A stretch of DNA of 64,000 nt from a bacterium (GCA_963674695.2 CAXXGI010000001.1:768001-832000), one strand, 5' to 3'. Shown: positions 1 through 64,000, counted from the stretch's first letter. Notes: generated by a model from the sequence alone, not told the origin. Numbers and translations are program-made.

Positions 1-2
1 CC

Positions 3-3000
3 GCGAAAAAACTGGGCGACGCATCGTTGACTGCAGGACGCGGCCGTGAAGCGGCGACGTTTCTAGAGCACGCCCTCTCGCTCACGCCCCCCGAAAACCT
101 CGAACCACGCATCGAACTCACGATGAAGCTCGGAGAAGCGATGCTCATCGCCCGCGACTACGACGCGGCGCACGCACGCTTCTCTGCCATCGAATCGATG
201 CTCTGCGACGCGCAGGCCACACCGCAGACCGCGCGATGGAACGCCGAGGCACTCACGCGTCTGGGCGGCACCTATATCAAACTTCAGGAATTCGAACGAG
301 CGCGGCATGCCCTCATGCAGGCCAAGCGCGCACTCAATGCGTCCGGCGGCGATCCCGTCCAGGAACTCGTCATCGAAAATTTTCTCGCCGGCATCCTCTT
401 TCAGGAGGGCAAGCTCGATGTAGCGCTCAATATCTTCGAGCGCACGCGTGCCGCCGCGATCGACCTGGCCTCGATGGAACGCGTGCACGTCACCAACAAC
501 GACCTCGGCATGGTGCTCGTTGCGCAGGGAGACGCCGACAAAGCACAAGCGATCTTTTCCGACGACCTCGCCCAGGCGGTCGCGATCGAAGACGACCTGC
601 TCGTCGCACGCGCGCACTACAACCTCGCTCAGGTTGCCTACGCCAAGAATGATTATGTCGGCGCCATCGATGCCTTCGAACGGTGCGTGGAGATCTGTCG
701 TCGATCGCAGAACACGGAACTGCTGCTTCGCGCCTATAACGGCATGGGCAACGCCTATCAGTTGATGGGAAACCTCGATCAGAGTCTGGCCTTCTATGAC
801 CGCGGGCTCACCCTGCACGAGCGCGTCGGCGATCTGCGCGGTGGCGCGGCCATCGCCGTGAACATGGGGCTCATCGAGACGCAGCGGGGAAAAACCGATG
901 CCGCGCTCGATCACCTGGTGCCGGCTATCGCCTATCTCCGCGCGCTGCCCGAGAAGGGCGTAGCCGATTGGACCGCGCTGGCCCGCGCCCTGCTCGAAAT
1001 GGGCGACATCCTGCATCGCGATGGAAAGCTCGACGAAGCGCGTATGCAGCTGGAGGAGTCGCGTTCGATCGCCACGCGCGTTCCGCAGGCATCCTCCTAT
1101 CGCTTCTGGATCCTGGCCACGCTCGCGGAGATCGCGAACGATCAGAGCCAAGGCGATGAATTCTCCGCGCTCGTCGAGCGGCTCCGACCCCTGGCGCTCG
1201 GCGACGAGGAACGCAAAACGCTTGAAGCGCTCGAACAAAAACGACGCGAATCGCCCCTGCCCGCGAAGGAACAGACGACGGCGCCGCCGGAGGAAGCCTG
1301 GCCACCGAAGACAGATGCGCAGGAATCCGCCTCCAATCCCTGGCGTCGTATCCTCGAGATCAACAAGCTCATCGCGGGGGAGCGCGATCTGGATTACGTC
1401 TTGAAGACGGTGCTCTTCTATGCCCTGGACCTGACCTCCGCCGAGGGAGGAGCGATCTTACTCGCCGACGACGCCGGCGAGGTACACATCACCGCGAGCC
1501 GAAACATGGCCGGCACCGACGAGGAGACCGCGATCAGCCGAACGCTCGCGGGACAGGCCATCGCCACAGGACAACCGGTGCGCACCGACGACGCCATGAT
1601 CGACGCGCGTTTTTCGGAAGAGGTCTCCATCGCCGCGCAGAAGCTGCGCTCGATCCTGGCGCTTCCGATTCGCGCACGAGGACAGATCGTCGGCGTCCTC
1701 TACCTCCACAATCGCTTTCAGACGAGCGCATTTGCCGACTCCGACATGACGATCCTGGATGCCTTTTCCGATCAGGCGGGGCTCGCAATCGAAACCGCAC
1801 GGCTCATCGAGGCGAGCACAACCAAGGAGACCGAACTCTCACACGAGCTGGCTGAGGCGAGCCGACGGGCGCACCGGTATGAAGAACTCCTGCATGAACG
1901 CAATGCCGCGTTCGCGTTCGAGCCTGGAACGATCGTGGCGGCAAGCCCAGCGATGCAGCGCATTCAGGAGACGATGGGCAAGATCGCCGACACCGACCTC
2001 GCGGTCTTCATCTGCGGTGAATCCGGAACGGGAAAGGAATTGATCGCTCGGGCCTTGCACCAGGGCCATGCCATGCGTCGGAACGGACGCTTCATCGCCA
2101 TCAACTGCGGCGCGATCCCAGCAACGCTGATCGAATCGGAACTCTTCGGCTACCGCAAGGGGGCGTTTACGGGAGCGTCCCGCGACAAGCCGGGGTTGAT
2201 CGAGGAAGCGCACGGCGGCACGCTCTTCTTGGATGAGATCGGCGAACTCGAACCAAGCCTCCAGGTCAAACTCCTGCGCGTCCTCCAGGAGGGCGAGGTC
2301 ACGCGCCTGGGCGCGACAGCGGTCAAAACGGTCGATCTGCGGGTGGTGGCCGCATCCAATCGCGACATGGACGCCCTTCGCGCCGAAGGACGATTTCGCG
2401 ACGATCTCTACTATCGCATCTGCCAGATCACCGTGGCCCTTCCTCCACTGCGCGAACGCCCCGAGGACATCACCGCGCTGACGGAGGTCTTTCTCGCGCG
2501 CTACGGTGGGAATCGACATCTCACGATCGAACCAAAACTCATGCGCCGGATGCTCACCGCGGCCTGGCCGGGAAACGTGCGCGAGCTGGAAAACTTTATC
2601 CAGGTGGTCTGCGCCATCACGGAAGGCGCCGTGATCGGCATCGATACGATCCCGGACAATCATCCGCTCGCCAAAGCGGATGCGGTGCCAACCCCAACGG
2701 AGAACCCCGAGCCGAAGATCGCATCAGCGCTTCCGGAGATGCCACCCATCGGCGATCACGGCGTGCTCATCGATGGCATCAATGCCTACGATCCGACGCG
2801 CCCGTGGAAGGAATACGAGCGCCTCATCGTCGCCGCCTGTTTTTCCGCAAACGACCGCCGCGCGCGTCCGACTGCACGCGAACTGGGAATCGCCGCATCG
2901 ACGATGTACAAACACATCGAGACATGGGACCTCAAATCGAATGCCGCTTCCGACCTGCGAAACACCTTCATCTACACGCGCGGGCGCACGCTCGCCCAAT

Positions 3001-3131
3001 ATGTCCCCCTCATCTTTCGGGCAGCGCTGGCCGCCGCAAATGGAAACGCCGCACGCACCATCGCCAACCTCGGCATCAGTCAGGGATTTTTTTATAAAGT
3101 AATGAAGAAGAAGGAACGGACCGAGGGGTGA
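3..3131 (+). CDS. Sigma54-dependent enhancer-binding protein with TPR, GAF, AAA+ and tandem Fis-type HTH domains (5' truncated by window edge)
   Basis: Walker A GESGTGKE, INCGAIP, ESELFG, GAFTGA loop, LFLDEIG, RFRDDLYYR, WPGNVRELEN. GAF domain and TPR-like helical repeats upstream. Frame is open from the window start (ORF track starts at 27). Confidence 0.93.
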   Translation, partial: AKKLGDASLTAGRGREAATFLEHALSLTPPENLEPRIELTMKLGEAMLIARDYDAAHARFSAIESMLCDAQATPQTARWNAEALTRLGGTYIKLQEFERARHALMQAKRALNASGGDPVQELVIENFLAGILFQEGKLDVALNIFERTRAAAIDLASMERVHVTNNDLGMVLVAQGDADKAQAIFSDDLAQAVAIEDDLLVARAHYNLAQVAYAKNDYVGAIDAFERCVEICRRSQNTELLLRAYNGMGNAYQLMGNLDQSLAFYDRGLTLHERVGDLRGGAAIAVNMGLIETQRGKTDAALDHLVPAIAYLRALPEKGVADWTALARALLEMGDILHRDGKLDEARMQLEESRSIATRVPQASSYRFWILATLAEIANDQSQGDEFSALVERLRPLALGDEERKTLEALEQKRRESPLPAKEQTTAPPEEAWPPKTDAQESASNPWRRILEINKLIAGERDLDYVLKTVLFYALDLTSAEGGAILLADDAGEVHITASRNMAGTDEETAISRTLAGQAIATGQPVRTDDAMIDARFSEEVSIAAQKLRSILALPIRARGQIVGVLYLHNRFQTSAFADSDMTILDAFSDQAGLAIETARLIEASTTKETELSHELAEASRRAHRYEELLHERNAAFAFEPGTIVAASPAMQRIQETMGKIADTDLAVFICGESGTGKELIARALHQGHAMRRNGRFIAINCGAIPATLIESELFGYRKGAFTGASRDKPGLIEEAHGGTLFLDEIGELEPSLQVKLLRVLQEGEVTRLGATAVKTVDLRVVAASNRDMDALRAEGRFRDDLYYRICQITVALPPLRERPEDITALTEVFLARYGGNRHLTIEPKLMRRMLTAAWPGNVRELENFIQVVCAITEGAVIGIDTIPDNHPLAKADAVPTPTENPEPKIASALPEMPPIGDHGVLIDGINAYDPTRPWKEYERLIVAACFSANDRRARPTARELGIAASTMYKHIETWDLKSNAASDLRNTFIYTRGRTLAQYVPLIFRAALAAANGNAARTIANLGISQGFFYKVMKKKERTEG

Positions 3132-3222
3132 AGGACGTCCGCGAACGCCGTTCGCTAGGGCGAGGGGCGATCGCAAACGCTGTTCACTTGGACGAAAGAG
3201 CTTTTTCGTCCTTCGCCCTAGC
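3126..3222. repeat. Degenerate 7-mer (GGGCGAA/GGACGAA-type) inverted repeat between convergent genes
   Basis: cgctagggcgaggggcga vs tcgtccttcgccctagcg; the same 7-mer type occurs at about 52497-52526. Confidence 0.5.
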
Positions 3223-4957
3223 GAGTGGAACTCGCGGTCGTCCCTCGTCCTTCGTTCATCAGGATTTTTTTCGGGAATCGATCGCGGCCGTAGATGTCGT
3301 GAAAGTAGCGCACCCCCTCGCCCGATTCAAACCAGGCGGTGAAGTAGGCGATATGGATGGGAACCGGCGCGGTGAGGTTCTGCACCTTCACGCGCTCGCT
3401 GAACATGGCCTTCTCGATCCGATCGAGATCCCATCCCTCCTGGTCCCGCAGGAGAAATTGCGCCAACTCCTTGGGTTTGGAGATACGGATACACCCCGAG
3501 CTAAGTGTTCGGCGCTGGTTCTTGAAGAGATAGGGTTTTTCTGTGTCATGCAGATAGACGTCGTGCTGATTCGGAAATATAAACTTCACCCGTCCAAGCG
3601 CGTTTCCCCCGCCGGGGCGCTGCACGATGCGATAATCGAAGTTCGATGCATCCACCTGCGACCAATCGACCGTGGTCGGATCGACGGTCTCGCCGCGCTC
3701 CCCCTCGCTCGTGTAGAGCGTCATCCCTGCGCGCCGCAAATAGTCCGGATCCTTCCTGAGAATCGGAAGTTTGTCCTTGATCGCGATGGAGCGCGGCACA
3801 CGCCACTTGGGACTGAAGACGAGAAAGCGAACGCGATTGGACATGATGGGGCTCTTGCGATCGATACGCCCGACGATTGCCTTCATCTCGAGCTGTTGTG
3901 ATCCATTTTCAAAGACCTTCACTTCAAACGCCGGGACATCCACAAAGATATAGAGCGGCTCGGCAAATGCGCGCGACATCGCCCGCACGCGATCCATGTT
4001 GATGACGAGCGCTTCGATGCGTTTTTCCACCGGCACGTTCATCGCTTCGGTCGTCCCGCGACCGATGACGCCATCGACGTTGAGTCCATGCGTGCGCTGG
4101 AAGCGTTTGACGGCCTCGACGAGGTCCTCGTCGTGAATCGTCTCGGGATCGATGGCCGTCTCCGCTGGCGCGGCCTTCTCCTTTTTCTTTTGGGGCGGAC
4201 GCGATTTCCCGCCATCGAGTTCTCCGGTTGCCTCAAGCCGACGGCGGATCGCGACGAGGCGTGCATCGGCCTGGTCCGGCTCGATCTTGTCGCCGCGCGC
4301 CAACTGCGGCACCGTCGGCCAAACCACCGTCACGCCGCGCAGGCGATCGAGTTCCGCGCGAAGTCCGGCATAGCCACCGTTCTTCGGCAGCAGCGTCCGG
4401 AGCACCTCGCCCGTATCCTTCTGTTCGGCAACGCTCTCGCGAAATATCCCCACCAGGTCGACATCGGCGGGCAAGCGAAACGGCTTTGCCCGATTGCGAT
4501 AGGGATCGATGAGCCCCTCCGAAAAGTGGGCCCCCATGAGGAAAAATGCATCGCTCAACAGCAGATCGAGCTCGGCCAAAAGTTCAGTCCGCTCCTGCGC
4601 AGAACCCTCCTCCAAAGCCTGCCACAGGCGGTCGATGGCGGCAGCGTGATAAAACTCGGGCTTGAGCCCCTCGACCGTGACCGCCGCGATGGCCTCCCGA
4701 AATTTCCGTGCCTCCTTGGTCGGCTTGTCGCCACGAATGAAGGCCGGTGCAAACCCGCGCGGCTCATAGAAGGACAGCAGGGCCTGTCGCGCCCCGAGCG
4801 CCTCGCCAGCGACATTCTTTCGGGCCAAATCCGCCTGTATCTGGAGGGCAAGGGGATCGGCAATCGGCGCGGATATTTCATCCTGAGCCGACGCGACGGC
4901 AGAAAGAGCCAGGACGGATACCAGCAACAGGATCGAGCTCATTCTCATGATTCGCAT
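3218..4957 (-). CDS. ldtD: L,D-transpeptidase, YcbB/LdtD family, with peptidoglycan-binding domain
   Basis: Signal peptide; AVKRFQRTHGLNVDGVIG PG-binding motif; catalytic region VYLHDT...RTLSSGCIRI; NALGRVKFIFPN. Confidence 0.88.
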   Translation of the reverse strand: MRIMRMSSILLLVSVLALSAVASAQDEISAPIADPLALQIQADLARKNVAGEALGARQALLSFYEPRGFAPAFIRGDKPTKEARKFREAIAAVTVEGLKPEFYHAAAIDRLWQALEEGSAQERTELLAELDLLLSDAFFLMGAHFSEGLIDPYRNRAKPFRLPADVDLVGIFRESVAEQKDTGEVLRTLLPKNGGYAGLRAELDRLRGVTVVWPTVPQLARGDKIEPDQADARLVAIRRRLEATGELDGGKSRPPQKKKEKAAPAETAIDPETIHDEDLVEAVKRFQRTHGLNVDGVIGRGTTEAMNVPVEKRIEALVINMDRVRAMSRAFAEPLYIFVDVPAFEVKVFENGSQQLEMKAIVGRIDRKSPIMSNRVRFLVFSPKWRVPRSIAIKDKLPILRKDPDYLRRAGMTLYTSEGERGETVDPTTVDWSQVDASNFDYRIVQRPGGGNALGRVKFIFPNQHDVYLHDTEKPYLFKNQRRTLSSGCIRISKPKELAQFLLRDQEGWDLDRIEKAMFSERVKVQNLTAPVPIHIAYFTAWFESGEGVRYFHDIYGRDRFPKKILMNEGRGTTASSTR

Positions 4958-5121
4958 CGGCCTCCTTGTTTGAGATGCCCTGATCTAACAACGACAACCC
5001 TCCTGCCGCAATCGAAAAAACAGAGGAGGAAAGATGCCCATTTCTTGACGCCCCTGTGAATGGTACACCCGCCGAAAGACTAAAAACCGCACCAAAGGAC
5101 CCTCTCTCAACATACACCTCA

Positions 5122-5137
5122 TGGCACAGCTCTTGCT
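5122..5137 (+). promoter_or_regulatory. Sigma54 -24/-12 promoter
   Basis: TGGCACAGCTCTTGCT matches TGGCAC-N5-TTGCW, 37 bp upstream of the ATG at 5174. Confidence 0.75.
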
Positions 5138-5173
5138 CTCTTCCGCAGTGGTAACCAGGAGGGGGAGGATCCG

Positions 5174-5473
5174 ATGAATACCATCGCGCGAACACTCTGC
5201 ATCATAATCGTATCCATCGTCATGGCCGTCCTGGGGGCGAAGCCCCTGATAGCCCGCGAACATCGACAGCAACAGCAACGACAACAGCATCATGAGAGAA
5301 CCACCGCTACCGAAGGACGTCTGGATAATACGCAGCTGTGGGAGCGGGTGCAGGTCGAACAGAACCATGAACGCCAACGACAGGAACGCAGCCACTCGAC
5401 TTCCTCTGGCGCCTTTCGCGTGGGAAAAGACAGCCCCACGCCGCGCACGGACGGATGGGATTCCGGCTATTAG
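5174..5473 (+). CDS. Small secreted hypothetical protein (Gln/Arg/His-rich)
   Basis: Strong RBS (ggagggggagga), hydrophobic N-terminal signal peptide, sigma54 promoter upstream. Confidence 0.65.
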   Translation: MNTIARTLCIIIVSIVMAVLGAKPLIAREHRQQQQRQQHHERTTATEGRLDNTQLWERVQVEQNHERQRQERSHSTSSGAFRVGKDSPTPRTDGWDSGY

Positions 5474-5805
5474 CCCTCATCCGTCAAAAAAGCGATGCAT
5501 TAGGAGATGCCCACTCGGCTCCGACGCCTCCGGGGGCGACCCAGAGCGGGTTCGCGGGCGACGAACCCACCTCGTTCTGAGGGTGATGACAAACCCGTGT
5601 TTTTGTCATCCCCGCGAAAGCGGGGATCTCGATGTGCCGCAATAAGCGAGATTCCCGCCTACGCGGGAATGACAGCTCGAGATGGCTTTGTCAGCAGTTT
5701 GAGCCGAGGTCTCCATCGCCTGCTCACCTCGCTGGGTACCCCGCCCCCTCCCGGCAAGTCGCCGAGTGGGCATCTCCTGATGCACCATGTATTGCCGGAT
5801 GAGGG
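5474..5805. mobile_element. Nested MITE-like palindromic element
   Basis: Outer IRs ccctcatccgtcaa (5474)/ttgccggatgaggg (5805) and atgcattaggagatgcccactcggc (5495-5519)/gccgagtgggcatctcctgatgca (5761-5784) enclose an inner REP-like palindrome. Confidence 0.65.
5604..5674. repeat. REP-like TGTCAT...ATGACA palindromic element
   Basis: tgtcatccccgcgaaagcggggatctc...gagattcccgcctacgcgggaatgaca; related copies at 12959, 17756, 36491 and 61233. Confidence 0.8.
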
Positions 5806-5819
5806 GGAGGAACCTGTCG

Positions 5820-6311
5820 TCAGTTCTCAACCTGTTCGAACTCGCCCCGAGCGCGATTCTTGCGCACGTTATCCCACGGAAAATAGCGCCCGTTCATGGC
5901 CACGTAGACGCCATGCGGCAGACACTGTGCAAAGGCGAGTGCGCTCCCCAGATTGAAGAGCCCATCGGAACTTCCAAATTTATACGGAATCATCGCACCG
6001 GTGATAACGATCGTCTTCGAAATTTCCGCCTGGCCCAGAAAGCGCGCCGTTTCCTCCATGGTGTCCGTCCCATGCGTGATGAGAATGCGTTCCTCGGCGG
6101 CCTGCTCACACTGCTGGCGAATGAGCTCTCGATCGGCTTCGGTCAGCGTAAGACTGTCGACCAGCATCAGGCTCCGAACCTGCACATCGACCCGGCTGCG
6201 CCCAAGCTGGAGCATCTCCGGCAGATGCGAATCCTTAAAGAAGAGTTCGCCGCTGAGCTCATTGTATTCCTTGTCGAACGTCCCCCCGGTGATAAAGATA
6301 CGTATCGTCAT
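5820..6311 (-). CDS. Short L-asparaginase-domain protein
   Basis: ITGGTFDK and ITHGTDTM asparaginase active-site motifs; TGAMIP; RBS before MTIRIF. Confidence 0.9.
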   Translation of the reverse strand: MTIRIFITGGTFDKEYNELSGELFFKDSHLPEMLQLGRSRVDVQVRSLMLVDSLTLTEADRELIRQQCEQAAEERILITHGTDTMEETARFLGQAEISKTIVITGAMIPYKFGSSDGLFNLGSALAFAQCLPHGVYVAMNGRYFPWDNVRKNRARGEFEQVEN

Positions 6312-6376
6312 CGTTCTCCCTTCGCAAAAACGGCCGCCCCCATCGGAGCGGCCGCTTGATAGAATCGGATGGACAG

Positions 6377-6757
6377 CTACCAACTTGCATATCCGCCTGT
6401 CGAACTCGAGACCCAACCCTGTGCCTTGTCATAGGCATACGGGTTTCCGAACGGATCCAGAAATTTTCCCTCTTTGCTGACCGGGACACGCGCGATGAAA
6501 TGATGCACCTGACCGGAATCCGGCATGCGGAATGTCGCCATCGACAGATCGACGAGTGATTCCGGCGTCTTGCGTTCGACGTACTGATAGAGCGTGATGC
6601 CCTGGCGCAGATTCTCGAGCTGATAGCGCAGGACCTTCTGTTCATAGACGCGCTTTTCCAGGAAGTAGCTGTTGACGATGAACGCCAACATTCCCAAGAA
6701 TACGATCACGAGCAAAGCGCTCTCCCATACCTGACGTTTCGGTTGATCCAGTGCCAT
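6377..6757 (-). CDS. GspG/pilin-like single-pass membrane protein (paralog 2)
   Basis: N-terminal hydrophobic helix; LRQGI..Y...PESLVDL; DPFGNPYAYD motif as in GspG-like proteins; RBS aggaggag. Confidence 0.65.
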   Translation of the reverse strand: MALDQPKRQVWESALLVIVFLGMLAFIVNSYFLEKRVYEQKVLRYQLENLRQGITLYQYVERKTPESLVDLSMATFRMPDSGQVHHFIARVPVSKEGKFLDPFGNPYAYDKAQGWVSSSTGGYASW

Positions 6758-6792
6758 TGTTCTCCTCCTCGCGTAGAAATGACGGTTATCGA

Positions 6793-7173
6793 TCACCACG
6801 ATCCATAGCCGGGCGTCTGACTTGCAACCCACCCACCTGCTGAATCGTAGGCAAAAGGCGTTTCAAATGGATCCACGATCTCGCCATCCCCATTGACCGT
6901 GACGAATTCGACGAAGCGACGACGACGAACATCGTCGGGCAACGTATAGGATGCCGTCGCCAATTCGACGAGCGACCCGGGAAAGCGCTGCTTGACGATC
7001 TTGAAAAGATTGACCCCCTGCCGAAGCATGGCCAGCTCATACATGAGTGCACGTTCCTTACCGACCTTGTCTTCGAGATTGTAAGTACGCGCCATGAACG
7101 AAATGGCGACAACGAAGATGACGATGAGGACGACGATCTCCCATGTGGCGCGCGTTGGATTTTTAAGGCTCAT
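6793..7173 (-). CDS. GspG/pilin-like single-pass membrane protein (paralog 1)
   Basis: Clear paralog of 6377-6757 (LRQGV..F...PGSLVEL, DPFETPFAYD, GWV.S.T.GY.SW). Confidence 0.65.
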   Translation of the reverse strand: MSLKNPTRATWEIVVLIVIFVVAISFMARTYNLEDKVGKERALMYELAMLRQGVNLFKIVKQRFPGSLVELATASYTLPDDVRRRRFVEFVTVNGDGEIVDPFETPFAYDSAGGWVASQTPGYGSW

Positions 7174-7288
7174 GATCCCCTCTGATCGGAATCGACAATT
7201 GTTTCGGGACCTTACCATACGACCCAACACTTGCCAAGCGCTTCTCTCGAAACAGCAAACACGAGCAGGACACCATCACAAGCGATCG

Positions 7289-8098
7289 TCATCGGACGAC
7301 CAGAAGCTCATAGACGAACAAAACCACCTCCACGGTGATGAGAACGATGATGGTCCATTCCAGATAGTTGGCATGCCGATACTGCAGCAACGTGGAGATC
7401 AGCTCGAGATTCTCCTGGATCATGCGCAGCTTATAATCGACCGTCCGGTACCGATCGCGAATCTCGAACATATCGACGGCATCACGGTAGAGGCGATCGA
7501 GCACCTGATCCTCCCAGGTCTCGTCCGGCTTATCGAGCAGGTAGAGCGATGCGACCAACTGCTGCTTGTTGGTGATACACTGACCGATGAAGCGCTTGAT
7601 CTCGCCCTCGCGCCGCACCAGCCGCCCACGGGAACGCAGGTCGTGGCCGATATCGCCCGTCTTCGAAAACAGTTCGTCCACCTTGATCTCGAAGTATTCC
7701 AGCGCTGTCGACTGCGCCAGGACAAATGCGATCAGTTCGATGCGATCGAGCGAAAACGCATCGAGGACAGCGACCTCGAAGCCGATGGCGCTGCGCTCGC
7801 CGGAGCGAAGCTCCAACGTGAACTCCTCGCTGATGATTTCGGGCTTCTCGCCGATGAGGACCGCCAGTTTTTCAATGACGGCCCGCTGCCGCTGAGGCGA
7901 CACGTTGAAGAAGACGACCGAGCCGAAGCGATAGATGAAGAAGAAGCGATCTTCCCCTTCCCGAAAAATGAGTTTGGTGGCCGACTGCACATGCGCCGCC
8001 CCCTCGAAGAGGCGATCCACCTCTTTAAGTTTGAGCGTCTCCGTAACGTGATAGGCGGTCATGCCGACACGGGTGACTTCCGAAATGGATGCATTCAT
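7289..8098 (-). CDS. RMD1/DUF155 family protein
   Basis: FFIYRFGSVVFFN, VLAQSTALEYFE, LLDKPDETWE, FEIRDR, C-terminal LEWTIIVLITVE. Confidence 0.88.
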   Translation of the reverse strand: MNASISEVTRVGMTAYHVTETLKLKEVDRLFEGAAHVQSATKLIFREGEDRFFFIYRFGSVVFFNVSPQRQRAVIEKLAVLIGEKPEIISEEFTLELRSGERSAIGFEVAVLDAFSLDRIELIAFVLAQSTALEYFEIKVDELFSKTGDIGHDLRSRGRLVRREGEIKRFIGQCITNKQQLVASLYLLDKPDETWEDQVLDRLYRDAVDMFEIRDRYRTVDYKLRMIQENLELISTLLQYRHANYLEWTIIVLITVEVVLFVYELLVVR

Positions 8099-8234
8099 AT
8101 CGAACCCCCTTTCCGGCAGGTATCATATCGATGCTCCATCGGCGGTGCAAGGCCACACCGTATTTTTGCCTTTGCTTTTCAGCCATTCGCGGACTATCCC
8201 CTGGCACGTCACAGTCCTTCTCCAGGAGGTTTTC

Positions 8235-9614
8235 ATGCAGCTCTCCGAACGCGGCGCCATCCGCAGCGCCATCGCCGATGGCGGTTTTCATCTCTATCCG
8301 GCCGGACACCTGGTCGAGATCATCCAAGAGGGACTCGCAGGCGATGGGCTTCGCGACAACTTCGACCCGACCACGACACCCGCCAAGGTCATGCGCGTGG
8401 CGGGCCCGGAGGGACATGCGCGGGCCATCTTCGAACGCGACCGAGCGCTCCTGTGTGAGCGCCTCGAACGCATGAGCCCCGACTACGACATCGAGTCGGT
8501 CTTCACGCGCATGATGGCCGCCGCACCGGCGATGGCCAAACGCTATTACGGCATCGATGATTTTTCCGTTCCCCACCCAAAGGTGGTCGAATATTTCTTC
8601 GAGGGATACAACGATCTCTACAAGGACGGCGACTGGTTCGCCTTCAACGTCAATTCGGCTGAAGCGAAGGAGCTGGATGTTCCGATCGGCATCTACTTCA
8701 AGCGCGATCAGGTCTCACCGGGGCATCCGGAGCTGACCACGCTGCACGAAGCCAACCACGCCATGCAGGATGCCGCGGGGCTCGCCGCCGCCGGGCATCA
8801 CTACATCCCCTGGATGGACGAAGGATTTGCCGATGCCCTCGGGCGCTGCATGCTCGCGCGTGCCACCGAGGACTGGGAGTTGATCGCCAAGCTCAAGGCC
8901 TCGCGCATGGAGGTCGAAGTCACCGATCCGCGCAAGGTCACCTATCACTACGGCGAAGAGACCGCCGCGCTCATCCTCCTGCGCGGACGACTCCCCTTCT
9001 TCCGGGCGCTGCTCAAGGCCCGCGCACGCGAGCCCTTCGCCATCGACTGGAACACGTTTGCCTGCCGCATCAAAGAGGGGTTCGATCCGCACGTGGCGCT
9101 GGCCACCTCGTATCGCGGGAAGAAACCCGAGGCCTTCCGCAAACAGTTCGACCGCGAGGAGAGTCAGTTCCGCAAAGAACCCGACTTCGACCAGATGGAC
9201 CTGCGCGTCCTCTCCCTCTTTCTAGCCACGCAAGCGCCGGCTTGCATCCCGACCGACGAATACGAGGCCGCCCTCTGGCTCACGGCTGCCGTGAACGAGC
9301 GCCCCTGCCCCTACCCGGTCGATCCGAGCGCCGTCCCCGAAGAGCTTCGGGCAAAGATTCCGGCCTGGAGAGGCGATGCACCGATCCCGGCCGAGACCAT
9401 CCCGGTCGAGCTGTGGGAGAAGGCCCCCATCCTCGCCACCAAGATCGTCATCCCCGAAGGGGACGTGCCACACGAACTCAACGCCGGCGTGGCCGCGCTG
9501 GCGGCGAAGTACTTCATCCTGAAGCGATCGATCGGCGGCGTAACCGTCTACGAACCCTACGGCGGCGGGCTCCCCTATCGCATGGCGACGGGGGAGGTCA
9601 GGTGTGCGTATTAG
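8235..9614 (+). CDS. Hypothetical protein with gluzincin-type metalloprotease motif
   Basis: LHEANH (HExxH) followed by WMDEGFAD; start chosen at the GGAGG-preceded ATG at 8235 (ORF track extends to 8061). Confidence 0.7.
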   Translation: MQLSERGAIRSAIADGGFHLYPAGHLVEIIQEGLAGDGLRDNFDPTTTPAKVMRVAGPEGHARAIFERDRALLCERLERMSPDYDIESVFTRMMAAAPAMAKRYYGIDDFSVPHPKVVEYFFEGYNDLYKDGDWFAFNVNSAEAKELDVPIGIYFKRDQVSPGHPELTTLHEANHAMQDAAGLAAAGHHYIPWMDEGFADALGRCMLARATEDWELIAKLKASRMEVEVTDPRKVTYHYGEETAALILLRGRLPFFRALLKARAREPFAIDWNTFACRIKEGFDPHVALATSYRGKKPEAFRKQFDREESQFRKEPDFDQMDLRVLSLFLATQAPACIPTDEYEAALWLTAAVNERPCPYPVDPSAVPEELRAKIPAWRGDAPIPAETIPVELWEKAPILATKIVIPEGDVPHELNAGVAALAAKYFILKRSIGGVTVYEPYGGGLPYRMATGEVRCAY

Positions 9615-10855
9615 GGGAGCAGCAGTTTCTTGAGGTGCTTGGAATTGATCTGGTAGATCAGCGTCTTCCCCTTCCGACCCTCGATCAGGAGATCGTGTTC
9701 GACCAATCGCTTTAAGAGCTGCCTCGCCATCTCATGCGTCTTCTTGATGTCATCGGCATACTCCCGAATGGTCATCTTTCTGTATTTCTGCAGCGCCAAT
9801 TTCTGAAGCAGAATGACCTGGGCATCGCTCAAATTGAATCGTTCCTTCAGCGCCCATATGTTTTGCAAAAAATCGATCTTGCGAGAAACCTCTTCGAGCG
9901 CCACCTTCAATGAGTCCAGCGAGAAATCGACAAAATAGGTGACATCACCCTCATGACTGACCGCATTTTCAAACGACCGCTCATAGCGTTTCCCGTGACG
10001 CTTCAAATCTGCGGAGATGGAGAGCATCTCCAAGAATTTCAGATCGCGTTTGATTCCATTGAAGTAGAAGACCGTTCTCGCCGTCCGCCCATTACCATCG
10101 AAGAACGGGTGAATATAGGCCACAAAATAGTGTAATAAAATACCCTGAACCAAGGGGTGAATAAACCGTGGATTCTGCGTGCACTGAAGAATTGATTCCC
10201 GCAGCGCCATCTCTATGAGCCCATGTTCTATTCCGGTGTGTTTGCCGATGTAGACGACATCATCCCTGAACCTCCCCACATAATTCACCAAATCACCCTC
10301 CATGGTGCCCTGGGTAACGATGGTATGCATGGTCAAGAGGGCATCGATATTCAGAGGGGAATCTTTATGCTCTTTTATCCACTCAAGCGCCCTAAGATTA
10401 TTGATCAACATCTGCTCCGCTCTATCTCTTGGCTGACGCTTTTCGGCAATCAACTGCTTCGCCTTGGTCCGTGTGGTATTGGCCCCTTCGTAGATCGCAG
10501 AGGTGACGGCCTCTTCGATCTTGGCGTTCAGAAAGAAATCCTCTTCGAATGTCCTGCTGCTGTGGATCTTGTCATAGATTTCGATCCCCATCCTCTCGAC
10601 TTCGGAGACCTTCTTTCGGATACAATCCGCTTCGAAATACCAGAAGAGGGCATCGATGGAGGGAATGGCCAGCGGCAACGATTGAAGCTTTCGCGTATCC
10701 TCGATCCTTTTCGAGAGCTGTTTCCATGATTCGCCCTGTCCATCCAATCCGACCCGATGACGGATATCCTCCAAGGGAAGGTAGCGCTCATGCGAATATT
10801 TGATCCAAATCGGATCGTTTCGAAATTGGAAGTCATCCCGCAATGAATTCGCCAT
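9611..10855 (-). CDS. Fic family protein with C-terminal winged HTH
   Basis: HPFFDGNGRTAR Fic motif; EEAVTSAIYEG; lower GC than neighbours. Confidence 0.92.
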   Translation of the reverse strand: MANSLRDDFQFRNDPIWIKYSHERYLPLEDIRHRVGLDGQGESWKQLSKRIEDTRKLQSLPLAIPSIDALFWYFEADCIRKKVSEVERMGIEIYDKIHSSRTFEEDFFLNAKIEEAVTSAIYEGANTTRTKAKQLIAEKRQPRDRAEQMLINNLRALEWIKEHKDSPLNIDALLTMHTIVTQGTMEGDLVNYVGRFRDDVVYIGKHTGIEHGLIEMALRESILQCTQNPRFIHPLVQGILLHYFVAYIHPFFDGNGRTARTVFYFNGIKRDLKFLEMLSISADLKRHGKRYERSFENAVSHEGDVTYFVDFSLDSLKVALEEVSRKIDFLQNIWALKERFNLSDAQVILLQKLALQKYRKMTIREYADDIKKTHEMARQLLKRLVEHDLLIEGRKGKTLIYQINSKHLKKLLLP

Positions 10856-11196
10856 ATTTCGCCTCCGTTTGCCCTTTATACGAGAGGGGAGGTCTTATGA
10901 CAATAATTAATGCAAATACTTGGATTCAAATTTGGATACAACTGTCGGAAGTATCTTTAACCTATTGAAATAATTGCTTATATGAGATTAATCAGAACAG
11001 ACAAATTATATCCAAATAAATGGACCAATATTTGGATGATATCGGCGCAATCCCGAAATATGCCCATATATGAAGGGGTTGGAATTCCAAACGGATTGCC
11101 GGGAGATTTGGAGAAGGGCAATTCAGGAGATTCGCCCATCGGCCCGGAAGCTAAAGCGATAGGATCCATCCGTCGCGGGGCATTGGAGCCTACCCC

Positions 11197-12288
11197 TTAT
11201 CCTCCCGGAAAGACCGCGCTGGGGTAGTCGTAAATATACCCACCCTCCGGTTTCTCCCTCTGTTGAAAAACATCGAAGGTCGCCTGAAGGTTCTGCTTGG
11301 CCTTATCGCCGCTCGTGTCGAGCCAGTCGCGCACGCCCAGCAGGAAGGCCGCGGCGCGCGCTTGGAAGATGCGATCGATGACATCCGGCTTATCTCCCGC
11401 CACCGTGCGATTCGGCTCGAAAATCATCTCGACAAGCCCGGGAAAAACATCTGAAGCGGCCAACTCCATGCGATAGGCGACGGCATCGGAAAGCTGTCCC
11501 TGACGATAATCAAGATGGAACGGAGCATCTCCGGAGAGCTTCCCAAACGGTTTGGCATTCGATATATCCTCCGACGTTTCGTAGACAATCGATTTCCCGT
11601 AATGACGAACGGTGGGAAAACTCGTGGGGCCGACGCGATATCGCAACAGATCGTTCCAGTCGCTCTCCCGAATGAAGATGCGCGCGCCAAGTTCGCCCGA
11701 GGGAAAGACATATTGGAGCGCATCCTTCTCCTCTATCGGTCTCCCCTCACGGATAAGATCTGTCAGGGCAACGGTCCTGCCCCCGCTCCTGATTACCCTT
11801 TCAACCGAACGCGCGAGCTTCTTCATCCAGCTCGAGCTCTGGGCCGCTTGAATCCCCGTGTTCATCCAGGGTTCCATCCCTAAAGGCTGAGACCCGGCAA
11901 AACTCAAGGGAAAGGCCATACGATGAAGGGCAAATCGGGCGAGTTTAAAGACGTCAGCATTTTCCTTCTTTGTCTTCCCGCGCTCGGCAGCAAATTGGAA
12001 GGCATTGAACGCTTCAAAAAGAATTTGAAATTCATGTTCACAAGCATACTCCTTGTCACGATTCCCATGATCGTGTGCACCGGGCGCCTTCACCGTCTTC
12101 CGCAAAACGGGGACCACGCTCTCGCCTTTGCTGAAAGAATACTGACTATTCGCGATATCTCGACGATAGCGATCCTCGACGAGCAGATCGACGGCATCGA
12201 AGAGATGGCTCTCATCCAGCGCCGCCCGCGCTGCATCGGCAACGAGTTCATATTCCGACGCCAAAAAGAGGGTCGGCTGAGAGAGCAC
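11197..12288 (-). CDS. Hypothetical orphan protein (possible 5' frameshift; RBS-preceded ATG at 12325 is out of frame)
   Basis: 363-aa ORF with no recognisable motif; preceded by the shared sigma28-like motif. Confidence 0.6.
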   Translation of the reverse strand: MLSQPTLFLASEYELVADAARAALDESHLFDAVDLLVEDRYRRDIANSQYSFSKGESVVPVLRKTVKAPGAHDHGNRDKEYACEHEFQILFEAFNAFQFAAERGKTKKENADVFKLARFALHRMAFPLSFAGSQPLGMEPWMNTGIQAAQSSSWMKKLARSVERVIRSGGRTVALTDLIREGRPIEEKDALQYVFPSGELGARIFIRESDWNDLLRYRVGPTSFPTVRHYGKSIVYETSEDISNAKPFGKLSGDAPFHLDYRQGQLSDAVAYRMELAASDVFPGLVEMIFEPNRTVAGDKPDVIDRIFQARAAAFLLGVRDWLDTSGDKAKQNLQATFDVFQQREKPEGGYIYDYPSAVFPGG

Positions 12289-12346
12289 ATAAGCTGATGG
12301 GGGAACTGCCTAAGAGCATGGACATAACGCCTCCTTGCCAAATTCC

Positions 12347-12372
12347 TTATCGCAATCCCGATCATCGAGTCG
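12347..12372 (-). promoter_or_regulatory. Sigma28-like promoter motif copy
   Basis: Minus strand CGAC-N14-TGCGATAA upstream of the RBS AAGGAGG. Confidence 0.5.
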
Positions 12373-12442
12373 AGAAAAATTATACGACATTTTAATGATG
12401 TCAGAATACTGAGAAGGGGTCTCGCAGCCGACGATGCACGAC

Positions 12443-13096
12443 CTACGGCGAAGGCGTGAAGGTGTATTCGTAGCGCTTGCGGGCCTTGGCCTTGGGATCT
12501 GAGGCGCGTTTCGGATCGACGCTCCAGGCCTGGTAGATGATCTTTCGATCCGGCGTCGTAATCGTCCAGAAGGAACGCGCGTCGGCACCGCCTTCGCAGG
12601 GCATTCCCGCTCCCTGCGGGCAATCGATGTAGAATCCCTCGACGCCATCACGGACCAGGAGCGTGGCGTGATAGAGGGCGATCTCCTTGCCGTCCGCATC
12701 GAGCTCGCGCTGCACGAGGCGGTTGCCCTTCCACTCCCAGATCTCGTCGACGCCCGCATCCGGACATTTGAAGCGAAAGACGCAGGCATCACCCTGCTTG
12801 GTCACCACGAGTGTGGCCTGTTTCTTGTGCAGCTTCTGATTCACCGACCAGGTCGTGCCGATGAAACGCCCCGGCTTGCACTCGATGGCCTGCGCCGCGT
12901 GAGGCCAGAGGATTGTTATGATGAGTATGGCCGGCAGGGTGCATTTCAAAACGAAGTCTGTCATCCTGAACCCTTCGACGTTGCTCAGGACAGGCTCCGC
13001 GAAGGATCTCCGTAAATTCTCGGGGGATTCTTCGCGTTGCCCAGAATGACAAATCCGAGAAACACCGTTTTTAACTGTGCCCATCAACAATTTCAT
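12443..13096 (-). CDS. Secreted hypothetical protein with a palindromic element inserted in frame in its N-terminus
   Basis: ATG overlaps the upstream stop (ATGA); signal h-region LPAILIITILWPHAAQA follows the inserted segment; Cys-containing beta-rich mature part. Confidence 0.7.
   Translation of the reverse strand: MKLLMGTVKNGVSRICHSGQREESPENLRRSFAEPVLSNVEGFRMTDFVLKCTLPAILIITILWPHAAQAIECKPGRFIGTTWSVNQKLHKKQATLVVTKQGDACVFRFKCPDAGVDEIWEWKGNRLVQRELDADGKEIALYHATLLVRDGVEGFYIDCPQGAGMPCEGGADARSFWTITTPDRKIIYQAWSVDPKRASDPKAKARKRYEYTFTPSP
12937..13082. mobile_element. MITE-like element (imperfect 17-bp TIRs) carrying a TGTCAT...ATGACA palindrome
   Basis: gggtgcatttcaaaacg (12937)/cgtttttaactgtgccc (13082); inner tgtcatcctga...cagaatgaca at 12959-13051. 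Confidence 0.7.
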
Positions 13097-13974
13097 CTTC
13101 CACCCACTGTTTTCACCTGCGCATCCGGCTTGCGCAACAGAAACTCATCGCGCAGATACCCCTTGCGATCGACCACCTTCACCGCCACACGCGGGCCCGC
13201 GACCTCGAAGAACATAAAGTGATTGAAGCCGCTGTAGAGCGGCGCGCCCGCGCCTCCCGTGACGATGTACTCGACGCCGTCGTGGGGATAGCGCTTGTAG
13301 GTGTGCTCGTGCCCCGCAAAAACCGCATCGACCTTCTCCTTCTTGAAGAGGGCATGCAGCGCATCGCGCTGCTTTGGATAGCGATCGAGCGAGCTGCCGT
13401 AGTGGCTCGCCCCCTTCCAGAGGTAGAGCGGATGGTGCAGGAAGACGAACTGATGTTCATACCGCTTTGCATCGAGCGTGCGCCTCAACCACTTGAGCTG
13501 TTCGCCCGCGATGCGCCGATCGTGTCCCGGCTCGCAGGTGTTGAGGACGACGAAGAGATCATCGCCGACGACAAAGGAATAGTAGGTCTCCTTGCCGGGC
13601 AGGTCGACCACCTCGCGCCAGACCTGCTGGCTCTGTGCATCATCGATGTCGTGATTGCCGGGCGTAAGAAAATATGGGACGTCGATGGGCTTGGAGAGTT
13701 CGAAGAAGTGCGCCCACTGTTTGCGATTGCCCGGATGCGGAATGATGTCGCCCGTGTTCATGATGAACATCGGCTTGCGCGCCATGGTCCCCGCAACGAT
13801 CTTCTTATACACCCGATCGCCGGAACGATTGTCGCCGATCACGGCGAAGGTATAGTCGCCCTTGTGCGACGCCAGCGTCTTGAGCGACTGCTTCATCTGT
13901 GCCGATTCCGCATGCGCGACACCGGCCACACCCATGACCACCAGCACCAATATAATGAGGCCCATCCGTCTCAT
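13093..13974 (-). CDS. Exported calcineurin-like metallophosphoesterase
   Basis: IGDNR, TGDII, PGNHD, FLHHP and AGHEH motifs; signal peptide ending AHA. Confidence 0.9.
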   Translation of the reverse strand: MRRMGLIILVLVVMGVAGVAHAESAQMKQSLKTLASHKGDYTFAVIGDNRSGDRVYKKIVAGTMARKPMFIMNTGDIIPHPGNRKQWAHFFELSKPIDVPYFLTPGNHDIDDAQSQQVWREVVDLPGKETYYSFVVGDDLFVVLNTCEPGHDRRIAGEQLKWLRRTLDAKRYEHQFVFLHHPLYLWKGASHYGSSLDRYPKQRDALHALFKKEKVDAVFAGHEHTYKRYPHDGVEYIVTGGAGAPLYSGFNHFMFFEVAGPRVAVKVVDRKGYLRDEFLLRKPDAQVKTVGGR

Positions 13975-14037
13975 ATCCACCTCCTCCCCCCAGCAATAGA
14001 ATTCGCCCCGCCGACCGTCAATGCCGTTTTTAAAACC

Positions 14038-14154
14038 GACCATGGACCAAAGACGATGGACTGTGGACCATGGACCCAAGGCATTTATGCCTCTGGTTTT
14101 GGTCTATGGTCTATGGTCTATGGTCTATGGTCTATGGTCTATGGTCTATGGTCT
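14038..14154. repeat. Inverted heptamer tandem repeat (GGTCTAT)7 with degenerate complementary arm
   Basis: (ggtctat)x7 at 14101-14149; gaccatggacc-type units at 14038-14077. Confidence 0.9.
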
Positions 14155-14175
14155 TGATGTTGGCCTTCAAAAGGG

Positions 14176-14400
14176 TCAGTCTTCTTCGTCCCAGGTCTCG
14201 ATGTCGACATCGGCGACGGGTTTGAGATCGGCCTCGACGATGGCACCCTCTTCCGCGGAGGCGACCTCATCCCAGGACTGTTCGAGCTGCGCCCATTCCT
14301 CCTCCGTCAGATCCGCTGCGCTGCCGCAGGCCGACACGAAGGGGAGGACGAAGATCAGGGTGAACATGACGATGATGATGAGATGACGGGGACGAGACAT
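14176..14400 (-). CDS. Small acidic lipoprotein
   Basis: Lipobox VSAC after a hydrophobic stretch; RBS aaggag; sigma54 promoter upstream. Confidence 0.7.
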   Translation of the reverse strand: MSRPRHLIIIVMFTLIFVLPFVSACGSAADLTEEEWAQLEQSWDEVASAEEGAIVEADLKPVADVDIETWDEED

Positions 14401-14466
14401 GAGCGCTCCTTTTCGTCTCCCCCGAGGCGATGAGCGTGCCGACTATCGGCACCACCTGCATAAAGA

Positions 14467-14482
14467 AGCAATTCCCGTGCCA
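14467..14482 (-). promoter_or_regulatory. Sigma54 -24/-12 promoter
   Basis: Minus strand TGGCACGGGAATTGCT, perfect consensus. Confidence 0.8.
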
Positions 14483-14725
14483 AGCAAGCCCCGCATAACC
14501 CCCTGGATTTTATAAATAAAATTTTTCCGCCACCAGCAGAACCTCGCCAAACGGGGGGTTGCGCTCCCATCGCCCGGAGAAATGAGACCCCACACGCCGT
14601 GGATCCCCTCCGCCGGTGAAAGCCGTTGCAATCTGAAAATGACCCGAGTACTGCTTCAAGCACATGATATTCCCGTATCTTTTGTGATGACGATGACCAA
14701 ACCGATACCGCTTCACGGAGGATCT

Positions 14726-15691
14726 ATGCGTACCAAACTGTTGCTGCTCATCGGTTGTTGCTGCCTCATCCTTGCGGTGGCCGTCTCTTGCTCAAAGCGC
14801 ACCGGCCCCTTGGGCTCGACAAAAAACCCCATTCGATTCTATTTCATGCCGCTCAAGGGCGAAGAGGTCTTCACGACCAACGCCAAGTTGATCGCGAATT
14901 CGATTGAGAAGAGCACGGGGCTCGTCGTCAAGGTGACCGAGGCCCCTGATTTTGTGACCATCATCAAGGCGCTCGGCACAGGGGATGCCGACATCGCCTT
15001 CATGAACACGTTGGGGTTTTTACTCGCACGAGATTGGGCGGGTGCAAACGCGCACCTCAAATATCTCTATGGCGACGTCTATTCGACCTATCGGGGAGAG
15101 CTCATCGCGCGCGCCGACAGCGGCATCGACAAGCCCGAGGACATGAACGGAAAGATCGTGGCCTTCACCGACCCCTATTCCGCTGCGGGTTATCTCTATG
15201 CGCTCAAATACCTGACCGATCACAACATCACGCCGAAGCAGACGCTCTTCGCCGGCGGACACAAGAAGGCGCTGGCGATGGTCTATGAGGGCAAGGCCGA
15301 TATCGCCGCCACCTATCATGAAAAACCGACCGCATCGGGGCTGGCACGCGATGCACGCACGGAGCTGCTCAAAGATCACCCCGACGCTATCACCGCGCTC
15401 AAGATCGTAGCGCTCACTGATCCCATTCCGACCGGACCCGTCGCGGTGCGCAAGAAACTGTCGTCCGAGACCACCGCCAAACTCGTGGGCGCGCTGATCG
15501 GGTTTGCGCGCACAGCCGAGGGACGCCAGGCACTCTATGACCTCTACAACATCACGGGACTGGCCGCGGCCAGCAACGCTGACTACGACGGCGTCCAGAA
15601 GGTGATCAAGGAACTCGGCAAGAGGGTTCAGGACCTCGTCCCTGGTGGCGCCCCCTACTATAAAACTGCGATCGAGATCGGACTAGAATAA
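14726..15691 (+). CDS. PhnD-like phosphate/phosphite/phosphonate substrate-binding lipoprotein
   Basis: Lipobox AVSC; DIAFMNTLG, Y.GELIAR.DSGI, VAFTDPYSAAGY, FAGGH; RBS ggagg. Confidence 0.82.
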   Translation: MRTKLLLLIGCCCLILAVAVSCSKRTGPLGSTKNPIRFYFMPLKGEEVFTTNAKLIANSIEKSTGLVVKVTEAPDFVTIIKALGTGDADIAFMNTLGFLLARDWAGANAHLKYLYGDVYSTYRGELIARADSGIDKPEDMNGKIVAFTDPYSAAGYLYALKYLTDHNITPKQTLFAGGHKKALAMVYEGKADIAATYHEKPTASGLARDARTELLKDHPDAITALKIVALTDPIPTGPVAVRKKLSSETTAKLVGALIGFARTAEGRQALYDLYNITGLAAASNADYDGVQKVIKELGKRVQDLVPGGAPYYKTAIEIGLE

Positions 15692-15700
15692 GGAGCAACC

Positions 15701-16774
15701 ATGACGACCACAACCGGCATTCGCAAACACATCGCATCCCTCGGCATCGCGGCGCTCTGCTTCGGCTATTTCGCTTCCTACGTCCCCTATTCGATGATGA
15801 CGAAGATGATCACCAAGGGACTCTTCGAGGGAATGGACGGTGTCGGCTTCACCGGTTTTCAGATCCAACCGATCGCGGTGCTCGCCAGCGCCATCGGCAT
15901 GCTGACATTCATCACGCTGGCGCGCTGGTGGAAGCACTGCACGCACTCGAAGATTTTTGGCATCTCCGTTCCACGGCCGCAGTGGTTCACCTTTATCTCG
16001 GGGATCTGCACCGCCTGCCAGATCATCACGACGACACTCGCCTACACCTTCAGCGGTATCTCGATCGTCTTCGCGATGCTCCTCATGCGCGGCGGCGTGT
16101 TGGTGATGGCGCCCATCGTCGATCTCGTGGCCTGGCGTCGCCGTCGCCACATCTACTGGCCCTCGATGGTCGCTGCTGCGTTGAGCCTGGGCGCACTGCT
16201 CGTCGCCTTCGCGAGCAAGGCCGGAACCGCCATGACGACGATTGCCGCCATCGACATCGGTCTCTACCTCTTCGGCTACTTCTTCCGGCTCCTCTTCATG
16301 AGCAACCGCGCCAAGAGCGACGACCCGGTCGAACGCAAGCGGTACTTCTCCGAAGAACAGCTCACCGCCAACATCGTCCTCTTCTCGACACTCGTCGTCG
16401 TGGGCCTCGTCGGCAGCACGATGCCGGTGACCTCAATCCCGGGGCAGGTCTGGTATGGATTTTCCGTGCTGCCCACATCCGGCTTTTTCTGGACGATCTT
16501 CCTGATCGGCATCTTCTCCTACGGCACCGGGCTCTTCGGCAGCCTGATCTACCTGGACCGTCGCGAGAACACCTTCACCGTCCCGGCCAACCGTTCGTCG
16601 AGCATCATCGCGGGACTGATCGCCACCTATCTCCTCGCCTTCTTCTATGGCCAGCGCCTGCCGGACGTACACCAACTTGTCGGCGTTGCGCTCATCATCG
16701 GCGCGATCGCCTTCCTGGCCTGGCGCGGCGCAGTCGAAAAGCGCGCACGTCTCGCGGCAAAGAAGAAAGCATAG
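15701..16774 (+). CDS. Multi-pass membrane protein (DMT/EamA-like topology)
   Basis: About 10 hydrophobic helices; 9 bp after the PhnD-like gene. Confidence 0.7.
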   Translation: MTTTTGIRKHIASLGIAALCFGYFASYVPYSMMTKMITKGLFEGMDGVGFTGFQIQPIAVLASAIGMLTFITLARWWKHCTHSKIFGISVPRPQWFTFISGICTACQIITTTLAYTFSGISIVFAMLLMRGGVLVMAPIVDLVAWRRRRHIYWPSMVAAALSLGALLVAFASKAGTAMTTIAAIDIGLYLFGYFFRLLFMSNRAKSDDPVERKRYFSEEQLTANIVLFSTLVVVGLVGSTMPVTSIPGQVWYGFSVLPTSGFFWTIFLIGIFSYGTGLFGSLIYLDRRENTFTVPANRSSSIIAGLIATYLLAFFYGQRLPDVHQLVGVALIIGAIAFLAWRGAVEKRARLAAKKKA

Positions 16775-16783
16775 GGAACGCCC

Positions 16784-17722
16784 ATGAACACAGCGGAGAA
16801 GATCGCCCATCTCACCGCGAACATCGCGTCCGTCTTCATCGGGAAACCGCATGCGGTGCGCCAGGTGATCGCGACGCTCTTGGCGGGCGGGCATGTGCTC
16901 ATCGAAGATGTCCCCGGCATCGGAAAGACACTCCTCGGCATTGCGCTGGCGCGCTCGATCGACGCCTCCTTCATGCGCATCCAGTTCACCAACGACCTCC
17001 TTCCCTCCGACATCCTGGGGGTCACCACCTTCCATCCGGAAAAACAGGCGTTCGAATTCCGCCGCGGTCCGATCTTCTCCAACATCGTGCTCGCTGACGA
17101 AATCAACCGTGCCACGCCAAAGACACAGAGCTCGCTCCTGGAGGCGATGAACGATCGCCAGATCACGGTCGACGGCGTCACGCACCATCTTTCACCGCCG
17201 TTCATGGTGATCGCCACCCAGAATCCGGTGGAGTATCACGGCACCTTTCCGCTACCCGAAGCGCAGCTCGATCGTTTTTTCATGCGCGTGCGCATCGGCT
17301 ATCCGACGCTTGAGGATGAAAAGGCCATCGTCCAGGATCATCACCTCTATGCCCGCGCGGGCGAACTGCCCGCCGCGCTCACGCACGAGGAGGTGATGGA
17401 CTTGCAAGAGGAGACCGAGCGCGTGCGTCTGGATGAGATGCTGCTCGAATACATCATCCGCATCGCCGACGCGACGCGCCAGGACCCGCGCATCCAGCTC
17501 GGCATCAGTCCGCGCGGCGCCCTCTTCCTCCACCGCGCGGCACAAGCCGCGGCCATCATGGACGGTCGCGATGCCTGCACGCCGGATGACATCAAATCGA
17601 TGGCGGTTCCGGTTTTCTCCCACCGACTGATCGTCGAATCGAACCTCTATGGCATGGCACGCATCGACGAATCGGAACGGATCATGAACGAAATTCTGGA
17701 ACGCACACCGGTACCGTTGTAA
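16784..17722 (+). CDS. moxR: MoxR family AAA+ ATPase
   Basis: GHVLIEDVPGIGKT, RIQFTNDLLPSD, DEINRATPKTQS, ATQNP, FPLPEAQLDRF. Confidence 0.95.
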   Translation: MNTAEKIAHLTANIASVFIGKPHAVRQVIATLLAGGHVLIEDVPGIGKTLLGIALARSIDASFMRIQFTNDLLPSDILGVTTFHPEKQAFEFRRGPIFSNIVLADEINRATPKTQSSLLEAMNDRQITVDGVTHHLSPPFMVIATQNPVEYHGTFPLPEAQLDRFFMRVRIGYPTLEDEKAIVQDHHLYARAGELPAALTHEEVMDLQEETERVRLDEMLLEYIIRIADATRQDPRIQLGISPRGALFLHRAAQAAAIMDGRDACTPDDIKSMAVPVFSHRLIVESNLYGMARIDESERIMNEILERTPVPL

Positions 17723-17755
17723 TAACGAAGAACGACCGCTCATGGTGTTCAGTTT

Positions 17756-17853
17756 TGTCATTCTGAGCGAAGCCCCGTAGTACGGGGCGTAGCGAAGAAT
17801 CCCTTGCGAACATTGTCTTCGGGGGATTCTTCGGCTGACGCCTCAGAATGACA
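17756..17853. repeat. REP-like TGTCAT...ATGACA palindromic element
   Basis: tgtcattctgagcg...gaagaatccc...gggattcttcg...ctcagaatgaca. Confidence 0.8.
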
Positions 17854-17888
17854 ATCGACGTAAAACCTCATTCCCCGAGATCACCTTC

Positions 17889-20864
17889 ATGCGTCTGACC
17901 ATCCTCGGTAAAGCGGTCCTCTTCCTGATCTTCCTGACGATGTGGAACGCCGTGAACGGCGGGCTCAACGTCCTGTATATGCTCTATGCGGGACTGGCCG
18001 CTATCGTGTTGATCTCGCTGATCGGAAGCGTTCTCGCCGCAAGGCAGCTCACGCTTGAGATCGAACTGCCGGAACAGATCTTCACCGGCGAAGAGACGCC
18101 ACTGGCGATCACCGTGCGCAACGGGGGGTGGATTCCGCTCCACGGCCTGGCGCTTATCACCGCAACTGGGCGCATCGCCATCGGATCGCTCGCGCCGAAC
18201 GAAGCGCGCACCATCCACCTCCCCTATGCCTTTCCCCTTCGCGGGCTCACAGCGCTTACCGATCTGGCCTGCGACATTCAATTCCCCTTCGGACTCTTTG
18301 TGCGCCGCAAGGCATGCCCGCAACATGGCATCCTCGTCCTGCCCCACATGGAGCGCATCGCCGACGCTTCGCGCGAACGCGCCGTCACCCAGGAGGAGAT
18401 CGCACGACCACGCCGCGGCGCCGGCGATGACTTCTGGAGCGTGCGGGAATACGCCCCGGGAGACGATGTCCGGCTCATCAGCTGGAAGCTCTCGGCCAAG
18501 GTCGGGCGCCCGCTCATCCGCGAGTTCGCCGAGATGGTCGGCGATCGCGTCATCGTGCGCGCGAACGGCGTTCCGTTCGGTGAAGAGACCGAGCATCGCA
18601 TCGCACGGGCGGCGTCGATCGCGCGCTTCTTCATCGACGAGGGGGCCGAGGTGCGACTCGTCACCGACGAGGGGGACACAGGCTTCGGCCGTGGACTCAC
18701 GCAGCTGGCGCTCATCCTTAAACACCTCGCCCTCCTGGGAGAGGGTCGCCGGGAACGCCCCACGGGAGAAGCCGCACGCGTGCGCTGGCGCCTGCCCGAA
18801 TGGAAGGACGTTCCCACATTCACCACGCTCATCACGATCTTGTCCGGAGTCGTCGCCGCAAGCCTCTGGCTCTTGGAAGGGCTCGACCTCCCGACGAAAC
18901 TCGCCGTTGCCGCCGCCGTCCCATTGGGCCTCATCGTCAATCGCCGTGGAAAAAGCCTGCTGCCACAGAGCGTCTGGTCGGTGCTGGGGGTCTTGGCGAT
19001 CCTCGCCGTGCTCGCTATCGACATCCCCGCGCAGGGACTGCTTCCGGGGCTCACGCACCTGCTCGCATTCGCGCTGATCAATCGCTTGCTCATCCCCAAA
19101 ACGCCGCGCGATGCGGGACGCATGCTCATCATCCTCTATCTGCTCTTCCTGCTCATCTCCTGGCAAACGGTGCGACCCGCCTATCTCGTCGCCTATACGA
19201 CCTTTCTGATCCTCGGCACGATGACGCTCGCTGCGTTGGCGGGTTGGACATCACGGCTTCGCGCACGTCCGATCGTCGCGGCTGCCATGACCATCGTCCT
19301 CATACTCGCCATCGCCGGCACCGTCTTCGCCATCACGCCGAGGATCTCCAACCCACGTTTCGTGGCGATGATGCGGCGCCTGGGCCTGGCGGGAATGGTC
19401 ACGCCCGAACTCTCGATCGTGAGCTTGGCCGATCGCATGCGCCTGGGCGCCTTCGACGATGTCCGTGCGAGTACCCGGCGCGTAATGCAGGTGCGCATCG
19501 CGGGTCTCGATGATGCCAAGGATCGCGCGCTCTATGTGCGCGCCGGGGCGTTCGATCATTTCGACGGTGAGGATTGGATGCGCACGAGTCCTGATTTCGC
19601 CTACCGCTTTCACGGGCGAACGATCACGAGCACCAATGGACGCGGACTCTATGCACGCGAGGAGGGCGGGCGTTCCTTCGTCACACAGGGGTGGAACCCG
19701 AACCACGGCGGCATCGTCCAGGATTTTTACATCTATCCGATGGGGACATCGCTCATCTTCGCCATCGGCGATCCGACGAACATCCAGGGGGGAGTGGTGC
19801 AGCCGATGTTTGACGCCAGCGGGACGGTCTTCAACGCCACCCCGTTCAATCGCGGGGGACGCTACCAGGTCATCTCGCAATCGATTCCGGTGCGACTCTA
19901 TGAAGCAATCGAGGATTACGGCATGCTCTCGCATGAGACCTACCTCCAACTGCCGGCGAAGACGGATGCGCTTGCAACGCTCGCCGCTCGCCTCACGCGC
20001 GGCCGCGGCACCGCTGTTGAAAAAGCCACAGTGCTCGAAACGTATTTTCACGAGGAATTCACCTATTCCTATCTGGGGGCGCACGGCCGCCAGTCGCTCG
20101 ATGCCTTTCTCTTCGAGAGCAAGGCCGCCAACTGCGAATACTTCGCGACCGCCATGGCACTCATGCTCCGCACACAGAACGTCCCCGCCCGGCTCGTCAT
20201 CGGTTATCTCACCACCGATTGGAAATCGGTCGAGGGCTATTACGACGTGCGCAACTCCGACGGGCATGCCTGGGTCGAGGCCCTCATCCCCGGACGCGGC
20301 TGGGTCCCCTTCGATCCCACGCCAGAGCAGGTCAGCTCCCTTCCGACCGATTTCCCCCTAGGCCGCAGTGCCTATCGCTACTTACTCGGCATGCAGATGG
20401 CCTGGTATCGCTACGTCATCGGCTATGACCTCTCCCTGCAGCGCAATGCCCTGGCCTCCCTACTCTCGCGCTGGCGCGATATCGCAATCTTCGCCGCATT
20501 GGCGCTGGCCGCAATCATCGGAGCGATTATCCTCACGCTCACCCTGCGCCATCACTTTCGCCGCAAGAAGCAGACGATCTTCCTGCACCCGGCGGCGCTG
20601 ATCTACCTGAAGGCGCAGCGACAACTCGCCCGCTATGGCTTCATGCGCGCACCGGGACAGACGCCCGCACAGTTTGCGGCAACGATTGCGGAAACAAATC
20701 CAAATTTGAGTGTGGTGGAGGAATTTACTCAGGCCTACTATCGCGCGCGCTATGCGAACGATACCGCACAGCCCCTCGCACAGCTCCTGCATGATCTCGG
20801 TGTGACGCTCAAACGGTATGCGGAACGCTCGTATGAATGGCGTCGCCGCAAACCCTCCTCCTAG
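17889..20864 (+). CDS. DUF58 fused to DUF3488/TgpA-type transglutaminase-like membrane protein
   Basis: DUF58 motifs FPFGLF, VREYAPGDD, ISWKLSAK; multi-TM region; transglutaminase triad NCEYFATAM / GHAWVE / FDPTP. Confidence 0.88.
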   Translation: MRLTILGKAVLFLIFLTMWNAVNGGLNVLYMLYAGLAAIVLISLIGSVLAARQLTLEIELPEQIFTGEETPLAITVRNGGWIPLHGLALITATGRIAIGSLAPNEARTIHLPYAFPLRGLTALTDLACDIQFPFGLFVRRKACPQHGILVLPHMERIADASRERAVTQEEIARPRRGAGDDFWSVREYAPGDDVRLISWKLSAKVGRPLIREFAEMVGDRVIVRANGVPFGEETEHRIARAASIARFFIDEGAEVRLVTDEGDTGFGRGLTQLALILKHLALLGEGRRERPTGEAARVRWRLPEWKDVPTFTTLITILSGVVAASLWLLEGLDLPTKLAVAAAVPLGLIVNRRGKSLLPQSVWSVLGVLAILAVLAIDIPAQGLLPGLTHLLAFALINRLLIPKTPRDAGRMLIILYLLFLLISWQTVRPAYLVAYTTFLILGTMTLAALAGWTSRLRARPIVAAAMTIVLILAIAGTVFAITPRISNPRFVAMMRRLGLAGMVTPELSIVSLADRMRLGAFDDVRASTRRVMQVRIAGLDDAKDRALYVRAGAFDHFDGEDWMRTSPDFAYRFHGRTITSTNGRGLYAREEGGRSFVTQGWNPNHGGIVQDFYIYPMGTSLIFAIGDPTNIQGGVVQPMFDASGTVFNATPFNRGGRYQVISQSIPVRLYEAIEDYGMLSHETYLQLPAKTDALATLAARLTRGRGTAVEKATVLETYFHEEFTYSYLGAHGRQSLDAFLFESKAANCEYFATAMALMLRTQNVPARLVIGYLTTDWKSVEGYYDVRNSDGHAWVEALIPGRGWVPFDPTPEQVSSLPTDFPLGRSAYRYLLGMQMAWYRYVIGYDLSLQRNALASLLSRWRDIAIFAALALAAIIGAIILTLTLRHHFRRKKQTIFLHPAALIYLKAQRQLARYGFMRAPGQTPAQFAATIAETNPNLSVVEEFTQAYYRARYANDTAQPLAQLLHDLGVTLKRYAERSYEWRRRKPSS

Positions 20865-21877
20865 AAGTGCGAAGACCGAATGATACCGGAAATACAATCG
20901 CCAACGCGGCCATTTTTGAGGCGCCCCAGGAGGTCGCGAGCGAATGCTTCATCGGTCTTCAGTTGCTGCTTCAGTTCAGGCATTTCATCGAAGGCATCAA
21001 GACCATAGGCATCGAGATAGGCCGCGATGACCTCCGGACGCTGCTGCATCTTTTTGGAGAGCTGTTTATACACGCCTCGATCGACCTTCACCGCTTTGAC
21101 CGCAAATGGAATGCTATTGCGATAGGGTGAAAAACGCGGCACCTTGATCAGGTTCGGCGTTGTTTCTATCGCTGTTAACAGAAGCTTCTCACAGGTGGCG
21201 CGATCATTCACAATCTTGTCTCCGACGAACATCAGCGCCATGCCGTCTTGTTTCGCCACCATCTTGAGCAACAGGAGATGGTTCTGTCCCTGGGGAAGCT
21301 TCTGCAGGAGAAACGGCTTCACTTTCAGAATCTTCCGCATCATCGGATAGGCGTCCGTCATATCCGCTTTAGGAACGAGCGAGAGCGCAAACTCCTCTTC
21401 AACCTTTACCAGTTCCCCTATGACGGAGGACTGCGAACCCTTCTCCCGCAATCGCTCGAGAAGACGCTGACGATCAGAGGTTGAGAGCTTATCTCTATTT
21501 CGATACGCGGTAGAGATCAGCTCAACATCAGAGGCTTTCGTCTCATCGAGCGAGAGATACAGCATGGGGCGACGGGCCAATCCCTCCCTGAGCTCATCAT
21601 GTGAACGACAGGGGAGAATATTTCCGATGACGTATTCCTTCCACTGTTCTACGCCTGCAAAACGAGCACCACCCGAAATACGATCCCACGTCAGGGGATT
21701 CACGCCAAAGCCCTGCTCATCGATCATCAGCAGATGATCCTGCTTCATCTCCTTGAATTCCTTTGGGCTCAAGGTCATGTCTTCATCGCGCCCAGCATAA
21801 CCCAGGTAGACCACATCATAGTTGGTCAACGTCACGCCGCTCTTTTCGACCGCATCGCAAATATTTTGAGAACCCAT
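20861..21877 (-). CDS. Hypothetical protein with DUF4116-like repeats
   Basis: KQDGMALMFV..KIVNDR and AVKAV...YKQLSKKMQQRPEVI resemble DUF4116 repeats; no signal peptide. Confidence 0.65.
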   Translation of the reverse strand: MGSQNICDAVEKSGVTLTNYDVVYLGYAGRDEDMTLSPKEFKEMKQDHLLMIDEQGFGVNPLTWDRISGGARFAGVEQWKEYVIGNILPCRSHDELREGLARRPMLYLSLDETKASDVELISTAYRNRDKLSTSDRQRLLERLREKGSQSSVIGELVKVEEEFALSLVPKADMTDAYPMMRKILKVKPFLLQKLPQGQNHLLLLKMVAKQDGMALMFVGDKIVNDRATCEKLLLTAIETTPNLIKVPRFSPYRNSIPFAVKAVKVDRGVYKQLSKKMQQRPEVIAAYLDAYGLDAFDEMPELKQQLKTDEAFARDLLGRLKNGRVGDCISGIIRSSHF

Positions 21878-21910
21878 AATTCCTCCATCGCTACCCCGGC
21901 CTCACCGTTA

Positions 21911-21936
21911 TTATCGGCACACAATGCATAATGTTT
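21911..21936 (-). promoter_or_regulatory. Sigma28-like promoter motif copy
   Basis: Minus strand AAAC-N14-GCCGATAA (perfect sigma28 -10). Confidence 0.65.
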
Positions 21937-22072
21937 CTCCATTTATGGAGGAACACGCCATTTTCCGTTTTCATTTGAGAACACTGCAGGAAATAAAATG
22001 ACGGAGCGACCCGCACATAACGTTAGAACGTCTCGCGCGGAAACGGGATAGCGGGACAACACGACATCGAAA

Positions 22073-23659
22073 TTACGGCTTCAGGATGGCATCGATATTC
22101 GTCACTTCATGAATGGCATCGAGCGCAGTTCCGTCGAGGTATTTGGTGACGCCGACGACCCGATCGCCGAATTCCGGCGCAACCGACTGCGGAAATGCGG
22201 CCGCATTCTCATCGGCCTTGGCGATCGCCTCGTCCATCGTGAGGAAGGCGACCTCCATCTGCTTCATGCGCTGAGCCAACTCCCGGTTACGCTCGGCGTT
22301 CGGATTCGCCTTCGTATCGTTGACGATCATCCCCTCGGGCGTCATGACGAAGTCGACGCAATAGCGGCCCGGCGTCGAGATGGTGGTGACGCGCTCACGC
22401 ACGATGCGATTCCCCTTCCGGTTGAGCGGCGCCTGCACGATAGTCACCGCCGCGCCGCGCGCGACCTCCTGGTGCCCGCCGATCGCCTTGGCCGGAATGC
22501 CGTTGGAAAACGTCGTCACGTTGACATCGAAGTGACGATCCACCTCGATGGCGCCCAAGAGCCCCACATCGAGAAGTCCCGTCACCGGCGCACGATAGGG
22601 CGAACCATACTGAAACATATCCATCGGCGTCGTGACACTCCACATCGAACGCATCGTGATCGCCGACATCCGATCAAAGCACTGGCCGTTGAAGAGCTGG
22701 TGCACGAGCCCTGCGTTCACGGCGGCGATGAGATCGCCCGTGATCCCGCCGATCATCATGTCGATCTGGATCCCCTCGGCGGCGAGATAATCGATGGCAG
22801 CCAGCCCCACGCCTGAGCCGAGCTGCACACAGGGGTTGCGCCCCTTGATTTCGAGTGCTTTGACCACCGCGACGATGTTCCCGAGCGCCCGCGCGCGTTC
22901 CGGACTGATGCCGCCCGTCACCGTCTCGCCGGAGTCGAGGCCATGGTTGTCGCCGATGGAGGCGATCTCGACGACGTCGGTCACCTGCTGCATGCTGATC
23001 GTGAGAAAGGGGGAAACGCCGCGCACGAGTCGGTCGGTGACGACGACGAAGCCCTTGCGCGCAAAACGCGCATCCGGCGCCATGAAGGAGAGGAACCCGA
23101 ACATCGAATTCGGCCTTCCGCGCCAACCGTTGCAGTTTCCGAAGCGATCGGACTGACTGGCCGCGCAGAAGGCGACATCGATCTCGAGCTGCCCCGTCTC
23201 GATATCGGCCGCGCGCCCCGAATGGCTGCGCGTCTCGAAGATGCCCGACATGCCGCCGCTCGCGACGAGATGGCCCAACGCCCCACGCACAGAACCCCCC
23301 TTGATCTGGGTGATCACACCCTTCTCGATCGCCTCCATGATGATCGGGATATGACAGGGAAAGAGCGAAGTAGGTGCGAGCGCAAGATCGTGAAACCCCA
23401 TGTCGATGATCTCGCGCAGAACCTGCGCCAGGACCCCATCGCCGTTGCGCAGCTGGTGGTGAAACGAGATCGTATCGCCGTCCTTCAGTTCGGTACGCTC
23501 GATCGCCGCGCGCACGCTGGGGCGCACCTTCGGCTCGGTCACGCTCCCCCGATAGACCTCCGGGATGAACCGTGGCGGACATTCGAGCTCGGGCCCTTTG
23601 AAGGGGCGATATTCGGCAGGGATGTCACGCCCGAGGGCGTTTGGAATCGGTCGGGGCAT
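22073..23659 (-). CDS. citF: Citrate lyase alpha subunit (CitF)-like CoA/ACP-transferase
   Basis: NALGRDIP, TISFHHQLRNGD, RSHSGR, LGAIEVDRHFDVNV, IGGHQE, TPG..VD. Confidence 0.8.
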   Translation of the reverse strand: MPRPIPNALGRDIPAEYRPFKGPELECPPRFIPEVYRGSVTEPKVRPSVRAAIERTELKDGDTISFHHQLRNGDGVLAQVLREIIDMGFHDLALAPTSLFPCHIPIIMEAIEKGVITQIKGGSVRGALGHLVASGGMSGIFETRSHSGRAADIETGQLEIDVAFCAASQSDRFGNCNGWRGRPNSMFGFLSFMAPDARFARKGFVVVTDRLVRGVSPFLTISMQQVTDVVEIASIGDNHGLDSGETVTGGISPERARALGNIVAVVKALEIKGRNPCVQLGSGVGLAAIDYLAAEGIQIDMMIGGITGDLIAAVNAGLVHQLFNGQCFDRMSAITMRSMWSVTTPMDMFQYGSPYRAPVTGLLDVGLLGAIEVDRHFDVNVTTFSNGIPAKAIGGHQEVARGAAVTIVQAPLNRKGNRIVRERVTTISTPGRYCVDFVMTPEGMIVNDTKANPNAERNRELAQRMKQMEVAFLTMDEAIAKADENAAAFPQSVAPEFGDRVVGVTKYLDGTALDAIHEVTNIDAILKP

Positions 23660-23737
23660 GGTTTTCTCCTCTCAATGAGAGTTGAGCCTGCCCTATTTGC
23701 AAAATTTTGTCGAGGGGGGGGAATGGCTGATCAAAGC

Positions 23738-24580
23738 CTACTCACCGCGGATGGTATCCCAGATGCGCTGCCAAATCGGCTTCTTCGGCATCTTCGATTC
23801 GATCATCTCACGCATGGCTTCCTGCGCGGGCGGGTGCCATCCCTTTGCACGGTCGATAGCAACGAGTGCTTTGTCGTACTGCTCGTTCTGGAAATATACA
23901 AAAGCGAGCGTATGAAAATAGTTTCCCCTGTGGATGACCTTGGACTGAGGATCCATGCCGCTCGCAACTCTCTCCTCCAGTTCGACGGCGCGCTCGGCAT
24001 ATCGGATCGCCTTCGGGAGGTTCTGTTTGCGAAAGGCTTCATCGTCGGAGCTGGCGATGATCCATGCAGCGTTGTTCAGCTGGAGTTCGTCTTCATGAAA
24101 ACGCGGATTCGACTCGGCATGTGCAAGGACCTCGGCGTCGCTCTTGCGCGATCCAAAAGCGAAGGGATCTCCATCCGATGACAGCTCGCATCCCTCCATC
24201 GTGCGGCCTTGGCAGAACGCATCGAGCGCCTCGGGCGAGAGCTCGTCGATTCCGATGACATCGACGATGAGGGAGCGCGCCTCCTCCGGTGAGACGAAAT
24301 ACGAGGGCTTGGTCGTGAGCATCCCGAGGTAGAGGCGCTGCACGTCGATCGCAGAGAGATCTTTCCAGACCGCGCCGTCGTCGCGAAGGACACTCGCCCC
24401 TCCGTCGCCCGCATCCGGAAAATCGGAGATCTCGACGAGACCATCGCCCATCTCTTCGCCAGCAGTCATCCCCAGACCATACGGCGGGCAGATTCCCTTG
24501 GGATCACCCTCGCGATCCATCTTCTTCACGAATGGATAGCGATCGATGTGTTCTTCTTTGATACAGGAGAGCATTGGCAT
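23738..24580 (-). CDS. Hypothetical protein with C-terminal TPR
   Basis: LNNAAWII...KAIRYAERAVEL...HTLAFVYFQNEQYDKAL TPR pattern; RBS ggagg. Confidence 0.7.
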   Translation of the reverse strand: MPMLSCIKEEHIDRYPFVKKMDREGDPKGICPPYGLGMTAGEEMGDGLVEISDFPDAGDGGASVLRDDGAVWKDLSAIDVQRLYLGMLTTKPSYFVSPEEARSLIVDVIGIDELSPEALDAFCQGRTMEGCELSSDGDPFAFGSRKSDAEVLAHAESNPRFHEDELQLNNAAWIIASSDDEAFRKQNLPKAIRYAERAVELEERVASGMDPQSKVIHRGNYFHTLAFVYFQNEQYDKALVAIDRAKGWHPPAQEAMREMIESKMPKKPIWQRIWDTIRGE

Positions 24581-24837
24581 GGAAGAACCTCCATAGAAAA
24601 TTGTGTTTGGGGCAACCTCACTATCCCCCATCCGCGGTACCCCTGATCCATATCTCATGAAAATCAGAACAAGGATTTGTTACAAAGAGAAAACCGTCGA
24701 CAACGGCAGCACCTCATCATCCTGACGAGGCGGAGCCCAGCAGATCGCGCTCGTCTCGTCGTAGAAGTCCTGCGCGGAAAAGACGTCGCGCGCTTCGGAT
24801 TGAATCTTTTCGACCATAAATGATTCCTCTTCTACTC

Positions 24838-25689
24838 CTAGAAGTCGCTCACGTCTCCGCCACCGCCGGCGGCGAAACTCACAGCTGGAAGAACAGACTG
24901 CGGCATCGGTCCGGGTTTTTTGATCTCGGGATCATGGGGGTTTCGATATTCGTTCGCCAAGCGCTGCTGCCCCGCACGAACGCGCCCGATCGCGTCCCGA
25001 ACCTGATCGGGGCTCCCCTCCCGCGCAAACATCGCGCGAAAAATATCGAGCCGCTGGGAATCTCGATTCGCTTCATTGATGAATCCAATCCCCAATCCCG
25101 CTGCGATGAGCGACATCCACGGATGCCCCATGAAGCCTATGACGGCACCGCCGAAGAACGATGCGACGGAGGCGAAGAAAGCTTTTTTCGCCAACCGTCC
25201 GGGAACAGTCTCCTCGAGCACTTCAAGCGTTCGGATGTTGTGCTCGATCTGACCGACCATCGCCTCTGCAAAGTAGTCGATGACACCGCGATTAAGAAAG
25301 CCGCATTCGCCCGCGCGCGCAAGCGTCCAGGCACGAAACCCGTGGTGGACGAAGAAATCCGGCGTACTCGGGCGAACGATCGGAACCCCCGCGCGCCCTT
25401 CGAGAACGGCCACCTTGAGCGTGCGCAGTTTCGCCGTCAATTCCTCCTGCTGATCGCTGGCGAAATCGTGCTGGGCCGTGCGGATCGCCATTGCGAGTTC
25501 CTCTCTCGCCGCGCCCTCGGCGCTACAAACGAGAGGCCCCGCACCCGCCAGATCGACTGCCTTCCAGAGGGAGAGCCCCAGCTCGCTCTCCGCCCCCATC
25601 GAATCATCAAAATCCCCATTAAAAACCTGGGCAGTCACCCCCGAAAGGTTCATGACGGGGGTAGTGTTTCCCATTCCGACCATCATCAT
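24838..25689 (-). CDS. Orphan membrane protein, distant paralog of 45551-46507 and 46847-47797
   Basis: Hydrophobic hairpin near the C-terminus; aligned blocks GVPIV / FAEAMVGQIEHNIRTL match GIPLF / LAHALGGNIYTNLCAL. Confidence 0.7.
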   Translation of the reverse strand: MMMVGMGNTTPVMNLSGVTAQVFNGDFDDSMGAESELGLSLWKAVDLAGAGPLVCSAEGAAREELAMAIRTAQHDFASDQQEELTAKLRTLKVAVLEGRAGVPIVRPSTPDFFVHHGFRAWTLARAGECGFLNRGVIDYFAEAMVGQIEHNIRTLEVLEETVPGRLAKKAFFASVASFFGGAVIGFMGHPWMSLIAAGLGIGFINEANRDSQRLDIFRAMFAREGSPDQVRDAIGRVRAGQQRLANEYRNPHDPEIKKPGPMPQSVLPAVSFAAGGGGDVSDF

Positions 25690-25710
25690 CGTTTGTCCTC
25701 CTCTCCCCGT

Positions 25711-25737
25711 TCTTCGGCATTCTTCGCAAAAAGTTGC
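25711..25737 (-). promoter_or_regulatory. Sigma28-like promoter motif copy
   Basis: Minus strand GCAAC-N14-GCCGAAGA immediately before the RBS. Confidence 0.6.
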
Positions 25738-25851
25738 GTTCTATTTGGCCACCGATCGACGGTCATCGTGGAAGCCTGAAAAACCGAAAATATCCCCCCT
25801 GTTGCGTCTTTTTAACAATGCGAAATCCTCATCGCCCGGTGTTTTTTTGAA

Positions 25852-25877
25852 CAACTTCTCCCCGCCCCCGCCGATAC
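25852..25877 (+). promoter_or_regulatory. Sigma28-like promoter motif copy
   Basis: CAAC-N14-GCCGATAC upstream of the RBS aaggag and GTG at 25915. Confidence 0.6.
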
Positions 25878-25914
25878 TGGAGAGAGAACGATCACTCTTC
25901 AAGGAGAAAGATCT

Positions 25915-26820
25915 GTGACCATCGCTGGCATCAATCCATTTGCACTTACCGGAATAACGCCATTCGAGGCCATCATTCCCCCGACCTGTTTCGCTCACTC
26001 GACCGAAAATGAGGTGGACCCCCCCCTGAATTCGCCCCCACCTGCGGATGAATGGATTCCCCCCACGCCGCCGTCACGGGAGGAGCGCGGGCAGATCGCT
26101 GCGGAACTGGGGCACGATCTCCGAGACATCTGGGAGCATTCCCGCAGACGAAACTTGAGCCTCATCCGCCTGCCGTGGGAGAAGGAACCGGAGGACGGAA
26201 CCCGCAGCTTCGAATCCTTTCGCTTCCCCACGACGACCAAAGAGATCCCCAAGACCGGCGAGATGATCGACGTCATCCTGGAGGCGCAGGCACGCCGAAA
26301 GGGATGTGCTATCGAGGAGCTGACAGTCGTGGCAGCCTTTCACGGCGGCAATGTCATGGAGATTCTGATGTGGTTGGAAAAGGGAGTTCGCGTCATCGCG
26401 GCCGACACGAGCACTTCGGCAGGCTTCAGCCTCCGTCATCGATTGAAACGAGGCGGGCATGACACGCGCCGCCTCACGACCACCAACCCGTTCTGGGCGA
26501 GAACGCCGAAGGGGGATATCGTCACGGCATGCCATCCCAACCCGAGCCCCTGGGACCTGCTGCGCTTTCCCCCTTGGAGCTATCTGCAGAATCCGGCGCG
26601 CAGCTTCACCGGCTACGGCAACCCCGGCGCCCTCTTCATCGTGCAATCTGACTATATCGATTCCTACACCGAACCGCTCATCGCCGATCCTCGATTTTCG
26701 GCGCTCCTGCACGTGCCGATCAATCCGCTGCACTATTTCTTCCCGAGCCCCTTGCTCTGGAAACGATCCGAACTCCTGATCGCGGCACACGACGAAACTT
26801 CGTCAACGCGTCAGCCCTGA
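25915..26820 (+). CDS. Hypothetical protein, possible degenerate SAM-dependent methyltransferase fold
   Basis: Pro-rich N-terminus; VVAAFHGG...GVRVIAADTS loosely resembles MTase motifs I/II. Confidence 0.6.
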   Translation: MTIAGINPFALTGITPFEAIIPPTCFAHSTENEVDPPLNSPPPADEWIPPTPPSREERGQIAAELGHDLRDIWEHSRRRNLSLIRLPWEKEPEDGTRSFESFRFPTTTKEIPKTGEMIDVILEAQARRKGCAIEELTVVAAFHGGNVMEILMWLEKGVRVIAADTSTSAGFSLRHRLKRGGHDTRRLTTTNPFWARTPKGDIVTACHPNPSPWDLLRFPPWSYLQNPARSFTGYGNPGALFIVQSDYIDSYTEPLIADPRFSALLHVPINPLHYFFPSPLLWKRSELLIAAHDETSSTRQP

Positions 26821-27539
26821 CGCCGCTTCCACAACACATCGAGCGCCGCGCCGTAGCGGGGGCCCAGGACGACGGGGTCGGTCGATTCCGGTTCGTTGTT
26901 CATCGTGACGAAGGGGACGCGCACACCGGCGAGTGTCAGGAACCCATCGCGTTTGGCCTCCGTGAGCTGCGGCCAGTCATCCTCTTTATAGAAGCGCGCC
27001 ATGTCCTCGTCGGGGCACTTGTGCGCCAAAATCGATGATTTCAGTTTCTCCTGATAACGCGCCTCGTTGCGCCGAAGGCTCTCCTGGCCCGTGACCTCGA
27101 TGTAGAGAATCGCGGCGCGCTCATAGATCTTGGGGTCGAGGCGAGCGAGTGAGGAGGCATAGGGTTTCTCGCCGCCGCGCGAAAATTCGATGAGGAGCGT
27201 TCCATCATTATAAAAGTCAGCGTTCGAGAGATACTTCCGCGCGATCTCGAAGCTGAACTTCTCCATCAGGAAATCGAAGAGATCGCCCGAGTCGAGGACA
27301 TAGCCGTTTCCGGCACGCTTGGAGTGCAGGCGTTTCCCCTTCACGCGCTCCCACAAGTCGTCCTCCTCAAACTTCTCCCAGAGCCAGACGAAATCGTCCT
27401 GCACGGTCATGCGCCCAACGTGAAAACGTTCGGCCCGCTCGCCGTCGGAGAGCTTGCTCATAAAATCGAGGAATTCCGACTTTCCCGACGCCGGACGGCC
27501 CAACACGAAAAGATGATCGAATGTGCGCTCCATTGCCAC
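26811..27539 (-). CDS. P-loop NTPase of unknown function (paralog 2)
   Basis: Walker A GRPASGKS; clear paralog of 27802-28539. Confidence 0.8.
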   Translation of the reverse strand: MAMERTFDHLFVLGRPASGKSEFLDFMSKLSDGERAERFHVGRMTVQDDFVWLWEKFEEDDLWERVKGKRLHSKRAGNGYVLDSGDLFDFLMEKFSFEIARKYLSNADFYNDGTLLIEFSRGGEKPYASSLARLDPKIYERAAILYIEVTGQESLRRNEARYQEKLKSSILAHKCPDEDMARFYKEDDWPQLTEAKRDGFLTLAGVRVPFVTMNNEPESTDPVVLGPRYGAALDVLWKRRQG

Positions 27540-27688
27540 CTCCCCTTCCCCCAGGGCCTGTGCCTACCACTAAAACGCCCAACCCCGCAAGTCGAACGAA
27601 AGCCCGCGTCGAAAGGCTGCGGTCATGCTCCAGACGGCTGAGATGCCCTGCATATGCGCTTTCGCTCCGCTCGCACGTTTTGGCGTAT

Positions 27689-27735
27689 GAAGAAAAAGCC
27701 GTCTCGGCGGCGTGTAAGCCGAGACGGCGGTCCCC
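27689..27735. repeat. 47-bp dispersed hairpin repeat (second copy inverted at 36297-36343)
   Basis: gaagaaaaagccgtc(tc/ga)ggcggcgtgtaagccgagacggcggtcccc, 45/47 identical. Confidence 0.85.
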
Positions 27736-27801
27736 TCCAGAGATTTTCCCGAACGATGGCTCAAAACCACACTTCAGCAGAAGGCCGAAATGAAGCGGCA
27801 T

Positions 27802-28539
27802 TCACTCGCCTTTATGCAATTCCATCAGGCGTTTGAGCGCCGGGGCGTAGCGCTTGGCGAGCGCATCGCGCTCGGTGAGTTCCGGGACGTTGCTCATCGT
27901 GACGAAGGGAACAGCCGTCCCCTTCACGTCGATGGTGCCGTCCGGACAATTGTCGGTGAGTTTTGCCCAGTCGTCGATGGAATAGAAGACATCCATCGTC
28001 TCGCGCGGCACCATGTGGGCGAGGATCGAATGCTTCTGTTTCTCCTCATAGCGCGCCACGTTGCGCCGCCAGCTCTCCTCGAAGTCGACCGAGACATAGA
28101 GGATCGCCGCGCGCTGGAGAATTTCTTTCGAGAGCCGGGAGAGCGCATGCCGATAGCCATCTTCGCCGCCGCGCGCAAACTCGATGATGAGCGTGCCATC
28201 GTTATAGAACTCCGGACGCGAAAGATAGCGCTCGGCCGTCTCATGGTTGAAACGCGTGAACATGAGTTCGAAGAGATTCGGTTCCTGATCGGGAATCATG
28301 CCGTAGTTCTCTTCATAGCGCTTGGAATAGAGGCGCGGCAGACCCGTCTCTTCCCAGAGATCGTCCTCCAGAAATTTCTCCCAAAGCCAGACGAAGTCGT
28401 CGAGTTCATCGAAACGACCGATGGAATAATCCTTCGCTCGCTCGGCATCACTCGTCTTCTTCATGAAGTCGATGAACTCGGATTTGCCCGCCGCGGGACG
28501 GCCCAGCAGAAGCAGATGGTCAAATGTGCGTGTCATCAT
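27802..28539 (-). CDS. P-loop NTPase of unknown function (paralog 1)
   Basis: Walker A GRPAAGKS; DDFVWLWEKF, IIEFARGG, AAILYV, RRN.ARY shared with paralog 2. Confidence 0.8.
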   Translation of the reverse strand: MMTRTFDHLLLLGRPAAGKSEFIDFMKKTSDAERAKDYSIGRFDELDDFVWLWEKFLEDDLWEETGLPRLYSKRYEENYGMIPDQEPNLFELMFTRFNHETAERYLSRPEFYNDGTLIIEFARGGEDGYRHALSRLSKEILQRAAILYVSVDFEESWRRNVARYEEKQKHSILAHMVPRETMDVFYSIDDWAKLTDNCPDGTIDVKGTAVPFVTMSNVPELTERDALAKRYAPALKRLMELHKGE

Positions 28540-30281
28540 TTCTCCTTTTCGTTTGAACCGAGGATCCTGGCCAATTGTAAGAGGGCCGAGATATTATGTT
28601 GGACGTAGTCGATGCGAATCTCGAACCCCGTGAGACTCTCGCGAAACGCTCCCATCGCCCGCTCGGGGTCGTGCATGAACATCGCCCACTCCGGATCAAA
28701 CTGGGTTTGCAGCTCAAATGCAACCCCTCGATTGATCGCTGTCAGAATCGTCTTCGCCTGCTCGGCACGTCCCGCATCCTGCGCCATCTGCCAAGCCGCG
28801 GCAAGCCCCTCCGAACGAATGGCCGTCGGCGTCGAGCGCGGCGGTTTGTAGTAGCTGCCCAACCAATCCGGGTACCGTGGCTTCCGGTTCTGCCGCGCAA
28901 CGATAGCACCTGCAATCTTCATCGCATGATCGAGATAGAGCTGCTTCGGCCGATGGCGGTAGAGGGCACCGAACGCATAGAGCAGCCAGTGATCGTGATT
29001 GATCTTGGCCCTCGATTTTTCCACATCGCGCACGGTGATGAGCCAGCGCGCGCCGCGCTCGGCGGCGTCGATGAGCGCGGCATCTTTGGTCAGATCGTAG
29101 AGGCGCACGAGGGCCAGGAGCGCCTCGCCGGGATAATAGTCGGAGACAAAACCGGTCGCCGATTCTTCGGGCCAGAAGATCTTGTGCGGCTGAAATTTCC
29201 CGTCTGCATGTTGTTGTTCGAGGATCCACCGTGCGAGTTTTTCCATCAGGGGCAGATACTGCCGATCGCCCGTGATTTCCTGATATTGTGTCAGGGCGAC
29301 GATGGCCAGGGCGTTTCCGCCGAGCTTCACCTCACGGCGTTCAACGACACACAGCGCCTTCCCATCATTGCCACAGGGTTTCATTTGTTCGAGGAGAAAG
29401 GAGATGGCGCGCCGAACCGCACCGATGAGCGCCTCGTCATGCATCACGGCATAGAGTTCCCCCATCGCGAAGATCGTCCCGGCATGCCGCAGGATATTAT
29501 ATTTTGCAGGGACGATCCCCTCGACCGGCTCATAGATATAATCGAAGCGTCCATCCGCATGCGTGGCCTGCACGAGGTAGGCCCCAGCCCGCGTCGCCGA
29601 TGCGATGAGATCCTCGCGCGAAAAACCATCGAACGACCGATGGCCCCGATAGAGCGGCACCTCGACCTCCCCATCGGAAAAACCGCTGGCCGCTTGAAAA
29701 CTCCACGCCGCTTGTTTCAACCGCTCATCCGTTCGTTTCGGCTCCAATAGAAACGCCGATGGTCGCCAGGCCTGCGCCTCTTCGCGCGTGGTGGCCAGGC
29801 CCATGAGCCCCTGACGCACGAGCATGATCTGTGTTGGGTTTACCCGTCTCACCGCATTCGCCTGCGAAACGACGTCGACGAGAACCCACTGCACCGCATC
29901 CGTCTCGGTCTGTTTCGCCTGGAAGCGATCGATCGCATCCTGAAGGGCGCGGGCAAAGCCACGTCCCGATCCCAAAACGGTGATCGCACGAGTCTTTGCG
30001 CCACCCGCCGAGAGGAAGAGCATGCGTGGATCCCGCTCCTGCACAACATCGGGTGGCAACATCGACTGCAGGGACTGTCCGCGGGTAAAGACGTTGTGTG
30101 CCAGATGCGCCAGACGTGCAGCGGCCTTGTCGGTAAAAATCAATGGGCGTGTCAGATCATCGAACCAGATTTCACGAGAGCTGTTCTGCACCGGAAGGAG
30201 CAGCGCCAAAGCGATGGCGGCCAGGATCGCCCCCGCAGCCGCGAGGGAGAAGATGAGCGTTCGATGGCGCGATCGACTCAT
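28536..30281 (-). CDS. Membrane-anchored six-hairpin (alpha/alpha toroid) enzyme-like protein
   Basis: N-terminal TM; GRFDYIY, YNILRHAGT, KLGGNALA, YYPGEA, HDHW, RIDYVQH. Confidence 0.7.
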   Translation of the reverse strand: MSRSRHRTLIFSLAAAGAILAAIALALLLPVQNSSREIWFDDLTRPLIFTDKAAARLAHLAHNVFTRGQSLQSMLPPDVVQERDPRMLFLSAGGAKTRAITVLGSGRGFARALQDAIDRFQAKQTETDAVQWVLVDVVSQANAVRRVNPTQIMLVRQGLMGLATTREEAQAWRPSAFLLEPKRTDERLKQAAWSFQAASGFSDGEVEVPLYRGHRSFDGFSREDLIASATRAGAYLVQATHADGRFDYIYEPVEGIVPAKYNILRHAGTIFAMGELYAVMHDEALIGAVRRAISFLLEQMKPCGNDGKALCVVERREVKLGGNALAIVALTQYQEITGDRQYLPLMEKLARWILEQQHADGKFQPHKIFWPEESATGFVSDYYPGEALLALVRLYDLTKDAALIDAAERGARWLITVRDVEKSRAKINHDHWLLYAFGALYRHRPKQLYLDHAMKIAGAIVARQNRKPRYPDWLGSYYKPPRSTPTAIRSEGLAAAWQMAQDAGRAEQAKTILTAINRGVAFELQTQFDPEWAMFMHDPERAMGAFRESLTGFEIRIDYVQHNISALLQLARILGSNEKEK

Positions 30282-31540
30282 GTATCCTCCCCACGATAGA
30301 TGAAGCGACGCGCGAGGATCACCGCATGCATCTGATGCTGCGTCACATCGATGCGCAGGACCGGATCGTTTTTCGCGTTCATCACGCCGCCCACCGCACG
30401 CGGATCATCGGTCGGATGCTGACGCAGAAAACGATTGGCAATCTTGGAGTCCACCTGCCAGGTGGAGAGTTTGAAAAGGCCCCGGTCGACCACGCGCGCA
30501 AATGTTTCCTGCGCCGCCGCATCGTTTGTCAGGCGCGCCAGCTCCCAGGCCGTGATGATTCCCTCCTGGGCATAGGCGGTGTTCCTTCGGCGCGTGAGCG
30601 TGTGGTGCACATCAATCATCCAGTGGGCCAATGCGATGGAACGCTTTGCCCAGACCTCCGTGCCAGACCAATCGGCGCCAAAGATCTCATAAAAGGACAT
30701 CGTTCCCCACTGATAGAACCCCTTGGTCGTCGCGCTGTCCGGATCCCTTGCCAATGCGCGCTCGACGAAATCGCGATGCATCACCTCGGCCGATTCGAGC
30801 ACAACATCTTTCAGTGCATGATAGCCCGAATACCTTGCCGCACGGGCCATGGCGAGCAACGACTCGCCGTCGAAATAGGGAGAAGACCCACCCTTCCCGG
30901 CACCGTCCTCGATGGAATAGCGCTGATGAAAGTGGCCGTCCGGCATGCGCAGCGAGAGGAGAAAACGCAGATAGGCATCGCGATCCGCGGTGAGCTGCTT
31001 CCGGTTCGGAATGTCGCCGTCGCTGCGCAGAAAATCGATGTGCGCGAGCACGACGAGCGCCATCGTCCCGGTGCTGCCGACGCGTTCGTTCGGATAGACG
31101 ACATAGCGCCTCCCATCCTCGGTCACGCGCGAGTGTTTGCGAAAGAAGGCGAGCGCATCTCCAACGGCACGCGCGACATCGACCGACGGCCGATCCTGAT
31201 GGATGAGCGCGAGTCCCCACGCGGATCCCGCCTGTCGCACCTGACTGTCGCCGGGGATCTCTTTTTCGGAGACGAAGTCAAACTCATAGATGAAATTGCC
31301 CGCTTTTCTCTGACTGTTCAGGAGATAGCTTCGCCCCAGGTCGAGCGAGGCATCGAGGATCGTTCGTGTCAGTCGAGGAACAAAAGGGGGTGGCACTTCT
31401 TTCAATACCGATGCCGCAGACTTCGGCTTGGATGATCGAGGCGATTGTTGGTAGAGACACGCGCCAACTCGGACGAGAAAAAGAAACAGGACGATTACTG
31501 CCAAAACCCACCGTCCCCATGTCGGAATGCACAAACGCAT
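30278..31540 (-). CDS. Membrane-anchored six-hairpin (alpha/alpha toroid) enzyme-like protein, paralog
   Basis: N-terminal TM; GNFIYEF, VRQAGS, YFDGES, RIDVTQH match motifs of 28536-30281. Confidence 0.7.
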   Translation of the reverse strand: MRLCIPTWGRWVLAVIVLFLFLVRVGACLYQQSPRSSKPKSAASVLKEVPPPFVPRLTRTILDASLDLGRSYLLNSQRKAGNFIYEFDFVSEKEIPGDSQVRQAGSAWGLALIHQDRPSVDVARAVGDALAFFRKHSRVTEDGRRYVVYPNERVGSTGTMALVVLAHIDFLRSDGDIPNRKQLTADRDAYLRFLLSLRMPDGHFHQRYSIEDGAGKGGSSPYFDGESLLAMARAARYSGYHALKDVVLESAEVMHRDFVERALARDPDSATTKGFYQWGTMSFYEIFGADWSGTEVWAKRSIALAHWMIDVHHTLTRRRNTAYAQEGIITAWELARLTNDAAAQETFARVVDRGLFKLSTWQVDSKIANRFLRQHPTDDPRAVGGVMNAKNDPVLRIDVTQHQMHAVILARRFIYRGEDT

Positions 31541-31547
31541 TGAAATC

Positions 31548-33680
31548 CTATCGCTTCTCCTCCGGCACATCCTTCGAAGCATCGACGCCGCGGTCGCGGC
31601 GAGCCAGCACCTCGTCGGCGGGAGTGACTTTGAGCGAAATAGCACCGGTGGGGCACAGCGGCACACACTTGAGACAACCGTCGCAGCTCGATTGCTCCCA
31701 CGGCTTCTCCATCGCGGCCTTCATCGTCGCGGAGAAACCGCGGCCGACAAACCCCAAGGCGTCGAGCCCCTTTACCTCGGCACAGACGCGCACACAGCTC
31801 GCGCACATGATGCACTTGTGGGACTCATACCGAATGAGCGGATGACTCTCGTCGATGAAGAAATGGCGTTTTTCGCCCGCGAACCGCTCGGGTTCAACGG
31901 CGTATTCATCGGAGAGCTTGCGCAGCGTGCAGGAATCGAAGGAGCGACAGCCACAGGTGAGACAGCGTTCGGCTTCGCGCTGAGCATCTTCCGGCGTGAA
32001 CCCCAGCTCGACCTCATCGAAGGTGGCGATACGCTCTTTTGCCGGCAACTCCGGCATCTTCTGGCGGGGCTGATCCTCCTGCTCCACGCGCTCCTTGATC
32101 GCTGCCGGAACGTCGCGCCCCTCTTTTCCGATGAGGTGCCGATATCCCTGTCCCTCGCCAGTGATCTTTTTATTCGAAAAGAACTGGTCAATCGATGTAG
32201 CCGCCTTGCGACCCGCGGCGATCGCGGTGACCGCGATGTCCGCACCCGTGGCGCAGTCACCACCCGCGAAGACACCAGCCTTGCTCGTTTCGAAAGTTTC
32301 GGGATTCACATCGAGCGTATTCCACTTCGTGAGCGCGATGTCGTTCACCTCGGCATCAATGCCGCTTGGCTCGACGCCCTGACCGATGGCAGAGATAACA
32401 GCCGTTGCATTCACCGTAAATTCAGAACCCTCCATCGGTACCGGACGACGACGACCGGAGGCATCCGGCTCGCCCAATTCCATCTGGATGCACTCAAGCG
32501 CAACGCCCACCTTCGTCTTGGCCATCTTCACGGGTGCGGCGAGAAAGTGCATCTTCACACCCTCTTCGATCGCCGCTTCGATCTCCATCGCATCGGCGGG
32601 CATCTCTTCGCGCGTGCGGCGATAGAGGATCGTGACGTTTGTCGCGCCGAGGCGAAGGGATGTGCGCGCCGCATCGATGGCCGTATTTCCGCCGCCGACC
32701 ACGACCACGTCGTTGCCCACATCCACTTTTATGCCGCGGGCAACTTCATCCAGGAAGTGAATCCCCGGAAGCGCGCCGCCATCGTTTTCGCCTTCGACGC
32801 GCATGCTCGAAGGCTTCTGCGCCCCGATGGCGAGAAAGACCGCATCGTACTCCTTCGCGAGCGACTCCATCGTGAAGTCGCGGCCGAGGCGTTTATCACA
32901 TACGATCGACGTCCCCATCTGCTGGATGATGTCGATCTCTTTGGCCAAGATGTCGCGCGGCAGACGATAGGCGGGGATCCCCCAGCGCAGCATGCCGCCG
33001 GGCTCGGTGTTGGAATCAAACACGTCGACGGCGTGTCCCTTTTGGCGCAGGTAGAAGGCACAGGAGAGTCCGGCCGGGCCCGCGCCGACGACCACCACGC
33101 GTTTTCCCGTGTCGGCACCGGCCTGCGGCACATACGGATCGGGGCGACCGAGATCACCGTCGGCGATGTAGCGCTTGAGAAAACAGATGGAGACGGCGTC
33201 ATCCGCACAGGTACGACGGCACTCGCGCTCGCAGGGGCGCGGACAGACGCGACCGAGCGATGCCGGAAACGGGAGTGTCTCCTTGATGAGCCGAAGCGCA
33301 TCGGCGGTATTTTTCTGCGCGAGCAACGAGATGAACCCGGGGATATCGATCCCGGCGGGACAGGTCACCTGGCAGGGACCACGGCAATCGCCGACGTGAT
33401 CGGAGAGCAGAAGCTCCACGCAGACCTTGCGCGAGACGCGCACGCGCTCGGAGTTTGTCTGAATCGTCATCCCCTCGGCGATCAGGGTCGCGCATGATGG
33501 AACCAAGCGATTCATCCCCTCCACCTCGACCACGCAGATGAAGCAAGAGCCGTAGGGCTTGAGCTCGTCGTGAAAACAGAGCGTCGGGATCTCGATGCCC
33601 GCGCGCTTGGCGACGTCGAGAATCGTTTCGCCGGGATTGGCATCCAGCACACTGCCATCGATGGTTACGTGAAAGGACAT
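31548..33680 (-). CDS. Fe-S/FAD NADPH oxidoreductase (BfuA/NfnA-like: NuoG-type N-terminus, GltD/NfnL core, 2x[4Fe-4S])
   Basis: IPTLC...SCFICVV...SC [2Fe-2S]; ELLLSDHVGDC; GRVCPRPCEREC; GAGPAG; GGGNTA...YRR; KCIMCASCVRVC; CDGCLKCVPLCP. Confidence 0.88.
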   Translation of the reverse strand: MSFHVTIDGSVLDANPGETILDVAKRAGIEIPTLCFHDELKPYGSCFICVVEVEGMNRLVPSCATLIAEGMTIQTNSERVRVSRKVCVELLLSDHVGDCRGPCQVTCPAGIDIPGFISLLAQKNTADALRLIKETLPFPASLGRVCPRPCERECRRTCADDAVSICFLKRYIADGDLGRPDPYVPQAGADTGKRVVVVGAGPAGLSCAFYLRQKGHAVDVFDSNTEPGGMLRWGIPAYRLPRDILAKEIDIIQQMGTSIVCDKRLGRDFTMESLAKEYDAVFLAIGAQKPSSMRVEGENDGGALPGIHFLDEVARGIKVDVGNDVVVVGGGNTAIDAARTSLRLGATNVTILYRRTREEMPADAMEIEAAIEEGVKMHFLAAPVKMAKTKVGVALECIQMELGEPDASGRRRPVPMEGSEFTVNATAVISAIGQGVEPSGIDAEVNDIALTKWNTLDVNPETFETSKAGVFAGGDCATGADIAVTAIAAGRKAATSIDQFFSNKKITGEGQGYRHLIGKEGRDVPAAIKERVEQEDQPRQKMPELPAKERIATFDEVELGFTPEDAQREAERCLTCGCRSFDSCTLRKLSDEYAVEPERFAGEKRHFFIDESHPLIRYESHKCIMCASCVRVCAEVKGLDALGFVGRGFSATMKAAMEKPWEQSSCDGCLKCVPLCPTGAISLKVTPADEVLARRDRGVDASKDVPEEKR

Positions 33681-33703
33681 GGGTGCTTCTCCTCATGAAA
33701 CGC

Positions 33704-33830
33704 TAGACAAGCCAGTCAAGCCAGTCAGGCGAGAAAGGTTGACGGCATAGATTAACATCGATTGTGCCAGACTAGCCTGTCTAGCCTGACTGGCCTGTCT
33801 AGCCTGACTGGCCTTTCTCGCTTGTCTCGC
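33704..33830. repeat. Inverted 9-mer tandem-repeat element (AGCCAGTCA/TGACTAGCC), second copy at 41815-41910
   Basis: gccagtcaggcgagaaaggttgacggca at about 33720 is 27/28 identical to the reverse complement of the segment in 41857-41884. Confidence 0.85.
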
Positions 33831-33831
33831 G

Positions 33832-36141
33832 TCATTTTACGTTTACCGCATCCACCGGGCAGGCCTGCATGCATGCCCCGCAGCGCGTGCACTTATCCTG
33901 ATCGATGAGGTGGATTTTTTTCTTCTCGCCCGTAATCGCACCGACGGGACAGGCCTTGATGCAGGCACCGCAACCGATGCAGGTATCGGCGATCGTATAC
34001 GTGATGAGCGCGCGGCATTTTCCCGCAGGACATTTGCCCTCGTTGATGTGCGCCTCATACTCCTCGCGGAAATAGCGAATGGTGGTGAGCACCGGATTGG
34101 GCGCGGTCTGCCCCAGGGCGCAGAGGCTCGCATCCTTGATACGCTCCGCCAGTTCCTCGAGCAGCTCCACATCCCCGGGCCGCCCCTCCCCCTCGGTGAT
34201 ACGCGTGAGGACCTCGAGCATCCGGCGCGTGCCGATCCGGCAGAAGGTGCACTTGCCGCAGCTCTCGTTCTGTGTGAAATCGAGGAAGAATTTGGCGATA
34301 TCCACCATGCAGGAGCGGGTGTCCATGACGACCATGCCGCCCGAACCCATGATGGCGCCGGTCGCATTCACCGCATCGTAATCGACCACCGTGTCCATGA
34401 GGGATGCCGGGATGCAGCCGCCGGAAGGACCGCCCAGCTGTACCGCCTTGACCGGAAGTCCTGAAGCCGTCCCGCCGCCGATCTCCTCGATCACCTCGCG
34501 CAGCTGCACCCCCATGGGCACTTCGACCAAGCCGCCGCGCTTGATGTCGCCGGCGAGCGCAAAGACCTTGGTCCCCTTGCTCTTGTCCGTCCCCATCGCC
34601 GAATAGGCCGCCGCCCCATTGGTGATGATCCACGGGACATTGGCGAAGGTCTCAACGTTGTTGATATTCGTGGGCTTGCCCCACAGCCCGGAGTTGGCTG
34701 GAAACGGCGGGCGAATGCGCGGCATCCCGCGATTGCCCTCGATGGAAGCGATGAGTGCGGTCTCTTCCCCACAGACGAACGCACCCGCACCCTCCTTGAC
34801 GAGCACCTCAAAGGCAAATCCGGAACCGCAGACGTTCGAACCCAGATACCCCTTCTGCGCCGCCTGCTCGATGGCGATATTGAGGCGCTTGACCGCCAGC
34901 GGATATTCCGCGCGACAATAGATATAGCCCTTGCTCGCCCCAATGGCGAAGGCGGCGATCACCATCCCTTCGAGCACGCGATGCGGATCGCTCTCCAGGA
35001 CCGAGCGATCCATGAAGGCACCTGGATCGCCCTCATCAGCGTTGCAGATGAGATATTTTTCATCGCCCGCGGCCTTGCGCGCGAAGCCCCACTTCAGCCC
35101 CGTGGAAAATCCCGCGCCGCCGCGACCGCGCAGGCCCGCAATTTTTACCTCGTCGATGATCGCCTCGGGCGTCATGGAGGAAACCGCTTTTGTAAGCGCC
35201 GTATACCCGCCGACCGCTTCATAGTCGGCGATCGATTCCGGGTCGATGCGCCCACAGTTTTCCAAGACGATGTGACGCTGCTTGGCGAAAAAGGCATGCT
35301 CATCGCTCTCTTCGCTGGTCTCATCGATCACATTCTTCTCGACCACATGGCCCTTGCCGATGTGTTCGATGAGAATCTTCTTGGCCACCGAGGCGAGAGC
35401 ACCGCCGTAGGTCGTGCTCGTCCCGTCGCGCGCCGTCAGGATGACGAGCGGCTCACGATGACACATGCCGCAACAGCCGGTCTCGCGAAGTTCATAGGAG
35501 AGGTTGAAGCGCGCCTTGGCCGCCTTGAAAAATTCGAATGTCTCGCGCGCGCCACCGGCGATGCCGCAGCTGCCCAGACCCACCGTCACCGTCGTGATCG
35601 TTCCCTCGCCCAGATCCTTCGGATCGAACACGACGCCCTCGACGGGATCGGCATCGGCAGCACCGCCACCGGCATCCTTCTCGCGATAGAGAGAGACGAT
35701 CTTCGGCGCCTTCGTGCGCGAGAGGTTTCCGTGGACGTCCTCATCGACCATCGCCACGGGGGCGAGCGAACAGCACCCGAGGCAGGCGACCGACTCGACG
35801 GTGAAGGCGCGATCCTCGCTCGTTCCGCCGGACGCCGGAAGATCGAGCGCCTCACCGAACGCCTCGGAGATGCCCTGGGCGCTGGCGACGTGGCAGGCCG
35901 TTCCATGGCAGACCTTGATGATGTGGCGCCCCACCGGATGCAACCGAAACTGCGTATAGAAGGTGGCTACCCCATAGATCGTGGCAGCGGGCATGCCCGT
36001 TTTCTCCGCGATATATTCGAGGGCTGAGCGGGGCAAGTACCGCAGTTGCCGCTGAACCTCCTGCAGAAGCGGAATGGTGGAGGCGGGTTTGGAGCCGCAC
36101 TTCGAGATGGCGGCATCGACGACACTGCGATCGAATTCCAT
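33832..36141 (-). CDS. NuoE-NuoF (HydC-HydB / BfuC-BfuB) fusion flavoprotein
   Basis: VCHGTACH...CLGCC (NuoE); GLGSCG...GCCGMC; GLRGRGGAGF, NADEGDPGAFMDR, CGEETALI, GGPSGG, ESCGKCTFC, two C-terminal [4Fe-4S] motifs. Confidence 0.92.
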   Translation of the reverse strand: MEFDRSVVDAAISKCGSKPASTIPLLQEVQRQLRYLPRSALEYIAEKTGMPAATIYGVATFYTQFRLHPVGRHIIKVCHGTACHVASAQGISEAFGEALDLPASGGTSEDRAFTVESVACLGCCSLAPVAMVDEDVHGNLSRTKAPKIVSLYREKDAGGGAADADPVEGVVFDPKDLGEGTITTVTVGLGSCGIAGGARETFEFFKAAKARFNLSYELRETGCCGMCHREPLVILTARDGTSTTYGGALASVAKKILIEHIGKGHVVEKNVIDETSEESDEHAFFAKQRHIVLENCGRIDPESIADYEAVGGYTALTKAVSSMTPEAIIDEVKIAGLRGRGGAGFSTGLKWGFARKAAGDEKYLICNADEGDPGAFMDRSVLESDPHRVLEGMVIAAFAIGASKGYIYCRAEYPLAVKRLNIAIEQAAQKGYLGSNVCGSGFAFEVLVKEGAGAFVCGEETALIASIEGNRGMPRIRPPFPANSGLWGKPTNINNVETFANVPWIITNGAAAYSAMGTDKSKGTKVFALAGDIKRGGLVEVPMGVQLREVIEEIGGGTASGLPVKAVQLGGPSGGCIPASLMDTVVDYDAVNATGAIMGSGGMVVMDTRSCMVDIAKFFLDFTQNESCGKCTFCRIGTRRMLEVLTRITEGEGRPGDVELLEELAERIKDASLCALGQTAPNPVLTTIRYFREEYEAHINEGKCPAGKCRALITYTIADTCIGCGACIKACPVGAITGEKKKIHLIDQDKCTRCGACMQACPVDAVNVK

Positions 36142-36240
36142 CGGAAAATCCTCGCGTTGGGGAGGGAAAAACAGGGCCGTTGCATAACGCGCACCCTCCC
36201 CATTGTCAATTGCAGCACCGCGAATGATCCGGCTGCCTGC

Positions 36241-36455
36241 CACGCCCTCCTTCCCTTCGTCGCAGAAGTGAAACATCATCCGCCAGTGTGTTTTGCGGGG
36301 ACCGCCGTCTCGGCTTACACGCCGCCTCGACGGCTTTTTCTTCTTTCATCGCAGCATTATAGGCTTCGATCGCGATGAAAGAAGAGATCCCCTACAAACA
36401 CACTGACGGACGATGTCTTCAAGAGATCTTAGGCTCCTCCGAGAAGGAGGCCGTG
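36241..36455. mobile_element. Long nested palindrome (MITE-like) containing the 47-bp repeat
   Basis: IR pairs cacgccctccttc/gaaggaggccgtg, acatcatccgccagtgtgttttgcgggga/tcccctacaaacacactgacggacgatgt and ttctttcatcgc/gcgatgaaagaa. Confidence 0.6.
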
Positions 36456-36490
36456 GCAGGCTTAGAGGACAGTTCGTGTGTAACAATCAA

Positions 36491-36525
36491 GGATGGATCC
36501 CCGATTCAAACACTCGGGGATGACA
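36491..36525. repeat. Half copy of the TGTCAT...ATGACA REP-like element
   Basis: atccccgattcaaacactcggggatgaca; similar loop in the 61233 copy. Confidence 0.55.
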
Positions 36526-36624
36526 ACATAAACAGAAGACCATGATCCAACCGGTCGCATTGCTGCTGTGCTTGACCGCCCCTCCCAAATCCACCACACT
36601 GCGCGGCGAGGAGAATGGGAACCG

Positions 36625-37878
36625 ATGGAAATTCGAGATATTCAGGATCTGCCGCTCTATGCTCGCCCGCAAGCGCTGCGTCCCTTTCAGCATCGAAATT
36701 TTCGCCTCTTCTTCTCCGGACAGTCGATCTCGCTCATCGGCACCTGGTCGCAGAGTCTGGCGATCTCGTGGCTGGTCTGGCGCCTGACCGGTTCCGCGCT
36801 CTGGCTGGGACTCATCGGCTTTACGATGCAGTTTCCGATGTTGATCCTCGGCCTCATCGGCGGCGTGGCCGCCGATCGCTTCGACCGAAGGCGCTTTCTC
36901 ACCCTGCTGCAAATTCTGTGCATGCTGGAGGCGATCATCCTGGCCGTGCTCACGCTCACGGGTCTCATCGCGCTTTGGCAACTGGTGGTGCTGAGCATCT
37001 TCCTCGGCGTGGTCTATGCCTTTGAATTCCCGGTGCGCCAGGCCTTCGTCATGGACATGGTGGGCAAGCGCGACCTGCTCGCGGCCGTTTCGCTCTCGGC
37101 AGCAATGCTGCATGGCACGCGCATCCTCGGGCCGATGATCGCGGGGCTCGTCGTCGCCTGGAAGGGCGAGGGAATCTGCTTTCTCTTCAACGCCTTCACC
37201 TTTCTCTTTCTCATCACGGCACTGGCCCTGATCGATCGCAAGCAACTCGTCCGCGTACACAGCGAACGACAACCGCTTTGGGAATCCATCCGCGAAGGAC
37301 TTCACTTCGTGTGGAATGAACCCCGCGCGCGCAATGCCATCATCCTGGTGGTCATGGTGACGATCGTCGGCTTTCCGTTCGTCTACCTCATGCCGATCTT
37401 TGCCGACGAGGTCTTCGGGGGGGGCGCCGCCTACATGGGGTGGCTCATGGGGGCGAGTGCTGCCGGTGCGCTCATCGGCGCAGGGGTGCTGGCCCAGCGC
37501 ACCTCGTCGTCGAGGCTGCTCACGCTGGCCTCGGGCGGGGCGGTCCTGTTCGGACTCGCGCTCGTCGCCTTCAGCCGTTCGGATACGCTCTCGGTCGCAC
37601 TGCCGACGATTGCGATCGTCGGGTTCTTCCTCACCATCGTCTTCTCCAGCGTCAACACGCTCCTGCAGCATACGGCCCCCGATCACCTTCGGGGTCGCAT
37701 GATGAGTATCTTCACAACGGCCTTCATGGGATTGGCCCCGATCGGGAGCCTCCTGGGGGGGCTGTCCGCCCGCAGCTTTGGGGCCCAGACAACGGTGACC
37801 GGCTGCGGCCTCATCTGCCTCTGTGGAGGGATCCTCTTCTGGATTCGCGCCCGTCTGATCGACCGCCGCGAGGCATAA
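36625..37878 (+). CDS. MFS transporter (MFS_3 / DUF894-like)
   Basis: RNFRLFFSGQSISLIGTW, GVAADRFDRRR, PVRQAF, HLRGRMMS; about 12 TM helices. Confidence 0.92.
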   Translation: MEIRDIQDLPLYARPQALRPFQHRNFRLFFSGQSISLIGTWSQSLAISWLVWRLTGSALWLGLIGFTMQFPMLILGLIGGVAADRFDRRRFLTLLQILCMLEAIILAVLTLTGLIALWQLVVLSIFLGVVYAFEFPVRQAFVMDMVGKRDLLAAVSLSAAMLHGTRILGPMIAGLVVAWKGEGICFLFNAFTFLFLITALALIDRKQLVRVHSERQPLWESIREGLHFVWNEPRARNAIILVVMVTIVGFPFVYLMPIFADEVFGGGAAYMGWLMGASAAGALIGAGVLAQRTSSSRLLTLASGGAVLFGLALVAFSRSDTLSVALPTIAIVGFFLTIVFSSVNTLLQHTAPDHLRGRMMSIFTTAFMGLAPIGSLLGGLSARSFGAQTTVTGCGLICLCGGILFWIRARLIDRREA

Positions 37879-37907
37879 AAAAACCGAGCCCAAATGGCCC
37901 GGTTTTT
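37877..37907. terminator. Bidirectional intrinsic terminator-like hairpin
   Basis: aaaaaaaccgagcc-caaat-ggcccggttttt. Confidence 0.55.
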
Positions 37908-37928
37908 CTCTCTGCGTCACTATATATA

Positions 37929-37956
37929 TTATCGGCAGGAGAGACCCGAAAGTTGC
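37929..37956 (-). promoter_or_regulatory. Sigma28-like promoter motif with no downstream ORF
   Basis: Minus strand GCAAC-N15-GCCGATAA. Confidence 0.5.
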
Positions 37957-38298
37957 GTGGAGATTTCGGTTTTGACCGAAAAACGACAATCACGCATAAA
38001 ACCAGGATTTGCCGTTCAAATAGCGCCCATTTCCCCTCAAAATCGTTCAAAATCCTCCCCCGTTTTGACCCTCAAAATAGCGCCAACAGGGCGATGCCCG
38101 AGAAAACGGTTTGAGTTGTTCTTGTGGCACCCCCCCCCATCGGCTTCAATGCAAACGGAGCGTCAAAAAACGGCACACATTTCAGTCAGTTGTCAACATT
38201 TTGACAAAATAGGAACGACACCTCGCCCAAAAACACGCGTCGGATAAATGACATCTAGATAAATCAATATGTTATGGCGCTGAAAAATCTCCCCCCAT

Positions 38299-38314
38299 TG
38301 GCACAAACATTGCT
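38299..38314 (+). promoter_or_regulatory. Sigma54 -24/-12 promoter with upstream palindromic UAS candidate
   Basis: TGGCACAAACATTGCT; TGTCAACATTTTGACA palindrome at 38191-38206. Confidence 0.75.
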
Positions 38315-38370
38315 TTATTCATTGAGTTGTAACGAACAGAAACTGCGTCGCCCATTGGGGAGGGCCGATC

Positions 38371-38940
38371 ATGAAGAGACGCCGGGAAAACGCATCGTTT
38401 ATCGAGCAGCTCAAACGGACGGTCCGGTCGCTGCGCGACATGAAGCCAGGCGAGGTGCATGTCCTGTCCATCAACGCCAACTACGGGCACTACCAGATCG
38501 TGATCGGGGCCAAGGGGGTGAGCGATGCGCAGGACAGCTCGGAGATGCGCCCTATCGAGATCAACGGTGAGATCCATCACCTCTTCGTCTCGCCGCGCGC
38601 GATCCGAGCGATGCCGTCGCGACAACAGGTGATGGAGAACCTCAAGAACACGGTCATCATGAATGGACTCACCGTCCATCTACGCGACCCCCTGGGGGAC
38701 GGCCATCACTTGAGCGATGAGAATGGCAGCAACGGTCTGCATGCGCGCGAATACATCAACCTGGCTGGAACGAAGGGGGACGAGCTGATCGAACGGGCCG
38801 AGCACTCCGGATCGCTGTCCATGGCGGCCTATCGACTCATTCAGGAAGACATCCTGCACGCCATCCGTGAGCGGAAGCGGAAGAAAACGCTGTCGGCGGA
38901 GAAGGGAAAGATGAAACAAAAAGCCGTGGCCCGCTCCTGA
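38371..38940 (+). CDS. Hypothetical protein (basic termini)
   Basis: 189-aa ORF, RBS ggggagg, typical codon usage, sigma54 promoter upstream. Confidence 0.75.
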   Translation: MKRRRENASFIEQLKRTVRSLRDMKPGEVHVLSINANYGHYQIVIGAKGVSDAQDSSEMRPIEINGEIHHLFVSPRAIRAMPSRQQVMENLKNTVIMNGLTVHLRDPLGDGHHLSDENGSNGLHAREYINLAGTKGDELIERAEHSGSLSMAAYRLIQEDILHAIRERKRKKTLSAEKGKMKQKAVARS

Positions 38941-38945
38941 CCATT

Positions 38946-39914
38946 CTAATGAAGGAATTGGGAGGGGTCGTATGCCAACGTCGGACGCACCGTCTTGCCG
39001 CCGTCCCAGAGGCGAATGGCGGGCGAGCGAAAGACGCTGCGCGCGGCGAGTTCGATGAGCTGCACGATGATCGGGGTGACCTTCCTCGTAAGCTTTCCCC
39101 TCACGACAAACAGCTGTTGCCCGATGGACATCTGGGAAAAATCCGGGGAGGGCTCGATCCACAGTCGAGACGGCATGAACTGCGGTCGTTTCCAACACTC
39201 CTGCTGCTGGCTCAGGATCTCATCCCCTGGATTCAAACGTTCGCACTCCGCAGTGATCGCCGAGACGTCCTGCTGCAAAAATATCCCGGATCGCGTCGAT
39301 GCGGAAAACTCCTTCCAAAACGGATGGTCGTCCGCAAGGGAGCGCCCGGCCAATTGAAATAAGTCCAGACCTCCAGCGATGCCGATGGTCATGATCCCCG
39401 ACATCGGTTTGTCCCAACTGTTCCCAGCAGAACCGTAGAATTTCTGATAGATCGCACACAACCCCGAAGACATCCAATTCACGAATACGCTGAGAAGCCT
39501 CTTGTTGTTTTCGCTGGCCTCCGAAAGCATCAACAGGTCGACGGCGGGCGGGATGGTGTAAAATCGTGACATCGGTACGAGAGAATTGCCGACCTTCCAC
39601 TTCGGGTCGCTCTCCTTTTCATAACCAAAGGTCAGCACGTCATCGTCCGCTTCCCCTAACGCGACGCCCGTCGGATCTCGGCCGATCCATCCTTCTTTGG
39701 CGGCACTTTTCGTATAGCGGACAAAGGCGTCATAGGACCGAGTGTGTTCGACGATCGGCAGCGCGCGAATATCCGCCTCCCCCAACGGACCCGTCTGGTC
39801 GACATCGACAAGCCCCGGCACGACGGGGGTTCCCTCCGTGTTGATCGCAAAACCGGTGAGCGCCGCGTTGTAATAGGCGGGGGTGGGAAGGAATGCGGGA
39901 AAAGAACCACTCAT
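38946..39914 (-). CDS. Hypothetical orphan protein
   Basis: Long ORF, RBS aagga, start chosen at MSGSFP; no recognisable motif. Confidence 0.6.
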   Translation of the reverse strand: MSGSFPAFLPTPAYYNAALTGFAINTEGTPVVPGLVDVDQTGPLGEADIRALPIVEHTRSYDAFVRYTKSAAKEGWIGRDPTGVALGEADDDVLTFGYEKESDPKWKVGNSLVPMSRFYTIPPAVDLLMLSEASENNKRLLSVFVNWMSSGLCAIYQKFYGSAGNSWDKPMSGIMTIGIAGGLDLFQLAGRSLADDHPFWKEFSASTRSGIFLQQDVSAITAECERLNPGDEILSQQQECWKRPQFMPSRLWIEPSPDFSQMSIGQQLFVVRGKLTRKVTPIIVQLIELAARSVFRSPAIRLWDGGKTVRPTLAYDPSQFLH

Positions 39915-40040
39915 CTTCTCATCCTTTCCAAGGGCACCGAGAAAACAGACACGCCCCTTGCTCGTTCGTATACAGAGAACGGAACCGAACAGGCAAGTGT
40001 CATGTAGGAATAACACATGCGGGAGAGGAGAGAGAACCAA

Positions 40041-41801
40041 TTACCGCTTCAACGCAATTCCCAATTCATCGAGTTGAGCTGTCGCCACTTCCGATGGGGC
40101 CTCGGCCATGAGGTCAGAGGCACGGGCGGTTTTGGGGAAGGCGATGACATCGCGGATGTTCTCGGTGCCGGCGAGCAGCATCACGAGGCGATCGAGCCCG
40201 AGCGCGATGCCCCCGTGCGGCGGCGCGCCATAAGAGAGCGCGTCGAGCAGAAACCCGAATTTCGCGCGTGCCTCCTCCTCCCCGATGCCGAGCTTTTCGA
40301 AGATCTTGGACTGCACCTGGGAGTCGTGGATACGGATGGAGCCGCCGCCCATTTCATTGCCATTCATGATGATATCGTAGGCGAGCGAGCGCGCCTTGCC
40401 CGGATCGGTCTCCAGGAGTGCGACGTCCTCCGGATGCGGTGCGGTGAAGGGGTGATGCACCGCCATATGCCGATGCTCTTCCTCGCTGAATTCGAGGAGC
40501 GGAAAATCGGTGACCCAGAAGAGGTCGAGTTTCGATTCGTCGACGAGACCGAGTTTTTTCCCGAACGCGACGCGGATGGTGCCGAGCGCATCGCCCACCA
40601 CGCTCGGTTTGTCGCCGATGATGAGGACGATGTCGTTCTCTTTGGCCTTCGCATTGGCAACGATTGCCGCGCGTTCATCATCGGAGAGAAACTTGGCGAT
40701 CGAACCACTCCACGCCTCACCTCCAACGCGCACCCAGGCCAGGCCCTTGGCGCCGAAGGTCTTGGCCTTCTCCTCGAGCTCACTGATCCCCTTGCGCGAG
40801 AGTTCGGCCGCGCCGACGTTGAGCCCCTTGACGATTCCGCCCGCCTCCACGACGGAGGCGAACGCCTTGAACCCAGACCCGCGAAACACCTCGGTCAGAT
40901 CGGTAAGCTCCCACGGGATGCGCCGATCGGGACGGTCGCTGCCGTAGCGCGCCATCGCCTCAGCGTAGGTGATGCGCTCGAGCGGCAATTGCAGATCGAT
41001 CCCCTTGATCTCTTTGAGAATCGCGGCGAAGAGGCCATCCATGATCGCAAGCAGACCGTCGCGATCGACGAACGAGAGTTCCATATCCACCTGCGTGAAC
41101 TCCGGCTGGCGATCGGCGCGCAGATCCTCGTCGCGAAAGCACTTCACGATCTGGAAATAGCGATCGCACCCGGCGACCATCAGGAGCTGTTTGAAGATCT
41201 GCGGACTCTGCGGCAGGGCATAGAAATTTCCCGGATGAATGCGCGACGGCACGAGATAGTCGCGCGCGCCCTCGGGTGTGCTCTTGGTGAGCATCGGGGT
41301 TTCGACCTCGAGAAAGCCCGCATCGGAGAGATAATTCCGGACGACCTGCGCCGTCTTGTGCCGAAGCTGGAGGATGCGCTGCAGATAGGGGCGGCGCAGA
41401 TCGAGATAGCGGTATTTGAGACGCACATCCTCGGAGGCATCGGTCTCCTCCTCGACGAGAAAAGGAGGGGTCGCCGCTTCGTTTAAAACCTCGATGCGAT
41501 CGACGGCCACCTCGATCGCCCCCGTGGGCATGTCGGGATTTTCCTGACCCGCAGGACGGGCGGACACTTTCCCCTCGATTTCGAGGACGTATTCATAGCG
41601 CACGTGCTCGGCCGCGCGCAGCACCTCGGGCGATACCTCGTTCGGATTGATGACGACCTGGGTCACGCCGAAGCGATCGCGTAACCCCAGGAAGATGAGC
41701 CCGCCCAGATCGCGACGCGAACCGACCCAGCCCTGGAGGACGACTTTTTTTCCAACGTCGGCGCGGTCGAGCTCACCGCAGGTGTGTGTACGCTGTTTCA
41801 T
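40041..41801 (-). CDS. aspS: Aspartate--tRNA ligase
   Basis: RTHTCGEL, RRDLGGLIF, LKYRYLDLRR, TPEGARDYLVPSR, LPQSPQIFKQ, FRDEDLRADRQPEF, GAPPHGGIALGLDR. Confidence 0.98.
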   Translation of the reverse strand: MKQRTHTCGELDRADVGKKVVLQGWVGSRRDLGGLIFLGLRDRFGVTQVVINPNEVSPEVLRAAEHVRYEYVLEIEGKVSARPAGQENPDMPTGAIEVAVDRIEVLNEAATPPFLVEEETDASEDVRLKYRYLDLRRPYLQRILQLRHKTAQVVRNYLSDAGFLEVETPMLTKSTPEGARDYLVPSRIHPGNFYALPQSPQIFKQLLMVAGCDRYFQIVKCFRDEDLRADRQPEFTQVDMELSFVDRDGLLAIMDGLFAAILKEIKGIDLQLPLERITYAEAMARYGSDRPDRRIPWELTDLTEVFRGSGFKAFASVVEAGGIVKGLNVGAAELSRKGISELEEKAKTFGAKGLAWVRVGGEAWSGSIAKFLSDDERAAIVANAKAKENDIVLIIGDKPSVVGDALGTIRVAFGKKLGLVDESKLDLFWVTDFPLLEFSEEEHRHMAVHHPFTAPHPEDVALLETDPGKARSLAYDIIMNGNEMGGGSIRIHDSQVQSKIFEKLGIGEEEARAKFGFLLDALSYGAPPHGGIALGLDRLVMLLAGTENIRDVIAFPKTARASDLMAEAPSEVATAQLDELGIALKR

Positions 41802-41814
41802 GAAGACCTCTTTT

Positions 41815-41910
41815 GCCAGTCAAGCCAGTCAAGCAAAGGCGACTGTACTTCGATTCTGCCGTCAACTTTTCTCGCCTGACTGGCCTGACTAGCCTGACTA
41901 GCCTGACTGG
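41815..41910. repeat. Inverted 9-mer tandem-repeat element between hisS and aspS
   Basis: gccagtcaagccagtcaagc...cctgactggcctgactagcctgactagcctgactggc; same element as 33704-33830. Confidence 0.85.
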
Positions 41911-41922
41911 CGGGTGTGGCCG

Positions 41923-43194
41923 TTACCCACCGATTTCGACGAAGTGCAACGGCAGATCGCGGATGCGCACCTCGGCCTGCGTTCCGGCACGCATATCGCG
42001 CACCTGGGCGATTCCCTTGGTGATCTCGTCGTCGCCAACGATCACGACCGTCTCGGCAGAGAGCCTGTCGGCGCGACGCATCTGCGCCTTGAGCGACTTG
42101 CCCGCATAGTCCCAGACCACGCGCACACCGTCGCGGCGAATCGTCTGGATGAGAGGCAACACCGCATCGCGCGCCTTCTCGCCAAGCACGGCGAAAAAAA
42201 CCAGATCCTGCGCGCGACCATTGGCGCGCTCCATCTCCAGCAGCAGGATCAAGCGCTCCATGCCGAGGGCAAAGCCCACGCCCGCCACATCCGGACCACC
42301 CAGTTCCTTCACCAATCCGTCGTAGCGACCGCCGGCGGCGACGGCATTCTGCGCGCCGAGCTTGGTCGTCGTGAATTCAAATGCGGTGCGCATATAATAG
42401 TCCAGCCCTCGCACGATGCGCTCGTTCACGGAGAAGGGAATCTCGAGCTGTTCGAGGGCGGCGCGCACCGCGGCAAAATGCGGTTCGCATTCTCCGCACC
42501 AGAACGTCGAGATGCGCGGGGCTTGTTCGATGAGCGACCGACAGGTCGCTTGCTTGCAATCGAGGATGCGCAGCGCGTTGCGTTCGAGCCGACGCATACA
42601 ATCGGCGCAGAGGTCTTTCTGATGTTCACGAAAGTACGCGACGAGGGCTTCGTTATAGTTCGGACGACAGACGTTGCATCCGATCGAATTGATCTCGAGC
42701 GTGAGATCTGATAGCCCCAACTCGCTGAAAAAGTGCGCGACCATCGCCATCATCTCCGCATCGGCCAAGGGGCTATCGACGCCGAGCAGCTCACAGCCGA
42801 TCTGATGGAACTGACGCTGGCGCCCCTTTTGTGGACGCTCGCGCCGAAACATCGGACCACCGTAGAAGTAGCGCGCGATCGGATCGGTCTGAAAGACGTT
42901 TCCCTCGATATAGGCGCGCACGACCGACGCCGTCCCCTCCGGGCGCAGCGTGAGGGGTTCATCCCCCTGATCGACGAAGCTATACATCTCTTTCTCGACG
43001 ATGGAGGTCGTCTCGCCGACACCGCGGCGAAAGAGCTCGGTGCGCTCGACGATCGGCGTGCGGATCTCGCCATAACCGTAGGTCGAAAAGATCCGGCGGG
43101 CCTTTTCTTCCACCTCCTGCCAGAGGAGAGTCATCGGCGGCAGGATGTCGGGCATCCCCTTGACGGCGCGAATTTTATTGTGTCCCTTGGCCAT
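41923..43194 (-). CDS. hisS: Histidine--tRNA ligase
   Basis: LRPEGTA, FRRERPQKGRQRQFHQ, VRGLDYY, AGGRYDGL, GFALGMER. Confidence 0.98.
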   Translation of the reverse strand: MAKGHNKIRAVKGMPDILPPMTLLWQEVEEKARRIFSTYGYGEIRTPIVERTELFRRGVGETTSIVEKEMYSFVDQGDEPLTLRPEGTASVVRAYIEGNVFQTDPIARYFYGGPMFRRERPQKGRQRQFHQIGCELLGVDSPLADAEMMAMVAHFFSELGLSDLTLEINSIGCNVCRPNYNEALVAYFREHQKDLCADCMRRLERNALRILDCKQATCRSLIEQAPRISTFWCGECEPHFAAVRAALEQLEIPFSVNERIVRGLDYYMRTAFEFTTTKLGAQNAVAAGGRYDGLVKELGGPDVAGVGFALGMERLILLLEMERANGRAQDLVFFAVLGEKARDAVLPLIQTIRRDGVRVVWDYAGKSLKAQMRRADRLSAETVVIVGDDEITKGIAQVRDMRAGTQAEVRIRDLPLHFVEIGG

Positions 43195-43280
43195 ATGGGG
43201 TCTGTGCGTACCAGATGCGACATGGGGCGTCAATCGCGCGACTTGCTAACACCTCGAAAAACAGCTACTATCGGAAAACC

Positions 43281-44363
43281 ATGCACATCCGACACCTTTT
43301 GATCCTCGCCCTCTGCATCACCTTCCTTTCGGGATGCTACAATCCTTTCAGCAACTTCCTTGACCTCTTCGACGGCGATGGCGACGGCAATGACGATCGC
43401 AATGCCTCTCCCGATCGCGTGATCGAAGCGACCGATCAGTTCGCGCTCGCCATCGGCGGCGTGGCCTCCGGGCGGGATGAGCTGGTCATCTATAATGATG
43501 CCGGAGACATCCGCAGCTTCGATGGCCAGACGCTCGTCTGTACCGCCGAGGACAACATCGTCCATATCGGAACGCGCCCGGGGTATACAACCGCGGCCGA
43601 AGGCAGTGGCGTCCTGCTCACCGCGATCGAGCCGGGGGTGACCGCCGTGCACTGCACCGTGGATGACGCCGCGCTGTCGGCCGTCTACGAGATCACCATT
43701 CCACCGCAGTCGCTCATCCAGATCCTGGTCGCCGAAGGGGCACTGCCGATCGCCGAGGAGGCCGAACTCGACGAGGAATACGAAGACGAGGATGTCGTCA
43801 TGCTCGATAGCGTCAGCCCCACGGCCAGCGCCCTGGGCGCGGTCATCCGCAACCGGATCGATCGCATCAACATGAACGACGACCCGGGACTCTTCAATGC
43901 GGACGAGGAGGACTACGACGCCGACGCACCCGCCTCCTATTATGATGCGGTGATTTATGCCGAGGACCAGTTCGAGCCGACCGATCGCGAGAACGCTGCG
44001 TATGAGATCTTCTCCGATGCGCAGGATCGTAACTTCCTGGAAGACGACTGGCGCATCGCCTACGACCAGGCCGTGATCACCGCCGCCGGCATCTTCAACC
44101 GCGACATCGCCGACCCCACGACCGGGGCATTCGGCTTTCGCTCACCGACAGAAGGCGAATGGAGTGTCATTCAGGAGGGACTCTGGACGCACACGCTCGA
44201 GACCCCCGACGGCGCGGGATTCTCCGATGCCAGCTTCCCGTCGCTCGCCCCGATCCAGCTCCTCATTCTGCCGGACGCCTACACCTACGAGGACGGCCGC
44301 CCCGCCTTCGTCTATGCCCGGAAGCGCACGAGCTCCGACTTCGCCGTGACCAATCAGCCGTAA
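43281..44363 (+). CDS. Acidic lipoprotein with Ig-like region and SleB/Hydrolase_2-like cell-wall hydrolase domain
   Basis: Lipobox LSGC; LIQILVAEG...ALGAVIRNRI...AVIYAEDQFEP...DPTTGAFGF parallels SleB motifs. Confidence 0.7.
   Translation: MHIRHLLILALCITFLSGCYNPFSNFLDLFDGDGDGNDDRNASPDRVIEATDQFALAIGGVASGRDELVIYNDAGDIRSFDGQTLVCTAEDNIVHIGTRPGYTTAAEGSGVLLTAIEPGVTAVHCTVDDAALSAVYEITIPPQSLIQILVAEGALPIAEEAELDEEYEDEDVVMLDSVSPTASALGAVIRNRIDRINMNDDPGLFNADEEDYDADAPASYYDAVIYAEDQFEPTDRENAAYEIFSDAQDRNFLEDDWRIAYDQAVITAAGIFNRDIADPTTGAFGFRSPTEGEWSVIQEGLWTHTLETPDGAGFSDASFPSLAPIQLLILPDAYTYEDGRPAFVYARKRTSSDFAVTNQP
44326..44363 (+). repeat. att-like direct repeat copy 1 (3' end of the lipoprotein gene)
   Basis: gcacgagctccgacttcgccgtgaccaatcagccgtaa encoding TSSDFAVTNQP*. 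Confidence 0.9.
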
Positions 44364-44446
44364 GCACCCATTTGACCGACGAGATAGCTCATCGTTGACT
44401 CATTCGAAACAAAGAAGATGGGGAATTGATACTTCTTCGACACAAC

Positions 44447-45001
44447 TTATCCGCGCATTTCTCGAACAAGCTCTGCAAAAACCTGGATACCATTTCGGTC
44501 AAGCGCCGCATCGAATTGTTCGAGCCATGAGACGATGAAGGGTTCATTGAAGGCGGGGTTTTTGAGCAACATCGACTTCACATCTTCGAGATCACGCGGA
44601 CGACCGGCAACGATCTTGTGGATGATCACATCCTCGAGCGAGGCATACCGAACTGTAACGCCGTCGATATCCACTTCGCGAGCACGTTGAATCGCATCGC
44701 GTTCATAGGGGGAAAAGGAGAAAACGAGATCCACACGAATGCCGCTGATGTCATCGCGCAGGGGAAAGACCATCGTGCGCCGGACAAACGATTCGTCATC
44801 CTTGAGCGCCGTCAACCCGAGCCCCCCAATGGCATCCTTGACCTTCGCAAAATCTTCGACGCCGACGCCCAGCGTGACATCGATATCGCGCGTCAGGCGC
44901 GGTTCTCCATAGATGAGCACCGCCTGGCCGCCAATCACCATATAGGGAATCGAAGCCTGGTTGAAGGATTGCGCCAATTTTTTAAGCAGCTCTTGAAACA
45001 C
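44447..45001 (-). CDS. Nucleotidyltransferase (DUF6036/AbiEii-like), putative toxin
   Basis: YMVIGGQAV..YGEPRLTRDIDV, LEDVIIHKIVAGRPRDLEDV; GTG start overlapping the upstream small gene. Confidence 0.8.
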   Translation of the reverse strand: MFQELLKKLAQSFNQASIPYMVIGGQAVLIYGEPRLTRDIDVTLGVGVEDFAKVKDAIGGLGLTALKDDESFVRRTMVFPLRDDISGIRVDLVFSFSPYERDAIQRAREVDIDGVTVRYASLEDVIIHKIVAGRPRDLEDVKSMLLKNPAFNEPFIVSWLEQFDAALDRNGIQVFAELVREMRG

Positions 45002-45188
45002 GATTGACCGCCTTGGCGACGCGAATATCCACTTCGATTCCTTCGAGTGGATCTTTGGGAGGAAAAACACCGAGAGCGATGGCCTCGGCATGCATCGCAT
45101 CGAGCAAATTCAGTTTTTGCGCGATAGTGAGGTCATCGTGTCTAAGAAGTTCTCGTTCAAATGCATGCCATTCGGATCGATCGTTCAT
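44982..45188 (-). CDS. Small protein overlapping the nucleotidyltransferase gene, putative antitoxin
   Basis: 68 aa, 20-bp overlap with the downstream gene, typical TA layout. Confidence 0.65.
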   Translation of the reverse strand: MNDRSEWHAFERELLRHDDLTIAQKLNLLDAMHAEAIALGVFPPKDPLEGIEVDIRVAKAVNRVSRAA

Positions 45189-45257
45189 GCACCAATGCTA
45201 ACATAGGCCCACGCGACAAACAAGCGCAGACTTAGTCCACACTTCCATCTATACAGC

Positions 45258-45416
45258 GATGAGATACTTCTGCTCTTGCGCTATGATTCAAAAGAGATCT
45301 GGGAGGCACTCGATATATCGAAACAAGGCGCGATGAATCTCATCAATCCACTGCTCAAGGCCGGCATCATCGAACGCATCGGAACGAGGAAATCGGGGAA
45401 GTATATTTTGAAGTGA
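45258..45416 (+). pseudogene. Remnant winged-HTH C-terminus (Fic-like gene fragment)
   Basis: Reads EILLLLRYDSKEIWEALDISKQGAMNLINPLLKAGIIERIGTRKSGKYILK* with no credible start. Confidence 0.55.
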
Positions 45417-45428
45417 CCTCACGCCGCC

Positions 45429-45466
45429 GCACGAGTTCCGATTTTGCGGTGACCAATCAGCCGTAA
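45429..45466 (+). repeat. att-like direct repeat copy 2
   Basis: gcacgagttccgattttgcggtgaccaatcagccgtaa. Confidence 0.9.
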
Positions 45467-45498
45467 AAAAAACCGTGGCATCGGGATCGACGCCACGG
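45465..45498 (-). terminator. Intrinsic terminator for 45551-46507
   Basis: ccgtggc...gccacgg stem with an A8 tract (U-tract on the minus strand). Confidence 0.6.
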
Positions 45499-45550
45499 CT
45501 TCATCTCCTCTTGAAATCGATCAAGCCTCTTCCATGATCGCAATGAATTC

Positions 45551-46507
45551 CTAGTGCCAACCGTACTCGCTGTCGCGGGGCGCGGCGAGCAGGCCCGACT
45601 CGATCATCCGACGGGCGGGATCGGTGGAGACCACGCCCGGAAACGCGGCGGCATATCCGCGGAGGAGATCGAGGTGCGTGGCCGCACTGTGATCGATCGC
45701 CGCCAGCGCATCTTCGCGGTCGGTGGGCTGATGGAACTTTTGCATAACAGATGCCCGTTTTAAATTGAAATACGCAGATGCAAAAAATTGGCAACATCCC
45801 AGTACGGTGCCTATGTGACCCACAGCTTCGACTAAGATCTGTGCATTACGCCCCAAATATTCACTCAGACTAGACATCGCACCAAATAAAACAATTGCGC
45901 CAAAAGCGAACCATGCAGACTTTATCTGTGATATTTCCTTGCGCACCGCCGACAGCGCGCACAGGTTCGTATAGATGTTGCCCCCCAGCGCATGCGCGAG
46001 CGTCGCACCGGCCTCCGGCGTGATGATCTCGCAATCAACCGCACCCTTCAACGATGCACCCTGAAGGGCCGGATGGATGAGCATCGAATCTGCAAAGAGC
46101 CGATCGCCCGGTTGACTGCGCTCGCGCATCGTATCAGGGCTCGCCGGAAAGAGCGGAATGCCGAACCTGTGCCCATCGATGTATGTCGCCAACGCATCGA
46201 TCCTTTTGCTCAAGACGGGATTGAACTCCTCGATGAATGCGTCGCGGTTCTTCGCGCCCTGCTGGCAGAGCCCTCCATTGGAGGCAAATGCCAATTCCTG
46301 TTGAACGAGTTGCCGATTCACAGCAGCGACCGCTTCCGAAGGATCGGCATCGGCAAAAAGCCCTTGGGTTCCCTCCAGCAAGTTTCCCTCCGGACTTCTC
46401 TCGAGCAACGGCTCGGTATAGACGGGACCCTGCATCGCCGTCGCGATCTCCTGCCAGCCGAATGCCATTGGTGCTGCACCTGCGGTCATCGCATTCATGA
46501 ATGTCAT
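45551..46507 (-). CDS. Orphan membrane protein, cassette paralog A
   Basis: RBS gaggagg, start MTFMNAM; shares N- and C-terminal blocks with 46847-47797; AT-rich hydrophobic segment at about 45750-45940. Confidence 0.75.
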   Translation of the reverse strand: MTFMNAMTAGAAPMAFGWQEIATAMQGPVYTEPLLERSPEGNLLEGTQGLFADADPSEAVAAVNRQLVQQELAFASNGGLCQQGAKNRDAFIEEFNPVLSKRIDALATYIDGHRFGIPLFPASPDTMRERSQPGDRLFADSMLIHPALQGASLKGAVDCEIITPEAGATLAHALGGNIYTNLCALSAVRKEISQIKSAWFAFGAIVLFGAMSSLSEYLGRNAQILVEAVGHIGTVLGCCQFFASAYFNLKRASVMQKFHQPTDREDALAAIDHSAATHLDLLRGYAAAFPGVVSTDPARRMIESGLLAAPRDSEYGWH

Positions 46508-46554
46508 CGCATCCTCCTCGTCGTTAATCCCCGATAAAACTTCCTTTAGCCCAT

Positions 46555-46581
46555 ATATCGCACATGGCCAGGATTTGTTGC
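46555..46581 (-). promoter_or_regulatory. Sigma28-like promoter motif copy
   Basis: Minus strand GCAAC-N14-TGCGATAT. Confidence 0.55.
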
Positions 46582-46738
46582 GAGTTTTCCAAACAAGTAC
46601 GCCGGATAGAGTTGTCTCCGCATGAGGCTGGATTCCCCGCCTGCCTCGCGAACGCTCGGCGAACGGGCAAGAAGATTGAAGCTCTCCCGCCGGAGGCGGG
46701 CAGGCGGGAACGACAGCAGCACACTGGATTCCACCGCT

Positions 46739-46776
46739 GTACGAGTTCCGATTTTGCGGTGACCAATCAGCCGTGA
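46739..46776 (+). repeat. att-like direct repeat copy 3
   Basis: gtacgagttccgattttgcggtgaccaatcagccgtga; 34 bp identical to copy 2. Confidence 0.9.
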
Positions 46777-46846
46777 ACACCAAAAAAATCGGGGACAGCT
46801 CTCTTTTGAATCGAGAACCATCCCCACATGAAATATCCACTTGCGA

Positions 46847-47797
46847 TCAGGCCCCTTCCATCTCCACAGCGATGGGCGCTTTCTTCTTCGGCTCCAAATG
46901 CAAACGCAGGTTCGAGGCGAGCAGCCCCGACTCGATCATCCGAACGGCGGGATCGGTGGAGACCGCGCCCGGAAACGCATCGGCATATCCGCGCAGGAGG
47001 TCGAGGTGCATACCGGCGCTGTGATCGATGGCCGCGAGCGCTTCCTTGCGGCCAGTCGGCTGCTTGAAAGCGGACATGGATTGCTCGCGTTGAGCATGGT
47101 GCCCAACAACGCGAACCGCATTGAGCAGTGCATGGCCCCACAACACACCACCCAGCAGGCGCGCTCCCGCTCGAAGAAAGAGCGTTCCAGCCGTTCCCCC
47201 TATGGCCATATCTCGAAAACGCACCTGTTGCCCAACAACGGTCCTCAAATCCCCCAACGCACGAAGGTTCATGGAGATATTGCCTCCCACTGCATACGCA
47301 AACGTCGCCACCGCTTCCAGTGAAAACAAATTGCGGTCAGCGGAGTGCTTCAGCATCGCCCCCGTCAAGGATGGCGCGATGAGATGATCATCGAGGCCAT
47401 CGCTCGGCGCACCGGACAACCTGAGCCGTCGCGGAAAGAGCGGAAGACCGATTGTGTGCGCATTGAGTTGCTGTGCAAGCCCCTCCATACGTCGGTTCAT
47501 TTCGGGATTGAGTTTTTGTACAAAACCGGAGATCTCCGATGCATCCGGCTCTTGGGAAATGCCACCCGACGCCGTCTGCACGAGATCATATCTTTCAAGC
47601 TTTTCATTGAGCACCGTTATCGCCCGCTGATCCTGCGTGTCGTCAAGAAGGGCGTTCGCCCGCTTCGTCAGTTCGCCGACAGGGCTATACCACGGATCCA
47701 AGGGCTCGACATAGACACCGTTCTTCATCGCACCGGCAATCTCCTGCCAGCCCATGACTGGCATCGACACTGTCGTTATCGAAGTCATGAATGTCAT
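46847..47797 (-). CDS. Orphan membrane protein, cassette paralog B
   Basis: Identical ggaggatgcgatgacattcatga start context; GWQEIA, VYVEPL, GLPLFP, GGNI, ALAAIDHSA..HLDLLRGYA.AFPG.VSTDPA.RMIESGLLA shared with paralog A. Confidence 0.75.
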   Translation of the reverse strand: MTFMTSITTVSMPVMGWQEIAGAMKNGVYVEPLDPWYSPVGELTKRANALLDDTQDQRAITVLNEKLERYDLVQTASGGISQEPDASEISGFVQKLNPEMNRRMEGLAQQLNAHTIGLPLFPRRLRLSGAPSDGLDDHLIAPSLTGAMLKHSADRNLFSLEAVATFAYAVGGNISMNLRALGDLRTVVGQQVRFRDMAIGGTAGTLFLRAGARLLGGVLWGHALLNAVRVVGHHAQREQSMSAFKQPTGRKEALAAIDHSAGMHLDLLRGYADAFPGAVSTDPAVRMIESGLLASNLRLHLEPKKKAPIAVEMEGA

Positions 47798-47861
47798 CGC
47801 ATCCTCCTTGGCATTATGTTCAACCACCCCACGGATCGAACGGTTGGGACATGCGCCCTTT

Positions 47862-47887
47862 CTATCGCACAACACGAAAACAAGTTG
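47862..47887 (-). promoter_or_regulatory. Sigma28-like promoter motif copy
   Basis: Minus strand CAAC-N14-TGCGATAG. Confidence 0.55.
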
Positions 47888-47971
47888 TGCATTTTTTTGC
47901 ACAAAGGCGAAAAAACCGTTTTCTTTTGAGAACGGGAATAATGGCCGTTTACAGAGAGAACCGATGGAGAT

Positions 47972-48823
47972 CTATCGCCGTTCGGCGGGTTCGTCGGCGG
48001 GCTGGGCGGGCGGCAGGCGCAGATCTTCGCCGACCGCATCGATGATCTCGACCGGCAGCGGAAGCTCGGCCTTGCGCACGAAGCCCTCGAAGAGGGCGTT
48101 GTCGCAGATGACGTTGACCAGCCGCGGATTGCCCTTCGACAGAAGGTGAATGCGCGTGAGCGCGTCGATGGCGAAGACCTGTTTTGCGGAGCCGGCGTGG
48201 AAGAGGCGAAAGCGAACGTAGTCGATGAGGACATTCTCGGGGAGATTCTTGAGCTCACAGCGCACCGCGATGCGCTGTTTGAGCGCGGGCTCGCTGAGCA
48301 GACATTCATCAAGCGGCAGCATGCCGAACATGATGAAGGTAATGAGTTTGGCATCCGACAGTTCGAGGTTTAAGAGCCCGCGCAACTCTTCGAGCACCTC
48401 TTGTTTGCGCAGCATGTGCGCCTCATCGATGATGATGACGGCGCGGCGGCCATCATCGGCGATCACATTGAGGCGATCGTAGAGGCGGGTGAGCACATCG
48501 ACCTTGCTCCCCTCCAGATCCTCCACGCCGAGCTGCCCCGCGATGCGGCGAATGAGCCAGTCGCCGGTGACATCGCCGTGGAGCACCACGAGCATGGCGC
48601 ATTCAAACTGATCATCGGGGAGCGACTCAAACAGACGGCGCGCGAGAAGCGTCTTTCCGGTCCCCACGTCCCCCACGCAGACGCCCAGGCCCTTCATCCC
48701 ATCGGCCACGCGCTTGAGGCGGAGGAAGGCCTGGTCGTGCTGATCGTTGTGATAATAGAACTTCGTCAGCGGCATCACCGCGAAGGGCTCTTCCTTGAGA
48801 TCGTAATAGGCCAGATGGTCCAT
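47972..48823 (-). CDS. ExeA/GspA-family AAA ATPase
   Basis: YYDLKEEPF, GDVGTGKT, IIIDEAH, LKQRI, SKGNPRLVNVICDNAL. Confidence 0.9.
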   Translation of the reverse strand: MDHLAYYDLKEEPFAVMPLTKFYYHNDQHDQAFLRLKRVADGMKGLGVCVGDVGTGKTLLARRLFESLPDDQFECAMLVVLHGDVTGDWLIRRIAGQLGVEDLEGSKVDVLTRLYDRLNVIADDGRRAVIIIDEAHMLRKQEVLEELRGLLNLELSDAKLITFIMFGMLPLDECLLSEPALKQRIAVRCELKNLPENVLIDYVRFRLFHAGSAKQVFAIDALTRIHLLSKGNPRLVNVICDNALFEGFVRKAELPLPVEIIDAVGEDLRLPPAQPADEPAERR

Positions 48824-48841
48824 GCGTATCCTTCCCGCTCC

Positions 48842-50419
48842 TCACACAAACGAGATCTTCTTTTTGTTCTTCTCTTTCGCCTCTTCTTTCGGCTTTGGCT
48901 TCGCCGATGGCTTTGGCGGTGGGTGCGATTGCGCCTTGTCCGCGGAAGACTCCTCCGCATCCGGCGGCGCCGTGATTTCAGCCACATCCGGCCGGATCGA
49001 TGATTTCACCGCCGACGGCTCACGACCGGACAGCCAGGATTCGATCGTGTTCAGGTTGGCATCGACATCAGCGCCACCCAGGCCGCCCAGGCGACAGGCG
49101 CGATAGAGCTGCTGCGCTCGTTCGAGTTGCGCGCGCGCCTCATCGACGAGCCCCGTGCGGCGATAGACCTGGGCCAGGTTGAACGCCGCATCGGCGCTGT
49201 GCCGATCGGCGATGCTCGCCTTCGGCGGCGTCGGCGGCACTGCCGGTGCGACTGGTTTCGGCTCCGGTTTTTGCTCTGGCTCTGGCTCCGGCTCTGGTTC
49301 CGACACCGCCTCGGGCGCTGCCTTCGTCTCGACCGAAACGGGAGACTTCGCTTTGCGCTTTCCCTGAGTCTTCCCCTTTTCCCGATCCTGTCCTTCCACA
49401 TCCGACATCGCCGTCCTGCCCGTCGTCTCCTCCTCCTGCCGACGGATCTCCTCCTCCTCGAGGACCTGGCGTCGCTGGGCCGCGCGCGCGACGACATCGG
49501 GCATCGCCCCGGATTTGACCGCCTCGACTGTGCGTTCGAAGCGATCCTCTTCGTCGGGAAAGAGGGCGAGGATCTCGACATAGGCGTCGAGCGCTTCATC
49601 GACCTGCCCAGCCTCCTCCTCCACCTCGGCCAGTCGCATGAGCTTGGCCCGCGCGGTGTCGTTCTGATTTTGAGCGATGTAGAGTTCAGCGGCGAGTTTT
49701 AAAAAACCGGCGTCGTTTTCAACGACCTCGCCACCGGCTTCCAACCACTGCAGCGTCTTTTTGGTCTCGCCCAATCCATTATAGATGGCGATGAGCTTTG
49801 GCACCAGGTCGTGTCGTTCGGGGCGATGCGCCAAGACCTTTTCCAGGACGTCGGCGAGTTTAGCCTGGTCGCGCCCCTCGCGCTCGAGCTGGCGCGCATA
49901 CTCCTCATACTGATTGATCGCCTCGTCGATCTTTCCTTCGCGCTGATAGAGCTCGGCCAGTCGCACGCGCTGAACGCCGTTGTCCGGATCGAGCGAAACG
50001 ATCTTGGCGCGAATGTCGAAGACACGATCGATCATCGCGCGCATATCGAGCGCGGAGGCAAGGATGTCGTATTGGCGAATGGCATCGTGTTTGAGGCCCA
50101 TGCGCTCGTAGAGACCCGCGAGCGCCTCGTTCACATCCATCATCGAGGGATTGAGCCGTAGGATGTTCTTATAGACGGTGACGGCTTTCAGAAAGAAACC
50201 ATCGGCGGAATAGCTCTGGGCAACCTCGCGATAGATGCGAATGGCTTCACCCACCTGCTTGCGCTTCGTGTAGAGCTCGGCCATGCGCAGCTTCACCCGC
50301 AGATCGCTCGGATCGGCCAGGACGATCTTCTCGTACTCCCGGATAGCGCGGTCGAGCTTGCCCTCCTGCACAAAAGCTCGTGCCAGCTCCAAGATCTTTT
50401 CCTTATTGACCACGTTCAT
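48842..50419 (-). CDS. TPR-repeat protein with Pro/Glu-rich C-terminal linker
   Basis: Multiple TPR units; GFFLKAVTVYKNIL; C-terminal KKKISFV. Confidence 0.85.
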   Translation of the reverse strand: MNVVNKEKILELARAFVQEGKLDRAIREYEKIVLADPSDLRVKLRMAELYTKRKQVGEAIRIYREVAQSYSADGFFLKAVTVYKNILRLNPSMMDVNEALAGLYERMGLKHDAIRQYDILASALDMRAMIDRVFDIRAKIVSLDPDNGVQRVRLAELYQREGKIDEAINQYEEYARQLEREGRDQAKLADVLEKVLAHRPERHDLVPKLIAIYNGLGETKKTLQWLEAGGEVVENDAGFLKLAAELYIAQNQNDTARAKLMRLAEVEEEAGQVDEALDAYVEILALFPDEEDRFERTVEAVKSGAMPDVVARAAQRRQVLEEEEIRRQEEETTGRTAMSDVEGQDREKGKTQGKRKAKSPVSVETKAAPEAVSEPEPEPEPEQKPEPKPVAPAVPPTPPKASIADRHSADAAFNLAQVYRRTGLVDEARAQLERAQQLYRACRLGGLGGADVDANLNTIESWLSGREPSAVKSSIRPDVAEITAPPDAEESSADKAQSHPPPKPSAKPKPKEEAKEKNKKKISFV

Positions 50420-50492
50420 CGAATGGAACCCTTTCGGATGAGACGGGCGCCTCCTGGAGAACAAACGGCATAAACGTATGTCAGATGAACCC

Positions 50493-51041
50493 TCACACGG
50501 CGACGGTCAGGGCATCGAGCCCATTGCGTGCCGCCTCGTTGGCGGGGTCGGCCTTGAGAATCGTGCGGTAGATCTCGCAGGCCCTGTCGCGATGTCCCTG
50601 GGTGGCATAGATCTTGGCCATCGTCACCGTGTTCCAAGAGGGCGCGCTCGATCGCTCCTCATGCGGGACGTGCGCAACCGCGGGCGCGGGCACCTTCATC
50701 GACATCTCCCCACGCGCCTCGCGCGCCTTGAGTTCCTCGATCTCCTCGAGCATGACGCGCGCCCGATCGTTTTCGGGCATGATGTTCAGCGCCTGCTGCA
50801 ACTCGTCTTCGGCCTCTTCCCAGTTTCCCCGCTTGAGATGGACCTTGGCCATGATGATGCGACCGCTCACGAGCGTGGGATAGCGCTTGATGCCCTCTCG
50901 ACAGACGGTAAAGGCCTCGTCGATCATGCCATAGAGGAGGAAATATTCGGCGACCGGCGCAAAGACGATGGAGGTCGGATCTTCTTGCCACTGTCGATAA
51001 TAGCGCAGAAACAATGAATTGTTCAGGAGTTCCGGATTCAT
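50493..51041 (-). CDS. TPR protein
   Basis: DPTSIVFAPVAEY, TVTMAKIYATQGH..RA.EIY TPR pattern. Confidence 0.8.
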   Translation of the reverse strand: MNPELLNNSLFLRYYRQWQEDPTSIVFAPVAEYFLLYGMIDEAFTVCREGIKRYPTLVSGRIIMAKVHLKRGNWEEAEDELQQALNIMPENDRARVMLEEIEELKAREARGEMSMKVPAPAVAHVPHEERSSAPSWNTVTMAKIYATQGHRDRACEIYRTILKADPANEAARNGLDALTVAV

Positions 51042-51104
51042 AAGTCTTTTGTGATTACACAAAAGGATCGGCTGAGGCAAGCTGGAACTCGAAAGGTATG
51101 ACCC

Positions 51105-51188
51105 AGTCACGAGTTACGAGTTACGAGTCACGAGTCACGAGTCACGAGTCACGAGTTACGAGTTACGAGTTACGAGTTACGAGTTACG
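51105..51188. repeat. Heptamer tandem repeat (AGTYACG)12
   Basis: 12 units of agtcacg/agttacg just downstream of the HTH gene. Confidence 0.92.
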
Positions 51189-51196
51189 GCTCTTTG

Positions 51197-51415
51197 TCAC
51201 CCCTCTGGAAAGAGACGATTCTTGTCGGTGAGCTTGAGGCCCAAGGCAAGCAGGATCTTGCGCTTGGTGTCCATGCGACAGGGCATACCGTTTTCGACGC
51301 GATCGATGGTGAGGGCAGAGAGCCCAGCCTTGCGAGCGAGTTCAGCCTTGCTCATGAGGAGATCTTCGCGACACTTGCGAACGTTGTTGGAGATGATTAT
51401 CGTTTCCTTCGTCAT
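51197..51415 (-). CDS. Small XRE-type HTH regulator (type commonly linked to type IV pilus genes in deltaproteobacteria)
   Basis: NNVRKCRE.LLMSKAELARKAGLS.LTIDRVE.GM.CRMDTKRKI. Confidence 0.88.
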   Translation of the reverse strand: MTKETIIISNNVRKCREDLLMSKAELARKAGLSALTIDRVENGMPCRMDTKRKILLALGLKLTDKNRLFPEG

Positions 51416-51620
51416 AAATCCGTTCCACCCTTCTTCTTTATAGTGTCATTCCGTTTTCGGCATCAGCTGTGGATAATTATTCCGCTAAATTGGATGAATC
51501 GTCAAGCGTTCATGTATAATTTTCTAAAATTATACGATATTATCATTAATTGACATGAAGATTATGCTGTAAAGCAATGGAAATAAAACAGATATTTTGT
51601 AAATATAAATACTGAAAATA

Positions 51621-52472
51621 CTACGAGAACAGACCTATGTACCAGGTGAGAAAGAGACGACCGACAAAGAGGTAGATGAGTCCCGCAAGGGCCAAAAAGG
51701 GACCATACGGAATGGCGTATTTGAAATCGCGTCGCAGGATGAGGATCAGCCCCACGCCGACGATCGACCCGAGGATGGAGGAGGTCAGCAACATCAACAG
51801 CGCTGCGCGCCATCCGAAGAAGGCGCCGAGCATCGCCATGAGTTTGACGTCGCCACCGCCGAGTCCCTCCTGGTGACGCACGCGTTCGTAAACCGTCGCC
51901 ACGAGATAGAGGAGCCCACCGCCGACGAGCGCCCCGGCAAACGACTCGAGCAGGGCGCGACCGTAGTGCCCCTGCCCCTCCAGGATGGTGAAAATGGCCA
52001 TACCGGTAAAAATTCCGGGAATGGAGATGACATCGGGGATGATGCGACAATCCAGATCGATGACGGTGATGATGACGAGCGGAACGATGAGAAAGATAAA
52101 ATAGAGCAGAAACGGAAGCGGTTGGCGAAAATACCACCAGGAAAAGAGTGCCAGGACGATGCAGGCCAACTCGACCAGGGGATAGCGCAGCGCAATCGAT
52201 GCATGACAGGCGCGACAGCGCCCCCGCAACACGAGGTAACTGATCAGCGGCACGTTCTCCCACCAGGAGAGGCGATGCGAACACTTCGGACAATGCGACG
52301 GCGGCCAGAAGAGGATCTTCACCGAGGGCCAGAACGCCTCCTCCTGAGGCAGACGCACGATACAGACGTTGGCAAAGCTCCCCAGAATTGCGCCAATGAA
52401 TCCCGCGCAGAGATAAAACGCCCACGATGGCCAATTAGCAATGATCGATATCATAGCCGGAACGTACCACAT
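51621..52472 (-). CDS. pilD: Prepilin peptidase / N-methyltransferase
   Basis: GSFANVCIVRLP, SHCPKC, GRCRAC, IDLD, GGGDVKL, IPYGPFLA. Confidence 0.93.
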   Translation of the reverse strand: MWYVPAMISIIANWPSWAFYLCAGFIGAILGSFANVCIVRLPQEEAFWPSVKILFWPPSHCPKCSHRLSWWENVPLISYLVLRGRCRACHASIALRYPLVELACIVLALFSWWYFRQPLPFLLYFIFLIVPLVIITVIDLDCRIIPDVISIPGIFTGMAIFTILEGQGHYGRALLESFAGALVGGGLLYLVATVYERVRHQEGLGGGDVKLMAMLGAFFGWRAALLMLLTSSILGSIVGVGLILILRRDFKYAIPYGPFLALAGLIYLFVGRLFLTWYIGLFS

Positions 52473-52586
52473 CGCGCCCCGAAAAAAAATGCCGAGGTTT
52501 CGCCCTTCCCCCTTCGCCCTTCACGGTTTTTAGGCCCTTGCCTCACTTGAAACCCTGTGTTAGAGCCGGATGCGAGGGGGGAGGCC

Positions 52587-52892
52587 ATGACGACCAAACC
52601 GCCAAGACCGGAGAAAGCCTACTTCGGCAAGCAGGACTTCAAGAAGCGACAGAAAATCGCGGAGACCCAGCGCGAAGAGAGCGAGCTGGCCGAGAAGTCG
52701 AGGCTCAAGCAGTTGCATTGGCGTCGCTGCGGAAACTGTGGGGGCGAACTCGAGAGCATCCCCTTCAAGGGCGAAACCGTCTTCAGATGCCCCGGCTGCG
52801 GAGCAGCCCTGCTCCTCAAAGATACCCTGAAACAGCTCTGTGGCGAAGAGAGCCGCTTCTTCGACAGTCTCCTGGACCTCTTTAAATTCTGA
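52587..52892 (+). CDS. Zinc-ribbon protein (zf-TFIIB-like)
   Basis: CGNCGGEL...CPGCG; coupled to gatC. Confidence 0.75.
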   Translation: MTTKPPRPEKAYFGKQDFKKRQKIAETQREESELAEKSRLKQLHWRRCGNCGGELESIPFKGETVFRCPGCGAALLLKDTLKQLCGEESRFFDSLLDLFKF

Positions 52893-53203
52893 TGACCACC
52901 ACCAAACAGACCGACATCCGTGCTATCGTCAAACGCACCTCTGAGCTGGCCCGACTCTCCCTTCCCCCTGAGGAGGAGGAGCGTTTCATCGCCAAGGCCC
53001 GTGCGCTGCTCGACTATGTGGAACAGCTTGGAGAACTCGACACGACGGGAATCGAACCGACCGCGCATGCGGTCGCCTTCGCACAGGTGCTTCGCGAAGA
53101 CGTCCCCATCGCGTCGGAGAAGGCCGCGACCATTCTCGAGGCGGCGCCCGAGCGCGACGGCCCCTACGTCCAGGTGCCCAAGGTGATCGACAGTGAGCAA
53201 TAA
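52892..53203 (+). CDS. gatC: Asp/Glu-tRNA amidotransferase subunit C
   Basis: [25 protein letters not shown]; upstream of gatA. Confidence 0.92.
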
Positions 53204-54674
53204 GAACCCATCCTCAGATCTGCGCGACCGCACGATCGCTGAACTCGCTTCGCTTCTGCATGCGCGCGAGATCTCTGCGCGCGAGGTGACCGAAACCTAC
53301 CTGGCCGAAATCTCCACGCGCGATGAGACGCTTGGCTGCTATCTCACCCAGACGCGCGAACGCGCGCTCGCTCAGGCCGACGCCGCCGATGCACGTCTGA
53401 GCGCGGGCACAGACCTCACGCCGCTCACCGGCATCCCCATCGCGCTCAAAGATATTTACCTCACCGAAGGCGTGCGCACGACCTGCGCCTCGCGCATCCT
53501 CGAAGACTATATCGCCACCTACGACGGAACCGCAGTGGCGAAACTACGAGCGGCGGGCACGGTCCTGTTGGGCAAGCTCAACATGGATGAATTCGCTATG
53601 GGCAGCTCGAACGAACACTCCGCCTTCGGGCCGGTGCGCAACCCCTGGAACACCGACTATGTCCCGGGCGGATCGAGCGGGGGCTCCGCCGCCGCAGTGG
53701 CCGCGGGTCTGGCCGCAGGGACGTTCGGTACCGATACCGGCGGGTCGATCCGACAGCCTGCAGCCCATTGCGGCGTGGTCGGCATCAAGCCGACCTACGG
53801 AAGGGTCAGCCGCTTCGGCGTGATCGCGTTTGCCAGTTCGCTCGACCAGGTCGGGCCCTTGGCCCGCACCGTGCGCGATGCCGCGCTCCTGTTGGAGGCT
53901 GTGGCCGGTCACGACCCCCATGATGCCACCTCGATCCCTGCACCGGTTCCCTGTTATGCCGATGCGCTCACCGGAGACGTCAACGGCCGCATCATCGGCC
54001 TGCCCCGTGAATATTTCGGCGAGGGCATCGATGCGGAGGTCGTCGTGGCGGTCAAGAAGGCCGCCGCCCACCTCGAGGGCATGGGGGCGAAGATCGAGGA
54101 GATCTCGCTCCCGCACACGCGTTATGCCGTCCCCTGCTACTATATCATCGCCCCGGCCGAGGCCTCCTCGAACCTGGCGCGCTACGATGGCATCCGCTAC
54201 GGCCTGCGCGTCAACACCGGCGGCGACCTGGACGAACTCTACGAGGCCACGCGGACGCAGGGCTTCGGCCCGGAGGTGCGGCTGCGGATCATCGTCGGCA
54301 CGTTCGTCCTCTCGTCGGGCTACTACGACGCCTATTACCGCAAGGCGCAGCAGGTGCGCACGCTGATCAAAGAGGACTTTACGAAGGCCTTCGAGCGCTG
54401 CGATGCGATCCTCGGTCCGGTCACGCCCACACCACCCTTCAAGCTGAATGAAAAAATCGACGACCCGATTGCGATGTACATGAGCGATGTGCTGACCATC
54501 CCCACGAGCCTTGCAGGGCTGCCCGGCATGTCGCTCCCCTGCGGGATCTCGAAGGCGGGGCTCCCCATCGGCCTACAGCTGATCGGAAAACCCTTGGAGG
54601 AAGCGACGATTCTCAACATCGCGCACGCATACGAACAATCGACGGAGTGGCATAGGAAGGTACCGGTTCGATAG
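53193..54674 (+). CDS. gatA: Asp/Glu-tRNA amidotransferase subunit A
   Basis: [51 protein letters not shown]. Confidence 0.97.
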
Positions 54675-54807
54675 TCCGATAGTCCGATGGTTCGTCGGTT
54701 ACAGCGTTTCGATTCCATGGTAGAGCGTCAAGCTGCATCGAACCATCGAACCATCGAACCATCGAACCATCGAACCATCGAACCATCGAACCATCGAACC
54801 ATCGAAC
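54666..54807. repeat. Inverted octamer tandem repeat (CATCGAAC)9 with degenerate complementary arm
   Basis: (catcgaac)x9 at 54736-54807; gttcgatagtccgatagtccgatggttcg at about 54666-54694. Confidence 0.9.
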
Positions 54808-54813
54808 GCATTT

Positions 54814-56250
54814 ATGACCACATACGAAACCATCATCGGACTTGAAGTGCATGCGCAGCTGGCCACGCGCAGCAAGATGTACTGCGCCTGCTCCACCAAT
54901 TTCGGCGACGCACCCAACACGAATATCTGCCCGGTCTGCATGGCCCAGCCCGGCGCGCTGCCGGTGGTCAACGAGCGCGCCATCGAGATGGCGATCAAAG
55001 CGGGGCTGGCCGTCGGCTGTGCGATTCAGCGCACGAGTGTCTTCGCGCGCAAGAACTACTTCTATCCGGATCTCACCAAGGGGTATCAGATCTCCCAGTA
55101 CGACAAGCCCCTCTGCCTCGGCGGAGCGATCGAGATCCACACGGGGGGAGCAATCCGCCGCATCGGCATCACGCGCATCCACCTCGAGGAGGATGCGGGA
55201 AAATCGCTGCACGATATGGGGCATCCCACGCAGAGCCACATCGACTTCAACCGCTGCGGCATGCCGCTCATCGAGATCGTCTCCGAGCCCGACATGCGGT
55301 CGCCACAGGAGGCGGGCGACTACCTGCGCACGCTGCGCAACGTGCTCGTCTATCTCGAGGTCTGCGAAGGCAACCTCCAGGAGGGAAACTTCCGCTGCGA
55401 CGCCAATATCTCGATCCGCCCGGTCGGACAGGAAAAGCTCGGCACGCGCACCGAGATGAAAAACCTCAACTCCTACCGCGCGGTCGAGCGGGCGATCGCC
55501 TTCGAGGCCAAGCGCCAACAAGAGGTAATTGAAAGCGGCGGAACTATCGTTCAGGAGACGCGTCTGTGGAACGATGCCGCCGGGCGCACCGAACCGATGC
55601 GCAGCAAGGAAGAGGCGCACGACTACCGCTATTTTCCCGATCCGGATCTCTTGCCGCTCGTGGTCGAAGACGACTGGATCGATCGCATGCGGATCGGTCT
55701 TCCGGAGCTGGCCGATGCACGACGCGCACGGTTCGTGGCCGAATTCGAAATCCCGGATGCAGATGCGGGAGTTCTCACCGATGATCGCGCGATCGCCGAT
55801 TATTTCGAGTCGACGGTACGTGCCGGCGCCCCGGCGAAGAAGGCGGCCAATTGGATTATTTCGGAGCTCATGCGCGAGATCAAGGAAGACGAACGCGGCA
55901 TCGCCGCCTGTCCGATCACGCCGGAACACTTGGCTGAACTCATCGCCCTCATTGAAAAAGGAACCCTCTCCGGGAAGATGGCCAAGGAAGTCTTCGCCGA
56001 GATGTTCCAGACGGGGACTGCGCCAGAGGCCATCGTCGAGAAGAAGGGGCTTTCACAGGTCAGCGATGCCGGCGAACTCGAAGCCGTGATCGAAGGGGTC
56101 ATCGCCGACAATCCGAAACAGCTCGAACAATACCGCAGCGGCAAGACGGCGGTCTTGGCCTTCTTCGTCGGCCAGACGATGAAGGCGACGAAAGGCAAAG
56201 CCAATCCGAAATTGGTGAATGAGATTTTGAAAAAGAAACTAGGATCATAA
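54814..56250 (+). CDS. gatB: Asp/Glu-tRNA amidotransferase subunit B
   Basis: IGLEVHAQL, RKNYFYPDL, HLEEDAGK, DYRYFPDPDL, GKANP. Confidence 0.97.
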   Translation: MTTYETIIGLEVHAQLATRSKMYCACSTNFGDAPNTNICPVCMAQPGALPVVNERAIEMAIKAGLAVGCAIQRTSVFARKNYFYPDLTKGYQISQYDKPLCLGGAIEIHTGGAIRRIGITRIHLEEDAGKSLHDMGHPTQSHIDFNRCGMPLIEIVSEPDMRSPQEAGDYLRTLRNVLVYLEVCEGNLQEGNFRCDANISIRPVGQEKLGTRTEMKNLNSYRAVERAIAFEAKRQQEVIESGGTIVQETRLWNDAAGRTEPMRSKEEAHDYRYFPDPDLLPLVVEDDWIDRMRIGLPELADARRARFVAEFEIPDADAGVLTDDRAIADYFESTVRAGAPAKKAANWIISELMREIKEDERGIAACPITPEHLAELIALIEKGTLSGKMAKEVFAEMFQTGTAPEAIVEKKGLSQVSDAGELEAVIEGVIADNPKQLEQYRSGKTAVLAFFVGQTMKATKGKANPKLVNEILKKKLGS

Positions 56251-56305
56251 ATCCAAATGTCGAATGTCGCTGTATTTGAATTTCGGATTTTGGATTTTTG
56301 ATTTG
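56250..56305. repeat. Short degenerate heptamer inverted repeat between gatB and mtnA
   Basis: aaatccaaatgtcgaat...tttgaatttcggattttggattt. Confidence 0.55.
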
Positions 56306-56320
56306 CGAACGAGGTGAGCT

Positions 56321-57361
56321 ATGGACATCATCAAAACCATCGAGTGGAAGGACGATCGCGTCGTCATGCTGGATCAGCGCAAACTGCCGCGCGAAGAGGT
56401 CTATAAAACCTATGAAGATTACCTGGGCGTGGCCAACGCGATCTCCAGCATGGTGATCCGCGGGGCCCCTGCCATCGGCGTGGCCGCAGCCATGGGCGTG
56501 GCACTCGGAGCCATGGGCATCGGCGTCGAAGATTTCGATTCCTACTATGCCAAGCTCGAAGGAATCTGTGATCGCCTGGCGCAGACACGACCGACGGCGG
56601 TCAACCTCTTCTGGGCGCTCGAGCGCATGAAGCGCTGCGCGCTCGCGCAGAAGGACCAGCCGATGTCGGAGATCACCGCTGCGCTCAAGCAGGAGGCGCT
56701 GACCATCTATGCCGAGGACATCGAATCGAATCGCCGCATTGGCCGCAACGGGGAGAAGCTCTTAAACGATGGCATGACGGTGCTCACCCACTGCAACGCC
56801 GGCGCCTTGGCCACCGCCGGCTACGGCACGGCACTGGGCGTCATCTATTCCGCCTCCGATGCGGGCAAACGCATCCACGTCATCGCCGATGAAACCCGCC
56901 CGCGCCTGCAAGGCGCACAGCTCACCGCGTGGGAGCTGCAGAAGCACGGCCTGGAGGTCACCGTCATCAGCGACACCATGGCCGGATCGCTCATGGCAAA
57001 GGGAATGATCGACGCCTGCATCGTCGGCGCCGATCGCATCGCCGCCAACGGGGATGTTGCCAACAAGATCGGCACCTATCAGGTCGCGGTCTTGGCGGGG
57101 CGACACCGCATTCCCTTCTATGTCGCCGCACCCCTGTCCACGATCGATCCGAAGATCGCTTCGGGCGAGGAGATTCCAATCGAGGAACGCGATCCACGCG
57201 AGGTCACCCACATCGGTCAGCTGCAGGTAACCCCCGACCACGTCAAGATCATCAACCCCGCCTTCGACGTCACGCCCGCCGAACTCGTCACCGCCATCAT
57301 CACGGAACGCGGCATCATCGAGGCACCCTATACGAAATCGATCGCGACACTCTTTGAATGA
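56321..57361 (+). CDS. mtnA: Methylthioribose-1-phosphate isomerase
   Basis: [57 protein letters not shown]. Confidence 0.96.
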
Positions 57362-57365
57362 CGAA

Positions 57366-57389
57366 AGGGCCGATCCGTCGATCGGCCCT
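57366..57389. terminator. Hairpin between convergent genes
   Basis: agggccgatc-cgtc-gatcggccct, perfect 10-bp stem. Confidence 0.55.
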
Positions 57390-57429
57390 CCGGAAAAGGA
57401 GAGGAACTCCACCAAGTCCCTCGAAGAGT

Positions 57430-57690
57430 TTAGTTGAGTGACTCCTTCTGCATAACCTCATATAAAACATTGCGCGGCTTGACCCCCGTGACCACCTTCA
57501 CTGGCTCTGTATCGCTCGGCGTATTGAGGATGTGATAGAGGGGCGAGTTGCGACGCGCTCGATGAGGGATGTAGATACCGCCGCAGGAGAGCACCGTCGG
57601 GTTGCGCTTGGCTCCCTCGGGGGGATCCTCGCGATAGATCTGCCGGATGATGACTTCACTCAGTGTTTTCTGCGATTGTCCCATAACCAC
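57430..57690 (-). CDS. Small hypothetical protein
   Basis: 86-aa ORF, RBS aaggagg/ggaagg, perfect sigma54 promoter directly upstream. Confidence 0.6.
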   Translation of the reverse strand: MVMGQSQKTLSEVIIRQIYREDPPEGAKRNPTVLSCGGIYIPHRARRNSPLYHILNTPSDTEPVKVVTGVKPRNVLYEVMQKESLN

Positions 57691-57711
57691 CGCCTTCCAC
57701 CCTCCTTCTAA

Positions 57712-57727
57712 AGCAAGGAGCGTGCCA
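57712..57727 (-). promoter_or_regulatory. Sigma54 -24/-12 promoter
   Basis: Minus strand TGGCACGCTCCTTGCT, perfect consensus. Confidence 0.8.
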
Positions 57728-57871
57728 GCAGGGCACCCGGACGAGAATCGAGGTAATAGCTTGAATTATTGAGGAATTAACGAGGTTCCAATTCTATCAG
57801 AGGACCGCCAGACCGCCAACTTTGACCCAGAGTGTCAAAAAAAGCGACAACCGCCCTGAGGATCAAAATCA

Positions 57872-59704
57872 TCATGATGTCATCGTCTGAGCCCACTCAT
57901 GGATGCGAATGGCGAGATCCTTTGAGATACCGGGAACGGCAACGATTTCTTCGACCGTTGCGCACCGCACGCCGTCGAGTCCGCCGAACCGATCCAGCAA
58001 TACCTTGCGCCGCTTTGGCCCCAGGCCGGGAATGACATCGAGTGGAGAGGCGATTGCCTGTTTGCCATGACGGCGGCGGTGCGCGGTGATGCCGAAACGA
58101 TGGGCTTCATCGCGCACGCGCATGAGAAAGAGGAGTTCCTTGGAACCGCGTTTGAAGTTGAGGGGATTTTTGCGCCCCGGGATGAAGATGCGGTCGGCGT
58201 GTCCCTTCTTCTCGCCCTTGGCGATCGCCGCCGTCGGAATCTCGAGCGAGAGTTCCTCCAGGACGCGCTGCGCAACGGCGAGCTGGCCCTTGCCGCCATC
58301 GACGAGAAGAAGGTCAGGTAGCGGACGATCGATGGCAGTGCCGGAACGCTCAGGCGCGCGATCCTCGGCGGCAAATCTGCGCATGAGGACTTCATGCATC
58401 ATGCCGTAATCGTCGGGCGTGGAGATCGTCTGGATATTATAGATGCGATACCCCTTCTTGTCCGGCTCGCCGTCGAGAAAGCTTACGAGCGAACCGACCG
58501 CCTCAAGGCCCTGCAAATTGGAGATGTCGAGGCACTCGATACGGCTCGGCGCCGATGAGAGCCCAAGTTTTCGTCCCACGCGGTCGAGCGTGTCCGACTC
58601 GTCGCGTCGTGCTGCCTGGGCGACGATCGCCTCGCGCGCATTGGTCAGCGCCAACTCCACGAGCCGCCTCTTCTCCCCTTTCTGGGGTACTGTCACCGAA
58701 ACCTTTGCACCGCGACGTTCGGAGAGAACCTGGGCGATGATCGCCTGTCCCTCGACGGAATGCGACAACAACAGCCGCGAGGGAATTCTCAGTTCCTCCC
58801 GATAGTGTTGCAGGAGAAACTCCTCCACGAGCTGTGCATCATCGCCGGCCATATTGCCGATAGGAAAAATCTGCCGCCCGATGAGCGTACCGGCACGCAC
58901 GCGCAAGACGCAGATCGCAGCGCGCTCCTTCACGTGTGCAAGAACAACCGCGTCCTGATCGCCTCCATGATGGCGCACGACCTTCTGCCCCTCGATGAGC
59001 CCCTTCAGGTGCGCAATCGCATCGCGCAGACGAGCCGCATCCTCATAGCGCTGCTCCTCCGAGACCTGTTTCATCTGTCGTTCTAAACGGCGAATGAGTT
59101 CACGACTGTGCCCCTGCAGAAAGAACTCGGCATCGGCGACCTGTTCGGCATAGAGCTCGCGCGAAATCTTTCCCACACACGGCGCTGTGCATCGGCCGAT
59201 GTCGTACTTGAGACAGGGGCGCACACGGTTGGCAAACTCTCGATCGGTGCAGGTGCGCACCTGCAAAAACCTTGTGATCACATCGATCGCCTCCCGCGCG
59301 GCGAGCCCCGAGTCGTATGGGCCGAAATAGCGCGCGCCATCCTTGCGCACGTGCCGGGTGAGCATGATGCCGGGGCTTTCGTGGTCGTATCCGATGCGGA
59401 TGGAGATATAGCTCTTGTCGTCGCGCAGGTGGATGTTGTAGCGCGGGCGATGTTCTTTGATCAGCGTGTTCTCGAGGAGCAGCGCCTCTTTTTCGGTATC
59501 GGTGACGATGAAGGCGATGTCCGCCGTCCGACGAAGGAGAAACTGCACCTGGGGACGTTCGTCGCGACCGGGCACGAAATAGCTGCGCACGCGATCGCGA
59601 AGCCGCTTGGCCTTGCCGACATAGAGTACGGCCCCCTTGGCATCCTTGAAGAGATAGACGCCCGGCTTTCGAGGAAAGGAACGAACTGTATCGGCAAGCG
59701 ACAT
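57872..59704 (-). CDS. uvrC: Excinuclease ABC subunit C
   Basis: PGVYLFKD, YVGKAK, EALLLENTLIK, IECLDIS, PDLLLVDGGKGQL, RDEAHRF, HhH motifs. Confidence 0.97.
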   Translation of the reverse strand: MSLADTVRSFPRKPGVYLFKDAKGAVLYVGKAKRLRDRVRSYFVPGRDERPQVQFLLRRTADIAFIVTDTEKEALLLENTLIKEHRPRYNIHLRDDKSYISIRIGYDHESPGIMLTRHVRKDGARYFGPYDSGLAAREAIDVITRFLQVRTCTDREFANRVRPCLKYDIGRCTAPCVGKISRELYAEQVADAEFFLQGHSRELIRRLERQMKQVSEEQRYEDAARLRDAIAHLKGLIEGQKVVRHHGGDQDAVVLAHVKERAAICVLRVRAGTLIGRQIFPIGNMAGDDAQLVEEFLLQHYREELRIPSRLLLSHSVEGQAIIAQVLSERRGAKVSVTVPQKGEKRRLVELALTNAREAIVAQAARRDESDTLDRVGRKLGLSSAPSRIECLDISNLQGLEAVGSLVSFLDGEPDKKGYRIYNIQTISTPDDYGMMHEVLMRRFAAEDRAPERSGTAIDRPLPDLLLVDGGKGQLAVAQRVLEELSLEIPTAAIAKGEKKGHADRIFIPGRKNPLNFKRGSKELLFLMRVRDEAHRFGITAHRRRHGKQAIASPLDVIPGLGPKRRKVLLDRFGGLDGVRCATVEEIVAVPGISKDLAIRIHEWAQTMTS

Positions 59705-59743
59705 AGGTGGCGTTGAGCATAGCGCAAAGGACTGATTCAACTC

Positions 59744-59777
59744 AAAAGAAAACGCGGCTCCCTTAAGGAAGCCGCGT
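59744..59777 (-). terminator. Intrinsic terminator downstream of the porin gene
   Basis: acgcggct...agccgcgt stem with an A-rich tract on the left (U-tract on the minus strand). Confidence 0.55.
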
Positions 59778-59790
59778 GAGAATCATGACA

Positions 59791-59870
59791 CCCCTCCTTT
59801 GTAAGGAGGGGACGGTGGAGAGAGATCGTGTCTCTACCCCACCCTAACCCTCCCCTTACAAAGGGGAGGG
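59791..59870. repeat. REP-like doublet CCCCTCC...GGAGGGG
   Basis: cccctcctttgtaaggagggg and inverted ccctccccttacaaaggggaggg. Confidence 0.75.
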
Positions 59871-59877
59871 AAGACAC

Positions 59878-61098
59878 CTAGAAGATCGCTGAGGCCATCA
59901 GTGCCAGCATGTGCTTGTGATTGTTCGTCGTGCCGAAGATATCGTCGTAGTCGGTGGTAAAGGTATAGTCGAGCTGCAGCTTCATGTTGTTGCCGAAGAT
60001 ATAATAGTTGAGTCCCCCGCCGAACTGCCAGGCATCGTTGTCCGGACCCTGGCGAATGACCTGCCCCGCCTGTGCCGCGATCTCGAACTTCTTCGGAATG
60101 ATGTAGTAGCCCGCCGCCGCATAGTAGCCGATGTCGGTGAGTTTGCGGCGCTGTTCGATGAAGAAGGTCGGAATCTGCCGCCACTTGGTCCAGCGATAAT
60201 AGCCCTCAGTCGTGAAGGCAAACCCGGCCCAGCGCAGAGCCACGCCCAGGCTCGACGTCCACTGATAGTCAACCTGGAGGTTCTCGGTGAGCGTGATGCC
60301 GCCGATGGTCTGGTCGAAGGTTTCAGGCGCCTTGCGATTCTGATAATCCGATCCGATGCTGATGGTGAGCTGTGGCGTCGTGGAACAGGCGAAGTCGGTC
60401 ATGCTCCCCGGAACGGCACCGAGGATATTGACGCCCGTGCGCATGCCGAAGGAAAAGCGCTTGTTGTTGTTGATCGTATAGTCGTCTTCGGTCGCGTTGA
60501 CGATACCCACATCGTAGAACCACTTCCAGTAGCCGCCGTACATCCGAAGGCCAAGACCGGCAGGTGCACCGAATTCGGGACGCGACGGCGACTGGACGAT
60601 CTGCCCCGTCGTCGCATCGACGAGTTCACCCCCGTCGACCTGACGCGACGTGATGGGAGCTTCGTTCAGCAAGAACCACTTCGAACTCGTGTTCCCCATC
60701 AGATCGAGCGGCAGACCCACCATGCCGACCTCGACGGTGAACTCCGGAATGATATCGATCGCCGCCGTCGCCCCAACCACCTGAACGGTCTGGAACTGCG
60801 TCTCACCGACGGTGCTCGTGGCGTGCATGAGGGCAAACCCCACATGGCCGATCTCATGAATCGTCGCGCTCATACCGAGCAACGCACGCCGCAGCTGGAA
60901 GGAGATGCGATCCTTCGGATCGTTCACCGGGTTGCGCTCCCAGAAAACTTTTGTCTGGACGCGACCGCCCATCTTGAGTTTGAAGGTCTTCTCGTCGTTC
61001 TGCATGAAAAAACCGCCATCGTATCCGGCCTCGGCATGGACCAGCGTCGGCATGACGCAGAAGGCCAGCAACGCGACGATCATCAGAAAACGTTTCAT
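59878..61098 (-). CDS. Outer-membrane porin (OprO/OprP-like)
   Basis: Signal peptide ending VHA, GYDGGFF, FQLRRA, GLNYYIFGNNMKLQLDY, terminal Phe. Confidence 0.8.
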   Translation of the reverse strand: MKRFLMIVALLAFCVMPTLVHAEAGYDGGFFMQNDEKTFKLKMGGRVQTKVFWERNPVNDPKDRISFQLRRALLGMSATIHEIGHVGFALMHATSTVGETQFQTVQVVGATAAIDIIPEFTVEVGMVGLPLDLMGNTSSKWFLLNEAPITSRQVDGGELVDATTGQIVQSPSRPEFGAPAGLGLRMYGGYWKWFYDVGIVNATEDDYTINNNKRFSFGMRTGVNILGAVPGSMTDFACSTTPQLTISIGSDYQNRKAPETFDQTIGGITLTENLQVDYQWTSSLGVALRWAGFAFTTEGYYRWTKWRQIPTFFIEQRRKLTDIGYYAAAGYYIIPKKFEIAAQAGQVIRQGPDNDAWQFGGGLNYYIFGNNMKLQLDYTFTTDYDDIFGTTNNHKHMLALMASAIF

Positions 61099-61232
61099 GA
61101 ACGAGTCTCCTTTCGCTCCGCAAAAAAACATACCGCAAGGAATGCTGATGTTTATCCGACTCTTCAGCGTTTTGTCAACGATATCAAACAACTCGTTAGA
61201 GTCTGTCGGGAAATGCTGATTTTGCCGATTTT

Positions 61233-61355
61233 TGTCATTCCCGCCCCCGATTAAATCACTCGAGGGTAAACTCCGGCGGGAATCTCGATTGACCCCTCAT
61301 AAGCGAGATTCCCGCTGGAGCCTGTCCTGAGCGTAGCCGAAGGGCGGGAATGACA
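61233..61355. repeat. REP-like TGTCAT...ATGACA palindromic element
   Basis: tgtcattcccgc...gcgggaatctc...gagattcccgc...gagcctgtcctgagc...cgaagggcgggaatgaca. Confidence 0.8.
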
Positions 61356-61387
61356 CCTTACCAAATGAGGACACGCCCTCGTTAGAA

Positions 61388-62743
61388 TCATTCGGCATCC
61401 AACGCCAGCGTCACGCTTCCCGCTTCATTGGCAAACGTGTAGCTCCCCGCCCCAAGCCCCGCGCTGGTGAGCCCTGCGCTCTGCCCCAGGATCTCGGGCG
61501 TCGCCGTCATCGGGGCCGGACAGGTCAGTCCATCCGTGCGATTGACGAGTCGGATGAGGACCGTATCCCACCCGAAGAGCTCCTGTTGGCCGGTCACGGT
61601 GGCCAGCCCCGCGGTGAGCCCCGCATAGGTCCCAGGGGCATCCACACCGCCAAGCCCCTGATTCGCACCGGCGCAGGCGATGGCGTAGTTGCCCTCCACG
61701 TCGGTCACCTGCAGCTCCATGGTGGGGGCGGCCTCCGGCGTGAGCGTGTAGGACAGATCCGTGGCGATGAGATCGATGAGCTCTTCGAGGCGCACGACCG
61801 AAGCGGAGAACGGCGTCGGCATCACGCTGCGAAAGGTGACATACCCCTTTCCGTTGGTGAAGAGCGCCTTCTCGCCGATGAGTTCACCGATGGTGGCCAC
61901 ATCGGTCTGGCCCACGAGCGCTGGACCGGAATCGCGCTGAACATAGAGCGAGACGCGCACGGCCGTGTCGTCAAAGCCGGCATCCGCCGCATCGAACCCC
62001 GGCACGGTGAAGCCGAGCGCCGCATAGATGAGCTCACCATACTGAATGGCAGCCATGTCATCGTCACTCACCTGACTCTCGTAGGTGGAGCTCCCGTTTT
62101 CGATGCGATCGACGAAGAGATAGTAGCGATTCGCCTGGCGTCCCTCAGAACCATTTTCAAAGAAGAGTTTATCGAGGAAAAACCCGCGTGCGAGCGACGG
62201 CGCCATGGAGCGCACCGTCACCGCATCGCTCGACTGCGCGCGCAGCACCGTGACGGCCCGGCCGTTGGTCGCCCAGATCGGCTGTTCGAGCAGCTCGTCA
62301 AAGGTGAGCTCAGCGCTGATGCCCGCGATGTCGTCCTCGTCCTCATCGATGGGTTCCGGGCAACCCTGGCTGTCCTGTTCGACGAAGAGGAGTTGAAAGC
62401 GAGCGAGCGATTCGGGGTGTTCTCCGTCGACGCTCTCGAAGGGGACGGAGAGCCCACCGTAGTAGATGGCGGGGATGGCCAGCTCCTCCATGCCGTTCTC
62501 TGCAGAGGTGCACGCCACGTCCTGGCCGGTCGCCGCATCGCGCAGGTAGAGCGAGAATTCCCCTTCGGAGGCATATTCATCATCGAGGCCGCCGTTGACG
62601 AAGAATTGGTCGATGACGAGCGCGCGCACCTCACTCAGCGAGAGGACCGGGCCCTCGATCGACGTGCTCCCACCGCTGCCGCAGGCGGCGAGAAAACAGA
62701 TGCTCGCCAGGATGAGAAGTGTGCGCATCGCATTGATTTTCAT
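61388..62743 (-). CDS. Acidic lipoprotein with three internal repeated domains
   Basis: Lipobox LAAC; repeats such as DVAC..AENGM...PAIYYGGL...GCPEP and AIAC..ANQGL...PGTYAGL...TCPAP. Confidence 0.75.
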   Translation of the reverse strand: MKINAMRTLLILASICFLAACGSGGSTSIEGPVLSLSEVRALVIDQFFVNGGLDDEYASEGEFSLYLRDAATGQDVACTSAENGMEELAIPAIYYGGLSVPFESVDGEHPESLARFQLLFVEQDSQGCPEPIDEDEDDIAGISAELTFDELLEQPIWATNGRAVTVLRAQSSDAVTVRSMAPSLARGFFLDKLFFENGSEGRQANRYYLFVDRIENGSSTYESQVSDDDMAAIQYGELIYAALGFTVPGFDAADAGFDDTAVRVSLYVQRDSGPALVGQTDVATIGELIGEKALFTNGKGYVTFRSVMPTPFSASVVRLEELIDLIATDLSYTLTPEAAPTMELQVTDVEGNYAIACAGANQGLGGVDAPGTYAGLTAGLATVTGQQELFGWDTVLIRLVNRTDGLTCPAPMTATPEILGQSAGLTSAGLGAGSYTFANEAGSVTLALDAE

Positions 62744-62812
62744 GGTGATTCCCTCCGAGATGAATGGCGGCATCATAGCATAAACCATGCATCGAGTCAT
62801 ACAGGTTTTCCC

Positions 62813-64000
62813 CTACACCCCGAGTTCCTTCCGCTCGAGGGCCAGGATGCGATCGCGCAGCTCGGCCGCACACTCGAAATCGAGCTTCTTGGCAGCCGCG
62901 AGCATCTCGCGGCGGAGTTTGGCAATGTGCTTCGCGCGCTTGGACGGCGCGACCTCATCCTCCTCGATCGTCACGGTCGGATAGTCCTGTTCGTAGATCG
63001 AGTGCATCACGTCGCTGATCTTCTTTTTGATCGTCGTGGGCGTGATGCCGTGCGCCTTGTTGTAGGCTGCCTGTTTCTCGCGACGCCGAAGCGTCTCATC
63101 GATGGCGCGCCGCATCGAGTTGGTCATCTTGTCGCCATAGAGGATGACGCGCCCGGAGACGTTGCGCGCCGCACGCCCGAAGGTCTGGATGAGCGAACGC
63201 GCCGAGCGCAGAAACCCCTCGCGATCGGCGTCGAGAATCGCCACGAGCGATACCTCGGGGAGGTCGAGCCCCTCGCGCAGCAGGTTGATACCGACGAGCA
63301 CGTCGAAATCGCCGCGTCGCAGGGCGCGCAGGATCTCCATCCGTTCGAGCGAATCGATGTCGGAATGGAGGTAACGCACGCGCACCCCCTGTTCGCGAAA
63401 GTAATCGGAGAGCTGTTCGGACATCCGCTTGGTCAGCGTCGTGACGAGCACGCGCTCGCCGGCGGCGACGACCTTTCGAATCTCGCCCAGGAGGTCGTCG
63501 ACCTGGCCCGTCGTGGGCCGCACCTCCGGCTTCGGATCCATGAGCCCCGTGGGGCGCACGATCTGCTCGGCGATCTGATCGCCCGCCTTTTGAAGTTCGT
63601 AATCAGCGGGGGTGGCCGAACAGTAGACCACCTGCCCGACCATCTGATCGAACTCCTCGAAGCGCAGCGGCCGGTTGTCCATCGCCGAGGGAAGGCGAAA
63701 CCCATATTCGACGAGCGTGGTCTTGCGCGAACGATCGCCGCTGTACATGCCGCCGATCTGCGGCACCGTGATGTGGCTCTCATCGATCACGAGCAGAAAG
63801 TCCTTTGGGAAATATTCCAGGAGTGTGGGCGGAGGCGTTCCCGGCTCGCGCCCCGTGAGATAGCGCGAATAGTTCTCGATCCCCTTGCAGAACCCCATCT
63901 CCTCCATCATCTCGAGGTCGAATTTCGTGCGCTGCTCGATGCGCGCGCGCTCCAGCGGCTGATTCTGCTCATAATAATGTTGCATCCGCGCCTCGAGCTC
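62813..64000 (-). CDS. uvrB: Excinuclease ABC subunit B (5' part outside window)
   Basis: [59 protein letters not shown] domain. Confidence 0.97.

Follow-up and report, generated by a model that had tools for sequence, protein, structure and literature searches.

Copies of a lipoprotein gene 3' end bound a series of small gene units in a bacterial genome

The window analysed here is a stretch of 64,000 nucleotides of a bacterial genome, in which the lipoprotein gene lipo and an exeA-like gene are separated by 3.6 kb. The interval is laid out as lipo (with repeat copy 1), a nucleotidyltransferase module with a Fic remnant, copy 2, parA, copy 3, parB and exeA (Table 1). The likely start of lipo is the ATG at 43278 (signal peptide, lipobox LSGC); the frame is also open from an ATG further upstream, at 43215. 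Of the 40 other genomes searched, 27 have an ortholog, including 12/12 of the same family, and these orthologs share with lipo the C-terminal motif xRxRxxxxFAVxNxP. The protein had been described as SleB-like by the initial annotation. This label was not supported: the comparison with Pfam (E up to 5), NCBIfam and PDB sequences gave no match and the profile search of the PDB sequences returned no SleB-type chain.

Table 1. Features of the lipo-exeA region (positions counted from the first nucleotide of the window).
Feature	Position	Strand	Remarks
lipo	43278..44363	+	conserved lipoprotein gene; intact ORF; target gene
Repeat copy 1	44325-44363	+	last 13 codons of lipo (RTSSDFAVTNQP plus stop)
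Nucleotidyltransferase module	44447..45188	-	two overlapping genes, 68-aa partner and 185-aa nucleotidyltransferase
Nucleotidyltransferase, 185 aa	44447-45004	-	DUF6036/AbiEii type; Pfam DUF6036 44 bits, AbiEii 33 bits, both over cut-off
Partner, 68 aa	44982-45188	-	no family match
3' remnant of Fic-type gene	45207..45416	+	69-codon open frame, C-terminal winged-helix domain only
Repeat copy 2	45428-45466 (45422..45467 as 46-base feature)	+	frame and TAA stop kept
parA terminator	45469..45502	-	strong hairpin then eight-U run, straight into copy 2; -34.4 kcal/mol, z -3.7
parA	45551..46507	-	ORF; 318-aa orphan protein, paralogs only in this genome
parA promoter-region motif (putative)	46556..46563	-	GTGCGATA, minus strand; three-way alignment
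REP/MITE-like dispersed repeat	46620..46718	.	partial copy, between parA promoter and copy 3
Repeat copy 3	46738-46776 (46732..46777 as 46-base feature)	+	frame kept, TGA stop
parB terminator	46790..46826	-	hairpin then seven-U run, 7 bases from copy 3; -32.2 kcal/mol, z -5.0
parB	46847..47797	-	316-aa paralog of parA, 44% identical
parB promoter motif (putative)	47863-47870	-	same as that of parA; alignment
Palindrome	47885-47904	.	upstream of parB
Terminator-like hairpin with six U	~47905-47935		between parB and exeA; weak fold, z -1.1
exeA-like AAA ATPase	47972..48823	-	Pfam AAA_22; conserved right-hand neighbour, adjoins lipo in kin

The last 39 bases of lipo recur in two further copies downstream, in direct orientation and in frame. 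When the 3.03 Mb genome was searched with a degenerate 36-mer allowing up to 3 mismatches, only these three sites were recovered and the reversed control gave 0; the three-copy repeat is not a product of chance. In a 40-base register, copy 1 is matched at 35/40 bases by copy 2 and at 32/40 by copy 3. Copies 2 and 3 match each other at 43 of 48 bases around a perfect core, the exact 34-mer 45431-45464 = 46741-46774. Within this core copy 1 differs by AGC/AGT, GAC/GAT, TTC/TTT and GCC/GCG, all at third codon positions and all synonymous. The three repeats, the 34-bp identity and the four synonymous differences had been pointed out beforehand from the window and were all recovered in our analysis. 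By our own arithmetic, an all-synonymous pattern of four differences is expected in about 1 in 81 cases for random positions and in 15 of 715 if only C sites mutate. The codons of copy 1 are those that lipo prefers (AGC 0.78, GAC 0.61, TTC 0.94 and GCC 0.72 of each pair, within lipo). Copy 3 has TGT in place of CGC and TGA in place of TAA, and its left edge is distinguished from that of copy 2 by three transitions. The left edges of both copies lie within a CGC/CCGC-rich stretch and share the flank CxCCGC, which is unlike the lipo sequence. As this non-lipo flank is common to both, copies 2 and 3 have a common origin as a junction and not as two independent truncations. In agreement with the initial annotation, which reported no attC-type palindromes, no dyad or attC-like structure was detected in the repeat, the 44-base copies folding no better than shuffles (z +0.9, -1.5). 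Both copies 2 and 3 lie beyond strong terminators, are unstructured and have no evident function. Beyond parB no further copy was present, local alignment of the repeat with 47800-47990 scoring no better than shuffles.

The repeats bound discrete units whose contents are those initially described. In the first of them, about 5000 homologs of the nucleotidyltransferase were found, the 120 listed carrying source names from several phyla, and the partner gene lies directly upstream in 77/80 loci from more than 15 phyla. In type IV toxin-antitoxin systems of the AbiE type, an AbiEii nucleotidyltransferase is associated with an AbiEi antitoxin made of a winged helix plus a C-terminal domain. The PADLOC AbiEii matches were weak here (17 bits), and the 68-aa partner was assigned to no family. 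A weak hairpin between the nucleotidyltransferase stop and copy 1 has no statistical support (z -0.18). The open frame of the Fic remnant contains no start codon before the TTG at 45276 and ends 11 bases short of copy 2 (45428). It matches the extreme C-termini of PADLOC PDC-S72 (331-374 of 377) and SoFic (308-348 of 361), and shares 44% identity, over 39 aa, with the C-terminal end of a Fic-motif protein that is intact (G000:C2:842773-843684); the Pfam MarR_2 match was below cut-off. Such a remnant accompanied the nucleotidyltransferase in 0/80 of its loci. This unit, composed of a nucleotidyltransferase operon and a truncated Fic-type gene, is a mosaic and not a clean cassette, and the association of a widely scattered gene pair with a truncated gene is as expected of decayed imported DNA.

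The par family has a third member, parC, on another contig. Outside this genome the family was not found, a profile search of 1.84 billion representatives yielding only the three paralogs; no member was detected when the 21 other genomes of the order were searched in six frames. Comparison of parA with parB gave pS 0.60, dS ~1.2 and dN/dS ~0.44, the last value indicating that parA is a real gene. The two units can be aligned from the promoter to a conserved C-terminal block, and their C-terminal tails and terminators are unalignable. Within the block, synonymous differences at identical-residue codons amount to 9/41 between parA and parB, versus 12/33 and 11/35 in the comparisons with parC. 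All three par genes (parA, parB, parC) have the GTGCGATA motif, a putative promoter element, ahead of a ribosome-binding site and start region that are the same in each. The REP/MITE-like repeat has seven other copies (E 1.1e-5 or better, 83-94% identical), and words related to it are widespread in the genome.

The interval between lipo and exeA was compared in 19 relatives, all from other genera, as the initial annotation had proposed; the search for a congeneric genome or metagenome contig gave none. The two genes abut in 9/19 loci, with gaps of a few to ~130 bases, and are separated by unrelated inserts of 0.6-3.8 kb in 6/19. In 3/19 there is no exeA within 8-12 kb, and the remaining locus stops at a contig end. 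Because lipo and exeA abut in nine related genomes, the 3.6 kb found here is an insertion. A repeat of their own lipo end was detected in 0/9 relatives scanned, which were those with unrelated inserts or with no exeA within 8-12 kb. The G+C content is 0.50-0.57 across 44364-47970 versus 0.60-0.64 outside, and GC3 is 0.42-0.65 in the cargo genes and 0.81 in lipo and exeA.

The assembly was examined with the contigs of three public runs (two samples, one study), which break only at the 34-mer, where their k=31 limit lies. The depth of the 34-mer is about twice that of its flanks (20 vs 9.8, 10.9 and 12.9 in one run; 10.1 vs 6.3, 6.4 and 7.5 in another), and over the parA unit the depth equals that of the flanks. 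The assembly may itself derive from these runs, which therefore bring no independent support; the repeat array is not obviously an assembly artefact. The contigs of the three runs, which cannot show rare forms, contained no alternative junctions and no depth difference, and the array is probably static now.

In agreement with the initial annotation, no tyrosine or serine recombinase (PF00589, PF00239) was found in the window. The genome encodes XerC/D-like genes, three paralogous tyrosine integrases and four serine recombinases, with five tyrosine recombinases in all. The nearest tyrosine recombinase lies ~64 kb off, beside tRNA genes, and in the fetched loci two of the three paralogous integrases have a tRNA gene alongside. 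Two integrase islands possess their own tRNA-end repeats, of 26 and 32 bases. No att-like copy was found near any recombinase gene of the genome, where the 19-base repeat core has a single other match, with 3 mismatches and at another locus, and no cognate integrase for the repeat site was found. The ORFs of the units contain no integrase or transfer genes according to Pfam, NCBIfam, PADLOC and PHROGs, and the only gene remnant detected in them is the Fic-type gene end. Pattern scans of genome_contigs, metagenome_contigs and viral_contigs for the repeat site returned nothing.

The best reading of these data, to which we give about an even chance, is a serial addition of islets through recombination at the lipo 3' end. 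The interval would be a stack of small recombinase-less islets, added one after another. At each event the last ~40 bases of the chromosomal lipo would recombine with the same gene end on the incoming DNA; lipo would thereby stay intact, and one copy of its end would come to separate the new islet from the older material. For the order of events, the donor and the enzyme, we infer the following. As no copy lies distal to parB, this gene may simply be a resident neighbour, and probably is; parA would have arrived after it, and the nucleotidyltransferase/Fic block would be the last arrival, rearranged since. The carried copies look like gene ends evolved under coding constraint in another, unsampled lineage; they differ from copy 1 only synonymously, and in codon choice they agree with the cargo. 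As to the enzyme, a site-specific recombinase that acted in trans and is no longer present may have been responsible; alternatively, circular DNA may have been integrated by a RecA-type single crossover within 34-46 bases of homology. Of the initial proposal, a serial integration of cassettes at an att site embedded in a coding sequence, the serial recombination at a gene 3' end is retained, and the interval is inserted with respect to kin. The mobile cassettes of a working integron-like system are not supported: there is no linked recombinase, no site structure and no copy distal to parB, and unit 1 is a mosaic.

A single tandem duplication with subsequent decay, named at the outset as an explanation that would refute the proposal, fails because the repeats are conserved between unalignable flanks and because parA and parB are saturated at synonymous sites (dS ~1.2). 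A rival origin in place is unlikely in our opinion. In this scenario parA and parB would go back to the ancient duplication, in tandem, of a unit made up of gene end, terminator, par gene and promoter; the nucleotidyltransferase/Fic block would have been inserted later, together with another duplicate of the gene end, and the non-coding copies would be kept alike by gene conversion or by a function of the sequence. It would account for tandem paralogs that are placed and oriented alike with respect to a repeat copy lying just beyond each terminator, for the confinement of the family to this genome, where its third member is on a different contig, for the junction flank common to copies 2 and 3, and for the lack of a distal copy and of a recombinase. 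The somewhat fewer synonymous differences of parA and parB in the conserved block than with parC point in the same direction. However, the duplication would be old, given the dS value and the unalignable tails and terminators, and nevertheless two non-coding copies agree at every base of the 34-base core, where even the lowest local rate (pS ~0.14) predicts about 5 changes by our own arithmetic. Conversion over a patch of 34-46 bases devoid of flanking homology is inefficient, the gene itself is excluded as the converting template by the four sites at which copy 1 differs, and a function that would keep the copies alike is not evident beyond strong terminators and in unstructured DNA.

Sequential displacement by one-sided homologous recombination (homology-facilitated illegitimate recombination) seems rather unlikely to us. 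Chromosomal fragments from related strains, carrying lipo with a different downstream gene, would be anchored in lipo and joined at their far ends at GC-rich microhomology (CGC repeats) ~40 bases before the resident stop, so that each time the resident gene end is stranded downstream. The coding-type history of the stranded copies, the codon style of copy 1, which is that of the rest of lipo, and the position of parA behind a gene end exactly as parB would all be explained, and the CGC/CCGC-rich left edges of copies 2 and 3 are compatible with such joins. The mechanism is also the one proposed in PMC5361080 to explain the orphan arrays of Rhs and T6SS effector loci. But it requires two independent illegitimate joins within ~14 bases and with similar flanks, which random points in a 1.1 kb gene would give in ~2-3% of cases (own arithmetic). 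Moreover, this reading makes copies 2 and 3 resident alleles that succeeded one another, although their 34-base core is identical and copy 1 deviates from it at four sites; no related strain was found that would show the donor alleles.

The reading by serial addition of islets can be compared with known systems. Integrons carry intI with attI, their attC sites are imperfect palindromes folding as single strands, and the mostly promoterless cassettes of integron arrays and CALINs depend on a common promoter. The locus resembles them as an ordered array of small units with one site-like repeat each, docked at a fixed site. Unlike in integrons, intI is absent here, and unlike in integrons and CALINs, the site has no attC-type fold and is the coding end of a gene, and the units are convergent to lipo, with their own conserved upstream motif and strong terminators. 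It is very doubtful that the gene-end copy (44-46 bases) is the working site of a gene-capture platform needing no dedicated integrase, where tagged single transcription units would excise as circles and dock at lipo via host functions or an unlinked recombinase. If true, an uncultured lineage would possess a cassette system that resembles an integron and has a coding sequence as its basis.

At Rhs, CDI and T6SS effector-immunity loci, orphan arrays are formed by C-terminal displacement (PMC5361080). As proposed here, successive additions there move the older material downstream, with short fragments of the upstream gene staying behind as markers and no integrase taking part; the repeated piece precedes a variable toxin domain and an immunity gene on the same strand. 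At lipo, the stop codon is part of the repeated piece, the protein has acquired no fusion, and the cargo genes, convergent to lipo, have promoters and terminators of their own.

The locus is a real, fairly ordinary case of a known gene-end scar, in miniature. Examples of such scars are ICESt1/ICESt3-related elements, located at fda in Streptococcus thermophilus, and the IMEs inserted at rpsI. A known precedent is given by CIMEs (cis-mobilizable elements) and by integrative elements accreted in tandem where a protein-coding gene ends (PMC5704250). In that account, as here, units lacking integration and transfer genes are stacked in tandem with chimeric middle sites and bounded by direct repeats of the target-gene end; lipo is likewise intact, and its site is empty in 9/19 kin. 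Unlike in these cases, the units are only 1.1-1.3 kb with one transcription unit each, there is no trace of integrase, relaxase or excisionase and no cognate integrase in the genome, the last unit lacks a distal site, and two units carry paralogs of one orphan family. As to descent from an integrative element, the contig scans for the repeat site revealed nothing, and the units contain no remnant other than the Fic-type gene end.

A similar gene end is known from e14 of E. coli K-12, which sits in the 3' end of icd and is flanked by icd and the C-terminal pseudogene icdC, the exchange giving mostly synonymous changes (PMC13626634). The element e14 carries a surrogate gene end, and the working and stranded ends differ mostly synonymously, as observed here; unlike our units, it is a prophage of 15 kb that encodes an integrase of its own and shows SOS-induced excision. 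In lipo there is no integrase, and three copies are found instead of two. The codon style of copy 1 faintly suggests that the working gene end is native here and not element-borne as in e14.

The last bases of the conserved lipoprotein gene lipo, which form copy 1, recur downstream as two stranded direct repeats, copies 2 and 3 (Table). In a 40-base register, copy 2 is identical to the lipo end at 35/40 positions and copy 3 at 32/40; the two have an exact 34-mer in common and 43 of 48 bases are alike when the flanks are included. Both remain in frame with a stop codon (TAA in copy 2, TGA in copy 3), and the four differences that separate copy 1 from copies 2 and 3 within the 34-mer are all synonymous and at third-codon positions. 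This comparison bears out the three-copy gene-end repeat with synonymous-only differences described in the initial annotation, as does the search of the whole genome (3.03 Mb, three contigs) that had been proposed there with a 38-mer: a degenerate 36-mer with at most 3 mismatches was recovered in these three places only, with 0 hits for the reversed control. The 19-base repeat core gave one extra match in the genome, with three mismatches, at another locus. In the interval between parB and the ExeA-like ATPase gene exeA, no decayed fourth copy scored above shuffles.

Coordinates of the features at the lipoprotein locus and of related elements elsewhere in the genome (plain numbers, window positions; G000, this genome; C1, the contig of the window; the window is G000:C1:768001-832000)
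Feature	Position	Strand	Description
lipo	43278-44363	+	lipobox LSGC; final codons encode RTSSDFAVTNQP, then TAA
copy 1	44325-44363		within lipo itself
unit 1	44364-45421		nucleotidyltransferase module and Fic-type stump
copy 2	45428-45466		direct repeat of last 39 bases of lipo
parA	45551-46507	-	318 aa; sole gene of unit 2
REP/MITE-like stretch	46620-46718		between parA promoter and copy 3; partial copy
copy 3	46738-46776		direct repeat of last 39 bases of lipo
parB	46847-47797	-	316 aa; sole gene of unit 3
heptamer-type repeat	51098-51200		tandem; SRVTSYE repeats in one frame
parC	G000:C2:744430-745410 (L006 1411-2391)		third paralog, other contig
33-base direct repeat	G000:C2:843691-843723, 848506-848538		exact; around 4.8 kb islet
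82-base direct repeat	G000:C1:705997-706078, 724232-724313		94% identical; around 18.2 kb block
tyrosine integrases	C1:101965, 336942, 747784		three paralogs
integrase island repeats	G000:C1:101215/112502, C1:336722/352330		tRNA-end repeats

Contigs of three public runs (two samples of one study), which may be the assembly's own source, end exactly at the 34-mer; the 34-mer is covered in them about twice as deeply as the sequence on either side, and the parA unit about as deeply as the flanks. No variant and no alternative joint was detected at the locus in the contigs of the three runs, which are blind to rare circles and deletions. In run X3, from the second sample, one contig matches only window 44252-44593, a stretch that takes in the final 110 bases of lipo, copy 1 and the nucleotidyltransferase gene's 3' portion; at either end the contig continues into dissimilar sequence (151 and 26 letters). 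Such unlike ends were found in 34 of the 45 matching pieces of this run and could be due to strain variation or to chimeric contigs. The degenerate repeat pattern gave 0 matches in each of genome_contigs, metagenome_contigs and viral_contigs, and the lipoprotein query had no match in metagenome_contigs; entries from the genome of the window itself, or from one very close to it, may be missing from these scans for close relatives.

The lipo gene is flanked on the left by hisS and aspS, and on the right of the insert lie exeA (AAA_22 domain) and genes for TPR proteins. Lipoprotein orthologs were found in 27 of 40 other genomes searched, including 12/12 within the family, the best being only 58% identical, with all the genomes searched belonging to other genera. 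The DNA downstream of the lipoprotein gene was compared in 19 relatives. In nine of these loci exeA is convergent on the lipoprotein gene and separated from it by between a few and about 130 bases, six carry unrelated inserts of 0.6-3.8 kb, such as an FG-GAP-like lipoprotein (two genomes) or a deoxyhypusine-synthase-like gene (one genome), three have no exeA within 8-12 kb and one reaches a contig end. The 3.6 kb present here is therefore inserted DNA, at a junction where genes have often been gained, and its G+C content is 0.50-0.57 against 0.60-0.64 outside. In the comparison between relatives suggested in the initial annotation, the interval proved to be an insertion relative to kin; a gene-end repeat of their own was absent from all nine relatives scanned, namely the six that carry inserts and the three that lack exeA nearby. 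In-frame stops were observed in two lipoprotein ortholog matches, two TGA in G008:C35:8347-9465 (L008) and one TAA in G001:C12:105163-106251 (L012).

Unit 1 is a mosaic. It contains a 68-aa gene overlapping a 185-aa nucleotidyltransferase gene, whose product has DUF6036 and AbiEii domains, both over their cut-offs, and about 5000 homologs. A small partner lies directly upstream of the nucleotidyltransferase in 77 of the 80 loci fetched, from more than 15 phyla, and the pair is a self-contained, widely scattered toxin-antitoxin-like module. Beside it, on the opposite strand, is a frame of 69 codons that has no proper start, codes for a winged-helix domain only and stops 11 bases short of copy 2. 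This frame matches the extreme C-termini of Fic-type proteins and shares 44% identity across 39 residues with the C-terminal end of an intact Fic-motif protein encoded elsewhere in the genome; the C-terminal-only match and the lack of a proper start indicate that it is the stump of a larger gene. The gene of that intact protein, whose C-terminal winged helix is the best match in the genome to the remnant, ends 7 bases before the first copy of the 33-base direct repeat, which surrounds an islet with an MFS-like ORF, a 432-aa ORF and an AAA ATPase, and with no recombinase gene.

The cargo of units 2 and 3 belongs to an orphan family of three paralogs of about 320 aa (parA, parB and parC), 40-44% identical to one another. 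A word-indexed search of 5.8 billion clusters and a profile search of 1.84 billion representatives recovered the same three in-genome proteins only, and six-frame searches of 21 other genomes of the order revealed no member. The proteins had no match in Pfam, NCBIfam, PADLOC or PHROGs and no credible sequence match in the PDB (best E 0.33); their maximum hydropathy in a 19-residue stretch is about 1.5, a value not clearly indicating a membrane span, and the central segment is moderately hydrophobic. Between parA and parB, identity is 44%, pS 0.60 and dS about 1.2, and the dN/dS of about 0.44 argues that these are real genes. The motif GTGCGATA lies upstream of all three, the start region is identical in all three and the ribosome-binding region is identical in parA and parB; a perfect palindrome, TTGTGCA-N6-TGCACAA, is found upstream of parB. 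Both parA and parB are followed by a strong terminator, its run of U extending as far as the repeat; the promoter/terminator consensus scan overlooked these real hairpins, and Rfam gave two sub-threshold chance matches only, over the parA terminator. The parC gene has its own terminator and the same upstream motif, carries no copy of the repeat and has no repeats of note around it; a different dispersed repeat lies immediately downstream of parC. The idea that par itself might be a recombinase found no support. Part of a REP/MITE-like element lies between the parA promoter and copy 3; this dispersed element has inverted ends (TGTCATTCCCGC...GCGGGGATGACA) and seven further copies at E <=1.1e-5 (e.g. 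G000:C1:455714, C3:224192 and C1:9022). Words related to this element flank many genes genome-wide.

A DNA alignment of the parA and parB units holds between the promoter and a conserved C-terminal block, cannot be extended through the tails and terminators, and is near-perfect again across the 46-base repeat beyond them. By arithmetic, 34 bases should have gathered about 5 changes even if they diverged no faster than the slowest synonymous sites nearby (pS ~0.14). One tandem duplication followed by decay, which the initial annotation had named as a refutation of its own reading, therefore fails to explain a conserved repeat between unalignable flanks. A duplication of the par unit in place with later homogenisation of the copies is favoured by the common geometry of the paralogous parA and parB and by a family confined to one genome; it would require either conversion acting on a very small patch or a function that has escaped notice, and is judged quite unlikely. 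The conservation of the repeat far beyond its surroundings, together with two anciently diverged par genes that each have a copy, implies that the juxtaposition is recent or that the site is selected. By arithmetic, four differences at random positions would all be synonymous in about 1 of 81 cases, and in 15 of 715 if mutation were restricted to C sites, so copies 2 and 3 bear the history of a coding sequence. They also have in common a short left flank of non-lipo sequence, which points to one origin of both as a junction. The codons of copy 1 are those preferred in lipo (e.g. TTC 16 versus TTT 1) and those of copies 2 and 3 are favoured in the cargo genes. The latter codons are also common genome-wide, so codon style gives no more than a weak hint of a native copy 1 and of copies 2 and 3 having arrived with the cargo. 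Sequential displacement by one-sided homologous recombination, with the far ends joined illegitimately, would account for the coding history of the stranded copies as well as for the parA/parB geometry, and appears improbable, two illegitimate joins being needed at almost one spot. Two other candidates were rejected: the duplicates of a transposon target site, 39-46 bases long, start identical and could not gain synonymous-only differences, and an antisense role is contradicted by the position of the copies past strong terminators and by differences that give mismatches, not wobble pairs.

The best reading, held with about even confidence, is serial recombination at the lipo 3' end. Incoming DNA would bring a copy of the gene end and recombine with the chromosomal one, whereby lipo would be restored and one gene-end copy would stay between the newer and the older material. 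The repeat shows no dyad or folded structure, and no dif-like or dyad-symmetric core could be seen by eye. Integration of circles by a simple single crossover within 34-46 bases of homology and a site-specific enzyme since lost are equally good candidates. The genome encodes XerC/D-like proteins, three paralogous tyrosine integrases, three small serine recombinases and one large serine recombinase, none of which lies in the window, as the initial annotation had noted for integrases. A small serine recombinase gene is found a few kb from each tyrosine integrase, and a tRNA gene adjoins two of the three in the fetched loci. Two integrase islands are bounded by tRNA-end repeats of 26 and 32 bases, 11.3 and 15.6 kb apart; these islands are classical and unrelated to the lipoprotein site. 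The block between the 82-base repeats contains very large ORFs (1179, 1184, 876 and 685 aa) and looks like a defence island, the label BREX-like being an impression.

Compared with known systems, the lipo locus has the structural features of tandem accretion at a gene end and lacks those that would mark it as derived from an integrative element or as mobile today. The logic of the serial-recombination reading is that of integrative elements at gene ends and their decayed, integrase-less tandem derivatives, and also that of e14 at icd, where exchange between the working end and the stranded icdC yields mostly synonymous changes (PMC13626634). The locus is not an integron: it has no intI, the repeat has no attC structure and the units have their own promoters and terminators. 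Since the stop codon is part of the repeat, a C-terminal displacement array is excluded as well. The cassette-array interpretation of the initial annotation therefore survives as serial recombination at a gene-end site, and its active integron-like system is unsupported; that the site is a live, integrase-independent gene-capture site is highly unlikely. What sets the locus apart is that its units are small, that the two stranded copies have a perfect core in common and that orphan paralogs are among the cargo. If serial recombination is the true origin, the locus would be another case of the last codons of a conserved gene serving as landing pad for accessory genes, and such scars could last as tiny, recombinase-less, one-gene units; turnover of units in a population sample would make it a simple model for integrase-independent cassette exchange. 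Its main present use is annotation, namely of the lipo-exeA hotspot, the nucleotidyltransferase toxin-antitoxin-like module, the Fic-gene remnant and the orphan family. Elsewhere in the window, the heptamer-type repeat lies in an A+T-rich spacer ahead of a prepilin-peptidase-like gene.
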